DNA from: Verrucomicrobiota bacterium
Lineage (GTDB): Bacteria > Verrucomicrobiota > Verrucomicrobiia > Opitutales > Cerasicoccaceae
Reading direction: 5' to 3'
Length of the DNA: 64,000 bases
Assembly: GCA_039818205.1 (NCBI GenBank)
Contig: JBCBUK010000003.1
Coordinates: 224,001 to 288,000 of the forward strand
Both the position numbers and the translations under genes were made by a program. Positions 1-64,000 of this stretch are shown piece after piece (position 1 is the stretch's first letter; every line of letters starts with the position of its first letter). The notes under the pieces were generated by a model. It ran no database searches. It saw only the letters and a program-made list of their open reading frames with translations, and had not been told where the DNA came from.

Positions 1-918
1 TAACCAACCACCCTCTGGTTGAAAATAAGCGAGGGGGAGTACGACGGTTATGCCCAGGATGGTTCCAAGGTAGGGGACAATATTGCCAAGGCCCACTAGA
101 ACACCGAGGACAATTGCAAACTTCAAACCGTTCAACCCGAAGCCGACGGCAAAGGCGAGGGAGAGGATGATACCGATCAAAATCTGACCGCGGAAAAAAG
201 ACACTAGGATGTCGACGAACTGGCGCACGAGAAAAATGATGTCGTCCCGCCATTTTTTATCGAGGAAGGACAGCTGTGAGTTGATGTCTTTCCACGTTTC
301 GCGATTGCTGTCGAGCAGGTAGAATAAATACACAGGCATGACGGCATACGCGGCGATTCTTGCAAACAGGCCGAGCATGAATCCGCTGGCAGTACTCACT
401 GTCTCAAGGGTGCGTAGGAGCGTGTCTTTGATGAAAGAACTGTGCTCTGCCAGCAACAAATTGATCGATTCTTCGACCGAGGAGGCTCCCGTTTGTTTGT
501 TGATCCATTCGTTCAACCAGGGGGCTTTCTCCCGGCCAAACTCGACAACGTTGGAAACAATTTTCGGAACGCTGTCGATGAGCTCCAAGGATTGCTTGAA
601 GAGCATCGGGATGGCGTAGGCGGCGATCCCAGCCATCGCCAAAACGACGAGTGCAAACAATAGCCCGATACTCTTGACGCGGCTTAACTTGAGCTTGTCT
701 TCAAAAAACGCCACGATGGGCCTGAGTAAGGTCGCAAGGATTGCGGCAAGGGCCACCGGGAGGAGAACGTCGCTAAAGGTGTCGACAAAACTGCGGAGGA
801 GCATGAACAGGCCGTAGGCTGCTCCTAGGAGAACGACCACACCGATCACCGTTAAGGCGGCGCCCACGATATTGCGTTGCGTTTGAGACAGTAGGCGAGG
901 TGAGCTTTCGTCAGACAT
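1..918 (-). CDS. AI-2E family (PerM/UPF0118) transporter, 3' end runs off the window
   Basis: Manual translation from ATG at 918 (MSDESSPRLLSQTQRNIVGAALTVIGVVVLLG...LLPVALAAILATLLRPIV...FFRGQILIG...LGNIVPYLG) gives a multi-TM protein with AI-2E-type motifs. It is absent from the ORF track because there is no stop in the window. Confidence 0.85.
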   Translation of the reverse strand, partial: MSDESSPRLLSQTQRNIVGAALTVIGVVVLLGAAYGLFMLLRSFVDTFSDVLLPVALAAILATLLRPIVAFFEDKLKLSRVKSIGLLFALVVLAMAGIAAYAIPMLFKQSLELIDSVPKIVSNVVEFGREKAPWLNEWINKQTGASSVEESINLLLAEHSSFIKDTLLRTLETVSTASGFMLGLFARIAAYAVMPVYLFYLLDSNRETWKDINSQLSFLDKKWRDDIIFLVRQFVDILVSFFRGQILIGIILSLAFAVGFGLNGLKFAIVLGVLVGLGNIVPYLGTILGITVVLPLAYFQPEGGWL

Positions 919-932
919 GGTGTTGTGATTTC

Positions 933-1148
933 CTATTGGTTCCTGATCCACCGTGCGATCCAGGGTCGAATATCGCTTTGCCGTGACGGATGTTCAATAA
1001 TAATGAGCGCGTTTCTCGATAGGTTTTGGAACACTTCCTCCGCCACCGAAGCGATTGATTCGGAGGGCGATAGTTTCTTCGCAGTTCTCGAGATTCCCGT
1101 GGTCGGATCGGTTGGGAGCGCGGTGATGAGCATCCGGCTATTGATCAT
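933..1148 (-). CDS. small hypothetical protein (71 aa)
   Basis: GGAGGGG lies 6 nt upstream of the ATG, and the stop is about 15 nt before the AI-2E start. No recognisable domain. Confidence 0.35.
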   Translation of the reverse strand: MINSRMLITALPTDPTTGISRTAKKLSPSESIASVAEEVFQNLSRNALIIIEHPSRQSDIRPWIARWIRNQ

Positions 1149-1338
1149 GGCGTACCCCTCCGTCGGCTAGAGCCTGGCGATTATGGTCACAGACTCGATT
1201 AGGAGGAGACCGCCGCAAATCATTCGCTGCGGCAAATATTCCTACAATCGGGTCCGGTAGATCTTCCATGGTTGGAAGGATACTGGTTCCCGCTCCGCTA
1301 TGCCATTATAACTCCTACGCCCGATTATAAGGCGGGAA

Positions 1339-1620
1339 TCAATCGTCTTCGAGGAAGTCGTATAGACCAATTGCTCGACGGACTTCAGGTGCTTCGGAGA
1401 TCTGGTCGACAAACTCGTCGACGCTGAAATCGGCGACGACAAAATCGTTGTACTCGAAGGTTGGCGTAAGTGATTGCCCGCTAATCTCGATCATGCGCTG
1501 CATGTTTGATTTGCTGATGAGGACGTCTCGAATGTCGACATCAATTCCATGCTGCTGGAAGTATGCGAGGGCTTCACGGCACCAGGGGCATCCCGGCTTG
1601 ATGTATAGGATAGGTTTCAT
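1339..1620 (-). CDS. glutaredoxin-family protein (NrdH/Grx-like)
   Basis: 93 aa with LYIKPGCPWC (CxxC) and GQSLTPTF (cis-Pro loop). Confidence 0.85.
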   Translation of the reverse strand: MKPILYIKPGCPWCREALAYFQQHGIDVDIRDVLISKSNMQRMIEISGQSLTPTFEYNDFVVADFSVDEFVDQISEAPEVRRAIGLYDFLEDD

Positions 1621-1810
1621 TTTATCTGTTTCACCGTTAAGGACTTAAATAAAGCTTAATGCCGGAAAAGAGCAACCTTTTTCGTAATGAATCGAGGTGT
1701 TCTGGTGGCAGTATTAGTGATGGGATATGAGACTTTCGAGTTGCTGTTAACTGCAAACGTTCAATCCCGCTCGACAACTCAGTCGGGCAGCGCAACTATT
1801 CCTTACGTAT

Positions 1811-4654
1811 ATGGATATCCACATCAAAGGCGCGCGGGAACACAACTTGCAGAACGTGGAGCTGCGCATCCCACGCGGAAAATTGGTGGTGATGACGGGC
1901 GTTAGTGGTTCCGGAAAATCATCGTTGGCTTTTGATACCATTTACGCGGAAGGGTACCGTAAATATGTGGACAGTCTTTCGACGCGGGCGCGTCAGCTGC
2001 TCGAACAAATTAAGCGGCCCGAAGTCGATTTTATCCATGGGCTTTCGCCAGTCGTCGCCATCGAGCAGCGTTCGGCAGCGGGATCGAATCCGCGCAGCAC
2101 GGTGGCAACCGTTACCGAAATTGCTGACTATGCTCGGTTGTTGTGGGCAGTTTGTGGGGAGCAATTCGATCCGATTGATGGCGGTAAAATTGAACGACGA
2201 TCACTGGACGATTGCATTCGCATGGTTTACCGTGAGCCCGAGGATTCCCGGTTGATGATCCTGGCGCCGGTATTGACGGCGCGTGCCTCGGTGATTCGAG
2301 AAGAGATTCCTCATTTGCGCCAGAAGGGTTTTCAACGGGTACGGATAGACGGCGAAACCTATGACCTGCAAGATGCCGAGAAATTTCCAAGTCAAACCGG
2401 TGAGCTTGCACTGGAGGTCATCGTGGACCGGATTGTCTTGCGCGACGATCAACGTTCGCGCTTGGCGGATTCGCTGGAGCTCGCATTCCAGGAGGGAAAA
2501 GACCGTGCGTTGGTCTTGGCGCAGGAGAATCGTGACGCGCCTTGGAAGGAACTACGCCTGAGCCGCGCTTTGGCGGGCGCTACCTCGGGGCAGGTTTACG
2601 ACCCGCTTACGCCGCGTCACTTTTCGTGGAACCATCCGGAAGGAGCTTGTGAGACCTGTGGCGGGGTGGGGCAGACCCGTCAGTTCAATGAAGCCTTGTT
2701 GATTCCCGATCCATCACTGCCGGTGAAGAAAGGGGTAATTAAGCCGCTTCGACTGGGGTCCAAGGCGATGATTATCAAGCACAATGCTATCCTTAAACAG
2801 TTAGCTGAGCAGCTGCCTTTTGATAACACCGTGGCCTGGGAAAAATTGGAGCCGGAAATTCGCGAGACGATTTTGCATGGTGCCGGAGAGCGTTTGTTCA
2901 GCTTTAAATTGAAACGTGGTAATTCGAAACCGGAAGCCAAGCGTTGGGAGGGAGTGATGCCCCTATTAGAGGATATTCGCAGGGACACGAGCAGTGATGG
3001 CCTCCGTGCCCGGTTGATGGCCTATCAGATTGCTTCAGAGTGTCCCGACTGCCATGGACAGCGGCTCAACGCGCGGGCGCGAAACGTTTGGGTGGGTGGG
3101 ATGAGATTTACAGACTTTCTATCGCAGAGCATTGCTGATGCCAAAAGCTTTGTTTCGCAAAGTTTGCTCTCGAATGAATCTTTGGAATCTGCCAAAGAGG
3201 CTTTGGTTGGTTTGGATCAACGCCTGGGCTTTCTGAATGAGGTTGGACTTGGCTACCTTACTATGGAGCGCGCCTATGCCACATTATCAGGCGGTGAAGC
3301 GCAGCGCGTTCGCTTGGCGACTCAGCTTGGAATGGGCTTAGTGGGAGTTTGTTATGTTTTGGATGAGCCGAGTATCGGTTTGCACCCGCATGATAACGAG
3401 AAGCTGATCCGCACGCTCCTGGATATGCGTGATCGTGGAAATGCAGTGATTGTTGTTGAGCATGATGAGGCGACGATGAAGGCGGCGGATTGGCTGGTCG
3501 AACTTGGTCCCGGGGCCGGAGCCCAAGGTGGACAGGTCGTTTTTCAGGGGACGCCGGTTGAGTGCGAAGACGATTCGAAGTCTCGGACAGGGCCTTACCT
3601 TTCAGGGAAGCGGCGTCTGATGAAGGACTTAGCTGACCGAAATCCGGACTATGGTTGGTTGACCGTTTTGAATGCCCGCGAACACAACCTGCGTGGAATC
3701 AGTGGGCGATTTCCACTGCGGCTGTTGACGGTTGTTTGCGGTATGTCGGGATCGGGAAAGAGTACCTTGGTTAATGATATTCTAGCGAAGGCCGCTTCTT
3801 TCAAACTCCACGGAGCGAAACAGATTCCTGGCAAACACGATGGAATCGATGGGCTTGAGGCGTTCAAGAGCGTGATCCGTGTTGACCAGGATCCGATCGG
3901 CAAAAGCCCGCGATCAAACCCGGCGACCTACACCAAGATATTCGATCATTTGCGTGACTTGTTTGCAAAGTGTCCGCTGTCCAAGGTCCGAGGCTACAAG
4001 GGAAGTCGATTTAGCTTTAACGTTCGCGGAGGACGCTGCGAGCGTTGCCAGGGGGATGGCCAGATCAAGTTGGACATGCAGTTTCTTGGTGACGTTTTTG
4101 TCGAGTGTCCGAGTTGCCGAGGTAAGCGATACAATCGAGAAACTCTGGAGGTTCGCTTCAAGGGGTATAACATTGCCGAGGTATTGGACATGACCGTTGA
4201 AGAGGCCCTGGTTCTGTTTAAGAATATCCCGAAGATCGCCGAACGCTTACGTACATTGGCGGCTGTCGGCTTAGGATATGTCAAACTTGGCCAGCCAGCG
4301 AATACACTCTCGGGTGGTGAAGCCCAGCGCATCAAATTGTCACTGGAGTTGGCCAAGCGGCAACAGGGGGAAACTCTTTATCTACTCGATGAGCCGACTA
4401 CGGGGCTCCATTGGGAGGATATTCAAAAGCTGTTGGACTTGTTGTTTCAACTGCGAGACGCTGGCAACACCGTTGTCCTGATTGAACATCATACTGATGT
4501 GATTCGTTTAGCGGATTGGGTTATTGAACTCGGCCCCAAAGGAGGCAAGGACGGAGGGGGCTTGGTTTTTGAAGGTAAACCGAAAGACCTGCCGCAGTGT
4601 GAAGCTTCGCTTACTGGACCCTACTTACTGGGGTCGGAGTTAGTCCGACGGTAG
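1811..4654 (+). CDS. uvrA: excinuclease ABC subunit A
   Basis: GAREHNL, two Walker A motifs ([18 protein letters not shown]), two LSGGEAQR signatures and Zn-finger CxxC pairs. Confidence 0.98.
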
Positions 4655-5587
4655 CGGACCGGATAGGGGTGAGTTTACCGACTTGCGTTTGATAATCCGA
4701 GTCACCACGCCATAGCGGGGCGCAAAGAGCCAGGCTGCGATAAAGAAGAGTCCGGTGGTCACTGCCATCATTCCAGAGGTCACGGTGTCGCGGTAACCTA
4801 GCCAGGGCGGGACAACAATCGCAAGCACGTGGCCAACGAATGCGCTGACTGCACCGATAATGCACGCGAGTAAGACCATGATTCCTAATCGGTCAGTTAG
4901 TAGATGGGCGGCGGCGGCCGGCGTTACCAGCATCGCGATGACAATGATACTACCGACGGCCTCAAAGGCGGCGACCGTTGTTACGGCGACTTGTGTCATC
5001 AGCACATAGTGCATCACGTTTGCGTTGATTCCCTGAGTGGTCGCTAGTTCCGGGTCAAACGAGCTAATTCGTAGTTCTTTGAAAAAAGCCAGCGTCAGAA
5101 TCAAGTTAAACAACGCCACACTTCCGAGTACAATGGCTGCCCGCGGAACCTCGACCCAGGTCTCACCCCATTGGAATTCCCAGGCAACATCGAGCGGCGT
5201 GAATTCAATCGCACCGTACAGAACGCAGCTGGGATCGAGGTCAATGTGGTCTGCTGCTTGGACAATGAGTAAGAGCCCAAGTGCGAATAGCGTCGTAAAC
5301 ACGATCCCCATTGAGGCACCTCGGTCAACCTTACCCCAGTTGCTGATCCATTGGGTAAAGACCGCCGTGAGAACTCCGACGATTGCTGCGCCCAGAAACA
5401 TGGTGACGCTTGCCCGCGTTCCTGAGATGAGGAATGCGATGACCAATCCCGGCAAAACGGCGTGGCTGATTGCGTCGCCCATCATGCTCATTTGTCGAAG
5501 GACGAGGAAGCTTCCGGGAATTGCGCAAGCAATCGCCGTCAACGCACCAACAATCACGATCCAGGTGTCGATCGAATGCCAACTCAT
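4640..5587 (-). CDS. troD: Mn/Fe/Zn ABC transporter permease (TroD/MntD-like)
   Basis: [18 protein letters not shown]-3 motif, multi-TM, last gene of the operon. Overlaps the uvrA 3' end by 15 nt. Confidence 0.9.
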
Positions 5588-7050
5588 GCGCGGGCCTCCT
5601 GCTGTTGTCGAATCTGGTGCGGGCTTTGTGGAATCGTCTGCATGTCTAGGTGTTCCTCAAGCTCACGGACCATGTCGGCGCTGAGGACGTGTTCGACCGA
5701 ATCAGCGTCGCGATCGACATGGCTGGCGGCGATGTCTGCATGGGTGATGAGAAAAATTTCCCAGAGGCGGTGGTTGCGGGTTATACGTGCAGCTTCGCCA
5801 AACCCTGGTTCGGAAAGTCGGATCGTTTCGGAGGCAGAGTCTTCAATATGATCTTCGCGGCGGGCCAGCCGGAGCAGAGCGCGCACCCGCTTGGGCGACC
5901 AGGTTCGGTGCCGTAATACTGCGTCGAAGCTAACCGGGATATTGGCCGGAGGCTTTCCTTGGGCGTCGCACAAGTCTTCTTGAATTTCGAAGACCGCACG
6001 TAATAGGTGCTGCCGACCAACCTTTTGCTTGAGTCGGTGCAAAGAGAATGAGCGCCGAAGCACTCCACGGGACCGGCCAAACACCATACTGAAAATAAAA
6101 ATCGACGCCGCGATCAAAACGATTACGGGTCCAGCTGCTAGCTTCGATAGCACTGCGCTGACCGAGGCGCCAATCCAACCACTGACGCCACCAATGACGG
6201 CTGACCCAAAAAGCATCCAACGCAGGTCGTTCGTCCAGAAGCGTGCAGCAGCCGCTGGCGTAATTAAAAATGCGATGATGAGAATCAAGCCAACTGCTTG
6301 CAGCCCGACAACGGTGATCGCAGCCACGAGGGCGAGCATTATAACATCCAGACGATGAATGGGCCACCCTTGGCTTCTCCCAAAGCCCTCATCGAAACAG
6401 AGTAGAGTGAACTCTTTCAGTAAGATTAAAGAGCAGATCAAAACGGCGACAGCAACAATTGAAACCAAGATGAAATCAGAAAAAACCATCGAGGCAGCAC
6501 GGCCGTAAATAAAGCTTTCCAAGCCGGCTGCGCTTTGTCCGGGAGTATCCTCCACCATCTTGAGAATTGCGACACCTGCGCCGAAAAATACGCTGAGCAC
6601 GATGCCCATCGCTGCGTCGTCCTTAATGCGCGATGTATTGCGCACAACGAGAACGGCAAGTACGCCGAGCACTCCTGTGATGGTAGCGCCCAAGAGGAGG
6701 CCAGGTAAACTCTTCCCGTTGAATCCCAGCGCCGTCATAACGATGAAAGCAAGGCCAATCCCCGGTAAGCAAGCGTGGGAAAGCGCGTCTCCCATTAGAG
6801 ATCTTTTGCGCAGAAGCAGGAAACATCCGATCAAGCCCGAGGCGAGTCCCAGGATCAAGGTGCTCGCGACCACGAGGCTGGTATTGTAGTCCTGGAAGGT
6901 AAATACTCGATAAAGAATGTGCCAAAGCGAAGGCTCCTGATCGTTTGTCACTGTTGACTCTGCGTGACAAAGTAACGGCACGAAAAGAGTGAATGCGAAG
7001 CCGGATATGCGTCGAGTGGTTCTAAAGGTGAGCTGGACTAAGCGAATCAT
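5584..7050 (-). CDS. troC: Mn/Fe ABC permease fused to a C-terminal DtxR-like repressor domain (YtgCR-like)
   Basis: N-terminal SLMGDALSHACLPG permease. C-terminal GFGEAARITRNHRLWEIFL...VDRDADSVEHVLS matches the DtxR/MntR metal-binding/dimerisation region. Confidence 0.88.
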   Translation of the reverse strand: MIRLVQLTFRTTRRISGFAFTLFVPLLCHAESTVTNDQEPSLWHILYRVFTFQDYNTSLVVASTLILGLASGLIGCFLLLRKRSLMGDALSHACLPGIGLAFIVMTALGFNGKSLPGLLLGATITGVLGVLAVLVVRNTSRIKDDAAMGIVLSVFFGAGVAILKMVEDTPGQSAAGLESFIYGRAASMVFSDFILVSIVAVAVLICSLILLKEFTLLCFDEGFGRSQGWPIHRLDVIMLALVAAITVVGLQAVGLILIIAFLITPAAAARFWTNDLRWMLFGSAVIGGVSGWIGASVSAVLSKLAAGPVIVLIAASIFIFSMVFGRSRGVLRRSFSLHRLKQKVGRQHLLRAVFEIQEDLCDAQGKPPANIPVSFDAVLRHRTWSPKRVRALLRLARREDHIEDSASETIRLSEPGFGEAARITRNHRLWEIFLITHADIAASHVDRDADSVEHVLSADMVRELEEHLDMQTIPQSPHQIRQQQEARA

Positions 7051-7877
7051 TGGCGCTTGATCTGGCTCAATGCGTGGCCGGCTTCTGCCAAGAGGGTCAG
7101 TTTGCCACCATAAGTCTTGTGCAGGTTTTCTGCGGTGAAAACGTCTTCAGTTGGACCCGCCGCGACGACTCGCATGTTCAACAAGATGACCCAATCAAAA
7201 TACTGGGTCACCGTTGCCAGGTCATGGTGGACAACCAACGTTGTTTTGCCTTGAGTTTTCAGGTCTTTAAGGAGCGTGACGATTGCCCGTTCGGTGGCGG
7301 CGTCCACGGCTGCAAACGGTTCGTCCATAAAGTATAAAGTGGCATCTTGGGCGAGGGCTCGGGCGAGGAATACTCGTTGCTGCTGCCCACCCGAAAGCTG
7401 ACTGATTTGGCGGTCGGCCAGGTGACCGATGCCGACGCGTTCGAGTGCCGCTCGCGCAATGTCTTTGTGCTTTCTAAGCACCATATGAAACCATCCGATA
7501 TCGCGGTAGAGACCCATCGCAACCACATCAAGGGCGCTTACCGGAAAATCCCAATCGACGCTTTCCCGTTGGGGAACATAGCCGACCAACGAACGCTGCT
7601 TTTTGTAGGGTTCACCATACACTTGGACTAGTCCCGATGCCGTTGGGACTAGATCGAGACAGGCTTTTATCAGTGTACTTTTCCCTGCGCCGTTTGGACC
7701 GACAATGCCGACTAGTTTACCCTCCGGAATATCCAGGTCGATGTCCCAGAGCACTGGTTTGCGGTGGTAGGCAACGGTCAGGTCATGGATGGACAAGGGT
7801 GCCGAAGGTGAGTGATCGTCCTCGGCCAACCGGTTATCCGGTTTGGGATTGTCGGATGTTTTCAGAAGTTTGGGCAT
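7047..7877 (-). CDS. troB: metal ABC transporter ATP-binding protein
   Basis: GPNGAGKST, YVPQRESVDWDFP, LSGGQQQRVFLARAL and DEPF. Confidence 0.93.
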   Translation of the reverse strand: MPKLLKTSDNPKPDNRLAEDDHSPSAPLSIHDLTVAYHRKPVLWDIDLDIPEGKLVGIVGPNGAGKSTLIKACLDLVPTASGLVQVYGEPYKKQRSLVGYVPQRESVDWDFPVSALDVVAMGLYRDIGWFHMVLRKHKDIARAALERVGIGHLADRQISQLSGGQQQRVFLARALAQDATLYFMDEPFAAVDAATERAIVTLLKDLKTQGKTTLVVHHDLATVTQYFDWVILLNMRVVAAGPTEDVFTAENLHKTYGGKLTLLAEAGHALSQIKRQ

Positions 7878-7881
7878 CGCA

Positions 7882-8865
7882 TTATTGTGAAGCAGATAAC
7901 CTGCCGTTTAAGCCGCTTTGCGGGGCTTGTCCACCGAGAGCCCGGGTAATTGTCGTGACGTTGTGGTCGATCATGCCGATATAAGTACCTTCGTAGGTGC
8001 CGGCCGGACCCATAGCATCTGAGAAGAGCTCACCGCCAATTGCCAATTGGTGCCCTTGGGCGCGTGCGCCTTCGATAAGGGCCCGCACATTCTTATCGGA
8101 AACCGATGTTTCCACAAAGACTGCTGGTATCTTGTTTTTCACTAGAAAGCTTACAAGGCGCTCTATGTCACGAACACCGGCCTCGGACTCGGTGCTCAAG
8201 CCTTGGATACCCCGAACCTCGACACCGTAGGCACGGCCGAGGTAGCTGAACGCATCGTGAGCGGTTACCAGGTGGCGCTGGCTTTCGGGAATGGAGGCGA
8301 TGGATTCCTTTGCGTAGGCATCGAGTTTCTCCAACGACTCAACGTAAGCCGTGGCATTGCGATGGTAGTATTTTGAATTCTTCGGGTCAAAATCGCTAAG
8401 CGCTTTCGCGACGACTTGTGTCGCAACAATCCATCCTTGGACGTCCATCCAAACATGCGGGTCGTAGTGGTTGGCATCATCCGTAATGACATAGTTGCCT
8501 TGATCGAGGATGTCTTCCGTGACTGCGTAAACCGGCTTTCCCTTGCGGGCGATGCGCATCAAAACGTCCGCCATCTTTCCTTCGAGCATCAGGCCATTGT
8601 AGAACACAATGTCGGCCTTGCTGAGTTCGACGACATCTCGCCGGGACGGCTGGTAAAGGTGCGGATCGATTCCTTCACCAATGATGCCTTCAACCTGTGC
8701 TTTTTCCCCGGCCACGTTGCGGACAATGTCGGTGATCATGCCGACCGTCGTGACGGCCGTGTAGGGATATCGCTTCGGTGCGGCGCCGGAAGTGCTTGGG
8801 CCAACCAAGAAGATGATCAAAGCGACAAGGAGCCACTGAATTGTAGAGAGTTTAATGAATTTCAT
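7882..8865 (-). CDS. troA: metal ABC transporter substrate-binding protein (TroA/MntA)
   Basis: Signal peptide plus the cluster A-I metal ligand motifs DPHLY, DPHVWMD, HDAFSY and ELFSD. Confidence 0.93.
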   Translation of the reverse strand: MKFIKLSTIQWLLVALIIFLVGPSTSGAAPKRYPYTAVTTVGMITDIVRNVAGEKAQVEGIIGEGIDPHLYQPSRRDVVELSKADIVFYNGLMLEGKMADVLMRIARKGKPVYAVTEDILDQGNYVITDDANHYDPHVWMDVQGWIVATQVVAKALSDFDPKNSKYYHRNATAYVESLEKLDAYAKESIASIPESQRHLVTAHDAFSYLGRAYGVEVRGIQGLSTESEAGVRDIERLVSFLVKNKIPAVFVETSVSDKNVRALIEGARAQGHQLAIGGELFSDAMGPAGTYEGTYIGMIDHNVTTITRALGGQAPQSGLNGRLSASQ

Positions 8866-8888
8866 GGTGCTGTTTTAAAAGGATCTGG

Positions 8889-10193
8889 CTAAAATACCAT
8901 TTCGGCCCGAACGCCGAGGACGAGAGCATCTTGATTGCTATAGTGCGGATCAAAAATATACTGAAGGTCGGGCTGAATCGCTAACCATTGTGCAAGCGGC
9001 ATTTCGTAGGTGGCCTCGATAATGGTCTCGGTTGTCGATACCGGAGTGCCATTGGCACGGCTATCATTGAGGTAGTCATCCGCAAAAATCGTGTGGGCTA
9101 CGCCAAGGCCGAATTTGTCCGTTGGCCAGATTATCTTCTCAACAACTAGGCCAGCTTCAATAGATGCAGCAACGGTTGCGAGCGTATCATCAGGTGTTGC
9201 ACCACCACGCATAAAAAAGCCGAGGCCGAGTGGGTCATCCTTGGGGTCGAGTAGGTTGTGGTCGATCTGAACGTAGACGGCTCCCAGGCCGTTCTCGGCC
9301 GACCCGTTGGCAAAACTCGTAAACTCCCCGGTTGCATAGAAGCCACCCAAGGTGAGTTCGCCGTGTCCGACGAGTTGGTATTCAAATCCTAGTTCACCAA
9401 ACCAAGCCCAGCCTGCGCCACCTCCAGCGCGCCAACTAAATCCATGGTTGTTGGATTGCACTGGTCCGGCATCGCCCGCGTAGATTGCAGTTTGCAGTGT
9501 TACTCCGTCAACGGCTCGCACGTGGATGTAAGCGCCCGGCGCCGCCAACGGAAAAATCGGTGCTGGAATGTTGCCCGATTCCAACGACGGGGTGCCAAAG
9601 GCTGAGTTGACAAACACGTCGGCATTGTCGGCGACCATGAAGTCGTCGTCGGCCGCGATCTGGCCAACCTTCATTCGGATCTTCCCCTCGAATAGGTGTT
9701 GCTGGAAAAAGATGTTGAACACGTTGATGTCTGTATCTGTGTAGATATTGCTGACGCCATTGAAGTCTCCAACGTAATCACTGCTCAGGTCGTTCCCGCG
9801 AAAATAATAGGTATTCGTAAAGAAACTTGCGCCAGGCCATCCGACCAATGATTCGAGATTCAGTTCGATGCCGAAATCAATGATCCCATTCCAAGCCGAG
9901 CCCGTGGAAATTCCGCCATCCACGTTGGCTAAAAATTCTCCCGTGAATGTTGCGAATGGATGAATCCCATGGTTGGCGAGATCTTTGCGCCAGCCAAACC
10001 AATGGCCCGTCAGTCCGTTCTGTTGAAAATATTCCTTTCCAAAGGCATCGCTAATCAACCAGGTCTCGACGGCCAACTCGTTATCTTCTTGAGCTGGAGC
10101 CGAAGATACGCAGGTAGCCGCTACTAGTAAAGCGAATGCGGTATGGCGCCGGCTCTGATTGCTGATCGTTGGCTGAAAATTCGATGAGAACAT
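8889..10193 (-). CDS. OprB-family (carbohydrate-selective-type) porin
   Basis: Signal peptide, LTGHWFGWRKDL, KVGQIAADDDF, IQPDLQYIFDP and a C-terminal Phe (LGVRAEMVF). Confidence 0.85.
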   Translation of the reverse strand: MFSSNFQPTISNQSRRHTAFALLVAATCVSSAPAQEDNELAVETWLISDAFGKEYFQQNGLTGHWFGWRKDLANHGIHPFATFTGEFLANVDGGISTGSAWNGIIDFGIELNLESLVGWPGASFFTNTYYFRGNDLSSDYVGDFNGVSNIYTDTDINVFNIFFQQHLFEGKIRMKVGQIAADDDFMVADNADVFVNSAFGTPSLESGNIPAPIFPLAAPGAYIHVRAVDGVTLQTAIYAGDAGPVQSNNHGFSWRAGGGAGWAWFGELGFEYQLVGHGELTLGGFYATGEFTSFANGSAENGLGAVYVQIDHNLLDPKDDPLGLGFFMRGGATPDDTLATVAASIEAGLVVEKIIWPTDKFGLGVAHTIFADDYLNDSRANGTPVSTTETIIEATYEMPLAQWLAIQPDLQYIFDPHYSNQDALVLGVRAEMVF

Positions 10194-10206
10194 GACTACT
10201 TCTTTG

Positions 10207-10248
10207 AATGTAGCATAGGCTACATTGTGTGTGTAGCATGAGCTACGT
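10207..10248. promoter_or_regulatory. two tandem MntR-type operator palindromes
   Basis: AATGTAGC-ATAG-GCTACATT (10207-10226, perfect 8-bp inverted repeat) and GTAGC-ATGA-GCTAC (10233-10246). The TAGC-N4-GCTA core resembles the E. coli MntR box. The sites lie between the divergent porin/ABC operon and mntR. Confidence 0.8.
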
Positions 10249-10291
10249 TATTTCCTTGTCAATCGTCTTTGTTCCAATTTCTATCGCGACA

Positions 10292-10714
10292 ATGGCAACC
10301 GGAGTAGACCCCAAGAGCGCCGCCCGACGGCATGAACGTGTGCGAAAGCAGCATTCAGATGAACTCGCTCAGGACTACGTGGAGGCCATTCACGAGCTTA
10401 TCGAATCGGGTAAGCCTGCCCGAGTAACAGATCTCCAGAGTGTTTTTGGTGTGTCTCATGTGTCGGTCGTGCGGGCACTGCAGCGTTTTGAGAAACGTGG
10501 ACTATTGGACCGCTCAAGCGGTGACGGCGTTCAGTTGACTGATTTGGGTCGGAAAATGGCTACCGAGGCTGCTGCTCGGCACCAGTTGGTGGTCGACTTC
10601 TTGCGCAAACTTGGGGTTTCGCACGCGCAGGCGAATGCGGATGCAGAAGGCTTGGAACATCACTTGAGCGATGAGTCGCTCGCGGCTTTACGAAAGTTTG
10701 TCGACGGGGAATAG
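10292..10714 (+). CDS. mntR: manganese-binding transcriptional regulator (DtxR/MntR family)
   Basis: ERVRKQHSDELAQDYVEAI...ARVTDL...GVSHVSV...ARHQLVVDFL...ADAEGLEHHLS. Start placed at ATG 10292 because the longer track ORF begins inside the operators. Confidence 0.9.
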   Translation: MATGVDPKSAARRHERVRKQHSDELAQDYVEAIHELIESGKPARVTDLQSVFGVSHVSVVRALQRFEKRGLLDRSSGDGVQLTDLGRKMATEAAARHQLVVDFLRKLGVSHAQANADAEGLEHHLSDESLAALRKFVDGE

Positions 10715-10790
10715 TTCTGGGGTGGAAAGCGGTCCAATTTGTTGGTTGATTTGCTTGTCACGTTAGGAGAAAGCCAATTGGAATTGGCTC

Positions 10791-11450
10791 ATGTCTTTAA
10801 ACCTCACTAGCGCCGAGATCCGGGTACTGGGATGCCTCATTGAGAAAGAGCGCACCACTCCGGAACAATATCCACTTAGTTTAAATAGTCTTCGATTGGC
10901 TTGCAACCAGAAGACCAGCCGGCATCCCGTGGTGGATTACGATGAGGATGAGGTAACGATGGCCCTGGAGGGGCTTCGTGACCAGGGGCTTGTTTACTTT
11001 GTCAGGCAAAGTGGAGCGCGTGTTACCAAGTTTCGTCATGATCTGGCCGACAAGTTCTCACTCGATGCGCGGGAAACAAGTGTGTTGGCCGTTCTGTTTT
11101 TGCGCGGACCGCAAACCGTGGGAGAGCTCCGTACGAGGACGGAGCGTCTCTACGGATTCCCGAGTTTGGAGGCGATTGAGGAAACGCTGCGGGCGTTAGC
11201 TGAGACGGCCGATTGGCCCATGGTGCGCGAGCAGCCTCGGCGTATGGGCCAAAAGGAAACTCGTTTCGAGCACCTTTGGGGCGATGTCGTGGAGCAACCA
11301 GCAGAGGAGGCCGAGGAAGCAGTGATTTCGAGCCCGCGTCCTAGTCGTGATGCGGAAGTTAGCGAGTTGAAGGAGGAGGTTGCGGCGTTGCGGGAACAAG
11401 TCCAGGCTCTCGAGGCGCGTTTTAGCGCGTTTGAGTCGCAGTTCCAGTAG
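10791..11450 (+). CDS. YceH/DUF480 family protein
   Basis: EIRVLGCLIEKERTTPEQYPLSLNSLRLACNQKTSRHPV, LRGPQTVGELRTR and a C-terminal coiled coil. Confidence 0.92.
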   Translation: MSLNLTSAEIRVLGCLIEKERTTPEQYPLSLNSLRLACNQKTSRHPVVDYDEDEVTMALEGLRDQGLVYFVRQSGARVTKFRHDLADKFSLDARETSVLAVLFLRGPQTVGELRTRTERLYGFPSLEAIEETLRALAETADWPMVREQPRRMGQKETRFEHLWGDVVEQPAEEAEEAVISSPRPSRDAEVSELKEEVAALREQVQALEARFSAFESQFQ

Positions 11451-12552
11451 TCCCATCTGTTGACCGATTGTAGCTAAACCATCGGTCTTTCAGTGATAGA
11501 ATTGGTTTCTCAAACCAACGAAACGACAGGCTCGCCAGAAGAACGGTGAGCACAGTGAAGAGGGGGAGTTTGATGATCCAGGAATGATACTCCAGGACTG
11601 CCAGTTTTCCAAAAGATTCGAAGGGGATTTTTGTCCAAACCGGGTCAAAAATATAGGTGGTGAATGTATGCCCTAAGGGCCAGTGAAATAGGTAGATTCC
11701 GTAGGATATTGAACCGATGTAGACAATCAAACGATGGGTTAGGAAGCGTTGTATTAACGGTAGGTGAAATTCAAACTGAGTTGCTTTAATCACCAAGTAG
11801 AGTGAGCATATCCCGAAGACTGGAAAGGGGAGCGGAAGGTGTTTCATGAATGCGAGGTAACCGACCAAGGTCATGATGACCACGAGTTCGATATACCACT
11901 TATTGAAGAGAAACTTTGGAACCTGCCAGTTGGTGACAATGATGGCACCAAGTGCTCCGATGCCCAGAGAGCCCATGCGGTTGGGCAGGCCTGTATACGC
12001 AAATGGTTTTAGCGCGGCGATGAAATGGGTTGTCTGCTGAAGGTATCCTAAAACCACGACGGCAGCGGTGATACCCAGCAATGCTTTGGGTTTGCTGCGA
12101 AGGCCAATTGCCACAAAGGGCCAGATCAGATAGAACTGCTCTTCTACTGAAAGTGACCATAGGTAGAACAAGGGCTGCTCAATACCTGTCTGCTTTACGA
12201 GCGCTGTATGGTAGTTGAAGGTATAGGTCGCCAGCCAAGGAAATGCCTCTCGGGCTGTGGGGAAATTGATGACGGCCAACAAAATGATGACCAGATAATA
12301 AAGGGGGAAAATCCGAAGCATTCTCCGTCCCATAAAAATGCGATAGCTTTCGCCAAAACTATGGTCTCGGTCCTTGATCAAAATCCCGGTGATCAGAAAG
12401 CCGCTGACAACAAAAAACAGGTCGACGCCGTAGTATCCAGTGCTAAAAAATTTAACCAGATAGCCTCCGAAATGTTGGAATATAACAAACGCGATTGCGA
12501 CCGTGCGTAGGCCATCTAGGCACGGACTGTAGCGTAGAATGCCGCCTTTCAT
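11422..12552 (-). CDS. acyltransferase 3 (OafA/YrhL) family membrane O-acyltransferase
   Basis: LDGLRTVA, GVDLFFVVSGFLIT, RRMLRIFPLYY, WSLSVEEQFY and GSISYGIYLFH. Confidence 0.93.
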   Translation of the reverse strand: MKGGILRYSPCLDGLRTVAIAFVIFQHFGGYLVKFFSTGYYGVDLFFVVSGFLITGILIKDRDHSFGESYRIFMGRRMLRIFPLYYLVIILLAVINFPTAREAFPWLATYTFNYHTALVKQTGIEQPLFYLWSLSVEEQFYLIWPFVAIGLRSKPKALLGITAAVVVLGYLQQTTHFIAALKPFAYTGLPNRMGSLGIGALGAIIVTNWQVPKFLFNKWYIELVVIMTLVGYLAFMKHLPLPFPVFGICSLYLVIKATQFEFHLPLIQRFLTHRLIVYIGSISYGIYLFHWPLGHTFTTYIFDPVWTKIPFESFGKLAVLEYHSWIIKLPLFTVLTVLLASLSFRWFEKPILSLKDRWFSYNRSTDGTTGTATQTR

Positions 12553-12729
12553 TTATTGATGTCTTTTCAGTAGTGTTATCGTAGCAGTGATTTTATCGAC
12601 GCTGTGTTTATGCTGGGACCGATCTTGTTTGGAAAGGATTTAATCTCGGAAGACTGTCAGATTGCGATAATTCGAGGTGAGATTAGCCCAGGTTGAGTGA
12701 ACCCATACCGTGACTTCTACTTGGCTGGT

Positions 12730-12777
12730 TGACTAAATATGGGGGTGACTTGGGTTGTTTGGCACTAAATATAGAGA
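12730..12777 (+). promoter_or_regulatory. tandem NrdR boxes
   Basis: tgaCTAaATATgGggg (12730-12745) and gcaCTAaATATAGaga (12762-12777) resemble the NrdR consensus acaCwAtATaTwGtg. They are 32 nt apart and directly upstream of nrdD. Confidence 0.75.
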
Positions 12778-12794
12778 ATGAACCAAGCAAGCCA

Positions 12795-15095
12795 ATGAAT
12801 ATGAAACTCGAATCAACCTCCCTCCAATCTGATCGGGACGCTGAATCGCCAGCAAGCTCGACTCACTTTTGCGAACCCTCATTGTTTTCCGTATCCGATG
12901 CTGAACAACAATCGCTCGAGGCATTTCTTAGCGTGAATGCGTGTCGATTTCGGACAATCCGTAAACGCGACGGACGAACCGTCGCGTTTGATCCGTGGCG
13001 AGTGGTTGCAGCGATGGAGCGATCCGGGAAAGCCGTCGATGAATTCGGACGCTCCGAAGCGGTTCGCTTTGCAATCCAAGTGATCAAACGAGCCGAAGAA
13101 CGTTTGGCAACCACGCGGCCAAGCGTCGAAGACATTCAAGATATTGCCGAGGATGTTCTGCTGGCATCGCCATACCGCAAAGCTGCTAAGGGATTCATTA
13201 TCTATCGTGATCAGCATGCAAGGCGGCGAGAGATGCAGCAACAAGCGAAGACGGATATCGTCCAGCAGTATCTCAAGAAGCTGGATTGGCAGGTGCGGGA
13301 AAACAGCAACATGGCCTATTCTTTGCAGGGGCTGAACAACTACATTTCGTCCGGGGTAAGCCAGAGCTTCTGGATGCAGGAGGTCTATACGCCGCAAATT
13401 GAAGCAGCTCATGAATCGGGGGAATTCCATATCCACGACACCAACCAACTCAGCGTTTATTGCGTCGGGTGGGACCTCTACCAATTGCTAAGTGTTGGTT
13501 TCCGAGGCGTTCCCGGTAAGGTGGAATCGGGCCCCGCCAAGCACTTGCGCAGTGCGCTTGGGCAGGTCGTTAATTTTTTCTACACGCTGCAAGGTGAAGC
13601 TGCCGGCGCTCAGGCTTTTAGTAGCTTCGATACCTTGTTGGCGCCGTTCATCCGCTACGATGGGCTGGGTTATCGAGAGGTGAAGCAGATCATTCAAGAG
13701 TTCATCTTCAACGTTAACGTGCCCACTCGGGTTGGTTTTCAAAGTCCCTTCACGAACATCACCTTGGACCTCACGTGTCCCGGACACTACCGAGACCAGC
13801 CTGTGTTGCGCGGGGGCGAATATATGCCGGAAAAATATGGTGAGTTTCAGGCTGAAATGTACCTCTTTAACCGTGCCTTTTTTGAAATTATGACCGAAGG
13901 CGATGCTGGCGGGCGCCTTTTTTCTTTCCCAATTCCAACCATCAACCTGACCGCCGACTTCGACTGGGAAAACCCCAACCTGGAAGGCTTATGGGAAATG
14001 ACCGGCAAATATGGGATCCCTTATTTTTCGAACTTTATCAACTCCGATATGAGCCCGGATGATGCCCGATCGATGTGCTGCCGGTTGCGTATCGACAACA
14101 CTCAGCTTGAGCGACGGGGTGGGGGACTTTTTGGAGCGCATCCGCTCACGGGGAGCATTGGGGTTGTAACGCTCAATCTGCCTCGCATTGCTTTTCAAGC
14201 AAAGTCGCGTGCGGGCTTTTTTAAATTGCTGAAACAGCGGATGGACCTCGCGCAGGATAGCCTGGAGATCAAGCGCAAGCTTTTGGAACAGCTCACCGCG
14301 TCGGGCTTGTACCCATACACTCAATACTACTTGAGCGATATGCGTGAGCGTCACGGTGTGTATTGGAAGAATCACTTTTCCACGATTGGCCTGGTGGGAA
14401 TGAACGAGGCCTGCGTGAACTTGTTTGGGCGGGATATTGCCTCACCCAGCGGTCAGGCCTTTGCCTCTGAGGTCCTGACGTTTATGCGCGAGCGTTTAGT
14501 CAGCTATCAGAATCAAACGGGGAATCACTATAACCTGGAGGCATCGCCTGCGGAAGGAACTTCGATGCGCCTGGCCCTCAAGGATCAGGAGCGTTTTCCT
14601 GGCATCGTTTGCGCGAATCCGGCTGAGGTTTTGCAGGGTGGTGCGCCCTATTACACGAACAGCACCCATCTGCCGGTGAATCATACCGATGATCCCTTCG
14701 AGGTCCTCGATCATCAGGAGGAGACGCAGTGCCTCTATACGGGTGGAACGGTGATTCATTTGTTCTTGGGTGAGCGAGTGTCAGACCCCGTTGCGGTGCG
14801 TGAGTTTGTGCGAATCGTCGCGACCAGTTATCGTCTGCCGTATTTTTCGCTAACACCAACCTTTAGCGTTTGCCCCTCGCACGGATACCTAGCCGGAGAG
14901 CACCCAAAATGTCCACATTGTGGTTCCGAGACCGAGGTCTACTCCCGAATTGTTGGATACCTGCGTCCCGTTTCTCAATGGAACGACGGGAAGCAGGCGG
15001 AGTTTAGAAGACGGGCTTCATTGCGCTTCAATGTTACGAAAGGGTTACGAAAAGTGTTTACCTCGCCGCAACAATCGCTATTATTGAACTTATGA
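12795..15095 (+). CDS. nrdD: anaerobic (class III) ribonucleoside-triphosphate reductase with ATP cone
   Basis: ATP cone (IRKRDGRTVAFD), HIHD, RSMCCRL, Zn site CPSHGY/CPHCG and glycyl-radical motif YSRIVGYLRP. Start is ATG 12795 or 12801. Confidence 0.95.
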   Translation: MNMKLESTSLQSDRDAESPASSTHFCEPSLFSVSDAEQQSLEAFLSVNACRFRTIRKRDGRTVAFDPWRVVAAMERSGKAVDEFGRSEAVRFAIQVIKRAEERLATTRPSVEDIQDIAEDVLLASPYRKAAKGFIIYRDQHARRREMQQQAKTDIVQQYLKKLDWQVRENSNMAYSLQGLNNYISSGVSQSFWMQEVYTPQIEAAHESGEFHIHDTNQLSVYCVGWDLYQLLSVGFRGVPGKVESGPAKHLRSALGQVVNFFYTLQGEAAGAQAFSSFDTLLAPFIRYDGLGYREVKQIIQEFIFNVNVPTRVGFQSPFTNITLDLTCPGHYRDQPVLRGGEYMPEKYGEFQAEMYLFNRAFFEIMTEGDAGGRLFSFPIPTINLTADFDWENPNLEGLWEMTGKYGIPYFSNFINSDMSPDDARSMCCRLRIDNTQLERRGGGLFGAHPLTGSIGVVTLNLPRIAFQAKSRAGFFKLLKQRMDLAQDSLEIKRKLLEQLTASGLYPYTQYYLSDMRERHGVYWKNHFSTIGLVGMNEACVNLFGRDIASPSGQAFASEVLTFMRERLVSYQNQTGNHYNLEASPAEGTSMRLALKDQERFPGIVCANPAEVLQGGAPYYTNSTHLPVNHTDDPFEVLDHQEETQCLYTGGTVIHLFLGERVSDPVAVREFVRIVATSYRLPYFSLTPTFSVCPSHGYLAGEHPKCPHCGSETEVYSRIVGYLRPVSQWNDGKQAEFRRRASLRFNVTKGLRKVFTSPQQSLLLNL

Positions 15096-15778
15096 AGTTC
15101 GGTGGGCTAGTATCAAATTCTCTAATTGATTTTCCTGGCCGCCCAGCGATGATTGCGTTCACGCAGGGGTGTAACTGGTTATGCCCATTTTGCCACAATC
15201 CACGGCTCATTTCCAAACGCTCTCTCAGCACGATTGAGGGAGAGTCGATCATCAAACTGGTTGCAAAACGCCCCGAGGGTGCCCGAAACTTAGTTATCAC
15301 TGGCGGAGAACCGACAATCCAACCGGAGCTGTTGGACTTTCTCGATTCTTGCCGTAATACGGAGATACGGGTCAAATTGGACACCAACGGTAGTCAATCC
15401 GAGATCTTGCAAACGGTCATTGAGGAGAACCTGGTGGACTACGTGGCCATGGACGTCAAGGGACCGATTGATCGCTACGAAGAACTTGTTGGTTGCGAAT
15501 GTGACTGTGACGCCATCCGACGCTCAATTCAGCTTTTGAAACGGGTCGCGATCGACTACGAGTTTCGGACCACGGTTGTTCCGGCGCTACATCGAGAAGC
15601 CGATTTCAGAAAGCTCGGTGAGCTCCTCAAAGGCGGGAAGCGATTGGTGTTGCAAGCCTTTCGGCCCCATAGGGTTTTGGAGCCCGAGCTTCGGGATTCT
15701 GCGCCACCGACCGATCTTGATCTAGCCCACTATGGCAAGATACTGAATGCCTATTTGCGAACCGAGATTCGCAAATAG
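15092..15778 (+). CDS. nrdG: anaerobic RNR activating radical-SAM protein
   Basis: GCNWLCPFCHNP (CxxxCxxC), ITGGEPT and KLDTNGS. ATGA overlap with nrdD. Confidence 0.93.
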   Translation: MKFGGLVSNSLIDFPGRPAMIAFTQGCNWLCPFCHNPRLISKRSLSTIEGESIIKLVAKRPEGARNLVITGGEPTIQPELLDFLDSCRNTEIRVKLDTNGSQSEILQTVIEENLVDYVAMDVKGPIDRYEELVGCECDCDAIRRSIQLLKRVAIDYEFRTTVVPALHREADFRKLGELLKGGKRLVLQAFRPHRVLEPELRDSAPPTDLDLAHYGKILNAYLRTEIRK

Positions 15779-15779
15779 A

Positions 15780-15813
15780 ACGAGGCCCGGGCGTGTTAGC
15801 CGACGGGCCTCGT
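15780..15813. terminator. hairpin between convergent nrdG and the small basic protein gene
   Basis: ACGAGGCCCG...CGGGCCTCGT inverted repeat immediately after the nrdG stop. No clear U-tract. Confidence 0.55.
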
Positions 15814-15839
15814 AGAGGGGGGAGAATGAAAATTGCTCC

Positions 15840-15998
15840 TTATTCCGGTGGCAAAGTCTTGCGCAAACCGGTAACGCGGTCACCTTCTTTCCACTGACCA
15901 CGGGATTTGAGGACGTCGACGCGTTCAAAGCGCTTCAATACACTGCGCTTCTTCAGAGCGGCAGCGGCGCCTTTCTTAAAACTTGGATGCTGTGACAT
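15840..15998 (-). CDS. PVC-superphylum small basic signature protein (52 aa)
   Basis: Manual translation gives MSQHPSFKKGAAAALKKRSVLKRFERVDVLKSRGQWKEGDRVTGLRKTLPPE, recognisable as the Planctomycetes/Verrucomicrobia/Chlamydiae small basic protein. It is below the ORF-track size cut-off. Confidence 0.88.
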   Translation of the reverse strand: MSQHPSFKKGAAAALKKRSVLKRFERVDVLKSRGQWKEGDRVTGLRKTLPPE

Positions 15999-16184
15999 GG
16001 TTCTACGAATTCATATGGTGAAAAACGGGCCATAATCGGGTTTGTCGACCGCTTGGCAAGGAAAAAAGATGGGCGATAGTGAAACCCAGAGATCTTAAGA
16101 ATGCCTTGAATCTTGGTTTTTCATTATGAGAAGGTGCCGAACATTTAGCTGGCGTTTCCCGCATATTGAAAACTGGCTGAGGAT

Positions 16185-16847
16185 CTACGCCTCGTTGGAA
16201 GGCTTTTCTACGCGTGCGGTCTCTTTGCGACGACGATTGTAAATTAGTGCGCCAATCGCTGTGATTCCGAGGCCCGACATCACTACCGAGGACGCCTCTG
16301 GTATCGCTGCGACGCCAATATTGTATTGGATCGAGCCATTCCAGACCCGTGGGTTGCGAGTGATTGAGAACGGGTATAATTTCCCGACTCCAAGGTCCAA
16401 TTGTAAATCAGAATTGGTGTAAGTTTGATTGGAGCCATTGCCATTTGTGTAGGAAAGGTTCCACGCTGCGGCGTTGTTTACGGTAATGTATATTCCAGTG
16501 ACGGCACCTGCCGGTAAGACAAAATCAGTGACATCAACCACTTGCGGTCCGGTGGCCTCGAGCAGTGATGTCGTGGAGACTAGTGTCCAGGCGGCTGGAT
16601 TCGTTTCGAAGCCAAGGTAGGAACCGGGTTTGGTATATACTTCCAAATCCGACGCACCCATGGCATCTGCAACATTTACCGTCAAGGAGGTAACGGTCAA
16701 CGGATTAGCGAAGACGGTGGCGTCAAACATGTTGCCACTTAGTTGATTACCGCCACTGAAAGTGGTTGTAATGATTGCGGCGTTAGCGGTTAACGAAAGA
16801 GTCGCGAATGAGAGTGTCAGAATCGTGGTTTTCAAAGCAGCTCGCAT
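16185..16847 (-). CDS. PEP-CTERM-type surface protein
   Basis: Signal peptide (ILTLSFATLSLTANA), a Thr/Asn-rich beta-type body and the C-terminal sorting signal IPEASS-hydrophobic-RRRK. Start is ATG 16847 or 16865. Confidence 0.8.
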   Translation of the reverse strand: MRAALKTTILTLSFATLSLTANAAIITTTFSGGNQLSGNMFDATVFANPLTVTSLTVNVADAMGASDLEVYTKPGSYLGFETNPAAWTLVSTTSLLEATGPQVVDVTDFVLPAGAVTGIYITVNNAAAWNLSYTNGNGSNQTYTNSDLQLDLGVGKLYPFSITRNPRVWNGSIQYNIGVAAIPEASSVVMSGLGITAIGALIYNRRRKETARVEKPSNEA

Positions 16848-17212
16848 TGGGCTCTTTCTTCTCATTACAGTCAAGGTTGATTTGTGGTAAAATAATAAAC
16901 TTTGTGAGGTTAGGTTCGAGGAGTCCATCTGTATGGGTTTTTTTATTTAAGGTGCGCTACGACTTAGTTCATCTGTGGTGCATTTTATCGGACCTTGACA
17001 TAGGGGGCGTTCTTCCTATTGCTATTCCTTTAATGTTTACCACGAAACATGTCAACCGTTGGACCGTCGTTGTGCTTATTAAGCGCAGGGGGGCTCTTGC
17101 TGCGGGTTGACAAAACCTTCGACCAGGAGCGCCTTTTTACGGATGACTCCTGGTGACACGAAATAAAGTAGCTGGTTGATCATTCGAAAAAGTAGGGCCC
17201 TCCCTCGTTTCA

Positions 17213-18112
17213 ATGATCGCACGAATAATACAAATACCAGCTATTTATCTTAGCGCCGGATCACGGGGTGTGTTGCTGATGCTCATCTCCGTGGCCCTCT
17301 TTTCCGCGAATTGCCTGATTGTAAAATACCTTGGGGAGCGCGGGGATGTCTCATTTTGGGCGGTCAATTTCTACCGCGGTCTCGCGGGGACGGCATTGGC
17401 GGTGTTTTTTGCGGGTGCCAACGCCCGGCAGATTTCCCGCGTATTCACCCGGCCAATGCTAATTTTTCGCGGAATCTTGGGTGGTGTGGCATTGGCCATG
17501 TTCTATGTCACGGTTTTCAACATGGACCTGGGGACCGCGAGCGTCATCAACCTAACTTACGTCTTGTGGGGATCTTTATTCGCCGCGTTCCTACTGAAAG
17601 AGCGTTTGGGCCCGGTGCAGATGCTAGGGCTCGCCATCGCCTTCGCTGGCATTCCAATGTTGTGCGGATTCTCGATCGAGGGGGTCGGTATTTATCACCT
17701 GATTGCATTGGGCGGTGCCATAGGTGCGGGAATTATTGTGGTAATGATCCGTTTTTTGACGCGAACGGAGAGCACCACCACGATCTATGCTGCTCAGGCG
17801 ATTTATGGCATGTTGGTGGCGATTCCATTCATCACTTTTGTCGATCTGGTTCCCGGTTGGATGCCGCTCGCTTTAATGCTGTTTGCGGGTTGTTTGGTTG
17901 CTGGCGGGCAAATGGTCATGACCATGTCGTATCAAACCTTGCCGGTTGCGCAGGGGGCATCAATCCAGCTCCTGTTGCCGGTGCTCAATACCTTGGGGGC
18001 GGTGGCGTTTTTTGCGGAGGCCTACACGCTGGTACAGATTGCCGGTGGTAGCTTAATCTTGCTCGGTAGCGCCGCCGTGATTCGAGCGAAGGCCAAACCG
18101 AAGTCGGCCTAG
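17213..18112 (+). CDS. DMT/EamA family transporter
   Basis: About 10 TM segments and FLLKERLG. The true start may be downstream of 17213 (see findings). Confidence 0.88.
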   Translation: MIARIIQIPAIYLSAGSRGVLLMLISVALFSANCLIVKYLGERGDVSFWAVNFYRGLAGTALAVFFAGANARQISRVFTRPMLIFRGILGGVALAMFYVTVFNMDLGTASVINLTYVLWGSLFAAFLLKERLGPVQMLGLAIAFAGIPMLCGFSIEGVGIYHLIALGGAIGAGIIVVMIRFLTRTESTTTIYAAQAIYGMLVAIPFITFVDLVPGWMPLALMLFAGCLVAGGQMVMTMSYQTLPVAQGASIQLLLPVLNTLGAVAFFAEAYTLVQIAGGSLILLGSAAVIRAKAKPKSA

Positions 18113-18169
18113 TTGCATCTATAATCCTTGCCGCCTTCGGGCGTACGCGCATAGAGAAGGGCATAATTC

Positions 18170-19273
18170 ATGAAATCCGATCCATCTATTGAAGCCCTCG
18201 CTTTGCCGCATGTCGCCGCCATGCGTGGCTATGTGCCTGGCATGCAGCCCACGGAACCAGGCTGGGTGAAATTGAATACGAACGAGAATCCGTTTCCGCC
18301 GTCTCCGTTGGTCATTCGCGCAATTGAGCGGGAATTGGTCGATGAGGCGCGCGGATTGCGTCTTTACCCAAATCCAACGAGTGCGCCGCTGCGTAAGGCG
18401 ATTGCCGAGCATCATGTGCTGGAGGAAAGTCAGGTTCTGGTGGGCAATGGTTGTGATGACGTGCTTAACCTTCTGATCCGCGTGTTTAGCTCGGCGGACA
18501 AGGCGACTGGGATGGCGGTTCCAAGTTATTCATTGTACACCACGCTTCGGAGTATTCAGGGCGCTCCGTTGACCGAGGTCTCGTTCGACTCGTCGATGGA
18601 GCTACCGATTGACGCGATTGCCAATTGTGGGGCCAATATTTTCTTCCTGACATCGCCCAATGCTCCAACTGGGATTCATTTTCCACCGGAGCAGGTCGTC
18701 GAGTTGATGGAAAAGTTCCCGGGTATCCTGGTGGTCGACGAGACCTATGCGCCCTTTGCCGCGACGGATTGCGTCAGCCTGCTTGATGAGTATCCACGGT
18801 TGGTGATCGTGCGGAGTTTTTCCAAAGCCTATTCTCTGGCCGGGATGCGCGTCGGTTACGCCTTGGGAAATCCGATGACAATCGACCTGCTCGACCGCGT
18901 GCGCGATAGCTACAATCTCGACCGCTTGGCTCAAGCTGCTGGATTGGCCGCGCTTAAGGATCAAGCCTATCACCAGGAGGTGATCACGAAATGCAACCAG
19001 CAGCGTAAGCTCGCGGAAGCAGACTACACCCGTAGGGGTTGGTTCTACTACAAGAGCGAGGCAAACTTCCATTTTGTCGAACCTGTCAATGGGGCCGGTG
19101 AAAAAGGCAAGCTGGTTGCGCAGGACCTATTTCAATACCTGACCGATAATCAAATCCTTGTCCGGGCGTTCCCGAACCACGCCTTGACTCAATCATACCT
19201 TCGCATCAGCGTGGGCAGCGCTGAGGAGATGAAACGACTCGGCGAAATCTTAGACCAATGGCAGAAGAAGTAA
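18170..19273 (+). CDS. hisC: histidinol-phosphate aminotransferase
   Basis: [24 protein letters not shown] and the PLP-lysine motif [16 protein letters not shown]. Confidence 0.96.
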
Positions 19274-19875
19274 GCAACGAAACGCTGCAGCGTACCGCAG
19301 AGATCTCTCGCGATACCAAAGAAACGCAGATCACTCTATCCATCAACTTAGATGGAACGGGTGAGTCGTCGATCGATACCGGGATCCCGTTTTTCGATCA
19401 CATGCTGGACCTCTTTGCCCGGCACGGTTTGTTTGATCTTACCGTCAAGGCGACCGGCGATATCGAAGTGGATTATCACCACACGGTCGAGGACGTGGGC
19501 ATCGTGCTCGGTGAGGCCATTAAGCAGGCTGTTGGCGATAAGCGCGGCATGAAGCGCTATGGCTTTTTCATCCTTCCGATGGATGAGTGCCTTTCGCAGG
19601 TGGTCGTCGATTTGAGCAACCGGCAAATTTTCATTTATAAGGTTGAGACCTCCAATGTGATGATACGCGATTTTAACATCGCGCTCGTGAAGGAGTTCTT
19701 CCAGGCGTTCACCAACGCGGTTGGCGCCAACTTGCACATGAAACTCGAGTATGGCGAAGAGCCTCACCACATTTCGGAGTCGCTCTTTAAGTGCTTTGCC
19801 CGCGCCATGGATATGGCGACCCAGCTCGATCCCCGGCTTGGCGATCGTCTTCCCAGTACGAAAGAAGCGCTATGA
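19258..19875 (+). CDS. hisB: imidazoleglycerol-phosphate dehydratase
   Basis: [22 protein letters not shown] and HHISESLFK. Confidence 0.97.
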
Positions 19876-20522
19876 GCGAAGTCGATTTTTCGCCCAAGCT
19901 AGCCATCATCGACCCGGGGATGGGCAATTTGCGCAGCGTTTGCCGCGCTTGGGAACACGTGGGGGCTGACGTCTATTTGGCGAGCGATCCTTCCGAAGTC
20001 GGCACGCCTGATGCGCTGATTTTTCCCGGACAGGGGGGCATGCCACACTGCATGGAAGCACTCCGCAAAACGGGCTTTGATGCAACTATTAGTGAATGGA
20101 TTAATGCCGATAAGCCCTACTTCGGTATCTGTTTGGGCATGCAAGCGCTCTTCGAATATTCGGAGGAAGGCGACTGCGAAGCGCTTGGAATTTTTCCTGG
20201 AAAGGTGACAAAATTCCAGCTCGATTCGGATTACAAAATTCCGCATATGGGCTGGAACGCGGTTAAATTCAGGGATTTCGGCGATCGTTCCGCCAAGGGA
20301 ATCGATTCGGGTGATCAGTTTTATTTCGTCCACAGCTATTTCGTATCCCCGGATGATTCCGAACTGATTTGGGGAGAAACCGATTATGGGCACGGCTTTA
20401 CGAGTGCTGTCCGGCGCGGAAATTGTTTTGCGACGCAGTTTCACCCGGAAAAAAGCCAAGCCAAAGGCTTGCAAATATATCGCAACTTCGTGCTATCTTT
20501 GGGTCCTATTCAGGAAAGCTAA
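19872..20522 (+). CDS. hisH: imidazole glycerol phosphate synthase glutaminase subunit
   Basis: [27 protein letters not shown] and QFHPEKS. ATGA overlap with the hisB stop. Confidence 0.96.
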
Positions 20523-20530
20523 TTACGATT

Positions 20531-21817
20531 ATGGAAGACACTGCTACCATCCGCATCGGTACCGAAAATTATACGTTCCCCATCATTACCGGGACGGAAG
20601 GCGAACGCGCCGTTGATACCCGCAAGCTGAGAGCACTCAGCGGTTGTATCACGTACGACGAGGGCTACGGAAACACTGGTTCGTGTGAGAGTAAGATTAC
20701 TTTCATCGACGGAGAAAAAGGTATCCTGCGTTATCGGGGCATCCCGATCGAGGAGGTCGCCGAAAATTCTAACTTTGTCGAGTCGGCCTACCTGACCATC
20801 TACGGCGAACTGCCGAACAAGGATGAGCTGCGCGAATATTCCCGCCGCATTTTGCGCGGAGCCCCCATTCACGAGGGTATGAAGAACATGTTCGCGGGCT
20901 TTCCCACGAACGCGCACCCGATGGTAATCCTGTCAGCCCTGCTGAATAGCCTTGGCTGTTATTATCCGGATCTCGCAACCAATGACCGCGCCAAGGATCT
21001 TGAACATTTCGACGATGCCGCTGCGACGCTGATCTCTAAGGTTCGCACGGTTGCGGCGATGGGCTACCGGATGAAGCAGGGACTGCCATTTATCTATCCC
21101 AAGCCAGGCTTGGGTTACTGTGCGAACTTCCTGCACATGATGTTCTCTGAGCCATATAGCGATTACGTGCTCCATGACGATGTCGTAAACGCTCTCGATT
21201 TGATTCTTCTTCTGCACGCGGACCACGAGCAAAATTGCTCGACCTCCACGGTTCGCATGGTGGCTTCGGGCGGAGCAAATCTGTTTGCGTCGGTTTCGGC
21301 CGGAGTCTGTGCGCTCTGGGGGCCACTCCATGGCGGTGCGAACATGGCGGTCGTCAAAATGCTGCAAGATATTCACGCTGCAGGTGACGACGGCACAAAG
21401 TTCATCGAGCAAGCGAAGAATGGTGAGACCCGTCTGATGGGTTTTGGCCACCGCGTTTATAAGAATTACGACCCCCGTGCGAAGATCTTGGGCAAGGCCG
21501 CGGAGAAGGTGCTCAACGCGATGAACATCAATGATCCGCTTCTAGACATCGCTCGCCGCTTGGAGCAGAAGGCCTTGGAAGACTCCTATTTTGTCGATCG
21601 CAAGCTCTACCCAAATGTCGACTTCTACAGTGGAATTATTTTGCAAGCGATTGGTTTGCCGCTCGATATGTTCACGGTGATTTTTGCAATCGGCCGGATG
21701 CCCGGTTGGATTGCGAACTGGAAAGAGCTGGCGGAGAGCGGCGCGCGTATTCACCGCCCGCGTCAGATCTACCAAGGTGCCAATGAGCGGCCTTACGTGA
21801 AGATGGAGGATCGCTAG
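20531..21817 (+). CDS. gltA: citrate synthase
   Basis: [35 protein letters not shown] and YPNVDFYSG. Confidence 0.98.
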
Positions 21818-21857
21818 GAGCTCTGGTCTTCGGAGCCCGATCCCGGACATGTTTCGC

Positions 21858-21886
21858 CAGGCAGCAAGTTGTTGCCTGTTTTTTTT
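21858..21886 (+). terminator. intrinsic terminator after gltA
   Basis: CAGGCAGC-AAGTT-GTTGCCTG followed by T8. Confidence 0.75.
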
Positions 21887-22005
21887 GTGGGATATTTTCC
21901 AACGAAACAGAAGTGAATTAGCGTTTGTGGCATCCTGAGTGTCTCGACCCCGCTGCAGCAAATTAGCTTGAACAATGATTTCTTCGTCCCCAGTGAATCC
22001 TGACA

Positions 22006-23634
22006 GTGATTCTTGATGACATAGCAGGGCGAACCTTGGCCGGTCTGGGATTTTATTTCCTGGGCGTTGGCGGTATTCGGGCGAGCCTGCAGCAGATTCC
22101 AGGCATGCGGTTTCGCGAGCAGATCGGGCGGGCGACCGCAAATCCGGTATTGTCTGCGATTGTGGGTTTTCTCCTTGGGGCGATTACTCAGACTTCGCTT
22201 GGAGTGGCAGTCATTCTAGCCGGATTAATTTCTCGTGGGATGGTGGCGGTGCGCCAGGCTTTACCCCTGATTGCTTGGTCGAATTTAGGCCTGGTCACTC
22301 TCGTTTTTCTAAACTTCCTGGAGGTGCACGTCTTCGCCATGTTTCTGGTTGGGATCTGTGGAATCTGTATCAATTTTCGCCTCGGTGGTCGGTTTCAGGG
22401 GCTTTTTCCGCCGCTTTATTCGTTGGGGTTGATTCTCGTCGGTTTGTGGATGTTGAAAGTCGCACTGACGCAGTTGGCCAATCACGATGGCTTCGACGAC
22501 ATAATTGTAAATCTACCAGCACCAAACCTCTTGGCATTCGCTTTCGGGGCATTGCTGCGGATTCCTGTACAGTCAAGCTCTGCCGTTGCGGTTATTGGAG
22601 TCATCCTGAATCAGGCTGGAATTTTTACCGAGCAACAGGCGCTCATGGTTTTCTACGGGACGGCAGTCGGAACAGCTGGAGCGGCCTATTTTCTGACGTC
22701 TCACTTCAAGGGAATGATGCGCCAGGTGACGCTGTTTGAGGCGGCGATCAACTTCATCGCAGGCGTCATCCTTATTGGTCTCTTCTATTTGGAGAAGGTG
22801 GCTGGATTCGCGTTCTACCATCAGAATCTTCATGCTATCGCCACGGATACGGCAGGATTCCTGGCATACGCATTTCTTGCTCAACAGGTCCTGGTTGTGA
22901 TCGTGGCCTACATTTTCCTCAAGCCGATCATTCGCTTTCTTAGTTCGACGGTGCCGACAACGGTGGAGGAAGATCTATCTCATCCGAGGTTTATTCATGA
23001 CCAAGCGGTTTATGATATCGAAACCGGTTTGACCCTGGCTCGACAGGAAATTCGAGGAGTCGTAGAACGCATGCCGAACTATCTTTCAGGTATCCGCGAC
23101 GAGGGTCGGGAGGTGCCCACAAAATCTTTGGCGATATGGCATCAGTCTTCGCAGGTAGTTATAAAGGAGATTGAGGCGTTTCTCGGTGCACTATCGAACA
23201 AGCGCGTGAAGTCGCGCGATGCCTCGGTGCGTTTGTTGCGCACACAGCAGCAGCTTGATCATCTCGATACTGTCGAGACTGCGCTGGAGCGATTTGTTCG
23301 TTCCCAGGAGGGGCTGCGCCAATTGCCGCAGTTTACGGCACTCTCGCATAATTTGACCGAGTCGCTGGACGCGATTCTCATTTCTGTGATTGAAGCGTCG
23401 GCCCAAGATCCTGATGATCTAAAACTGATCATTGGTATTACTGCGAAACCCGGCGAGCGTGCGGATCTCCTGCGCCAGCGATTCTTGAACGATGATGGGA
23501 ATTTGGATCACGAGCAGCGTGCGCTTGCAATCAACGCTATTACCCGACACGAGCGCGTTATTTGGTCGATCCATGAATGGGCGCAGTCCTTGCTCGACCA
23601 GATGCCCGCCAAGCCTTTAAACAACAAATCATGA
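22006..23634 (+). CDS. Na/Pi cotransporter (NptA/YjbB-like) family protein
   Basis: Two QSSS-type repeats (ITQTSLG, PVQSSSAV), multi-TM N-terminus and a helical PhoU-like C-terminus. Confidence 0.82.
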   Translation: MILDDIAGRTLAGLGFYFLGVGGIRASLQQIPGMRFREQIGRATANPVLSAIVGFLLGAITQTSLGVAVILAGLISRGMVAVRQALPLIAWSNLGLVTLVFLNFLEVHVFAMFLVGICGICINFRLGGRFQGLFPPLYSLGLILVGLWMLKVALTQLANHDGFDDIIVNLPAPNLLAFAFGALLRIPVQSSSAVAVIGVILNQAGIFTEQQALMVFYGTAVGTAGAAYFLTSHFKGMMRQVTLFEAAINFIAGVILIGLFYLEKVAGFAFYHQNLHAIATDTAGFLAYAFLAQQVLVVIVAYIFLKPIIRFLSSTVPTTVEEDLSHPRFIHDQAVYDIETGLTLARQEIRGVVERMPNYLSGIRDEGREVPTKSLAIWHQSSQVVIKEIEAFLGALSNKRVKSRDASVRLLRTQQQLDHLDTVETALERFVRSQEGLRQLPQFTALSHNLTESLDAILISVIEASAQDPDDLKLIIGITAKPGERADLLRQRFLNDDGNLDHEQRALAINAITRHERVIWSIHEWAQSLLDQMPAKPLNNKS

Positions 23635-24299
23635 CCACAGAAACACCAACCTCAGTATTACGAAAACTGTTCTCCGGCAATGCGTCCTTTGTCGCAAATC
23701 AGGAGCCACAGCAGTTTGAGGCGTTCCAACACGAGCAGCATCCGTCCGTTACACTGTTGACCTGCTGTGATTCGCGCTTGCAGACCAATGTATTTAACGA
23801 GGATCCAACGGATTCAATGTTTGTCATTCGCAATATCGGCAATCAGCTGACCGTGAATTGTGGATCGATTGACTATGGCATCCGTCACCTGCAAACGCCG
23901 GTTTTTCTGATTTTGGGCCATACGCGCTGTGGCGCAGTTAAGGCGGCAATGGGTGATTATCGCAATGAGCCGCTGCATATTGTCGAGGAGCTCAATGGTC
24001 TGCATTTGCCCCTGCAGGGCTGTTCGCATGAAGGTGACGAGGAAGCGCAATGGCTAGAAGCGGTTGAGCGTAACGTCCACTACCAGGTCGAGCTTGGCCT
24101 GCGGCGTTTTCGTAGCCGGGTCGATGAGGGGAAGCTCGTTGTTATCGGTGCGGTTTATGATTTTGCGAACCTCTATGAGAGCGGATGCGGTCGAATTCAC
24201 CTGATTAATATCAATGGGACCAGCGAGAGAGAAGTGATTCAAGGGTCGCCGATTTTGTCTGGGCTAGACCCGGCAATTATTGCGGATATCCTCTCGTAG
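23631..24299 (+). CDS. beta-class carbonic anhydrase
   Basis: Zn ligands CCDSR (CxDxR) and GHTRCGAV (HxxC), plus RNIGN. ATGA overlap with the upstream gene. Confidence 0.92.
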   Translation: MTTETPTSVLRKLFSGNASFVANQEPQQFEAFQHEQHPSVTLLTCCDSRLQTNVFNEDPTDSMFVIRNIGNQLTVNCGSIDYGIRHLQTPVFLILGHTRCGAVKAAMGDYRNEPLHIVEELNGLHLPLQGCSHEGDEEAQWLEAVERNVHYQVELGLRRFRSRVDEGKLVVIGAVYDFANLYESGCGRIHLININGTSEREVIQGSPILSGLDPAIIADILS

Positions 24300-24954
24300 G
24301 GAGCGGGCTGCCTAGTGGGCATTGGACAAAGGTGTCCGCTGGCTTGGTTTTGGCCGGGCCACCTTTTGTTAGTGGTTCGTGCTCGTACACAGTAGAACTA
24401 TCGGATCACCCGACCGTATCCGATTTCTCGTTCTCCTGTACCTTTTTATTGCCGGATTGGTGACCGCTGAACTTTGAGGACTTCCTCCTGGTCGCGGTAG
24501 GCAACTTTGAAACTCGCCCGTGTTGGCGGGAGCTTATTGGGGGATTAACGTGCCGGCACCGCGGGAAATGCTTGTTCCCACGCGGCTTCGAAGCTTGGTC
24601 TTATTTCGAGTTGTCTGCGAGAACGGTCGCAATGTAGTTAGAGCGATTGCGATTCTCTTTCGCGGCCAATTCGTCAATCCGATTTACTAGCTCTTGTGGT
24701 AAGCTGATCGAAATCTGGGTCTTACCATTTTTTTTACTAGTTTTAGCTACTTTTTTTGTACGTCTTGCCATTGCTTACTGATTGGTTTATTTTATTTAAC
24801 GAAGTTTAGAAATATTAAGAATGGTTTATAATGGTTCTGGATTTTTGATAAATGTCAATCAAAAACGTTAATTTTATCCCATTACATTTGATTGTTTAGA
24901 ATGTTTGTTAAATGGAGTGTATTGGTGGGTTAATAGTGGGAAGCATTCATTGAA

Positions 24955-25359
24955 ATGATCCAAAATTACCGAAGTAGACATTCTCTTCCTGTTGGTATTC
25001 GTGAGGCCGTTAATTACCGCTTATATCCTGTATTTAACAACGGTTCGACCGAGCTCGATTTCGAGTTTGATCACGGATTACTTCTAGGGAGAATACACTG
25101 GATTCAGTCACTATCTGATTGGTTCCATTTAATTGATGAAGATGATCGAGAACACTATTTGCTTAATCTAGAACAAGCGTATGAGGCAGATTACTTAATT
25201 TCAGCATATAGGGTTCATATTAATAAAAATTCAGAGTATTGGATAATTGATTATGCCGAATGCGGCATGGGCGATTCAGATTACATACAGGGAACCATTC
25301 TTTTGGCCGAAAGCATCGACGATGTGGCCAGGGTTATGAAGAAGTTCGTTGGTAAGTAG
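24955..25359 (+). CDS. stand-alone PAS-fold-like protein (134 aa)
   Basis: WFHLIDEDDREHY...YRVHINKNSEYWIIDYA...IQGTI resembles the PAS_3/PAC pattern (W..IHPDDRE; YR...G...WI.D). The gene is AT-rich. Confidence 0.6.
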   Translation: MIQNYRSRHSLPVGIREAVNYRLYPVFNNGSTELDFEFDHGLLLGRIHWIQSLSDWFHLIDEDDREHYLLNLEQAYEADYLISAYRVHINKNSEYWIIDYAECGMGDSDYIQGTILLAESIDDVARVMKKFVGK

Positions 25360-25452
25360 TTTCTGTATAGGGTTTTAAAGACTTCTTAGGGTCTTGTCCT
25401 ATAATTGAATCTACCTTTCTTATCGGTTCTAAACCGTACGACCTAAGTCCAA

Positions 25453-28400
25453 TTATTGAAAATCTGCAGTGGATAACTGGAGTGCTTGATTGGTCATTTT
25501 TGCCAAGTCACGGTGTAAACTATCCCAGTCACTGTTGATATTCGATTCTCGAATGGATTCGATCAGTGACACGATTGAATCGTTTGGAAACATGCGAGCC
25601 GCTGGTGTCATGTCGTGGAGAATGTCGCGGATTTGATCCTGATCCTGTGTTTTTGACGCTGCTTCAATTCGATCGCAGAATTCGACTAGTGTGGCGCGCA
25701 GTTCGTCCATCAACTCACGGAGCTTATCCGGGTCTCCTTCGGCCAGGTAGGCGAGTGCGTTCCAAGCGTCATTTTTAGGTGCCGAAGGCTTAGGTGGTTT
25801 AGTGGATTGTTTGCGTCCGGTTTCGACCGCGGTCAGAAGCTCGGTGGGCGAGAACGGTTTGGGGACAAAACCGGTGACGCCGGCTTGGACGATGCGGGGG
25901 CGGTCGTTGTCGGCGACATAGGCGCTCATTGCGATAATTGGGCGGGCTTTGTGGGCCTCGATGGCTCGAATGTCGCGGGCGAGCTCGACTCCGTTTTTGT
26001 CCGGGAGGTTGACATCGACAAGAATGAAGTCCCACTCGCGATCGTTGAGACGTTCCATCGTTTCCTGGGCGGTGCCCGTCATGGTCACCGACGCACCGAC
26101 GTTTTCAAGAATACCTCGGACGACCATTTGATTGTAGGGCTCGTCCTCAACGACCAGGACAATTGAACCGCGCAGGGCTTCTCCATTGGGATTCTCCTGA
26201 TGGGGCTGACTCTCGCTGAGTGGCGCCAAGGTTTGCATGGGGACCTGGACGCGAAACTGAGTTCCGCTTGAATCGGTTTTCTCGAGACTCAACTTGCCAC
26301 CCAGGAGCTTGCTCAGGCGATCTGCGATGCTTAGTCCGAGGCCAATGCCCTTGGTCATCGAGGTGACATTGGAGCCCTGCTGAAACTGCTCAAATATCTT
26401 ATCCTGAGCCTCGGGTGGGATGCCTTTGCCGGTATCCTCGACGAGAAAATCCAACCGAATGCGGTCGTTGCGGTCAGTGGCTTCCCAAAATGCATGGACA
26501 CTTACGGATCCGTCATCGGTAAACTTGATCGCATTGGAGGTCAGGTTGAAGAGAATCTGTTTGAGTTTACCGGAGTCGCCATGGAGCGGCGGGCAAGAGT
26601 CGAAGTGGCGAATCACTTCCAATCTCAGGCCTTTGTCGGTCGCCAATCGACTATGGAGTGAGTTCAACTCGCCGAGGACATTCTCCAGCTCAAATGATCC
26701 TTCGATAATTTTGACCTGTCCATTCTCGATCGCCGCGAAGTCGAGCATGCCGTCCAGTAGGATCTTCAACTGCTCGGCGGTCGAAAGCAGGTGGTTCATC
26801 CGATTGTCCGGCTTCTTCTTACGCTCATCAATCATCAGGTGAGCCAGCCCAACGATTCCGTTCATCGGATTGCGGATCTCGTGGCTTACGTGCGCGAGGA
26901 AGCGATTCTTTGATGTGTTGGCCTGCGCAAGGCGGATGTTCATACGTTCGAGTTCAATGGTGCGACTGCGAACGGCATCTTCCAATGCGACGTTGGCGGT
27001 GCGCAGGCGTCGGGTGCGCCACTGGACAAAGGTAAATACGAGGGCGATGCCGATAGCCGTGAAGACCGCGTAGGCGAGGGCAGTCCGATACCATGGTGGT
27101 AAGACGGTGAACGGTATCGCCGCCACAAGCTTGGTCGGTTGGCCATCGATAATGCCGCGCACCTCAAACTGATAATCGCCTTCCCGAATGTTGGTGTATT
27201 CCTTGAACGGGTTTGAGTTCGGCTTACTCCAATTGCTTTCAAAGCCCACTAGGCGAGTCTGGTACTCCATGGATTTCGTGCCGTAATAGGGTAACGAAAA
27301 TTCAAAGGCGGCTTGCTGCAATGGATAGCTTATTTTTTCCATGGACTCGGCTCGTTGCTCCTGCGTTTGTCCTTCGTCATCAACGAAAATCTCGTTGAAG
27401 AATTTTGCTTCCGAAATGATCGGTCGCCGGTTGAGGTCGTTCGGTACCTTGCTAAGATCTTCCCGAATGATTCCACCGCTGCCACCAAACCACGCCGTGT
27501 TATTATCTTGCTCGACAAAGATACAGTGTAGCGGTGATAGGACATTTACGCCGTCGGAAGCGACTTCGGTGTAGGTCGGCGCTCCATTCTCGGCCGACCT
27601 ATCGATCTTCGCCAATTGGTTTTTCTCTAAGTCCGCGTCCGGGTAAGCAATCCAAACAGCTCGGTCATTGTTAAAGAAATTGGTCGAGTAAGGGTCTTTG
27701 CCGAGATCGCTTGGCGAGTCGGGGACTTGTCTCCATTCGAGGTCAGAATGACTTTGATAGAATACGCCAGCATTGGTTATCGCCAGTAGTACCCCGTCGA
27801 GGTTGGTGGTATATGCCCAGATGAATGCTTCCCCGTTCTCGGGGTTGTTGACGGGCTCGTAAGTTGGGGTGAGCTCAAGGTCCTCAATGTCGCGTGCCAT
27901 GGCACGCTGTAAGCCTGCATCAACCGACCCAAAGTAATAGTAGCTGTCATAGCCATAATCAATGGTCCACATGTTTCCGGGAAATGGCTTCTCGGCAATG
28001 ATCTCAATGGTGTCATCCACCCACTGGCCGATCATAAAGTTTTTGTAGGAGGTGATGTAGAGCAGGTCTGCTGTCTCAGAAAAGCTAACGGTGCTGATGT
28101 CTTGGTTGTACTCGAAGAGCTTTACCAATCCATCTCCCGATGTTAGATCGATTCCGTCTGCTCGGCAGAATAGGACACCTTTGTCGGTTCGCTCCATCGT
28201 CCATCCAGGAGAGCGGTTTTCTCCCAAACGATCCCATGAATGCGGAAGTAACTGTTCTTCTCGTGGGCGCAGCTCATAAATTCCAGTGAACCCACCAGCA
28301 TACTTGCGCCCTTCAAACTCATTGATGTCTAAGATGTATCCCGAATCGAGACCTTGATCATTGTTGAACTTAGTCCACGACTTCGGGTTTGTTATGCAGC

Positions 28401-29388
28401 TAATTCCGCTTTCGTGGCATGCCCAGATGTTCCCATCTTTGTCCTCAAACAAATCGAAAACGATATTGCTAAGCAGTCCTTCATTCTCCGTCCATCGAGT
28501 GACGAATTTACCGTCGCGGTCGAAAATGAGGATTCCTAAACTGTGGATCGACGAAGCAAAAAGACCATCTTCAAGTTCAATTGTTTTATATATTAACTGC
28601 TCTTTTGCAGCAGGTGTTATGTCGGTTTTAAAAGCCTCAAGTTTGTTGTCTTCAAACTTGTAAAAACCATTCCGAAAGGTGCTAAGAATTTCTACGCCTT
28701 CATTTGGTTTCGAAATGAAATTGATGGCATCATCGCCAATCTCTTCTTTGTCTATGATGACCGGAAACCCTTTTTCGATTATTTGCCGTATACCAACGCC
28801 GCGTTGGCTAATCAGTGGGCCTGCCTGAGAGTTGTGCAGGGTAATGCGTCGCGCAGTGGGAAAGGGGAAGACTTCGATTTCACCATCGGTATATAGCACC
28901 AGGTGTTCTTCGGCAACAAACGCAATAATTTCGCCGATCGGTACTACCTGCCATATCGTTCCTAGTTGCAGGTCGGGATTTGGGAGTTCAGGGATTAAGG
29001 AGTGATAGTCACTGATCTTTCCGTTTGAGATATCGAAGTATCCTAACTCGTTATTCCCTCCAATCCATATTCGATCGCCATTGCCAATGTATAGGGTCCT
29101 GACGGTCGAGCCCGTCCTGTGTTGTCTCCAGGTCACGCCATCAAACTCTAACAAGCCATCGTTGTTAGCAAAGAACAGACGGCCATCGTCGCTTTGAGCG
29201 GCTTGCCAGTTGCGTCCGTCCGAACGAGTCCTCTCTGCTGGGAAGGATTGTATTGTGGGAGCTCCAAGGTCGCGCGCAAAGCACGAACCGGCAATGGTCT
29301 GCCAGATGATAAGCAGGCCCCAAAATATGGGTGTATGCTGTCCTTTTAAAAAAGTCACCGTCTTGCTACTTTGATCGCGTAGTCTCAT
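25453..29388 (-). CDS. hybrid sensor histidine kinase (periplasmic beta-propeller + Y_Y_Y, TM, HisKA, HATPase, REC, Hpt-like)
   Basis: Propeller repeats (DGRLFFANNDGLLEFDG, EDKDGNIW), Y_Y_Y (YQTRLVGF...YTNIREGDYQFEV), TM (WYRTALAYAVF), H-box (SHEIRNPMNG), N/G boxes (NAIKFT, DTGKGI, GIGLGL), receiver (VVEDE...DVNLP...KPF) and C-terminal ILHDM. Confidence 0.95.
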   Translation of the reverse strand: MRLRDQSSKTVTFLKGQHTPIFWGLLIIWQTIAGSCFARDLGAPTIQSFPAERTRSDGRNWQAAQSDDGRLFFANNDGLLEFDGVTWRQHRTGSTVRTLYIGNGDRIWIGGNNELGYFDISNGKISDYHSLIPELPNPDLQLGTIWQVVPIGEIIAFVAEEHLVLYTDGEIEVFPFPTARRITLHNSQAGPLISQRGVGIRQIIEKGFPVIIDKEEIGDDAINFISKPNEGVEILSTFRNGFYKFEDNKLEAFKTDITPAAKEQLIYKTIELEDGLFASSIHSLGILIFDRDGKFVTRWTENEGLLSNIVFDLFEDKDGNIWACHESGISCITNPKSWTKFNNDQGLDSGYILDINEFEGRKYAGGFTGIYELRPREEQLLPHSWDRLGENRSPGWTMERTDKGVLFCRADGIDLTSGDGLVKLFEYNQDISTVSFSETADLLYITSYKNFMIGQWVDDTIEIIAEKPFPGNMWTIDYGYDSYYYFGSVDAGLQRAMARDIEDLELTPTYEPVNNPENGEAFIWAYTTNLDGVLLAITNAGVFYQSHSDLEWRQVPDSPSDLGKDPYSTNFFNNDRAVWIAYPDADLEKNQLAKIDRSAENGAPTYTEVASDGVNVLSPLHCIFVEQDNNTAWFGGSGGIIREDLSKVPNDLNRRPIISEAKFFNEIFVDDEGQTQEQRAESMEKISYPLQQAAFEFSLPYYGTKSMEYQTRLVGFESNWSKPNSNPFKEYTNIREGDYQFEVRGIIDGQPTKLVAAIPFTVLPPWYRTALAYAVFTAIGIALVFTFVQWRTRRLRTANVALEDAVRSRTIELERMNIRLAQANTSKNRFLAHVSHEIRNPMNGIVGLAHLMIDERKKKPDNRMNHLLSTAEQLKILLDGMLDFAAIENGQVKIIEGSFELENVLGELNSLHSRLATDKGLRLEVIRHFDSCPPLHGDSGKLKQILFNLTSNAIKFTDDGSVSVHAFWEATDRNDRIRLDFLVEDTGKGIPPEAQDKIFEQFQQGSNVTSMTKGIGLGLSIADRLSKLLGGKLSLEKTDSSGTQFRVQVPMQTLAPLSESQPHQENPNGEALRGSIVLVVEDEPYNQMVVRGILENVGASVTMTGTAQETMERLNDREWDFILVDVNLPDKNGVELARDIRAIEAHKARPIIAMSAYVADNDRPRIVQAGVTGFVPKPFSPTELLTAVETGRKQSTKPPKPSAPKNDAWNALAYLAEGDPDKLRELMDELRATLVEFCDRIEAASKTQDQDQIRDILHDMTPAARMFPNDSIVSLIESIRESNINSDWDSLHRDLAKMTNQALQLSTADFQ

Positions 29389-29432
29389 TGAAGATTACAC
29401 TAATCAACATCCAACACACAAAAGCATCAATA

Positions 29433-29552
29433 ATGAAAAAAATACTCACTGCGTTCTTCGAAACCGTAAAATACAATCTCGGTTATCGTTCCAGCGCTGA
29501 TCTACCCGCAGTAGAAACCAAGGCATGGCCTTCGTTCCCTTGCGGATTCTAA
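29433..29552 (+). CDS. candidate RiPP precursor peptide (39 aa)
   Basis: MKKILTAFFETVKYNLGYRSSADLPAVETKAWPSFPCGF. The ATG follows an A-rich, unstructured leader like other genes here. It is co-oriented with and 97 nt upstream of the YcaO gene, and has a Ser/Cys-containing C-terminal segment. Confidence 0.75.
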   Translation: MKKILTAFFETVKYNLGYRSSADLPAVETKAWPSFPCGF

Positions 29553-29589
29553 GACCGGGTTAAGCAAACGTCATTACTGCTGCAAAGCG

Positions 29590-29622
29590 GTGCCGCTGCC
29601 CCTTCAGACCGGGCAGCGGCAC
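29590..29622 (+). other. 12-bp GC-rich stem-loop between the precursor and YcaO genes
   Basis: Perfect stem GTGCCGCTGCCC-CTTCAGACC-GGGCAGCGGCAC. Only TT follows, so it is not a full U-tract terminator on +. Confidence 0.8.
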
Positions 29623-29649
29623 TTAAATAAACAAAACAAATAAATCCTA

Positions 29650-30570
29650 ATGTTAAAATCCATGAATCTGGCTCCATTGAAGTTTCGCGATGTGTTGGCA
29701 AGCGATGGTGGCCCAATCCGTACGGTTGATGTTGGTACGGAAACGATTCTGGGCCGGGACCAATATTCGGCCCATGCCTATTTATGTGAGGACCTTTACG
29801 TTAAGCGACAGACGTCTGCCGTAATCACCAAGATGCCAGACGGCGCGGGAACCGCATCGGACCCAAACACCGCAAAGTTTCGAGCAATCTCTGAAGCTCT
29901 GGAGCGCTGGGCGTTCGGGCAATGCTCTATCATTGAAAGCTATAAGAAGGAGCTCGGATTCGACTATGATCCGACGACCAATGGGATGGGAGCCTTCCCC
30001 GGGCTATTTGATACGCCAGCGCGCCTTGCCGCCGAGCGCGAGGCGATTGAGCGTCATTGCTTGGTTCTTTGGTGGGAAGGCTTTCTCGATGTAACGAGTA
30101 TCGCGGACCCATTTCCCGGTGTTCGGGGAATCCAGATCGAAAATCCCTTTAGCGATGATATTGTCGTGTTGCTTTGGCAGTTTGTTGACGATCGTTTTTA
30201 TATCTATGGTTTCGGTCTGGGAACGACGATGGACGATGCCTGCTGGCGGGCGGGCGTTGAAATGTATCGCACCGGTAAGATTACTCGATCGCACTATGCG
30301 AAAAACGATTCAATCGACGAGGCCTACTTCAGTGAGTTTGAACACCTCTTCGAGAAGCGAATCCTTTTCTATTCACGGCCCGATGGTTTTATTCAACTGC
30401 TTGAGCGTTTGGAAACACGACCGATAAAGCGGTATCCTGGCTCGCCGGACATTATTGTGGATCGCAAGGTTACCGGCCCCTGGGATCGTTTTGTAACGGT
30501 GTGGCGCGTTGTCTATCGACAGCCTAGTCGTGAATTCGCCAGTGACCGCGCCGACTATTTCTTTTGGTGA
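29650..30570 (+). CDS. compact YcaO-family enzyme (306 aa)
   Basis: YcaO ATP/Mg motifs in the expected order: GAGTASDPNTAKFRAISEALER, TTNGMGA, ARLAAEREAIERH and GFGLG...ACWRAGVE. Confidence 0.85.
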   Translation: MLKSMNLAPLKFRDVLASDGGPIRTVDVGTETILGRDQYSAHAYLCEDLYVKRQTSAVITKMPDGAGTASDPNTAKFRAISEALERWAFGQCSIIESYKKELGFDYDPTTNGMGAFPGLFDTPARLAAEREAIERHCLVLWWEGFLDVTSIADPFPGVRGIQIENPFSDDIVVLLWQFVDDRFYIYGFGLGTTMDDACWRAGVEMYRTGKITRSHYAKNDSIDEAYFSEFEHLFEKRILFYSRPDGFIQLLERLETRPIKRYPGSPDIIVDRKVTGPWDRFVTVWRVVYRQPSREFASDRADYFFW

Positions 30571-30618
30571 TCACAGATTCTGTTTAACAACAATCCGAAC
30601 CCTCAATGAATGAGTTTT

Positions 30619-33372
30619 TTAGAACTGCTTGCTTATGGCACCATAGACAAAGCGGTTCTGAATAGAGTATAGGGAAGTGTCGTAGCCGTCGGCGAAAGCG
30701 CCGGCGGCGAACGGCGGCGATTCATCGAAGACATTGTCAACGCCGACCGTAACAGTTGTGCCATCTAGAATCTCGCTTTCGGTGTTCTTGAACTCGTAGC
30801 TAGCCACCAGGTTTACCTTCACGTACTCCTCAACCGTACGCGGGACTCCTCCAAGGGTGAAGCTGCTGTCATCATCATAGGATCCAATGTATTGAACGGT
30901 AGCTCCTATGGACGCATCGTATACAAATAGGTAGACGCTGGCCAAGCCCTTCCAGCGAGGGATCGCACCTGGGCTCAAATTGTTTGAACGTTTATCGACG
31001 AATCCGCCAGCAAATGAGAGTTCTCCAACACCGGGAACTTCGGCATCATAGCTTAGCACTTGGTTGACTCCGATCGACGCCAAGGTTCGGATGTTTTCCG
31101 TGATCGAGTAGTCATATTCAATGCGGTAGTCCAAGCCTTGGGTTGTGATTCGCGAGGCGTTGAAATAACGGGAGTTCACAAAGATGACGGGTCCCATGGG
31201 GCCAGCGCGCACGACGTCGTTGGGATTGTTTTGGTCCAAGGTAAACTGTGCACCATTGGCAATCGCGTCATCAACGTTCAGGTAGTAGTAGTCCACTCGG
31301 AAGGCGAGGCCTTCAACCGGCTCGGGTTCCCAGATGACACTAGCCGAAACGCTTTGTGAGGTTTCCGGATCGAGTGACGGGTTTCCACGTAGGAAGGTCG
31401 GGATAGGGGTTCCCGGTGCCGTTGCTCCCGTTGGGTCGACGAGGATGGGAAAGTCAAAGGTTTGGCTGGCATAGGATTCATACAAGGTCGGCGCACGAAA
31501 GCCGGTGCTGTACGAAGCGCGGAGTGTGACCGTTTCTACCGGCTTTAAGCGAAGCGCAACCTTCCATGAAAGATTGCTGTAACCGTTTGGCGCAGATAGA
31601 CCGGTGACGGGGTCATTGCCGTTGTCATCAAATGTTTCGAACCGCAGCCCGAGACTGAGATCCAAGTTCTGTGCGAGGGGAACATCGTGGTGGGGAGCGA
31701 GGATCGGCACGTATGTTTCACCAAAGAAGGCGAAGACATTGCGCTGCCCACTAAAGGGTTGATTGAAGCCTGCGGCTCCGAGGTTCTGGCCGGTTGACCA
31801 AAGCACATCGGGTGTGTTGTCGATGGACTCGTAACGGTATTCGAAACCAATGGCACCATCTAATGCGCCTGCCGGTAGGTCTATGATCTTACCCGACACT
31901 TTGGCGTCATAGGTAAGCATGTTTTCGAATAGATCATTGTGTGGCTCAACGGCTGCTGTTTGAAGTGCCGTGTAGTTGTTAAAGCTGATTCCCGCATTGT
32001 TCCCTGCAATGACTCGGGAGTAGGGGTTGAATGCACCGCTGTTGATAAACGGAACCAGGATACGAGCGTCGGCAACGCCGGAAAAATCAAAATCGGTCTG
32101 AGTTTGAGTGTAGAGGACGGCGGTGTCCCATTCCCAGCGGTCTTCGATCAAGCCGCGGGCTCCTCCTACGAGGCGAAAGGCACTGCGTTGAATGTCCGCT
32201 TCCAGATTGCCGAGCTCAAAGCTGCGATAGTTTACATTGATAACGGATGCGGGGCCCACCGGGTTGTGCGGACTGTTTTGCACGGCGGTAAAGAGCGGGC
32301 TGGGTGCGTTGCCGGGCAGGGGGCCAAAAGCAGACCATGGTGCCGGGGCAAGTGCATTTGCTTGGAACTGATAAGAGTAGAGCGCGTCACCATAAAGCGT
32401 AACCTGGTCCGTTAAGTCGTGTTCGATCGCAGCAAAGCCACTGGCGATTTTCAACGCAGGTATGTCGGGGGCATATGCGTTAAAGTTAAACGCGTCAGTA
32501 TTCTGATTGTATGGCTGGTAATCGGCACCAGAAGTTGGGAATGGAATGCCCGGGCTTAGCAGTCCGTCCAACACACCGCCGCCCGTAAAGATCGTCGCAT
32601 GACCTGGGAACGTTGCGCTTCCACGATTCGTTCCACCGAGCGGAATAAAATTTGTGGTTGCCGAGAGGTCTCGGTCTCGAGCCCAAATTACTTGTTGGTC
32701 ATAGTAGCTACCCAAGAGAGTGAGGTGGGTGTCTTCGTCAACTTGGAAGCCGCCAATCAAGGAGTATTGTTGGGTCTGCCCACCGCCTTGGGTCGTATTC
32801 CCATACAAGCCATCGAGTCGGACCCCTTCGAATCGGTTATCGAGTCCGATATTCACGACACCGGCAATGGCATCGGAGCCATAAGTAGTACTCGCTGTTT
32901 CTAGCAGGATATCAATGTCATTGATAGCGGCCTGGGGGATTAAATTGATGTTGGCAAAGCCGCCGGGCTCTAATCCGAATGCGCTGTTGCCACCCGCTCG
33001 TCGACCATTGATTAAGGTAAGCGTTCTTAGGGTTCCTGCGCCACGAATGTTGGGTGACGAAGAGCCAGTTCCCCCGTTACTATCATTAGACGTATTCATG
33101 GCCCCAAAGAAAGACGGTTGCAGGCGTAATATCTCGATGGGTCTTTGGGTGCCGCTCAAAAGCATATCGTCACGATCGAGCTCGAAGAAGGTTTCGACTG
33201 GATCTCCTTCAACAGGGGTAAACAAAGAGCCCGTCATGTAGACGGGTTCTAATTCAAGCAAGTCTTCTTCATCGGTTGAGACGGGGGTTACTTGGGCATC
33301 TGCAACAAAGGCCGCCGAAAAACAGATAAAAGAGGCAAGTAGGGTTGATTTTTCGGGAGAAGGCGTCACCAT
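30619..33372 (-). CDS. TonB-dependent outer-membrane receptor
   Basis: Signal peptide, TonB-box-like EPVYMTGS, plug motifs NIRG...RTLTLINGRR and YGSDAIAGVVNI, TGFRAPTL, GNPSLDPETS, GVDNVFD and a C-terminal Phe. Confidence 0.95.
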   Translation of the reverse strand: MVTPSPEKSTLLASFICFSAAFVADAQVTPVSTDEEDLLELEPVYMTGSLFTPVEGDPVETFFELDRDDMLLSGTQRPIEILRLQPSFFGAMNTSNDSNGGTGSSSPNIRGAGTLRTLTLINGRRAGGNSAFGLEPGGFANINLIPQAAINDIDILLETASTTYGSDAIAGVVNIGLDNRFEGVRLDGLYGNTTQGGGQTQQYSLIGGFQVDEDTHLTLLGSYYDQQVIWARDRDLSATTNFIPLGGTNRGSATFPGHATIFTGGGVLDGLLSPGIPFPTSGADYQPYNQNTDAFNFNAYAPDIPALKIASGFAAIEHDLTDQVTLYGDALYSYQFQANALAPAPWSAFGPLPGNAPSPLFTAVQNSPHNPVGPASVINVNYRSFELGNLEADIQRSAFRLVGGARGLIEDRWEWDTAVLYTQTQTDFDFSGVADARILVPFINSGAFNPYSRVIAGNNAGISFNNYTALQTAAVEPHNDLFENMLTYDAKVSGKIIDLPAGALDGAIGFEYRYESIDNTPDVLWSTGQNLGAAGFNQPFSGQRNVFAFFGETYVPILAPHHDVPLAQNLDLSLGLRFETFDDNGNDPVTGLSAPNGYSNLSWKVALRLKPVETVTLRASYSTGFRAPTLYESYASQTFDFPILVDPTGATAPGTPIPTFLRGNPSLDPETSQSVSASVIWEPEPVEGLAFRVDYYYLNVDDAIANGAQFTLDQNNPNDVVRAGPMGPVIFVNSRYFNASRITTQGLDYRIEYDYSITENIRTLASIGVNQVLSYDAEVPGVGELSFAGGFVDKRSNNLSPGAIPRWKGLASVYLFVYDASIGATVQYIGSYDDDSSFTLGGVPRTVEEYVKVNLVASYEFKNTESEILDGTTVTVGVDNVFDESPPFAAGAFADGYDTSLYSIQNRFVYGAISKQF

Positions 33373-33378
33373 TGGTAG

Positions 33379-33396
33379 AAATACATTATTGTATTT
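33379..33396. promoter_or_regulatory. palindromic operator candidate between the TBDR and the response regulator
   Basis: AAATACA-TTAT-TGTATTT in a 57-nt divergent intergenic region. Confidence 0.45.
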
Positions 33397-33429
33397 AAAT
33401 CTAACTCAAGAGTTTCCACTATTTTTGCC

Positions 33430-34062
33430 ATGAATATTGTCGTTGTCGAGGATCAAAGCCTTTTTCGGCAGCTTATGGTTAAAATGTGTGCTGAACGTTA
33501 CAATGTGGTAGGCGAAGCATCGGACGGTCAGCAGGCATTAGACGTATGCCGTGAGTTGAAGCCTGATGTTGTCTTGTTAGATATCCGCATACCTGAGCCC
33601 GACGGTATCTCCGTCGCGCAGACTTTATTGGAAGAGCAGCCGACGCTTCGCATTCTGGCGGTCTCGGCGAAGATGGATACGGTCACCGTTTTCCGTTTAT
33701 TAAAATCTGGTGTCCATGGTTATGTTAACAAGTTTTCTGACCAGTTGGATACCGTGATGGATGCCCTTGAGAACCTGTCTCGGGGCGAGCCGTATTTCTC
33801 CGAATCGTTCGATCAAGTTAAGAACGAGATCAAGCGTGATCCTATGGCGTTCTATAAGATCCTTTCGAACAAGGAACTTGAACTGCTTCCGCTGTTTTCT
33901 AAGGGGCTTGATGACGAGGCAATCGGCATCAAGTATAAGCTCAGTGCCAACACGGTTCGTTGGCATCGACGCAACATCATGAAGAAGCTTGAGATCCATG
34001 CGACAACCGAACTAATGCGCTATGGCATTGCTCATGGTTTCTGGGACCTTGCTGGCAGTTAG
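33430..34062 (+). CDS. NarL/LuxR-family response regulator
   Basis: Receiver (VVVEDQ...VVLLDIRIP...GYVNK) and LuxR HTH (LSNKELELL...SANTVRWHRRNIMKKL). Confidence 0.94.
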   Translation: MNIVVVEDQSLFRQLMVKMCAERYNVVGEASDGQQALDVCRELKPDVVLLDIRIPEPDGISVAQTLLEEQPTLRILAVSAKMDTVTVFRLLKSGVHGYVNKFSDQLDTVMDALENLSRGEPYFSESFDQVKNEIKRDPMAFYKILSNKELELLPLFSKGLDDEAIGIKYKLSANTVRWHRRNIMKKLEIHATTELMRYGIAHGFWDLAGS

Positions 34063-34150
34063 TTGTCATCTAGTTTAAGTTGTTTCCACTAGGAACCGTG
34101 CAAACTTGCACGGTTTTCTTGTTTTCAGCGGACTCCTATTAGCGGGCATG

Positions 34151-34180
34151 AAAAAACCGCGCCCAAAGAATGAGCGCGGT
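34151..34180 (-). terminator. intrinsic terminator after pnp
   Basis: On the minus strand, ACCGCGCTCA...GGGCGCGGT followed by a T-tract. Confidence 0.7.
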
Positions 34181-34207
34181 CGTTGATTAAATGGTATCGT
34201 ATAATCG

Positions 34208-36496
34208 TTAAGCCTCGGCCGAAGCTTCGGTGCGATTGTCGTTTTCGGAACCAGAGTCGTTGTCGCGGTTCTCGCGACGTCCACCACGGCCCTTGCCGCC
34301 ACGACCCTTGTTGTTGCGGTCTCCGCGACCACCACCACTGTCACCCCGGCCCTTAGGCTCGTAAGGGATGCCTTGTGCTTCGCACAGAGCGGCGCGACGG
34401 GAAAGCTTTACGCGACCCTTGTCGTCGATTCCGACGCACTTGACCAGAATTTCGTCACCTAGCTTGCACACGTCCTCGACCTTATCGACACGGAAGTCAG
34501 CAAGCTCGGATACGTGGACGAGACCTTCCTTGCCAGGTAGGCACTCGACGAAGCAACCGAATTCCTTGATCGCGCGAACGATGCCCTTGTAAGTCTTACC
34601 AGGCTCGATCTCAGCGGTTACTAGTTCGACTTCTTGGATCGCACGCTTCATGGCATCGCCATCGTTAGCGAAAATCAACACGCGGCCCGAATTGTCCTCG
34701 TTGATGTCGATTTGTGCGCCAGTGATCTCGGTGATGCGTTTAATGTTCTTACCGCCTGGGCCGATCAGTGCACCGATCTTTTCAGGATCGATTTCAACCT
34801 GCTCGATCCGTGGCGCGTGGGTCTTCAGCTCTTCGTTTGGCTTTTCGATCGCCTCGGTCATCACGTCGAGGATCTTGTCGCGAGCAACCTTGTTTTGATA
34901 GATCGCTTTCTTGGCAATCTCCATTGAGATGCCCTTGATCTTGAGGTCTAGCTGGAAGCCTGTGATGCCTGCCTTCGTGCCACAGATCTTGAAGTCCATG
35001 TCGCCGAAGTGGTCCTCGGCACCGAGAATGTCGGTGAGGATCACGTGTTCGCCGATGGCGCCGCTGTCGTCATTGGTCGATACGAGACCAACGGAGATAC
35101 CAGCAACCGGCGCGGAGATTGGAACACCGGCATCCATCAAGGAAAGCGTGCCACCACAAACCGATGCCATCGAGGTCGAGCCATTGGACTCGAAGATGTC
35201 GGATACGAGACGGATCGAGTAAGGGAACTCATCTTCTCCTGGGAGGACGGCCAAGAGCGAGCGCTCGGCGAGTGCTCCGTGACCGATCTCGCGACGACCT
35301 GGGCCAGTGAAGCGTCCACACTCACCAACCGAGAACGGTGGGAAGTTGTAGTGGAGGATGAAGCTCTTGCTCTTTACACCGCCGGTGAGTGCGTCGAGTT
35401 CTTGGGAATCCTTGCTGGTGCCAAGTGTCAACGAAACGATGCCTTGGGTCTCACCTCGTTGGAAGAGGGATGAACCATGCACGCGGTCGAGAACGTCAGT
35501 GCGGCAGCTAATTGGGCGAAGATCGTCAGGGCCCCGGCCGTCAACGCGCTTCTTGTTCTGCAAGATGTTCTCGCGGTAGAGTTCTTCTTGGAGAACTTCG
35601 AAAGCCATATTGACCTGTGGGCCAACCATGTCGTCCTCGACCAATTCCTTGGCCTTAACGGCTTCGACGGCCTCGTCTTTGAGAGCAGAAACCGCATTAC
35701 CCCGTTCAACTTTGGAGTCTTGGAAGACGGCGCCAGCCATCTTTTCACCAACGGCCTCACGGCACAGTGCCAAGACGTCGTCTTGAACCTTAACGAGATT
35801 GAATTCCTTCTTCGGCTTGCCAACCTTCTTCGCGAGTTCGTTCTGCGCTGCAATAATTGGCTGAATTGCGTTCTGAGCAAATTCGAGGGCCTCGATGAAG
35901 CGAGTTTCCGGCAACTGGTCGGCGGAACCTTCGATCATCATCATTTCCTTCTCGTTACCAACGTAGATCAAGTCGAGGGTCGACTCGAACATTTCTTCGT
36001 GGGTCGGGTTAACGACGAACTCGCCGTCGATCTCACCCAGGCGGATACAGCCGATTGGGCCGTGCCAAGGGATGTCCGAGCAAAGGCAAGCGGCCGATGC
36101 ACCATTGACCATCAGGATATCTGGGTCATTGATCAGGTCGGTGGACAAAAGCAGGCCGATAACCTGGACCTCGAAGAGGAAGCCCTTAGGGAAAAGCGGG
36201 CGTAGGGGACGGTCGCACAGGCGGGAAGTCAAGATCTCCTTTTCGGATGGACGGCCCTCGCGCTTGAAGTAACCACCAGGAAAGCGACCAGCAGCGGCAA
36301 AGCGCTCGCGGTAGTCAACGGTGAGTGGAAAGAAATCCTGGTCAGGTGAGCGCAGGGAAGTTGCAGCGGTGGCAGAGACGAATACGGTCGTTTCGCCTTT
36401 AGAGATCGTAACAGCGCCGTTGGCTTGTTTTGCGATGGTGCCCGATGAGATGGTCAAATCGAGCGATTCTATGTATACACTATGTTCTTGTTTCAT
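34208..36496 (-). CDS. pnp: polyribonucleotide nucleotidyltransferase
   Basis: [44 protein letters not shown], plus KH and S1 domains. Confidence 0.98.
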
Positions 36497-36555
36497 TCTA
36501 TTTTTGTCAGATTGAGCCAGCGGGCGGGTCGGACGCGGTCGCGGGCGGGTTTCGG

Positions 36556-36591
36556 AAAAAGAAAAGCGGGCGCGGCAATGCCGGGCCCGCT
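36556..36591 (-). terminator. rpsO terminator/attenuator
   Basis: On the minus strand, AGCGGGC-CCGGCATTGCCG-CGCCCGCT followed by TTTCTTTTT. Confidence 0.7.
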
Positions 36592-36684
36592 AGAAAGGGA
36601 TCAGTTAAATGTTTGCGTCTTTGGGTAGCAGCGAGACATGCGGAAAAATGGGGAGTCCCCATTTAAAGCACCATTCAAACAGAA

Positions 36685-36957
36685 TTAGCGGCGCAAACCG
36701 AGGCGCTGGATAATGCTCTTGTAGCGCTCCAAGTCCTTCTTGCGAAGGTAATTGAGCAGCTTACGGCGCTTGTTGGTCATTTGAATCAGACCGCGACGAG
36801 TGTGGAAATCCTTGCGGTGGGTGCGCAAGTGCTCGGTCAGGTGAATGATGCGTGCGGTAAGCAAGGCAACTTGCACCTCAGGCGAACCGGTGTCGCCCTC
36901 GTGGGTCTTGTATTCAGCGATGATCTTGTCTTTATCGATTGCGGTGGAATCAGCCAT
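36685..36957 (-). CDS. rpsO: 30S ribosomal protein S15
   Basis: [24 protein letters not shown] and RRKLLNYL. Start at ATG 36957 (MADSTAIDK). Confidence 0.97.
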
Positions 36958-37413
36958 TTTTGTTTTTTGAATTTCACGACACCTGGGTTCCGAAGTTTTT
37001 CGGATCCGCGATCCCCGCGACACGCCGGGAACGCCGTTGACACCTAGATTTAGAGGTGGGTCGTGGAGGCAGGATCGCGGCTAAGCTCTCCGGCCTCTAA
37101 CGCAAGCCGGGAGAAAATCAGGCTTTTCGCCGAAAACACAAGCTTTTTATTGGTTAGTATCCAATATGTGACTGAAAAATAGAGCCAAAAGGCGCCGGGC
37201 CAGACGGGCCTGGTTCGAGTCAATATCTCATGGCTTTTGGATTACCAGAAAAATAGCAGTAAATTAGGGTTTATACCCCTTTCAGCCTCGGATTTTACGA
37301 TTTATTACGCACAAAACTGCTTCTAAATGCTGCAGAATATGCTAAGGTATTTACCACAGAGACCGATTGAGTACCTACCCAGATGCTCAAACAACTAACT
37401 TTGAGAAAGTCGC

Positions 37414-38094
37414 ATGATGAAACAGAAACGTCGCTATCTATCCGTTGAGGAGCTGCTTTACCTCTCTCAAGCCCCACGATCACTAATTTTAGAGATCCTC
37501 CGAACACCTGCCGCCCAGACCCATTTACCCGAAATTGAGGCGTTCGCTTCATGGGACCGTGAGCGCCAGCGCGATTATCTGGTCGCCAAGCATCGCCTGC
37601 AGGAGGTGATCAAAGACGAAACTCGCCACGACAATTTTGTCATCGATCTATCGAGCCTTCAATTGGAGACCCTACCGCCAGAGATCCATTTTGTGATGCG
37701 TCGCGCTAAGCGCTTCCGCCTGGATCTCTCCGGAAACAACTTCAATCACTATTATTCGGTTCGGCGCGCGATTTCCCGCGATCAGCCGGATCACCCATTT
37801 CCATTCGATGCAATTAACCTCGCTGACAACCCGATTGAGGACTTGTCGCCAGCGATTGTTCAACGAGGCAAGGAGTCCGCTCATTACCTCGAAGAATACT
37901 GGCTCCGCCACTGGGCAAAGCCATATACGATCGCCAAGAAGTTCACTCACACGATGGAGATGCAGCGCTTCACGGCTTCGGATGTCGTCCACGCCATGAA
38001 GTTGGTTTTGCATATGACCGGCGTCGCCCGTGCGGCCGAAGTACATCAGTCGGACGACGGCGAATCCGACGAAGTCATCGCAGTGAGCGCCTAA
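37414..38094 (+). CDS. hypothetical protein with a few leucine-rich repeats
   Basis: IDLSSLQLETLPPEI, LDLSGNNF and INLADNPIEDLSPAIVQRG. Confidence 0.65.
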   Translation: MMKQKRRYLSVEELLYLSQAPRSLILEILRTPAAQTHLPEIEAFASWDRERQRDYLVAKHRLQEVIKDETRHDNFVIDLSSLQLETLPPEIHFVMRRAKRFRLDLSGNNFNHYYSVRRAISRDQPDHPFPFDAINLADNPIEDLSPAIVQRGKESAHYLEEYWLRHWAKPYTIAKKFTHTMEMQRFTASDVVHAMKLVLHMTGVARAAEVHQSDDGESDEVIAVSA

Positions 38095-38120
38095 ACACTT
38101 TTACGGGTAGTGAATCTATA

Positions 38121-38160
38121 GTTCGGTCAGCCGAGGGGTATCGGTTGGCCGAATTTTTTT
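38121..38160 (+). terminator. intrinsic terminator
   Basis: TTCGGTCAGCCGA-GGGGTA-TCGGTTGGCCGAA followed by T7. Confidence 0.8.
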
Positions 38161-38163
38161 GTA

Positions 38164-38207
38164 GATTAGTCTGTCCGTTCAGGATTAGTCTGTCCGTTCA
38201 GGATTAG
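38164..38207. repeat. 19-bp perfect tandem duplication
   Basis: GATTAGTCTGTCCGTTCAG twice (38164-38182, 38183-38201) plus GATTAG. It duplicates the 3' end and stop of the downstream minus-strand gene. Confidence 0.9.
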
Positions 38208-38544
38208 GCAGGAAGCGCAGCGCGAGTAGGCAAACGAGGACGCTCTCAATAATGAAGAACGAATACTCCTCGAAAGGAATATGGCCGAGCCAGGTCAGCC
38301 CATTGGGATTCGATTCGTTCCGGGCCATTTCAGCGGCTGGGTAGCCGAGACTGACACCGTCGCCGAATCCCCATATGCCTAGCCAAACCGCATAATTGTC
38401 CCATGGGGTCGTGTAGATGAACGCGATTGCACAAACGACACCGATGCACACTAGGTGTGCCTTTTTAAGTCGCCGCCGATTCCAGACGATCAACGCCACG
38501 AGCAGCGGAAGGGTAAAGATTAGGTGGTAGCCCCAGTAGGTCAT
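38185..38544 (-). CDS. lycopene cyclase domain-containing membrane protein (CrtYc/Yd-like)
   Basis: YTTPWDNYAVWLGIWGF and IPFEEYSFF motifs, about 3 TM segments. Confidence 0.82.
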   Translation of the reverse strand: MTYWGYHLIFTLPLLVALIVWNRRRLKKAHLVCIGVVCAIAFIYTTPWDNYAVWLGIWGFGDGVSLGYPAAEMARNESNPNGLTWLGHIPFEEYSFFIIESVLVCLLALRFLPNPERTD

Positions 38545-38730
38545 CGGATTGGTCGGTTCGGACCTGCGCGAAAAAGGGGCGCCGATCGTAATGATTGAAA
38601 GCTTCGCGAAAAATCAGTGATTTTCAAGGTCCGCTTGCATTTGCTTTACGGGGCGTGCCTTTGATCCGTCTCCTGCGGGGCCCAATCGGTTTGGAGAGAC
38701 AATAATGTTGCCTAATTCCCTCAGCACGAT

Positions 38731-39543
38731 GTGATTCCGACCGAACGACTACCAATGGCTGCAGTGGAACCAAAAATACGCGTGGAGCACCTGGACATGG
38801 CGTACGGAAGCTTCACCGTCATGAACGACCTCAATTTTGATGTAAAAAAGGGGGAAGTTTTCATTATCATGGGTGGTTCCGGCTGCGGAAAGAGCACGCT
38901 CCTGAAGCATCTGATCGGTTTGATCGAACCCGCGCGGGGCGAAATCTTCTATGATGGAGACAATTTTACCCAGGCGGATGACGACATCAAAAAGAGCATG
39001 TTGCAGGGCTTTGGTGTGACCTATCAAGGTGGCGCCTTGTGGAGCTCGATGACGCTTGCGGAAAACGTCGGCCTACCACTTGGGGAGTTTACCGACCTCT
39101 CGGCGAAGGAAATTCGTGACGTTGCCAGCTACAAATTGTCTTTGGTTGGACTGCGTGGATTCGAAGACTTTTATCCATCGGAAATCAGTGGTGGAATGTG
39201 CAAGCGGGCAGGGCTGGCTCGTGCGATGGCGCTCGATCCCGATGTATTGTTTTTTGATGAACCATCAGCGGGCTTGGACCCAATTAGCTCTCGCCTCTTG
39301 GATGACTTGATCTTGGAGCTCCGAGATTCGTTGGGTGCGACCTTTGTGGTGGTCACGCATGAACTGGCTTCAATCTTTGCGATTGCTGACCGCGCGATCT
39401 TTCTCGATGCCAAAACTCGCCATCAGTTGGAGGTCGGCAATCCCGTTCAAATGCGCGAGCACAGCGAGTTCGAAACGGTAAGAAATTTCCTCTTAAGGGG
39501 GGAAATGGAAGACGCCGAATCAACGGCTGAGCAAGCGGGATAA
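38731..39543 (+). CDS. mlaF: ABC ATP-binding protein, MlaF/Ttg2A type
   Basis: GGSGCGKST, ISGGMCKRAGLARA, FFDEPSAGLDP and VVTHEL. The start may be ATG 38755. Confidence 0.85.
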   Translation: MIPTERLPMAAVEPKIRVEHLDMAYGSFTVMNDLNFDVKKGEVFIIMGGSGCGKSTLLKHLIGLIEPARGEIFYDGDNFTQADDDIKKSMLQGFGVTYQGGALWSSMTLAENVGLPLGEFTDLSAKEIRDVASYKLSLVGLRGFEDFYPSEISGGMCKRAGLARAMALDPDVLFFDEPSAGLDPISSRLLDDLILELRDSLGATFVVVTHELASIFAIADRAIFLDAKTRHQLEVGNPVQMREHSEFETVRNFLLRGEMEDAESTAEQAG

Positions 39544-39601
39544 TTTTCTGAAAAAACTTTGCCAACCAATCACTGAACCATAGTGTCGCTACCTACTGTC
39601 T

Positions 39602-40615
39602 ATGAGTAAGAAAGCAAACCCAGCAATAATCGGAGCTTTTGTCATTACGGCGACCGTACTGGCAGTTGCAGCAGTTGTCGTCTTTGGTTCAGGCAGTTTC
39701 TTTAAGCAGAAGGCCGATTTCGTCCTCTATTTCGAGGACTCCGTAAATGGTTTGGCGCCCGGCGCTCCCGTGAAGTTTAAGGGAGTTCCAATTGGGCAGG
39801 TTAAAGATATTCTCATTCGCTTTAACCAGGCAGAGGAGTCGACAGCCGTGCCCGTGATTATTGAGATTGATTTGTCGCGGCTGCGTACGACCCTTGGCGT
39901 AGATGTCGATCTGCAAGACCATGAAATTTTACGAGCGCAGATTAATGATGGGCTTCGAGCGACCCTGCAGCAGGCGAGTTTCGTAACGGGCCTCTTGTTT
40001 GTGGAGCTTAATTACGTCCCTGGTGCTCCAGAACCACATTTCCATCAAACACCTGCGGATGGTGCAGACCAGTTATCGTATCCTGAGATTCCGACGCTTC
40101 AGTCGGGCCTTACTGAGGTCATCAAGAAGGTCTCGAAAATGGTCAATCAGATTGCCCAGATCGATTTTGCCTCCATGGGCCGCAAATTGAACGACATGCT
40201 CGATAAGCTGGACAAGGGTGTTGGGCAGATAAACTTTAAAGAGATCAATGACGAAACCGTAGGTGCTCTTCGGGCATTTCGTGAATTGGCTGAGAACCAA
40301 GATCTGAAGGATGCATTTGCCAACCTTGATAAGACCCTCACGGACCTCCAGGGCTTGATTGGAAACTTAGACAGCGATATGGGCAAGCTTGTGACGGACC
40401 TTCAGGGTACTCTGTCTAAGGCCCGCGATACTCTTGATAGTATCGAGGGCTTGGCTGACAATGCCAATGGCATGGTTGCGCCCGATTCTCCTTTGCGCTA
40501 CGAGTTAACCAATGCTTTGTCTGAGTTTGCGGGTGCTTCGCGTTCCCTGCGCGTTTTAGCCGATTACCTGGAGCGCAATCCTGACGCGCTGTTAACCGGC
40601 AAGCAGAAAGAGTGA
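39602..40615 (+). CDS. MlaD/MCE-domain protein (PqiB C-terminal-like)
   Basis: SVNGLAPGAPVKFKGVPIGQV MCE motif, a long helical region and SLRVLADYLERNPDALL. Confidence 0.88.
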   Translation: MSKKANPAIIGAFVITATVLAVAAVVVFGSGSFFKQKADFVLYFEDSVNGLAPGAPVKFKGVPIGQVKDILIRFNQAEESTAVPVIIEIDLSRLRTTLGVDVDLQDHEILRAQINDGLRATLQQASFVTGLLFVELNYVPGAPEPHFHQTPADGADQLSYPEIPTLQSGLTEVIKKVSKMVNQIAQIDFASMGRKLNDMLDKLDKGVGQINFKEINDETVGALRAFRELAENQDLKDAFANLDKTLTDLQGLIGNLDSDMGKLVTDLQGTLSKARDTLDSIEGLADNANGMVAPDSPLRYELTNALSEFAGASRSLRVLADYLERNPDALLTGKQKE

Positions 40616-41310
40616 TCATGAAATTGTCTTTCACACAAATTTTGACGTCCTCGCTCGTAGCCAGCTTGCTGGTCTTGTCGGGCTGCAGTATTGGTCAGAA
40701 GTCAAGTCCTTCGATCTTCTATGTTTTGACTCCGATGCCAGCGGATACCAATCCGCTGCCCGAGTTTAATGATGACCCACCCAATGTTGGTGTTTCGCGG
40801 GTTCAAATTCCGTCTTTTATCGATCGTCCGCAGCTGACATACCGGCTCAATAAGAATGAAATCAACTTCAGCGAGTTCCACCGCTGGGGTGAGCCTATTG
40901 GCGATGGGGTAACCCGCGTTCTGCGCCAGAATCTCACAGAGCTCCTGGGGGCGGGAAAAGTGTCGGCGTTCCCTTGGATGCAGCCTTACCCGCGAGACTT
41001 TGTTTTTGGAGCAGTGGTGACTGATTTCGCCGCAGGATCAGATGGGCGCGCACGGTTGACGGTTATTTACCGCATTTCTGATGCGAAAAACGAAAAGACC
41101 CTTTTGGTCCGCGAGGCGCAGTTTGTGGATTCTGATGGCGAGGCACTTGCTCCGGCGAATGCAGTTGCCGCAATGAGTCGTTTGCTTGAGCAGTTTTCTA
41201 AGTCCGCGGCGCAAGATTTAGCCAACGTCAACCGACAGCTAGACGTTGAAGCACTGGAAAATCTCGAGGACAGCTTGGCCGAGCAGGAAGAAGAATACGT
41301 GGACCAGTAG
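40612..41310 (+). CDS. PqiC/ABC-auxiliary lipoprotein
   Basis: Lipobox LSGC, FYVL, IPSFIDRPQL and HRWGEP. Confidence 0.85.
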   Translation: MIMKLSFTQILTSSLVASLLVLSGCSIGQKSSPSIFYVLTPMPADTNPLPEFNDDPPNVGVSRVQIPSFIDRPQLTYRLNKNEINFSEFHRWGEPIGDGVTRVLRQNLTELLGAGKVSAFPWMQPYPRDFVFGAVVTDFAAGSDGRARLTVIYRISDAKNEKTLLVREAQFVDSDGEALAPANAVAAMSRLLEQFSKSAAQDLANVNRQLDVEALENLEDSLAEQEEEYVDQ

Positions 41311-41353
41311 GTCAGTCGCCCGTAGCTCTCGGACATCTGACGGCGATCCGCTT

Positions 41354-42133
41354 CTAGTCGGTTTCGACGGTAATCGATATTGGGCAATGGTCGCTCCCCA
41401 TCACCTCGCTAAGGATTTTTGCTTCCTTGATTTTCGGTAGGAGGCGCTCTGAGACGATGAAGTAGTCGATGCGCCAGCCGACATTTCGGCCGCGAGCGCC
41501 ACCACGGTAGCTCCACCAAGTGTAGTGGTCGGGAGCGTCCGGGAAAAAGTGCCGGAAAGTGTCAACAAACCCTGCATCAAGGTGTTTGCCAAACTCAACC
41601 CGCTCTTCGTCGGTAAAGCCAGCGGACTTTCGATTGGCTTTAGGGCGGGCGATATCGATTTCTTCGTGCGCGACATTGAAGTCCCCACATGCGATGACCG
41701 GTTTCTTTTGATCGAGGCGGGTCAAGTAATCCCGGAAATCGGGGTCAAAATGCGTGGTCCGGTAGTCAAGCCGCCGCAATCCGTCCTGCGAATTCGGAAC
41801 GTAGACGTTCACCAAATAGAAGTCACTAAATTCCGTGGTGAGGATGCGGCCTTCTTGGGGATGGGAATCATTGCCCTCGATTTCGACGAGCGTTGTCTCC
41901 GCCTCAAGCAGAGAGAGCGTGGCAGTTCCCGAGTAGCCTGCCTTGTCCGCGCTGTGGAAGTAGCGATGCGGAAACGGTAGCTCGAGTTCTGGTACCTGGT
42001 CAGCTCGTGCTTTGATTTCCTGCAGGCAGATGATGTCGGGCTTTTGGGCAGACAGAAAGTCTCCGAAGCCTTTTTTGAGAACGGCTCTCAGCCCGTTTAC
42101 GTTCCAAGAGATTATTTCGATAGTCGATGGCAT
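41354..42133 (-). CDS. xth: exodeoxyribonuclease III
   Basis: SWNVNGLRA, LQEIK, GDFNVAH, YTWWSYR, GWRIDY and SDHCP. Confidence 0.96.
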   Translation of the reverse strand: MPSTIEIISWNVNGLRAVLKKGFGDFLSAQKPDIICLQEIKARADQVPELELPFPHRYFHSADKAGYSGTATLSLLEAETTLVEIEGNDSHPQEGRILTTEFSDFYLVNVYVPNSQDGLRRLDYRTTHFDPDFRDYLTRLDQKKPVIACGDFNVAHEEIDIARPKANRKSAGFTDEERVEFGKHLDAGFVDTFRHFFPDAPDHYTWWSYRGGARGRNVGWRIDYFIVSERLLPKIKEAKILSEVMGSDHCPISITVETD

Positions 42134-42283
42134 TGGGAGAACGGTTGTCTGATTAGGGGTCTAAAAAGGGACTTGTTTGGGCTGATCTGGATTCGCTTTC
42201 AGAACGAATGGTTGTCAAATATGAATTTTATTCATAATTGAAATGACTTTTAATCACTGTCTCAAATGGATCAAATTTCAAAT

Positions 42284-42300
42284 TTGGCATAGTGAACGCT
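42284..42300 (+). promoter_or_regulatory. possible sigma54 (-24/-12) promoter
   Basis: TTGGCATAGTGAACGCT has GG-N10-GC spacing but a degenerate -12. An upstream palindrome TATGAAT-TTT-ATTCATA lies at 42220-42236. Confidence 0.4.
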
Positions 42301-42365
42301 AATTGTGTGAGTCAGATTCATATCTAAATCAACTCACTCTACACCATAGCAAGCTAACAAATTAA

Positions 42366-43700
42366 ATGACTAAGCATAAGACCATTATTACAGCTCTGTC
42401 CATGATCGGAGCTGCGTCAATCGCGGGAGGCGCCTTTTTTGATATTGGCGAAGCTCCTCCGAAGTGGGAAAACGCGAAACCCAATACCGAGCTCGGAAAA
42501 GACATCCTCGGCATTGCGGGCGAACCAGCACTACAGGGCCGATTGATCTACAATCAGCGCCTTCGCTACGAGTTTGCTGATCAGCAGAACTTGGAGCAGG
42601 CCAATGCGTTCACACTGCGGACTCGTATCGGCTATGAGACGCCAAAGCTCTATGGTATGTATTTCCTCGGTGAATTTGAAAACACCTGGGCAATCAACTA
42701 TCAGGACTACCGCGCATTTCCACAGCCTCAGTTCCCAGCGGCAAAGACGGTTATTGCCGATCCTCGAAACAACCAGCTGAACCAGTTGTTCTTCGGTTTC
42801 AAGGCCTACAACAGCGAATTCAAGGCTGGTCGCCAAGGTATCAACCTGGACAACCAACGTTTTGTTGGAACGGTTGCCTGGAGACAGAACGACCAAACCT
42901 ATGATGCGATTCGCTTTACCACGAAGATTATCACTGACGTTTGGCTTTCCTATGTCTGGGACTGGCAAGTCAACCGGATCTTCGGTGAATATGCGACTGT
43001 TCCAAATCAGCGCCGTTTCAATTCGAATAACCACTTCGTTAACCTCCATTACACGGGCATTCCTTGGGGCACCGCCGGCGCTTACTTCTACTACGTCGAT
43101 CTGGACGGCGCCGCTGCGACTTCGGGATCTACCGCTGGTCTCTTCTTCAACGGTAAAGTTCCTTTGGCAGAAGACTGGTCTCTCCCATTTCGCGCTGAGT
43201 ATGCGTTCCAGACTAACAATCCTGGCACCTCTGGTGGACCAAATAACGACTTCTTCCTCAACTATATTCATGCGAAGTTGGGTGTAAACTACACCGGCAA
43301 GTATGAGATTGGTTTCGGCTTCGAAAGCCTTGGTGGAAATAACACCCGTGCGTTCCAGACTCCACTGGCAACTCTGCACAAGTTCAATGGTTGGAATGAC
43401 GTGTTCTTGTTCACACCAGTTACCGCAACTGGCAGCGGTCTTCAGGACTACTACGTCTACTTCAAGGCTGGATTGCCGTGGAAGATTGGTTTCTTCGGTG
43501 CCTATCACTACTTCACTGCGGAGAACACCAGCCGCACCTATGGTCAAGAAATTGACGTTGGCTTGAAGCGTGCGATCACCGAGAACGTCAGTGTTTTGAC
43601 CAAGTTCGGCTACTACGATGGCCACGGCGGCGCTGCAGCAGCTGGTGGTCTTGGTTTCGACCGCACCAAGTTCTGGGTTCAAGTAGACTTTAAACTCTAA
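42366..43700 (+). CDS. alginate-export (AlgE-like) family outer-membrane beta-barrel
   Basis: Signal peptide, RLRYE, KAGRQGINLDNQRFVGTVAWRQNDQTYD, FQTPLATLHKFNGWNDVFL and C-terminal KFWVQVDFKL. Confidence 0.85.
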   Translation: MTKHKTIITALSMIGAASIAGGAFFDIGEAPPKWENAKPNTELGKDILGIAGEPALQGRLIYNQRLRYEFADQQNLEQANAFTLRTRIGYETPKLYGMYFLGEFENTWAINYQDYRAFPQPQFPAAKTVIADPRNNQLNQLFFGFKAYNSEFKAGRQGINLDNQRFVGTVAWRQNDQTYDAIRFTTKIITDVWLSYVWDWQVNRIFGEYATVPNQRRFNSNNHFVNLHYTGIPWGTAGAYFYYVDLDGAAATSGSTAGLFFNGKVPLAEDWSLPFRAEYAFQTNNPGTSGGPNNDFFLNYIHAKLGVNYTGKYEIGFGFESLGGNNTRAFQTPLATLHKFNGWNDVFLFTPVTATGSGLQDYYVYFKAGLPWKIGFFGAYHYFTAENTSRTYGQEIDVGLKRAITENVSVLTKFGYYDGHGGAAAAGGLGFDRTKFWVQVDFKL

Positions 43701-43723
43701 GCGTTAGGTTTGTATCGGTTAAT

Positions 43724-43761
43724 AAAGCTGTCGGAGCGTCATGCTTCGGCAGCTTTTTTTT
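43724..43761 (+). terminator. intrinsic terminator
   Basis: AAAGCTGTCGGAGC-GTCAT-GCTTCGGCAGCTTT followed by a T-tract. Confidence 0.8.
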
Positions 43762-43801
43762 CTGGAGTTGCGGTGAGCATGTTTCGCCATACTGTGGGAA
43801 C

Positions 43802-44302
43802 ATGGAAGAAGTGAAACCAATTGAGATCCTCCGCCTTTGGACCTCAACCGGTCATGATTTTAAGGGACGACACGGGCTCGGGCGAATGGAGCATGGCGTT
43901 GCCGAACAGAAAATTATCGAGTGTCATGCCGGAAAAGGGGTCGTTGGCGATCGCTTTTACGACTACAAGCCCGACTTCAAAGGCCAGATTACCTTTTTTG
44001 ACGATTCCGTTGCTGACGAGCTTCAGCAGTCCTTGAATGTCGCTGACTTGGATCCTTCGGCATTCCGACGCAATGTCCTAGTTCGGGGCGTCGATCTGAA
44101 TGAGCTGATTGGAAAAACCTTTTACCTCGACGGGATTGGATTCGCGGGTTCCGAAGAATGCTCGCCGTGTTATTGGATGGACGAGGCAGTCGCGCCAGGT
44201 GCATTTGAGTGGTTAAAGGGACGTGGTGGATTGCGCTGTCGAATTTTGACCTCGGGGCAATTGTCGATAGGCTCATCCATGCTCAATATTAGCCATGAAT
44301 GA
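43802..44302 (+). CDS. MOSC domain protein
   Basis: GVVGDRF, QITFF, FRRNVLV, CSPCYWM and GRGGLRCRI. Confidence 0.88.
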   Translation: MEEVKPIEILRLWTSTGHDFKGRHGLGRMEHGVAEQKIIECHAGKGVVGDRFYDYKPDFKGQITFFDDSVADELQQSLNVADLDPSAFRRNVLVRGVDLNELIGKTFYLDGIGFAGSEECSPCYWMDEAVAPGAFEWLKGRGGLRCRILTSGQLSIGSSMLNISHE

Positions 44303-45497
44303 TTTGATCAGCGTCGGTGAAGCGGATTCACGTCTGCAAAGTCACAATGTAGCAAGCCCACTGATTCTTTGCCCGTTGTCGAAAGCAGCCGGGCGAATCG
44401 CGGGAGAGGATATTTTGGCAGATCGTCCATTGCCACCGTTTGACCGTGTTATGATGGATGGCTATGCCTTGCGATTCGAAAGCGTCGAAAAGGGCCAGGC
44501 AGAGCTCGAAGTTGTTGCTCAGGCATTGGCGGGAGAGCCCGCGTCGACCTTGCCGGATGGCGTGGGAAACGCTGTTGAAGTGATGACTGGAGCTCCGTTG
44601 CCAATTGGTGCGGATACGGTTGTTCCTTACGAGGTGACTCAGCGTGATGGTAGCCGCTGTTCATTGCTTGATCTCGCTGACATCGAGCGCGGGCAGTATA
44701 TACACCCGCTCGGTTCCGATTTTCCTAACCAAAGCATTTTGGTTGAAGCTGATAAGGTATTGGGGCCGGTGGAAATGGGTATTGCCGCCTCCTGCGGCTA
44801 TTCCGAAATCTTGGTCCGTGCGCATCCGCGGATAGCCGTCGCGAGTACGGGCGATGAGTTAGTGCCGATTGGAGATACGCCGCTGGTCCATCAGATTCGC
44901 GCTTCCAATGCGACGGCCATCGAATCTGCACTGGGTTTGAGTGGTTTCAATGTCGGGTCGATCGTCCATTGGGATGACGATGCCGAGATGGGGGCGACCC
45001 AGCTCCGCGAAACCTTGAACGTTTGCGAGATCTTGATCATTGCTGGCGCGGTTTCCAAGGGAGTCCGTGACTGGGTCCCCGGGGCGCTCGATACGCTGGC
45101 TAAACCGGTGTTTCACGGGGTGAAACAGCGGCCAGGCAAGCCGATGGGCTTTTGGGTGACCGACGATGATAAAGCGATTTTCGCACTTCCAGGTAATCCG
45201 GTATCGGCCCTGGTTGGGGCGCATCGCTACGTGATTCCCTATCTAGAGGCTCGTGAGCAGCGACGCTCGGGCGGGTGTCGAACGGTTACGCTTGCGGAAG
45301 GGGTTTCATTTGAGCCGCCGCTGACATGGTTCCTTCCCGTTGTCCTCCAGAGCGATGGTTCAGCCTTGCCGCTCCCAGTCAGGAATTCCGGCGATTATGC
45401 GCGTCTGCACGGATCGGACGGATTTATCGAATTACCCGCCGAGGATTCAGCGTGGACACCGGGGACTGAGGCAGCATTTTATCCATGGTCAGTATGA
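44295..45497 (+). CDS. moeA: molybdopterin molybdotransferase
   Basis: PPFDRVMMDGYA, MTGAPLP, STGDEL, QRPGKP and LPGNPVS. Confidence 0.95.
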   Translation: MNDLISVGEADSRLQSHNVASPLILCPLSKAAGRIAGEDILADRPLPPFDRVMMDGYALRFESVEKGQAELEVVAQALAGEPASTLPDGVGNAVEVMTGAPLPIGADTVVPYEVTQRDGSRCSLLDLADIERGQYIHPLGSDFPNQSILVEADKVLGPVEMGIAASCGYSEILVRAHPRIAVASTGDELVPIGDTPLVHQIRASNATAIESALGLSGFNVGSIVHWDDDAEMGATQLRETLNVCEILIIAGAVSKGVRDWVPGALDTLAKPVFHGVKQRPGKPMGFWVTDDDKAIFALPGNPVSALVGAHRYVIPYLEAREQRRSGGCRTVTLAEGVSFEPPLTWFLPVVLQSDGSALPLPVRNSGDYARLHGSDGFIELPAEDSAWTPGTEAAFYPWSV

Positions 45498-45982
45498 GTG
45501 ACTCTTTAACCCATTTTGATGAAACCGCGAAACCGCGGATGGTTGACGTTTCGGAAAAAGCCATTACCAAGCGGGAAGCCGTTGCGGAGGCGCTAGTCTC
45601 ATTTTCCGAGGAGGCCTGGAAGACGCTGGCAGAAAGCGGCTTCACGACCAAGAAGGGATCCCTTTTTGACGTGGCTATCGTGGCTGGGACCATGGGTGTT
45701 AAGCAGACCAGCCTCTTGATCCCGTTCTGTCATCCGTTGGTCATCGATGGCTGCAAATTTGAAGTCACTCCAGTTCACGAGGATCGGATGATCCGTATTC
45801 GCTGTCGGGTGAAAATAACCGCGAAGACGGGGGTTGAGATGGAGGCCTTAACCGGTGCCTCTGCCGCCGCACTAACGATCTATGACATGACCAAAGCGCT
45901 TGGCCACGGCATTGAGATAGTGAGTACTCGTTTGATTTCTAAGACCGGTGGCAAGGAGGACTATTTCGCAAACGATGTCTGA
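45494..45982 (+). CDS. moaC: cyclic pyranopterin monophosphate synthase
   Basis: MVDVSEK, LIPFCHP, TGVEMEAL, YDMTKA and KTGGK. Confidence 0.96.
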   Translation: MSDSLTHFDETAKPRMVDVSEKAITKREAVAEALVSFSEEAWKTLAESGFTTKKGSLFDVAIVAGTMGVKQTSLLIPFCHPLVIDGCKFEVTPVHEDRMIRIRCRVKITAKTGVEMEALTGASAAALTIYDMTKALGHGIEIVSTRLISKTGGKEDYFANDV

Positions 45983-46604
45983 GATGGATCCAACACCACC
46001 ACCAATTCTTGGCTTGGTACTTGCCGGAGGGCGTAGTCGCCGGATGGGGCAGGACAAGGCCGCCCTGCGCTGGGGGGCGGATGGAGTTCCTCTTTGGCGG
46101 CGCCAGATAGAGTTGTTGCGGTCTTGCGATCTGCCGGTTGCCGTTTCGATTCGGCAGGGGCAGGAGTTGGAGGACGCAGCGAATGTCGAGTGCATTGCCG
46201 ATGCGGTCGACGATGCTGGGCCTCTGTCGGGATTTCTCAGTGCCTGGAAGCGTTATCCGGAACACGCCTTGTTGGTCGTGGCCTGCGATCTGCCACTCTT
46301 GGATCATGCGACCGTTCAATATCTCTTGGATCATCGAGATCCGAATCGAGTGGGCACCGCCTACGAGAGCGCCAATGATCACCTGCCTGAGCCACTCTGT
46401 GCGCTTTGGGAGCCGGCGTCGAGGGCGTTGCTCGAGCAGAGCATCGCGTCGGATCGCTATTGCCCGCGCAAGGTACTAATCAATGCCGAGGATGATGTAC
46501 TGCTGCTCAGTTTGCCCAACCGCAATGCGTTGGAAAATGCCAACACACCGGAGGAGTTGTCCCGCTTGAAAGAAATGATTGGAGAATCGGAGGTTAGCTC
46601 GTGA
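45975..46604 (+). CDS. mobA: molybdenum cofactor guanylyltransferase
   Basis: LAGGRSRRMGQDKA, GPLSG, VACDLP, EPLCALW and NANTPEE. Confidence 0.93.
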   Translation: MSEMDPTPPPILGLVLAGGRSRRMGQDKAALRWGADGVPLWRRQIELLRSCDLPVAVSIRQGQELEDAANVECIADAVDDAGPLSGFLSAWKRYPEHALLVVACDLPLLDHATVQYLLDHRDPNRVGTAYESANDHLPEPLCALWEPASRALLEQSIASDRYCPRKVLINAEDDVLLLSLPNRNALENANTPEELSRLKEMIGESEVSS

Positions 46605-46843
46605 AACAAATAAAGCTTTTATATTTTGCGCAATTGGGGGCCCAGGCTGGAAACGCTGAGGAATCCCTCTCAACCGAGCTGGACAGCCTCGAGGCACTGT
46701 TCGATGACCGGAAGACCGCGCATGGCTGGGATCTTTCAGTGAAAAATATTCGGTTTGCGCGCAATGATGACTTCTGTTCTGCGTCTGATAGGTTTCACGA
46801 CGGAGATGTCATTGCTTTCATGCCACCCATGTCTGGAGGTTAG
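46601..46843 (+). CDS. moaD: molybdopterin synthase sulfur carrier
   Basis: LLYFAQL and C-terminal PPMSGG. Confidence 0.93.
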   Translation: MKQIKLLYFAQLGAQAGNAEESLSTELDSLEALFDDRKTAHGWDLSVKNIRFARNDDFCSASDRFHDGDVIAFMPPMSGG

Positions 46844-46847
46844 TGAG

Positions 46848-47306
46848 ATGTTTTTTTTGACCAATAGTTCGATTGAGACCGGACCGCTGCGCAACGAGTT
46901 GTTGCGCTTGGACGCTGGCGGCTATTGCAGCTTTGAAGGCTGGGTGCGGAATCACCACTTGGGGCGAGACGTAGAACGTTTGGAGTATCAAGCCTACGAG
47001 CGGCTGGCTTTGAAACAGGGACAAGCCGTACTGGCCGATGCCTGTTCGCGTTTCGATTTATTGGGTGCGCGCGCAATTCATCGGACGGGCTGTCTCTATC
47101 CGGGAGATATGGCTGTGTGGGTTGGCGTGTGTAGCGTGCACCGTAGTGAAGCCTTTGAAGCCTGCCGTTTTATCATCGATGATATAAAAGCTACGGTTCC
47201 GATTTGGAAGCACGAGTTTTACGGCGACGGAACGGATGAGTGGGTCGACCCAACTGCCTGTCACTGTGACCATCGGCACATTAGCAACGAAGCAACCCAC
47301 ACGTGA
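46848..47306 (+). CDS. moaE: molybdopterin synthase catalytic subunit
   Basis: FEGWVRNH, LEYQAY, HRSEAFEAC and PIWKHE. Confidence 0.94.
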   Translation: MFFLTNSSIETGPLRNELLRLDAGGYCSFEGWVRNHHLGRDVERLEYQAYERLALKQGQAVLADACSRFDLLGARAIHRTGCLYPGDMAVWVGVCSVHRSEAFEACRFIIDDIKATVPIWKHEFYGDGTDEWVDPTACHCDHRHISNEATHT

Positions 47307-48349
47307 TATCGCCGGAACCCAGTTCGAATGCCAGCACGGCCTCTGCGCCGGCGGATCGGCGTGGACGCCATCTGCGGGATCTCCGGATTTCGTTGATTGA
47401 TCGCTGCAATCTCCGTTGCCAGTATTGTTTGCCGGCTGAATTGTTTGGGGAGAATTTCCGATTCCTGCCGAAGGATCAGCTGCTCTCCTTTGACGAGATT
47501 GTTCGGATTGTGGATGCTTTTCTAGTGCTGGGTGTCGAGAAAATTCGTTTGACCGGTGGTGAGCCATTGTTGCGCCCGGGAATCGTCGAATTGGTTGAGC
47601 GCATTCGTGCTTTGGATTCCAAAGTAGATTTGGCGTTAACCACCAATGCCCTGAAATTGGCCCCCTTGGCGGGGCAGCTGAAGGCGGCGGGCCTGGATCG
47701 AGTGAATGTTAGCTTGGATGCTTTGGATTACAAAGTCGCGGCTGAGATGGCAGGTCGCAGTCATGATCCTCAGCGGGTGTTGGATGCCGTTGCTTCCGCG
47801 GAGTCTGCTGGACTAGGCGTGAAGCTAAACGCCGTCATTAAGCGTGGTGTCAATGATACGGAGATTCTGCCACTGGCCCGTAAGTGCAAGGAGCGCGGTT
47901 GGAGCCTGCGCTTTATTGAATACATGGATGTTGGTGCGAGTAATGGTTGGCGCCGCGAGGATGTGGTGACAGGAGCCGAGATGCGCGAGCAGTTGTCGGT
48001 GCTCGGAAAGCTGACGCCGGTTCCGGCCAAAGTTTTCGGTGAAGTCGCCCGTCGTTATCGATATGAAGACGACGGCGTCGAGGTCGGCTTTATCGAGTCG
48101 ATTAGTGCTCCGTTCTGTGGCAGTTGCACCCGCGCTCGGGTATCGGCAACGGGCGATCTCTTCACTTGTTTGTTTGCCCATCGCGGACGACCCCTCAAGC
48201 CCCTGTTAGATGCAGGTGAGGAGCTTGTGCCAGCGTTGGCGAAGCTGTGGTCACATCGGGACGACCGCTATTCGGAGACGCGAATCGTCCATTCGCATGC
48301 TGCCTCGCCGCAAGAGGCTCCAGAGGAGATGTGGCGTCTGGGAGGCTAG
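47303..48349 (+). CDS. moaA: GTP 3',8-cyclase
   Basis: CNLRCQYC, RLTGGEP, RFIEYM, FCGSCTRAR and C-terminal GG. Confidence 0.96.
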   Translation: MISPEPSSNASTASAPADRRGRHLRDLRISLIDRCNLRCQYCLPAELFGENFRFLPKDQLLSFDEIVRIVDAFLVLGVEKIRLTGGEPLLRPGIVELVERIRALDSKVDLALTTNALKLAPLAGQLKAAGLDRVNVSLDALDYKVAAEMAGRSHDPQRVLDAVASAESAGLGVKLNAVIKRGVNDTEILPLARKCKERGWSLRFIEYMDVGASNGWRREDVVTGAEMREQLSVLGKLTPVPAKVFGEVARRYRYEDDGVEVGFIESISAPFCGSCTRARVSATGDLFTCLFAHRGRPLKPLLDAGEELVPALAKLWSHRDDRYSETRIVHSHAASPQEAPEEMWRLGG

Positions 48350-48355
48350 GGGACC

Positions 48356-49114
48356 ATGGTCTGGATCCCCATTGCATTTGGTGCGGTTGCCTTCCTCTAT
48401 GCGCTGGCTGGTTTTGGCGGTGGCTCGACATACATAGCGCTCCTGGTGATCGCGGGCTTGCCCTTGGCGGTAATCCCCGTGATTTCGCTGACCTGCAATT
48501 TGATCGTCTCAGGTCAGGGAGCTTGTCAGTTGTCTCGGCGGGGGCACATTCAATGGCGGATGCTCGTTCCACTCTTGCTGGGGTCGATGCCCGCCGCCTT
48601 TTTAGGTGGCGCGTGGCAATTGTCGGGCGAGGTATTTCTATGGGTTCTGACTGTGACGCTGACTGCCGCTGGCGTAGCGTTACTTTGGCGTCCGGTCCCG
48701 GAAACGTCGAATCGTCAGAACCGCACCGCAAAATACTCGACCACGCTTCTGCTGGGATCCGTGCTTGGCTTAGTATCGGGTCTGTCAGGGATCGGTGGCG
48801 GCATATTTCTCGCTCCGGTATTGCATTTGTTGCGCTGGGATACAGCTCGCGCGATCAGTTCTGCGGCGGCAGTTTTTATTGCCTTAAATAGTCTCGCGGG
48901 CCTGGTGGGCCAACTCACCAAGGGGCTTGGGCGGCTGGGTGAGGTCCCGGCATTTTTGCTCTGGGCTTGTCCGGTGGCTGTTCTAATTGGTGGTGTCGTT
49001 GGAAGCCACCAGTTAGCTACAAAGTTATCAAGTGATCGTATTCGGCGCGTCACCGCAATTGTGGTTTTGCTGGTTGCGCTGCGCCTATGGTTACGCTTGC
49101 TCGTGGGCAGCTGA
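48356..49114 (+). CDS. TSUP (TauE/SafE) family permease
   Basis: GFGGGSTY, GLSGIGGGIFLAP and about 8 TM segments. Confidence 0.88.
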   Translation: MVWIPIAFGAVAFLYALAGFGGGSTYIALLVIAGLPLAVIPVISLTCNLIVSGQGACQLSRRGHIQWRMLVPLLLGSMPAAFLGGAWQLSGEVFLWVLTVTLTAAGVALLWRPVPETSNRQNRTAKYSTTLLLGSVLGLVSGLSGIGGGIFLAPVLHLLRWDTARAISSAAAVFIALNSLAGLVGQLTKGLGRLGEVPAFLLWACPVAVLIGGVVGSHQLATKLSSDRIRRVTAIVVLLVALRLWLRLLVGS

Positions 49115-49890
49115 TGCGTTGTCCTGCGCTTATGCCAAGCAACGGAACCCGCGGACACCCCCTTTGGCGATTTGACCGCCAACGCCTTCGGTCGACGGAG
49201 GCGCCGGGTATTGTTGGCGTGGATGAAGCGGGTCGTGGGGCTTTGGCTGGCCCGGTGGTAGCCGCGGCGGCCTTTCTCAGTAACTCCGCCTACGAGGAGT
49301 CCTCGTTTCGCCGCCACTCGCGGGCGATCAATGACTCCAAGCAACTTAGTCCAGAGGAGCGGGACGCGCAGTTTGTCTTGATCGAGTCCTGGCGGATAGC
49401 CGGATTGGTTTTGGTCGCTCCCGGAGTGGCCAGTGTGGAAGAGATCGAATCGTTGAATATATTGGGGGCGACACGCTTGGCGATGCAACGGGCTCTTGAA
49501 GCGATTGACGTGGCGCTTTGTCCGGCGGGTGAGGACGCTGTCGATGAGTTAATCGGATCAGAGATGGCGGCAAGCCAGTTTCCGTTGATGTTGGTGGATG
49601 GCAAGCCACTCAAACCCTTTCCTTGGGCGCACACGGGTGTTGTGGGCGGCGACGGCAAAAGCCTTGCGATTGCCATGGCGTCCATTGTGGCGAAGGTCAC
49701 ACGGGATCGCCTTATGGTCGAGCTTCATCAAGAAGATGGGCGCTACGGTTACAACTCCCACAAAGGCTACGGTGCCCCCAAGCATGTGCAGGCAATACAC
49801 GCCCACGGTGCGTCGGTTCATCATCGATCCAAATTCCTGCGGAAATTGATTTCTGACGAACCATCGGCCGAACAGGTTGAATTGTTTTAG
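49114..49890 (+). CDS. rnhB: ribonuclease HII
   Basis: GVDEAGRGALAGPV, DSKQL, ASIVAKVTRD and HKGYG. Start uncertain (49114 or 49132). Confidence 0.94.
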   Translation: MRCPALMPSNGTRGHPLWRFDRQRLRSTEAPGIVGVDEAGRGALAGPVVAAAAFLSNSAYEESSFRRHSRAINDSKQLSPEERDAQFVLIESWRIAGLVLVAPGVASVEEIESLNILGATRLAMQRALEAIDVALCPAGEDAVDELIGSEMAASQFPLMLVDGKPLKPFPWAHTGVVGGDGKSLAIAMASIVAKVTRDRLMVELHQEDGRYGYNSHKGYGAPKHVQAIHAHGASVHHRSKFLRKLISDEPSAEQVELF

Positions 49891-49941
49891 ACTTTGCCTT
49901 CATTGGGGTCCCTGTAGAATCTAACTTTTACCGAAACCCTT

Positions 49942-50706
49942 ATGATCTCCAAAAACATCTTACTTGGCGTCAATATTGACCACAGTGCGACGGTGCGTCA
50001 GGCGCGCTACCGAAGCCATCCTGATGATCGTGGTGGCATGGTGGAGCCTGATCCGGTGGATTTCGCCCTGGCGGCGCAGCGGGCGGGTGCCGACGCGATC
50101 ACTTTGCACTTGCGCGAGGATCGCCGTCACATTGTGGACAGCGATGTCTACCGTATGAAAGACATGATTCAACTGCCGATGAATCTTGAAATGGCTGCGA
50201 CTGAGGAGATGACGCGGATCGCGACCGAGGTGATGCCGGCGGTGGTATTACTGGTTCCAGAGAGTCGCGAAGAGGTAACGACTGAGGGTGGGCTCGACGT
50301 GGTTGCGAATCGAGACCGGGTGGCCAAGGTCATCGAGACAATGCATGAAAAGCAAATCGAGGTCAGTTTGTTTATCGATCCAGACCCTTCGCAAATTGAT
50401 CAAGCGGCAGCCTTGGGTGCCGAGTATGTTGAGCTGCATACGGGCGGTTTTGCTCACGCTTATTACGAAGAAGGCATGCAAGCTGAACTCGATAAGCTCA
50501 AGCACGGGGCAGTGCACGCCCATGAAGCCAATCTAAAGGTCAATGCCGGGCACGGTATCAACTACACCAATATTCGTCATGCCCGGGAAATACCTTGGGT
50601 CTATGAGATGAACATTGGCCACAGCATCATCAGCCGCTCGTTGTTCGTTGGCGTTGATGAAGCGGTTCGTGAAATGAAAGCGAAGATGAATGGAGCGATC
50701 CGTTGA
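49942..50706 (+). CDS. pdxJ: pyridoxine 5'-phosphate synthase
   Basis: LGVNIDH, HLREDRRHI, TTEGGLD, VELHTG and NIGHSII. Confidence 0.97.
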   Translation: MISKNILLGVNIDHSATVRQARYRSHPDDRGGMVEPDPVDFALAAQRAGADAITLHLREDRRHIVDSDVYRMKDMIQLPMNLEMAATEEMTRIATEVMPAVVLLVPESREEVTTEGGLDVVANRDRVAKVIETMHEKQIEVSLFIDPDPSQIDQAAALGAEYVELHTGGFAHAYYEEGMQAELDKLKHGAVHAHEANLKVNAGHGINYTNIRHAREIPWVYEMNIGHSIISRSLFVGVDEAVREMKAKMNGAIR

Positions 50707-51113
50707 TGATCGACCCAAAGACAATTAAAGGGGCCGTTCTAGGAATAGGTTGCGACCTAGTCGAGGTGGACCGAATCCGCTCCATGCACGAGCGGCATGG
50801 TGAACGCTTTATCGAGCGAATCTATACGCCCGTTGAAAGTGACTACTGCCTCGCTTTTAAGAATCCGTATGCGTCGCTGGCGGCCAGATTTGCGGCAAAA
50901 GAGGCCGTCTCTAAAGCGTTTGGAACGGGCATTGGTGCAGAGTTGGGTTGGCTCTCGGTGAGTGTTGTCAAAGATGACGCTGGCGCACCGAGTATCGTGC
51001 TCGATGAGCTTGGGCGAACCTTGCTGGAAAAATTTCATGGAACGGGCGTGCTGATTTCATTGTCGCACACCGCGAACCTTGCCCAAGCCTACGCGATCGT
51101 CGTGGGCGATTAA
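50706..51113 (+). CDS. acpS: holo-ACP synthase
   Basis: GIGCDLVEVDRI, AARFAAKEAVSKAFGTG and ISLSH. Confidence 0.95.
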   Translation: MIDPKTIKGAVLGIGCDLVEVDRIRSMHERHGERFIERIYTPVESDYCLAFKNPYASLAARFAAKEAVSKAFGTGIGAELGWLSVSVVKDDAGAPSIVLDELGRTLLEKFHGTGVLISLSHTANLAQAYAIVVGD

Positions 51114-51126
51114 TCTGTCTCCTGAT

Positions 51127-52677
51127 ATGTTGCAGTATGCCCATCCTATTTTGACCTGTGAGGAATCCGTTGAGCTCGAGAAGTCTCTGCTCAATGGGAA
51201 AGAAGCGGAATGGACCGCGATGAACAAAGCAGGTCGCGGCCTCGGGCGTGCGGTCGTGGATGACTATTGCGAACTTGCGCATCCACAATCTCGTTCCCAC
51301 CGTAAGCCTAAGATTCTTGTTCTCGTGGGCAAGGGACACAATGGTGGCGATGCCTTATTGGCCGCTAATGAGATCACCCGGATCCGGCCGGAAACCGAGG
51401 TGTTCGTCTTGACTCCCTATGAGAAGAAGGAGATGCGGACGTTGACGCGACGAGCCTATGACGCGCTAGAACAAACGGGTAAGTGTCAAACAATTCCGCT
51501 TTTACGGGTGCCGAGTCTGACCTTTGATCTGTGCTTAGATGGGTTACTGGGAATGCAGTTCAAGCCGCCGCTTCGGGACAACGTTATGGACCTCCTGCGC
51601 GTTCTCAATGAGCACCCAAGCATCCGTTGCCGAGTCGCGGTAGATTTGCCCAGCGGTATCGGAGACCCAAACGCTTTTCGAGCCGACTTTACCTACGCCA
51701 CGGGCATTGTGAAGAGTCCAGCGATTGATCCCGACAATGCAAGTGTCGTGGGACGTTTGCGCTATTTAGACATCGGTTTTTTCAGTCAGCTATATAGCGG
51801 ACCTCAGATCGTGGGGGAGGAAGTATTGACGCCGTCGGTATTGGATCACTGGCGGGCGGTTCGCCCCGCCCATTCAGATAAACGCAGTTACGGGCACTTG
51901 TTTATTGTGGCAGGCTCGCGGTCGATGCCGGGCGCTTTGCTAATGAATGCGATGGCCGCATTGCGTAGTGGAGTCGGGCTTGTAACGGCCTTTGCCCCGG
52001 AGTGCGTTGCGGCCCAGTTTGCCGCTCAGCTACCGGAGGTTATGTGGGTGCCGTGGCCGGAAACGCCCGATGGCGGACTCGCTTTGGAAGGGTGGTATTT
52101 ACTGCGTCAGAAGCTGCCTCGCGCGACTGCTTTGCTATGTGGTTCTGGTATTGGCACTGAGCCCGAGACGATTAAGCTGATTGAAGAGATCGTTGCCGAG
52201 GCGCCCGTACCTGTTGTTCTGGATGCAGACGCACTGCAACCCTCGGTGGTTGCCGTTGCCGAACAGCGAAACGGATTGAATGGTGGCGTAATTATCACAC
52301 CCCATGCGGGCGAGTTCATGCGTTTAACCAGTAGCGACAGTGCACGCTACGACCGAGAAGCGTTGGTTTGGCACGCTCATAAAAACGGATTGGTAACCGT
52401 ATTGAAGGGGCCAGTAACGCGCGTGACCGACGGCAAGCTTGTGCATACTTCGACGTTTGGTGGCCCGGTTCTAGCGCGCGGCGGTAGCGGTGATTTACTT
52501 AGCGGTTTGATTGGTGGGCTCCTTGCGCAAATACCGGATCAACCGTTCCGTGCGGCAAGCGCAGGTGTTGTTTGGCACGGCCAGGCGGCGGATTTGCTTG
52601 CCCGCGAGCGCGGTGCGGTTTCGCTTACAACGACCGAGCTGGTAAATTTTTTGTCTCCGGTATTGCGTTTGATGTAG
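51127..52677 (+). CDS. nnr: bifunctional NAD(P)H-hydrate epimerase/dehydratase
   Basis: YjeF-N motifs GKGHNGGD and VDLPSG; YjeF-C motifs ITPHAGEF and GGSGDLL. Confidence 0.93.
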   Translation: MLQYAHPILTCEESVELEKSLLNGKEAEWTAMNKAGRGLGRAVVDDYCELAHPQSRSHRKPKILVLVGKGHNGGDALLAANEITRIRPETEVFVLTPYEKKEMRTLTRRAYDALEQTGKCQTIPLLRVPSLTFDLCLDGLLGMQFKPPLRDNVMDLLRVLNEHPSIRCRVAVDLPSGIGDPNAFRADFTYATGIVKSPAIDPDNASVVGRLRYLDIGFFSQLYSGPQIVGEEVLTPSVLDHWRAVRPAHSDKRSYGHLFIVAGSRSMPGALLMNAMAALRSGVGLVTAFAPECVAAQFAAQLPEVMWVPWPETPDGGLALEGWYLLRQKLPRATALLCGSGIGTEPETIKLIEEIVAEAPVPVVLDADALQPSVVAVAEQRNGLNGGVIITPHAGEFMRLTSSDSARYDREALVWHAHKNGLVTVLKGPVTRVTDGKLVHTSTFGGPVLARGGSGDLLSGLIGGLLAQIPDQPFRAASAGVVWHGQAADLLARERGAVSLTTTELVNFLSPVLRLM

Positions 52678-52702
52678 CTTAATAATTGTATCCATTAAAA
52701 AT

Positions 52703-53113
52703 ATGAAAAATTACAATGCATGCGGGCTGGTCGCCATCCTGTTTATCGTTTTTAGCTTTTTCGTTTCGGCGTGTACCCATCAAGACCCGGGCGCCTTACC
52801 TGAGAAGGGCTATTATATTTTGTTCCAGTTGGATGGAGAGCGGCCTGATGTCGAATCGCCAGTTGAGCTTACCTTGGAGTCGGGGCGGTTTTCGGGAGTT
52901 GGTCCGGTAAATCGTTGGCAAGCGCCGATTAATGGGAACCGAGTTGGTCAGATTGCTCTGACCCGTATGATGGGACCGCCAGCTCAGATGTCCGTTGAGG
53001 ATCGCTTGATGAGTGCCCTGGAGGGAGCAACCGTCCAGTTGGGCTCTGATGGGCAGCTTGAGTTTGTACAAGGAGACGTTGTCCGGGCCGTATTCTTACC
53101 AAAGTCGAAATAG
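52703..53113 (+). CDS. META/HslJ-domain lipoprotein
   Basis: Lipobox VSAC and FSGVGPVNR...IALTRMMGP. Confidence 0.75.
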   Translation: MKNYNACGLVAILFIVFSFFVSACTHQDPGALPEKGYYILFQLDGERPDVESPVELTLESGRFSGVGPVNRWQAPINGNRVGQIALTRMMGPPAQMSVEDRLMSALEGATVQLGSDGQLEFVQGDVVRAVFLPKSK

Positions 53114-53117
53114 GCGA

Positions 53118-54266
53118 ATGAGTTCTGCTGCCACCTTAACGAAGACTCAAGCGTTGCTTGTCCTCAATGGTCTACCTCGATTGGGGCCAGTGACCTTGAG
53201 GCGGTTGCTCGATGAGTTCGGCGAAGACCCTCATCAGGTCCTTGGGGCAAGTCGCTCAGCGCTTCGGCAGGTTGAACGAGTTGGACCCGACACCGCTGAT
53301 ATAATTGTTAACTGGCAGCAGCATTTTGATTTGGCCCGGGAGGAAGCACGCTTGGCAAAGGCCGGTGCAGCCTTTGTGGCGTTGACCGATGATGACTATC
53401 CGAAGCCGTTGAAGAAGATTTATGATCCACCTCTAGGTTTGTATATGGTCGGTCCGCTCAGGCCAGCGATTAAGTCGATCGCAATCATTGGGAGTCGGCG
53501 AACGACCCTGTATGGGCGGAGCGTTGCGAAACGTTTAGCCTCAGACCTCACGCGTCTCGGCTTTTGCGTGGTGAGTGGCTTGGCGCGCGGAATTGATACG
53601 GAGGCCCATCAAGGTGCGGTGGAGAGTGGTGGTGATACTGCGGCGGTCTTAGGTTGCGGGGTGGACATTGTTTATCCACCCGAGAACATCGATCTCTATA
53701 AAGCAATTGGTGAGCGTGGTGTGGTGATTAGCGAGCTGCCCTTTGGGACGCGGGCAAGTAAGACAACCTTTCCCATGCGCAACCGTTTGATCGCAGGTAT
53801 GTCGGCGGCCACAGTGGTGGTCGAGTCGGGTTTGTCTGGCGGGAGTATGATCACGGCGAGATTCGCGGCGGAACAGAACCGCCCGGTTTTCGCGGTGCCC
53901 GGGCGGATCGACCAAGATTCCTCAGCAGGTTGCCATCAGTTAATTCGCGATGGCGCGGTCTTGTTGACTTCTGTGGATGACTTGATCAATGAGTTGGCCT
54001 ATGGCGGGGCAAGTCAGCAGGAGCTCGACTTGCCCGAAAGTGCGACGGAGGCCAGCCGTGAGCGAAAGTCGGGCAGCTTAGAAGGTTTGTCGGAGGAGGA
54101 GCGGTTGGTGTTGACGCCGCTATTGGAAGGAGAGGCCCTGGGGCGGGATTCATTGGCTGAAAAGACAGGCTTGCCCGTTGCCGTTGTTTCGTCGACTTTG
54201 TTGATGCTTGAGCTAAAGCGTCGAGTCGGCAAACGCGTTGACGGCGCCTACGAATTCCGAACCTGA
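53118..54266 (+). CDS. dprA: DNA-processing protein DprA
   Basis: IYDPP, AIIGSR, VSGLARGID, FPMRNRLI and FAVPGRID. Confidence 0.95.
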   Translation: MSSAATLTKTQALLVLNGLPRLGPVTLRRLLDEFGEDPHQVLGASRSALRQVERVGPDTADIIVNWQQHFDLAREEARLAKAGAAFVALTDDDYPKPLKKIYDPPLGLYMVGPLRPAIKSIAIIGSRRTTLYGRSVAKRLASDLTRLGFCVVSGLARGIDTEAHQGAVESGGDTAAVLGCGVDIVYPPENIDLYKAIGERGVVISELPFGTRASKTTFPMRNRLIAGMSAATVVVESGLSGGSMITARFAAEQNRPVFAVPGRIDQDSSAGCHQLIRDGAVLLTSVDDLINELAYGGASQQELDLPESATEASRERKSGSLEGLSEEERLVLTPLLEGEALGRDSLAEKTGLPVAVVSSTLLMLELKRRVGKRVDGAYEFRT

Positions 54267-54267
54267 A

Positions 54268-55188
54268 GTGACACGCATTCTCATCATCAAACCCTCATCC
54301 TTGGGGGACATTATCCATGGCCTGTTGGTGACGGAATCAATTCGTCAGCAGATGGATGGTGTCGAAATTGATTGGGTTGCCCGCGATATTTTTGCGCCGC
54401 TGGTCGATGCCTGTGATACCGTTAAACACGTGCATTTGTTTCATCGTGGCGCCGGTTTCGGTGCCTATGGCCAATTGATTCAGGACATCCGGGATGTGTC
54501 CTACGATTGGGTTTTGGATATGCAGGGTCTCGCGCGGAGCGGCATCATTACCCAGTTTTCGAAGACTCAGCGCTCACGCTGTGTCGGGCGCCGCGATGCC
54601 CGCGAAGCGAGCCAGCTCGCTTATGGAAAACTAATCGACATGCCTTGCGGTCGTGAACCGCATGCCGTCGATATTCTGCGGGAGTTTTTGCCGGCTCTGG
54701 GTCTGCAGAATGAACTGAAAGGCTTTCTGACCTTTTCCGCCGTGGAGTCATCATCAGAGCTTCCAGACGAGTATGTATTGATCTTTCCCGGCAGCCGACG
54801 GGCTGAGAAAGAGTGGCACGGCTTTTTCGAACTTTCCCGCCAATTGATCAAAGATGGCCGGATAGTGGTGTGGGCCGGTGATGTTTCGTTTGCCGGTGAT
54901 AGCGAGTGGCCAAAAGATCGCTTTCACAATCTAACGGCTAAGACCGAGCTCGCATCCTTGCCGTCAATTGTCGCTCGTGCTCAAGTCGTAATTTGCAACG
55001 ACAGTGGACCAATGCACCTCGCGGCTGCAATGGGCAAACCCGTGTTGGGAATTTTTGGACCAACCTCAGCGAATCGCTTTGGGCCTTATCCGCTAGACGC
55101 GCCAACAAATCACGTCATCACCGCTCCTCATGGAAAGTTGGAGCGGTTGACGGTGGAAAGCGTTCACGCAGCTGTTAAGCCGCTATAA
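54268..55188 (+). CDS. glycosyltransferase family 9 (LPS heptosyltransferase-like)
   Basis: ILIIKPSSLGDIIH, DMQGL and NDSGPMHLAAA...FGPT. Confidence 0.92.
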   Translation: MTRILIIKPSSLGDIIHGLLVTESIRQQMDGVEIDWVARDIFAPLVDACDTVKHVHLFHRGAGFGAYGQLIQDIRDVSYDWVLDMQGLARSGIITQFSKTQRSRCVGRRDAREASQLAYGKLIDMPCGREPHAVDILREFLPALGLQNELKGFLTFSAVESSSELPDEYVLIFPGSRRAEKEWHGFFELSRQLIKDGRIVVWAGDVSFAGDSEWPKDRFHNLTAKTELASLPSIVARAQVVICNDSGPMHLAAAMGKPVLGIFGPTSANRFGPYPLDAPTNHVITAPHGKLERLTVESVHAAVKPL

Positions 55189-55194
55189 TAGCTG

Positions 55195-56295
55195 CTACCA
55201 AATGCCGTGTTCGCCCTTCTTGAGGCTTTCGGTAAAGGCCACGAGTAGTTGGACACAGTTTTCAATGTCCTGCAAATCGACGACTTCGCTGGGCGTGTGC
55301 ATGTAGCGAAGGGGAATGGAAACCACCGAAGCGGCGACCCCGTCGCGGGCCATTTGAATTGCCCGGGCATCGGTGCCGGTTGGACGCGGTTCGGATTCAA
55401 CCTGGTAAGGAATGTCGTTCTTCTCGGCGACTTCCACCAAACGCTCGAAGACAAAGGGGTTGATGTTCGGACCCCGACCAATGATCGGACCTGAGCCTTG
55501 CTTCTGTAAACCGTGCTTGCGTGGATCGCAGTCTGGGTGGTCAGTTGCGTGGCCGACATCGACCGCGATACCAATGTGCGGATTTACCTTGTAAGCGGAA
55601 GTGATTGCGCCCCGCGTGCCAATTTCTTCCTGAGTCGTAGAAACGGCGACGAGCTTTGCCGCGAGTTTCTTCTTGGACTTGGCTAGGCGGCGCAAGACTT
55701 CATTGACCACATAGCAGCCTGCTTTGTCGTCAAAGGCGCGCGCGGTTCCCTTGGTGCCATAGATTAGCTCGAAGCCCATATCGTAGACTGCCGGGTCACC
55801 AATCGAAACGCGCTCAAGTGCTTCTTCGCGGGTGCTCGCACCAATATCGATCCACATGTCGTGGAACTCGGGCACCTTGTTGCGGTCCTCTGGAGTCATC
55901 AGGTGAACGGCACGTTTACCCGTTACTCCCTTAATGTCGCCTTTCTCGGTGAGAATGGTGACACGTCGGCCAGAGATCATGATACGGTCGTGTCCGCCCA
56001 AGGTATCGAAGTAAATAAAGCCCTTGTCATCAACGTATTTGACCATGAAGCCAAGCTCATCCATGTGGCCTGCGAGCATTACCACAGGATCACCGGATTC
56101 GTTAATCGTCGAATATCGGTTGCCCAACGCATCTTTCTCAAACGTGTCGGCCACTGGTTTGACATGCTTATCGATAACGGCCTGTGCCTCTTGTTCGTAA
56201 CCCGTGGGCGATCGCGCCTCCAATAGGTCGACTAAAAATTCCGGTGGGGTGTAAGTGCTACTTTTCTTGGCAGGTTTGGACTTCTTTTTTGGCAT
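55195..56295 (-). CDS. M42 family metallopeptidase
   Basis: GHMDELG, AFDDKAG, TQEEIG, GTDA and RYMHTPSE. Confidence 0.93.
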   Translation of the reverse strand: MPKKKSKPAKKSSTYTPPEFLVDLLEARSPTGYEQEAQAVIDKHVKPVADTFEKDALGNRYSTINESGDPVVMLAGHMDELGFMVKYVDDKGFIYFDTLGGHDRIMISGRRVTILTEKGDIKGVTGKRAVHLMTPEDRNKVPEFHDMWIDIGASTREEALERVSIGDPAVYDMGFELIYGTKGTARAFDDKAGCYVVNEVLRRLAKSKKKLAAKLVAVSTTQEEIGTRGAITSAYKVNPHIGIAVDVGHATDHPDCDPRKHGLQKQGSGPIIGRGPNINPFVFERLVEVAEKNDIPYQVESEPRPTGTDARAIQMARDGVAASVVSIPLRYMHTPSEVVDLQDIENCVQLLVAFTESLKKGEHGIW

Positions 56296-56425
56296 AATCG
56301 TTTAGTATTAGTTATATAGGAAGGTCCGCAACTCGAATCTATTCCGGATGTTTAGGGCGAAGGCCTGGGAATTTTTCTACGCGGAAAAGGTTGAGCTACC
56401 GGGCGTTTCTCTCAATGATCATACC

Positions 56426-57169
56426 ATGATAATTCTTCCCGCAATTGACATTAAGAACGGGCATTGTGTTCGCTTGCTGCAAGGCTTGGAAGATCAGGTA
56501 ACCGAGTATTTCGAAGACCCGATCGACCCGGCTAAGGAATTCCTGGCGGTAGGCTCGGAATGGGTTCACGTGGTGGACCTCGACGGTGCGTTTTCTGGGT
56601 CGCCTAAAAATTTTGATGCAGTCCAAAAAATTGCGGATCTAGGTTTGAAAGTCGAGTTCGGCGGCGGCATTCGCGAGTTGGATGACATTCGCAGGGTGAT
56701 CGCGAGCGGTGTGTCCCGTGTCGTTGTCGGAACTAAGGCATGCGAAAGCCTCGACTTCGTGAAAGCGATGGCCGAAGAATTCGGACCCAAGGTTGCCGTT
56801 GGTATCGATGCTCGGGCGGGTAAGGTTGCCGTGCATGGCTGGGTTGATGTCACCGACGTCCCAGCGATTGGCTTGGCCCAGCAGGTGGCAGCCGCTGGTA
56901 TTCAAACGATCATTTACACCGACATCACCACAGACGGAATGATGCGTGGGCCAAATTTCGAGGGCATGAAGGAGATGTGGTCGGCCGTCGATTGTGACGT
57001 CATTGCCTCCGGCGGAGTCTCCGATATCCATGACGTCATCCATTACAGCAACCTCGCTCAGCGTTATCCAAATTGCTCCGGGGTGATCATCGGTAAAGCC
57101 ATTTACGAGAAGGCAATCGATCTGAAAGAAGCCTTGGCGGTCGCCGCGGGTCAGAAAACCGAAAGCTAG
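56426..57169 (+). CDS. hisA: ProFAR isomerase
   Basis: ILPAIDIKNGHCVRL, HVVDLDGA, GGGIR, YTDI.DG and IASGG. Confidence 0.96.
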   Translation: MIILPAIDIKNGHCVRLLQGLEDQVTEYFEDPIDPAKEFLAVGSEWVHVVDLDGAFSGSPKNFDAVQKIADLGLKVEFGGGIRELDDIRRVIASGVSRVVVGTKACESLDFVKAMAEEFGPKVAVGIDARAGKVAVHGWVDVTDVPAIGLAQQVAAAGIQTIIYTDITTDGMMRGPNFEGMKEMWSAVDCDVIASGGVSDIHDVIHYSNLAQRYPNCSGVIIGKAIYEKAIDLKEALAVAAGQKTES

Positions 57170-57756
57170 TAGGCCTCCAATTCACGTCGGATATTCTGCT
57201 GCGCCATCGTTTCCAGATCCTTTCGAAACGATGGTGTGTGGTAAATAAATTCGCGGTCTAAGAAGGACCGTAGTACGTTGCCGCGTCCTTTGCGATAGGC
57301 ACTATTTTCCACCCAGTGGTATTCTTCGCGAATCGCTTTCGCGTAGAGGTCGTATCGGTCAGAATCACTGCCAAGGATGCTCAGATCAATATCGACGATC
57401 AATGCGCCATCGCATTGGTCGATCGGCTGATGATGCTTGGTCGATAGGATTAGCGCTCGCACCTTTTCGGTGCAGGGCTGGCCGTCCAGGAAATTGCACG
57501 CCCAATCTGCGCTGCGTTCTTCATTATCATTGGCGCGCGTATCGTAGACGACATCATGGAACCAAAATGCGAACTCCACGGAAACCACATCTTCAAACGC
57601 GTCACCATGCCGGTCCAGCTGCGTCAGGCAATCCGCGATATGGTCCAAGTTGTGATAGGCGCGCCCCGGCTCACGATACGCTTGGGTAATGCGTTCCCAT
57701 TCTCGACCGCCCTCGACCCCGATCGTCTCACATAGCTTCTGCCATCGCGCCTCCAT
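57166..57756 (-). CDS. HD-superfamily metal-dependent phosphohydrolase-like protein
   Basis: RAYHNLDH, WFHDVVYD, NEERSA, DIDLSILG and IREEY. Start at ATG 57756. Confidence 0.85.
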   Translation of the reverse strand: MEARWQKLCETIGVEGGREWERITQAYREPGRAYHNLDHIADCLTQLDRHGDAFEDVVSVEFAFWFHDVVYDTRANDNEERSADWACNFLDGQPCTEKVRALILSTKHHQPIDQCDGALIVDIDLSILGSDSDRYDLYAKAIREEYHWVENSAYRKGRGNVLRSFLDREFIYHTPSFRKDLETMAQQNIRRELEAY

Positions 57757-57785
57757 TGGGTATAGGCAGCATGAAAATCTGTCGC

Positions 57786-58565
57786 TTACTTGAAGACTCT
57801 CCGCTTTATTCCGTGGTAGATACGGGGCAGGAGTTTCGGCTGATGAGCGTTGGGATTCGGCTGTTCTTTTCTGTAGATCACCTGATACGTCTTCTGGTCC
57901 GTTTTGGCCTTCTGCGCCATCGCCCAATCGGTTTTCTCCATCACCACGAAGTTACTGTAGTTCGGGTGCTGTTTGACTAAATACTCGAAGACTTCCGTGA
58001 TCTGAGGCGTTACTCGTTCCTCATCTGAAAGGGAACGGTGGGTGATGCCGTCGGTTGATTCCCGCTTCTGGTCGGCCTTGGAATAGGTCCAATGATAGTC
58101 GTCAAAGATGATCCAGGCATCTTGCTTGAGCAGCTTATCAACCATGAAGAATGCCGCGCCGTCTATCGTCCAGTTCTTGGGCCCGTCGATGATGCACAGA
58201 TCATAGACTTCTTGGCAGATATCGTCCTTAGTCTGCTTGACGATTTCGTTGTGGAGAAACCAGTTGTAGCCGGTGTGCATCCGCACGACTTCGGCATATT
58301 TGGATAGCCCGGTGGACTCCAGTTGCTCTTCGGCCGAGGGTTTGAAGCTGTCCTTAACGCTAAGCAGATCGACGGCGGTAATCTTGCCCCCGCCCAGCTC
58401 CTCAATCGCCGCTGCCATGTAGCAGGTGGCAGTGCCGTGCGCGATTCCAAGTTCGAGAATGTTGGTGGCCTTTTCTTTGATGATCAGATCATAAAGAATG
58501 CGTGCGTTCTGTTCCGTAATGAACGGTACGTGGCCAACCTTGGCATGAATTTCATCAAACGTCAT
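57786..58565 (-). CDS. class I SAM-dependent methyltransferase
   Basis: ILELGIAHG motif I, YDLCIIDG and WIIFDDY. Confidence 0.85.
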   Translation of the reverse strand: MTFDEIHAKVGHVPFITEQNARILYDLIIKEKATNILELGIAHGTATCYMAAAIEELGGGKITAVDLLSVKDSFKPSAEEQLESTGLSKYAEVVRMHTGYNWFLHNEIVKQTKDDICQEVYDLCIIDGPKNWTIDGAAFFMVDKLLKQDAWIIFDDYHWTYSKADQKRESTDGITHRSLSDEERVTPQITEVFEYLVKQHPNYSNFVVMEKTDWAMAQKAKTDQKTYQVIYRKEQPNPNAHQPKLLPRIYHGIKRRVFK

Positions 58566-58666
58566 CGTAGCTTGGGTAGTCGTTGTCGATAGCAGTTTCC
58601 GCCTCAACGCAATCGAATTTGAATTGCTTGTCGAGTGTTATTCCTCGGGAGCGAACCGCGGTGTTA

Positions 58667-59272
58667 TCAACCCTTGAAGAGATCCATTTGCGGGCTCTTG
58701 ATCATGTCGTAGTTCTTCATGAGCCGCAGGGTTTGGAGGAAGTCACTCTTGGAGTAATTATGGTTGATTTCGACCTTATCGAGGATGTCCTGGAGCATTG
58801 AGCGAAAGGAGATAATGGCGTCGAGACCGACTTCCTGCAGTAGCTTGATGGATTCGCTCTTATGCGGTTCGTGGGTTGGAAGGCCGGGGAGAACCAGGAT
58901 TTTCAAGAAATTACCGAGATTGCCGACCTCGTCGTTTTCGATGGCAAACAGTTCCTCGGCGCGCTTGTAGACATCCTTCTCCAGGAACTTAAAAATGTCC
59001 GCACTTCCGCGCAATGTCGCGGGGGTGAATTTTTGGCTGTGCCAGCCTTTGACGAATACCACGGCTCGCGGGACGAGGGGCAGTTCGTTTGAAAAGAGCA
59101 TGAAGTTTGGCTTACGGGAATCCGGCCGGCAGCTTGGGTTGCTGATAATAAGGTCGATTTCTTCCTCACTGCGTTTGGCTCGGCTTTGGACCTGATACTT
59201 CCGCATTTGCCGAACCAAGAAGCCATTTAGCTCAAAGTATTCGCGGACAATAGTTTCGTCGATGCCAGCCAT
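58667..59272 (-). CDS. hypothetical protein, possibly PD-(D/E)XK-like fold
   Basis: Clean 201-aa ORF with the pattern E.IVREYF...GF.V...EIDLII...VFVKGWH. Confidence 0.65.
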   Translation of the reverse strand: MAGIDETIVREYFELNGFLVRQMRKYQVQSRAKRSEEEIDLIISNPSCRPDSRKPNFMLFSNELPLVPRAVVFVKGWHSQKFTPATLRGSADIFKFLEKDVYKRAEELFAIENDEVGNLGNFLKILVLPGLPTHEPHKSESIKLLQEVGLDAIISFRSMLQDILDKVEINHNYSKSDFLQTLRLMKNYDMIKSPQMDLFKG

Positions 59273-59389
59273 GAAAGAAAAGTTCTCGGAAAAGGAAAGG
59301 TTCGTCAGCTTGAACCTCTATCTCATTGTCTAGTACGCGATGAATAAATTAGCAAGTACCTAATTATGAGGGCTTTGCTGGCGAGTTGA

Positions 59390-60544
59390 CTATCCGATCG
59401 CGCCTGCCTCGCGCCACAGATTGATAACGAGCTCCTCATCGATCTGGTCAACCGTCACCGCGCGGCCTTGGGCTTCCATGGCGACAAAACGCAGTTTTCC
59501 GCCTTTCACCTTCTTATCCCGCTTCATGGCCGCCATCAACGTGTCGATCCTAAGCTCGGGAGGTGGCTGGGGCGTCTCTCGTCGCAGCGATGTGCGCAGA
59601 TCGGTTGGCAACTCGTACTGTGCGATCAACTTCTTCGCGTTGGCAACGTCACCTGATGAGTAGGCGTAGCCTGGGCGTCCATGTTTGGTGAGCTCTTCGG
59701 AAAGGCGAGCGGCAAGCATCAGGCCGGCGCCGACAGCCTCCCCGTGGAGATAGGTGCCATAGCCAGCCGCGTTTTCAATCGCATGGGCGAAGGTGTGCCC
59801 CAGATTGAGGAGTGCGCGTCCGCCACTGGCCGCCGTCTCTTTCTCATCGGCCTTCACGATCTCTGCTTTGATCTCGCAGCAGCGGCGAATGATTGCTGGC
59901 AAGGCTGGATGTTGCCAGTCGAGAGGCGTTTCTAATGCCATCAACTGATCAAACAATGCGGGATCGTAGAGCATGCCGTATTTGATGACTTCGGCCATGC
60001 CCGCGGAGAATTCCCAACTTGGGAGCGTGCGCAGAAAGCTTGTCGAGATGAAGACTGCTTTGGGCTGCCAGAAGGCGCCCACTAGGTTCTTGCCAGCCCG
60101 GATGTTGATACCGGTCTTTCCGCCGACCGAGCTGTCGACCATGGCGAGCAGCGTGGTGGGGACTTGGAAAAAATCGATGCCTCGCAGGTAGCTCGCCGCG
60201 GCAAAACCGCCTAAATCGCCAATCACTCCGCCGCCGACGGCGACCAAGTAGCCATCGCGAGCAACCCGCTTCTCGGCCATGAACTCATAGATTTCGCCGA
60301 GCATGGCCATGCTTTTGGCCATTTCTCCGCTGCGGGCTGGTGAAATTGAAAATGCGTGTAGGTTCTCGTTTGCAACCGTCGCGCCCACGTTCTCGTCAAT
60401 CACGAGGGCGCCCGTTCCGCCATGCTCTTTGATCGCATTGAACATCTGCTCGGATACATCGTCGCCAATCCAGATGGGATAGCTGCGGTCGCCAAGTTCG
60501 ACGCTCAAGGCCTGCTGGTGGGAGGTGCTGGAAATATCGCTCAT
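59390..60544 (-). CDS. aroB: 3-dehydroquinate synthase
   Basis: GGGVIGDLGGF, PTTLLAMVDSSVGGKTG, LNLGHTFAHA and HGEAV. Confidence 0.97.
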   Translation of the reverse strand: MSDISSTSHQQALSVELGDRSYPIWIGDDVSEQMFNAIKEHGGTGALVIDENVGATVANENLHAFSISPARSGEMAKSMAMLGEIYEFMAEKRVARDGYLVAVGGGVIGDLGGFAAASYLRGIDFFQVPTTLLAMVDSSVGGKTGINIRAGKNLVGAFWQPKAVFISTSFLRTLPSWEFSAGMAEVIKYGMLYDPALFDQLMALETPLDWQHPALPAIIRRCCEIKAEIVKADEKETAASGGRALLNLGHTFAHAIENAAGYGTYLHGEAVGAGLMLAARLSEELTKHGRPGYAYSSGDVANAKKLIAQYELPTDLRTSLRRETPQPPPELRIDTLMAAMKRDKKVKGGKLRFVAMEAQGRAVTVDQIDEELVINLWREAGAIG

Positions 60545-60588
60545 GATCGAAGCGGCAAAGCAAAGAGGAATAATGGAGTCGGGAAAAG

Positions 60589-60620
60589 AAAAAACCCGCC
60601 CTGGCGAACCAGAGCGGGTT
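60589..60620 (-). terminator. intrinsic terminator after the porin gene
   Basis: On the minus strand, AACCCGCTCTGG-TTCG-CCAGGGCGGGTT followed by a T-tract. Confidence 0.8.
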
Positions 60621-60646
60621 AGAAATTGGATTAGCTTAAGTTTGGA

Positions 60647-61477
60647 TTAGTAAGCGAAACCGAGGGTCGCGCCGAACCAAACTTGAGACTCACCGCCGAA
60701 GAAGTTAGCTGGACCAGCGCTTGCACCAGCACCGTCGCCATCATTGTTGATGGACCAGCGAACACCAACGGAACCTGATACGTTTTCGCTGAATGCGTAA
60801 ACGAGGTCACCAGTTACACCACCGTAGGTGTAGCCATTGGAGCTATCAACACCTGGAGCAGGGAATGGGAAGTCAGCACCACCAGTTACGTCACCGGTGT
60901 CGAGGAGACCGAAGTATGCGCCAGTGTCGATGGAGAGGCCTTCTGCACCAACATACTCGCCGAGGTCGAGGCTGTAACCGATCGAGAACTCAACCAAAGT
61001 TTGCTTAAGGTCGAAGTCGTAGTAGAAGTAAACAGCTGGGCTGAGGAGAACGTCAGCAGAAACGCCGAAGTAAACTTCTGTGGTGTGATTGATTGCACCA
61101 AGGCCAGCCGACTCTGGGTACCAGTAGTAGGTAGCACCAAGGTCAACGGTGAAGATGTCAGTCACTGGGTAAGCGTAACCGGCATAGAAGTCGATTTCGT
61201 TACCGATTGGAGTGCGAACAGTTGCACCGAAAGCGCCACCGGTGGTCGCTGGAGTGATTGGTTGGTTGGTCCAAACACCTGCATAGAGGTCGCCACCAAG
61301 AACTGGGTAGCCGAATTCCACGCTAGGCTGGAATGACTGGTTAGCGAGCTTCGAAGCGCGGTAAACGTAGGAAGTTTCGAAATCGAAGGTGCCGCTAATA
61401 GACAGATCGCTGAGGAAATCAGCTGAAGCTGCCGTTGCCGCGCCTGCAATGGCGAGAGTCGCAATGGTCTTTTTCAT
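60647..61477 (-). CDS. outer-membrane beta-barrel, TorF/Gcw_chp-like putative porin
   Basis: Signal peptide, SYVYRA...FQPSVEFG, EIDFYAGY, DLGATYYWYP, TTEVYFG and an aromatic C-terminus. Confidence 0.75.
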   Translation of the reverse strand: MKKTIATLAIAGAATAASADFLSDLSISGTFDFETSYVYRASKLANQSFQPSVEFGYPVLGGDLYAGVWTNQPITPATTGGAFGATVRTPIGNEIDFYAGYAYPVTDIFTVDLGATYYWYPESAGLGAINHTTEVYFGVSADVLLSPAVYFYYDFDLKQTLVEFSIGYSLDLGEYVGAEGLSIDTGAYFGLLDTGDVTGGADFPFPAPGVDSSNGYTYGGVTGDLVYAFSENVSGSVGVRWSINNDGDGAGASAGPANFFGGESQVWFGATLGFAY

Positions 61478-61590
61478 ATTATGTTTCAGTTAGGTTTGGT
61501 TTGCTAGTCGTTTCGAGCTGGTTAGGCTCAATCGGACGAAAGTTTTCAAAAAACGTTCAAAAATTCAAGGATTTTCTCTAATTAATTTGA

Positions 61591-61606
61591 AGCATCTCGT
61601 ATGCCC
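61591..61606 (-). promoter_or_regulatory. possible sigma54 promoter of the porin gene
   Basis: On the minus strand, GGGCATACGAGATGCT has GG-N10-GC spacing, about 115 nt upstream of the ATG. Confidence 0.4.
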
Positions 61607-61682
61607 GATTTTTAAAAACCCTTTCATGACTGTAACATACGCAAAATGTCGCCAAATTATTACCATCGGTAACTGATCCATT

Positions 61683-62102
61683 ATGGAAGATGAAAAAAAA
61701 TGTTCACCGGGGTCTCGAGCGTTCCCGTTTCTAGTTGGTTCACTCTTCGCCTTTGTCGGTGTTTGCCTCGGTGCATTTGGTGCTCACGCGCTAAAAGCTA
61801 AGCTGGTAGCGGCCGGCACGCTGGCTGCCTGGGAGACCGCCGTGGAGTATCAGTTCTGGCATGCTTTGGCTCTCATTGCGCTCGCCTTTCGCCCAGTGGG
61901 GTGGGAGTCGAAGGGAATCGATTGGGCGGTGCGGCTGTTTATTGTCGGGGTGGTCTTATTCAGCGGATCGATCTATTTACTCGCATTGAAAGTCGCCCCG
62001 TGGCTGGGGCCGGTTACACCGATTGGCGGAATTTGTCTGCTGATCGCGTGGGGAATTTTGGTTGTATTCGCTGGTAAAAGGTTGAAACAGCCCGCGGGAT
62101 AG
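61683..62102 (+). CDS. DUF423 (YgdD/TMEM256) membrane protein
   Basis: GAFGAHAL, TAVEYQFWH, LFSGSIY and GPVTPIGG. Confidence 0.92.
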   Translation: MEDEKKCSPGSRAFPFLVGSLFAFVGVCLGAFGAHALKAKLVAAGTLAAWETAVEYQFWHALALIALAFRPVGWESKGIDWAVRLFIVGVVLFSGSIYLLALKVAPWLGPVTPIGGICLLIAWGILVVFAGKRLKQPAG

Positions 62103-62176
62103 TGCTTGGTTTTTCGTTGCTGGCATATTAACCTCCTAAAATCAGGCATCAGCCACATCACTTAGAGACAACAATC

Positions 62177-63148
62177 ATGAGCACGCAAACTGCCACTAAC
62201 CAACTCGAGTCCCTCAAGCAGTTCACGACTGTCGTCGCCGACACCGGCGATTTCCAGTCGATGAAGGAATACCAGCCGCAGGACGCGACCACTAATCCTT
62301 CGTTGATTTACTCCGCGGTTGAAATGCCGGAGTATGCATCGATTTTTGAAAAAGCAATCGCCGACAACAAAGGCTCTTCCCTGAGTGGAGAGGCGTTATA
62401 CCGCCAGGTGATGATTGACCTCCTGGTTGCCTTCGGTTCCGAGATTCTCAAAATCGTTCCCGGCCGTGTTTCGACTGAGGTTGACGCCCGCTTGTCCTTC
62501 GACATCGCTGGTAGCGTTGATCTCGCCAAGGAAATTATTGCGCTTTACGAGAAGAATGGCATCTCCCGCGACCGCATCCTCATCAAGCTCGCCACGACCT
62601 GGGAAGGTATTAAAGCAGCTGAGGAATTGAAGAAGGACGGCATCAACTGTAATATGACGCTGCTTTTCTCGATGGCCCAAGCCATTGGTGCTGCAGATGT
62701 GGGTGCACAGCTGATTTCTCCGTTCGTTGGTCGTATCCTTGACTGGTACAAAGCAAGCACCGGCAAGGATTATGTTGGCGCTGACGATCCAGGCGTTCAA
62801 TCGGTTCAGCAGATTTACACCTACTATAAGAAGTTCGGTTACGCGACCGAGGTTATGGGAGCGAGCTTCCGCAACACCGGTGAAATTATCGAACTCGCCG
62901 GTTGCGATCTTCTTACCATCAGCCCAAAGCTGCTCGGTCAGTTGGCAGCAACTGAGGGAACACTTGATGTGAAGCTGAGTGCTGAAGCCTCTAAGGAAGC
63001 CGATATCGAGAAGATCGATATGGACGAAAAGACCTTCCGCTGGATGCTGAACGAAGACCAAATGGCAACGGAAAAGCTGGCTGACGGCATCCGCCGCTTT
63101 GGTGTCGATATCGTTAAGCTCGAAGAAAAGATCATCGCGGCCCTGTAG
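62177..63148 (+). CDS. tal: transaldolase
   Basis: [34 protein letters not shown] and MGASFR. Confidence 0.97.
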
Positions 63149-63171
63149 TTCGCTCGCGATCGAAGACTTTC

Positions 63172-63200
63172 AAATCCCGGGTTTCTGCCCGGGATTTTTT
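63172..63200. terminator. terminator after tal (possibly bidirectional)
   Basis: AAATCCCGGG-TTTCTG-CCCGGGATTT followed by TTT. Confidence 0.75.
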
Positions 63201-63204
63201 GTGC

Positions 63205-64000
63205 TTAGCTTAAGCGGTCGGCAAAGTCCCGATAGCCAAAATTTCGCAATACGCGGAGACCCTCGGATTGGCAGAAGGTCGCCAACGCGGGTAGTGGGAC
63301 GCCATTGAAGGTCGTTGTTTTGACCATGGTGTAGTGAGCCATGTCCAAAAAGACCAGTCGCTGCCCGACGGTGAGCGGTTCCGCAAAGCTATAGTCCCCG
63401 ATGATATCTCCCGCCAGGCAACTTGGGCCACCCAGCCGATAAAGGTGCGGGTTCTCACTGGGCTCGCCTGCGTCCAATACGTTTGGCCGGTAGGGCATTT
63501 CGAGCACGTCAGGCATGTGGCAAGTCGCAGATATGTCCAGGATCGCGTTGCTCACGCCGCCTGCCTCAAGAATATCCAAAACGGTACCGACAAGCACGCC
63601 GGTATGGAGGGCGACGGCCTCGCCGGGTTCCAAATAGACCTGAACTTGGTAGCGAGATTGAACGTCTTTGATGATGCGACAAAGGCGGTCGATGTCATAG
63701 CCGGGGCGAGTAATGTGGTGCCCACCGCCGAAATTGATCCACTTAATAGGGATGCTGGTAAGCAGGTCATCGAACTTCTCGATGAACGCATCGACGACTC
63801 CCTCAAGCGCATCCGCGTCTTGCTCGCAGAGTGCGTGGAAATGAAAGCCGTCGAGACCGGATAGATCCTCGACGCCAGCGACCTGCATTTGGCGATCGAG
63901 TTCGGTTCGCGTAATTCCCAGGCGCGAGCATGGCGAGGCAGGATTATAGAGGTCAGTATCGACCTCAGAATATTCCGGATTTACCCGAATGCCGATCTCG
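63205..64000 (-). CDS. nspC: carboxynorspermidine decarboxylase, 5' part outside the window
   Basis: LYNPASPCSRLG, GFHFHALCEQ, NFGGGHHIT, LEPGEA, HMPDVLEMPY, CLAGD and HYTMVKTTTFNG. Confidence 0.93.
   Translation of the reverse strand, partial: EIGIRVNPEYSEVDTDLYNPASPCSRLGITRTELDRQMQVAGVEDLSGLDGFHFHALCEQDADALEGVVDAFIEKFDDLLTSIPIKWINFGGGHHITRPGYDIDRLCRIIKDVQSRYQVQVYLEPGEAVALHTGVLVGTVLDILEAGGVSNAILDISATCHMPDVLEMPYRPNVLDAGEPSENPHLYRLGGPSCLAGDIIGDYSFAEPLTVGQRLVFLDMAHYTMVKTTTFNGVPLPALATFCQSEGLRVLRNFGYRDFADRLS

Follow-up and report, generated by a model that had tools for sequence, protein, structure and literature searches.

In the agr groups of Gram-positive bacteria, the signal peptide and its sensor co-vary as pherotypes, and the agr system as a whole (AgrD/AgrB/AgrC/AgrA) unites a modified ribosomal peptide, a single maturation enzyme, a membrane histidine kinase and a response regulator. 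As covered in a review, peptide-kinase quorum sensing has been described mainly in Gram-positive bacteria (PMC7790227), and phage phiCDHM1 carries an agr3 locus with a precursor and a kinase (PMC3901668; PMC7790227). The phage peptide systems treated in the cited reviews have cytoplasmic receptors and come from Bacillus phages; in one of them, arbitrium (AimP/AimR/AimX), the peptide gene of a temperate phage lies near the lysis-lysogeny switch and the peptide-receptor pairs are diverse (PMC7790227; PMC13389391). Among peptides modified by YcaO enzymes, the azol(in)e RiPPs (McbBCD, LynD/TruD and the products of bottromycin YcaOs) are described as combining the YcaO fold and its ATP motifs with precursors that consist of a leader and a C/S/T-containing core, occasionally repeated (PMC7136475). 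Bufferins and other RiPPs made by MNIO enzymes, as far as the cited accounts go, have Cys-rich precursors, Sec-like leaders and Gram-negative hosts (PMC11626156; PMC12452194).

The locus described here lies in a 64,000-nucleotide stretch (hereafter, the window) of a verrucomicrobial genome and recalls each of these systems in part. It encodes a 1311-aa hybrid sensor kinase (25453..29388, minus strand), a candidate receptor with a Reg_prop/Y_Y_Y periplasmic sensor, HisKA, HATPase and REC domains and a weakly matched Hpt domain; divergently from it, a 39-aa precursor peptide (29433..29552, plus strand) followed by a short stand-alone YcaO-fold enzyme of 306 aa (29650..30570, plus strand); a TonB-dependent receptor convergent with the YcaO gene (30619..33372, minus strand), which is a candidate importer; and a NarL/LuxR-type response regulator (33430..34062, plus strand), the candidate output. 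The precursor is separated by 44 nt from the annotated start of the kinase and by 97 nt from the YcaO gene, for which the database calls the start at M5, giving 302 aa instead of 306 aa. We assign a probability of about 0.62 to the reading that this locus specifies a peptide pheromone which is matured by the YcaO, probably carries azolines and is perceived by the linked kinase, peptide and sensor forming strain-specific pairs. The observations are the linkage of the genes, a YcaO fold complete with ATP motifs, the leader-core anatomy of the precursor, the co-divergence of core and sensor and the presence of prophage copies; from these we infer modification, export, binding and regulation. Compared to agr, the chemistry is that of a YcaO, the kinase is a beta-propeller hybrid and the host is a diderm; no AgrB/AgrC homology was found, Pfam domains at the locus being YcaO and Reg_prop/Y_Y_Y/HisKA, and the Cys expected of a thiolactone is not conserved. 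The cassette belongs to none of the agr, arbitrium, LAP/cyanobactin, thioamitide, bottromycin and bufferin families, although its proposed working resembles that of agr and of the agr genes of phiCDHM1. A literature search, with subscription journals and bioRxiv supplements outside its scope, returned no description of the cassette; tables from RiPP mining may list such loci unnamed.

A sequence-only reading had singled out the 39-aa ORF as an unannotated precursor for the adjacent YcaO, and its translation was reproduced at 29433-29552 of the plus strand, including the octapeptide tail that harbours the sole Cys as well as both P-S and P-C. The supposed amphipathic helix at the N-terminus did not stand out upon comparison with shuffled sequences, 14.6% of which equal its hydrophobic moment of 0.59, a value thus not above chance. 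The whole genome contains seven precursor genes, i.e. six beyond the window copy, and it is comparison with these six that marks the ORF as coding: relative to the copy on contig C13, 14 codons carry synonymous differences and 8 non-synonymous ones, a pattern which indicates coding constraint. All seven aligned close homologues are 39 aa long and share the conserved leader motif YNxGxR and a variable core ending in P-[S/T]-[F/W/Y]-P-[C/S/T], with M1, K3, Y14, N15, G17, R19, P33 and P36 as the only invariant positions. PCGF, one of the two motifs for whose conservation the sequence-only reading had proposed to look, had to be abandoned, position 37 being C, S or T among the aligned close homologues. 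The A/C-rich 30-nt stretch directly upstream of the ORF (29403..29432, plus strand) recurs base for base ahead of the C13 and C29 prophage copies, in which it doubles as coding sequence for the C-terminus of the kinase. Between the precursor and the YcaO gene lies a GC-rich 13-bp hairpin lacking a U-tract (29589..29623, plus strand; z -3.73, 0/200 shuffles), at which a terminator search made no call and which may raise the level of precursor mRNA over that of enzyme mRNA.

The pairing of precursor and enzyme is found in other Opitutales as well, within a group of bacteria from water and soil. At least 90 YcaO homologues were found, mostly of 290-330 aa, and those with names are all from Verrucomicrobiota, the nearest named one among the matches listed being from Cerasicoccus (60-63%). 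A GTDB scan yielded 313 relatives, and all of the best 80, which were retrieved, are verrucomicrobial by title. The flank comprises 400 nt or more in 74 of these loci, and in 72 of the 74 a precursor profile based on 43 seeds chosen by eye matches within 500 nt 5' of YcaO, as expected if the ORF is a leader-core precursor for the adjacent enzyme. A lack of similar ORFs, which the sequence-only reading had named as grounds for refutation, was not what the loci showed. Short ORFs upstream of YcaO homologues are equally regular among unseeded loci (31/33 precursor-positive); in L025, the precursors lie farther upstream, and L068 has none. All precursor matches among 20,913 scanned small frames adjoin YcaO, and in a reverse search of 401 genomes, YcaO and a divergent kinase were present at all 28 precursor loci examined, several of which come from seed genomes. 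Across 401 Opitutales genomes, YcaO is found in 68, a precursor match in 52 and both in 50. One of the two precursor-only genomes, G403, has a broken YcaO beside the precursor, and the match in the other, G311, is false and was rejected as the signal peptide of another protein; a second precursor match on contig C1 of G002 was discarded because of an internal stop. Within the best 80 of the 313 relatives, 63 of 68 loci have the sensor kinase, 34 of the 36 that are fully covered have the NarL-type regulator and only 13 of 80 have the TonB receptor; the neighbour clusters, read by eye, show no recurrent gene for a protease, an exporter, immunity or tailoring. The Opitutales cassette combines a divergent beta-propeller hybrid kinase with a precursor, a short YcaO and a NarL-type regulator, joined at some loci by a TonB receptor.

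Sequence comparison places the 306-aa protein at the margin of the YcaO superfamily: Pfam recognizes it with an E-value of 5e-5, below the cut-off, a PDB sequence search gave E-values of 0.7-0.8 only, and identity to solved YcaOs is 12-17%. Its predicted model (pLDDT 95), however, matches five YcaO structures, with Z-scores of 16.6 to McbD (rmsd 4.4, 266 aligned), 15.9 to the Methanopyrus kandleri YcaO (MkYcaO), 15.6 to LynD and 14.6 and 11.9 to two others, the next unrelated match being at 6.1; Foldseek likewise gives a probability of 1.00 to YcaOs. In the family alignment, E82, E85, G112 and E134 are invariant and S81, R86, E131 and R135 are present in at least 83 of 86 sequences; these residues, within conserved SExxER, GxxA and ExxER motifs, are presumably the ATP/Mg-binding positions of YcaO. 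The modelled fold, taken together with these motifs, confirms the gene as encoding a YcaO-fold protein with the ATP motifs.

It is the only YcaO of the short stand-alone family in the genome, and the family differs from the azol(in)e enzymes in its size of about 300 aa, the lack of an E1/RRE or dehydrogenase partner and its setting within a signalling cassette. TIGR03603 has no match in the genome and TIGR03605 a single unlinked one below the cut-off, and clustering across the 80 loci (best 80 of 313) revealed neither partner as a recurrent neighbour. A C-terminal PxP is given as typical of azoline-forming YcaOs (PMC7136475; 10.1101/2025.07.11.664356); here, PxP is absent and the tail is aromatic (DYFFW in the window and in 27/86 sequences overall), its last residue aligning to the chain ends of McbD and LynD (396 and 775). 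This departure bears on the possibility that signalling proceeds as proposed but that YcaO performs another reaction, producing an amidine or a macrocycle or carrying out MusD-like ATP-dependent cleavage. Stand-alone bottromycin YcaOs are described as forming a macroamidine (PMC7136475). Amidine chemistry, which the sequence-only reading had also entertained, keeps a foothold because the YcaO is without a PxP tail, and cleavage could be accommodated by the presence of the YcaO peptidase structure 7u58 among the Foldseek matches and by a cassette devoid of a protease. Amidine formation has gained no positive support. No second YcaO of this family was found in the genome, tailoring genes do not recur in the neighbour clusters of the 80 loci (best 80 of 313), and bottromycin and streptamidine precursors are of the follower type, whereas the conserved part is N-terminal here. 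TfuA (PF07812) is absent from the genome (99.97% complete), with the positive control detected in Methanosarcina, which argues against thioamidation only.

The chemistry can also be judged from the composition of the cores, for which we considered 69 precursors, that is, 74 unique main precursors minus five that could not be split. Their N-terminal leaders are conserved and their cores hypervariable; Cys occurs in 66/69 cores and P-[C/S/T] in 62/69. PC is observed 53 times versus 12.3 +/- 3.2 in shuffled cores and P[CST] 105 times versus 52 +/- 6, whereas CP, expected 12 times, is never observed. In the window clade, where P33 and P36 do not change, position 34 is always S/T and position 37 always C/S/T, so that Cys and PCGF are not essential features; this interchange would be the pattern expected of a cyclodehydratase substrate. 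Because the post-Pro positions swap among C, S and T and Pro-[CST] is enriched family-wide, azoline formation by YcaO on post-Pro Ser/Thr/Cys is favoured on compositional grounds, and since neither PCGF nor its Cys is conserved, an azoline fits better than an amidine. The strictness of the interchange at the two positions, along with the enrichment, makes the other YcaO chemistries quite improbable. Precursors with two to four tandem repeated cores are found in L041, L043, L044, L121 and L124, the last with CTWPCE repeats, similar to multi-core cyanobactin precursors.

The prevalence of Cys might alternatively point to a RiPP metallophore or metal-stress peptide, for which bufferins and methanobactin are the models: the azoline peptide would bind metal, the TonB receptor would import it and the two-component system would sense the metal. 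Besides the Cys content, CxxC or CxxxC occurs in 29/69 cores, and the best NCBIfam matches of the TonB receptor are haem/siderophore receptors, although all are below the cut-off. Furthermore, 61/69 leaders are hydrophobic and Sec-like, as described for bufferins (PMC11626156). On the other hand, the cores of several close homologues are Cys-free (PSWPS, PTYPT), the TonB receptor is confined to the minority of loci noted above, core and sensor diversify jointly between near-identical strains, and the prophage copies adjoin repressors. As presented in the sources on bufferins (PMC11626156; PMC12452194), those peptides depend on an MNIO (DUF692) enzyme, display conserved Cys motifs and have a role with copper, in contrast to the YcaO and the hypervariable, kinase-linked cores seen here. 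We consider the metallophore explanation to have little chance of being correct.

The joint variation of core and sensor is one line of evidence for the pheromone reading. Between L033 and L035, YcaO is 100%, the kinase domain 98% and REC 99% identical, whereas the sensors share only 42% and the cores differ; for L050 and L061, the corresponding values are 97% for the kinase and 48% for the sensor. Conversely, L013 and L014 have near-identical cores and sensors that are 97% identical. A second allele of the window locus itself is found on contig C54, where the leader (70/72), the intergenic region (44/44) and kinase codons 1-36 (102/108) are conserved compared to the divergent core (31/48) and sensor (359/555). 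In sequencing run X1, possibly that of the source sample, the depth of the C54 core variant is about 5 versus 22-30, and C54 therefore probably represents a minor strain. A 53-nt inverted repeat at the end of this contig (G000:C54:602-654 and 842-894) suggests a chimeric join there, the allele itself being backed by run X1. For the TonB receptor (30631-33087), too, this run contains a second allele, which is divergent, has a depth of 14.9 and shares short flanking segments, so the importer may also differ between strains. Core and sensor hence diverge together within near-identical flanks in a manner reminiscent of pherotypes, as in agr, although the comparison of 51 kinases offers few informative pairs of sequences from kin that are not independent. 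Because sensors evolve fastest in general (mean identity 21% versus 41% for the kinase domain), this co-divergence is suggestive only.

Were the pheromone reading correct, the stand-alone YcaO would bind the leader and cyclodehydrate the post-Pro Ser/Thr/Cys residues (S34 and C37 in the window) to unoxidised oxazoline or thiazoline. The peptide would then be exported and trimmed, with a Sec-like leader in most of the family and a polar one in the window clade. It could reach the periplasm of kin, in some lineages via the TonB receptor, and bind the beta-propeller of the hybrid kinase, which would signal to the NarL-type regulator; the latter probably feeds back on the precursor promoter. A candidate regulatory site, the palindrome TACC-N8-GGTA, is located 5' of 35/65 non-redundant precursors, mostly at -65, -85 or -108, compared to frequencies of 1.8% in shuffled sequences and 2.0% in 1164 windows from the same loci, with a matrix trained on the same regions as were scored. 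In the window, the weak candidate ACC-N8-GGT (29316..29333) aligns with the site of L003 but scores below 6.5 bits, and the box is absent from the prophage modules.

These modules account for five of the seven precursor genes (on C1, C13, C29, C30 and C33), which sit among phage genes, including integrases (C1, C13, C29), tail genes (C29), excisionases (C13, C33) and phage replication genes. In all five modules, the precursor lies 3' of a sensor kinase gene of the module itself, in the same orientation, and is convergent with a repressor-like gene, while YcaO is missing from its vicinity; in the three modules that are not cut by a contig end, the kinase is in turn preceded by a stand-alone REC gene. 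The prophage kinases retain the HisKA His, and of the non-phage proteins in the genome they match the window kinase best (281 bits versus at most 105). C13 and C29 encode identical peptides and kinases that are only 49% identical. The repressors differ in N-terminal architecture, which is RHH or HTH and may or may not include S24, yet all five have in common an unnamed C-terminal domain, the profile of which matches only these proteins and a sixth one on C28, not the S24 repressor on C22; the ESM Atlas contained no usable match to this domain. The C28 repressor (G000:C28:1-1025; L154) is truncated where the contig stops, in sequence that hardly differs from that of C13/C29, and is probably another module collapsed in assembly. 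Overall, this one genome contains an unusually large number of related prophage early regions (C1, C13, C22, C28, C29, C30 and C33), several with repressors of the RHH rather than the HTH type.

Partial support comes from a second genome, G405, in which a precursor with the core AYPTIMTV, similar to AFPSVMTV of the host cassette in the same genome, is divergent from a related sensor; genes for a portal and a terminase lie alongside, and no YcaO is visible nearby. A further prophage-type kinase, P0118, was detected in a Logan contig. The complete REC-kinase-peptide module was not found in the 400 other genomes or in IMG/VR, in searches several of which are insensitive. Scans of IMG/VR with the C29 kinase, the YcaO alignment, P0118 and two peptide DNA patterns gave no match. 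Among the 401 genomes, the REC profile matched this genome only, as did the prophage kinase profile, which, with two candidates scored per genome, recovered 2/5 of the genome's own copies. A search with the prophage-kinase alignment returned six generic kinases, none with a precursor nearby, and one for homologues of the C29 sensor gave weak partial matches only. The single match of a metagenome pattern scan (L143) encodes no peptide ORF and was judged to be due to chance.

Since the prophages lack a YcaO while encoding a receptor and precursors that resemble those of the host, they would use the host enzyme, and the signal may pass through the stand-alone REC protein to the common C-terminal domain of the repressors. 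We therefore put forward, tentatively and at somewhat less than even odds, that in a Gram-negative phylum temperate phages make the choice between lysis and lysogeny by means of a peptide matured by the host YcaO, a phage-encoded periplasmic kinase and a REC relay to a dedicated repressor domain, an idea prompted by the gene arrangement in one genome along with the partial support from G405. In phiCDHM1, as reported, AgrB is present and AgrA absent (PMC3901668; PMC7790227), as opposed to the lack of a maturase and the presence of a REC protein beside the repressor in the prophages described here. In the arbitrium system of Bacillus phages, according to the reviews, the peptide is unmodified and its TPR receptor cytoplasmic (PMC7790227; PMC13389391), whereas in the present case the peptide is presumably modified, the sensor is that of a periplasmic kinase and the enzyme would be supplied by the host; no AimR-type TPR receptor was encountered, the gene 5' of the phage peptides encoding a membrane histidine kinase.

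Nisin-like regulation provides the model for a self-inducing bacteriocin, of which the prophage copies would be competition morons. Although the combination of a RiPP with a two-component system, the variable cores and the carriage by phages would suit such a role, immunity, dehydrogenase and exporter genes are not recurrent, the core comprises only about 8-10 aa, and it is a kinase, not a resistance gene, that co-varies with the core; we regard a bacteriocin as highly unlikely. Somewhat better placed, yet still unlikely, is a peptide of the MgrB/SafA kind that stays anchored in the membrane and modulates the kinase of the same cell, YcaO modification tuning the binding, with no signal passing between cells. 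Hydrophobic leaders in most of the family, the invariant linkage to the kinase and the lack of an exporter or protease in the cassette agree with this explanation, as does the 1-nt overlap between the kinase stop and the precursor start in C13 and C29. However, the leader of the window clade is too polar for a membrane anchor (best 12-residue hydropathy of 0.76 versus a family median of 2.3) and not Sec-like, the tandem repeated cores imply released units and the presence of a TonB receptor in linkage implies import from the surroundings.

If the pheromone reading holds, the cassette represents a candidate communication system for Verrucomicrobiota, given its YcaO in 68 of the 401 Opitutales genomes sampled, and the YcaOs a compact, partner-free family with very permissive cores that could be of use in peptide engineering. 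Phage and host peptides being near copies, phages could then eavesdrop on and spoof an azoline-peptide quorum system of the host, and one genome with seven precursor alleles and six or seven receptors offers a ready test of phage-host signal sharing.

Several loci depart from the standard cassette. Tandem pairs of precursor-like ORFs are found 5' of YcaO in L020, L025, L028, L034, L048, L049, L052, L055, L057, L066 and L070, the second ORF having the same leader and a core that is almost always Cys-free (Cys in 1/13 unique sequences); it is possible that this second precursor is an antagonist, a decoy or a leader acting in trans. A second, more divergent YcaO is encoded in G140 (C6), G170, G207, G259, G286, G304, G310 and G316, and one such locus, L150, has its own precursor, kinase and regulator. 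The YcaO genes of the cassettes in G403 (C10; L149) and G156 (C2) are broken by frame breaks or stops, possibly representing signal-blind cheaters or assembly errors. L030 contains a truncated, leader-only precursor copy about 1.1 kb downstream of the YcaO start. In G008, a degenerate second precursor (G008:C1:3736846-3736959; L147 8826-9038) lies about 1 kb from homologues of the TonB receptor and the regulator, which are located far from the YcaO cassette.
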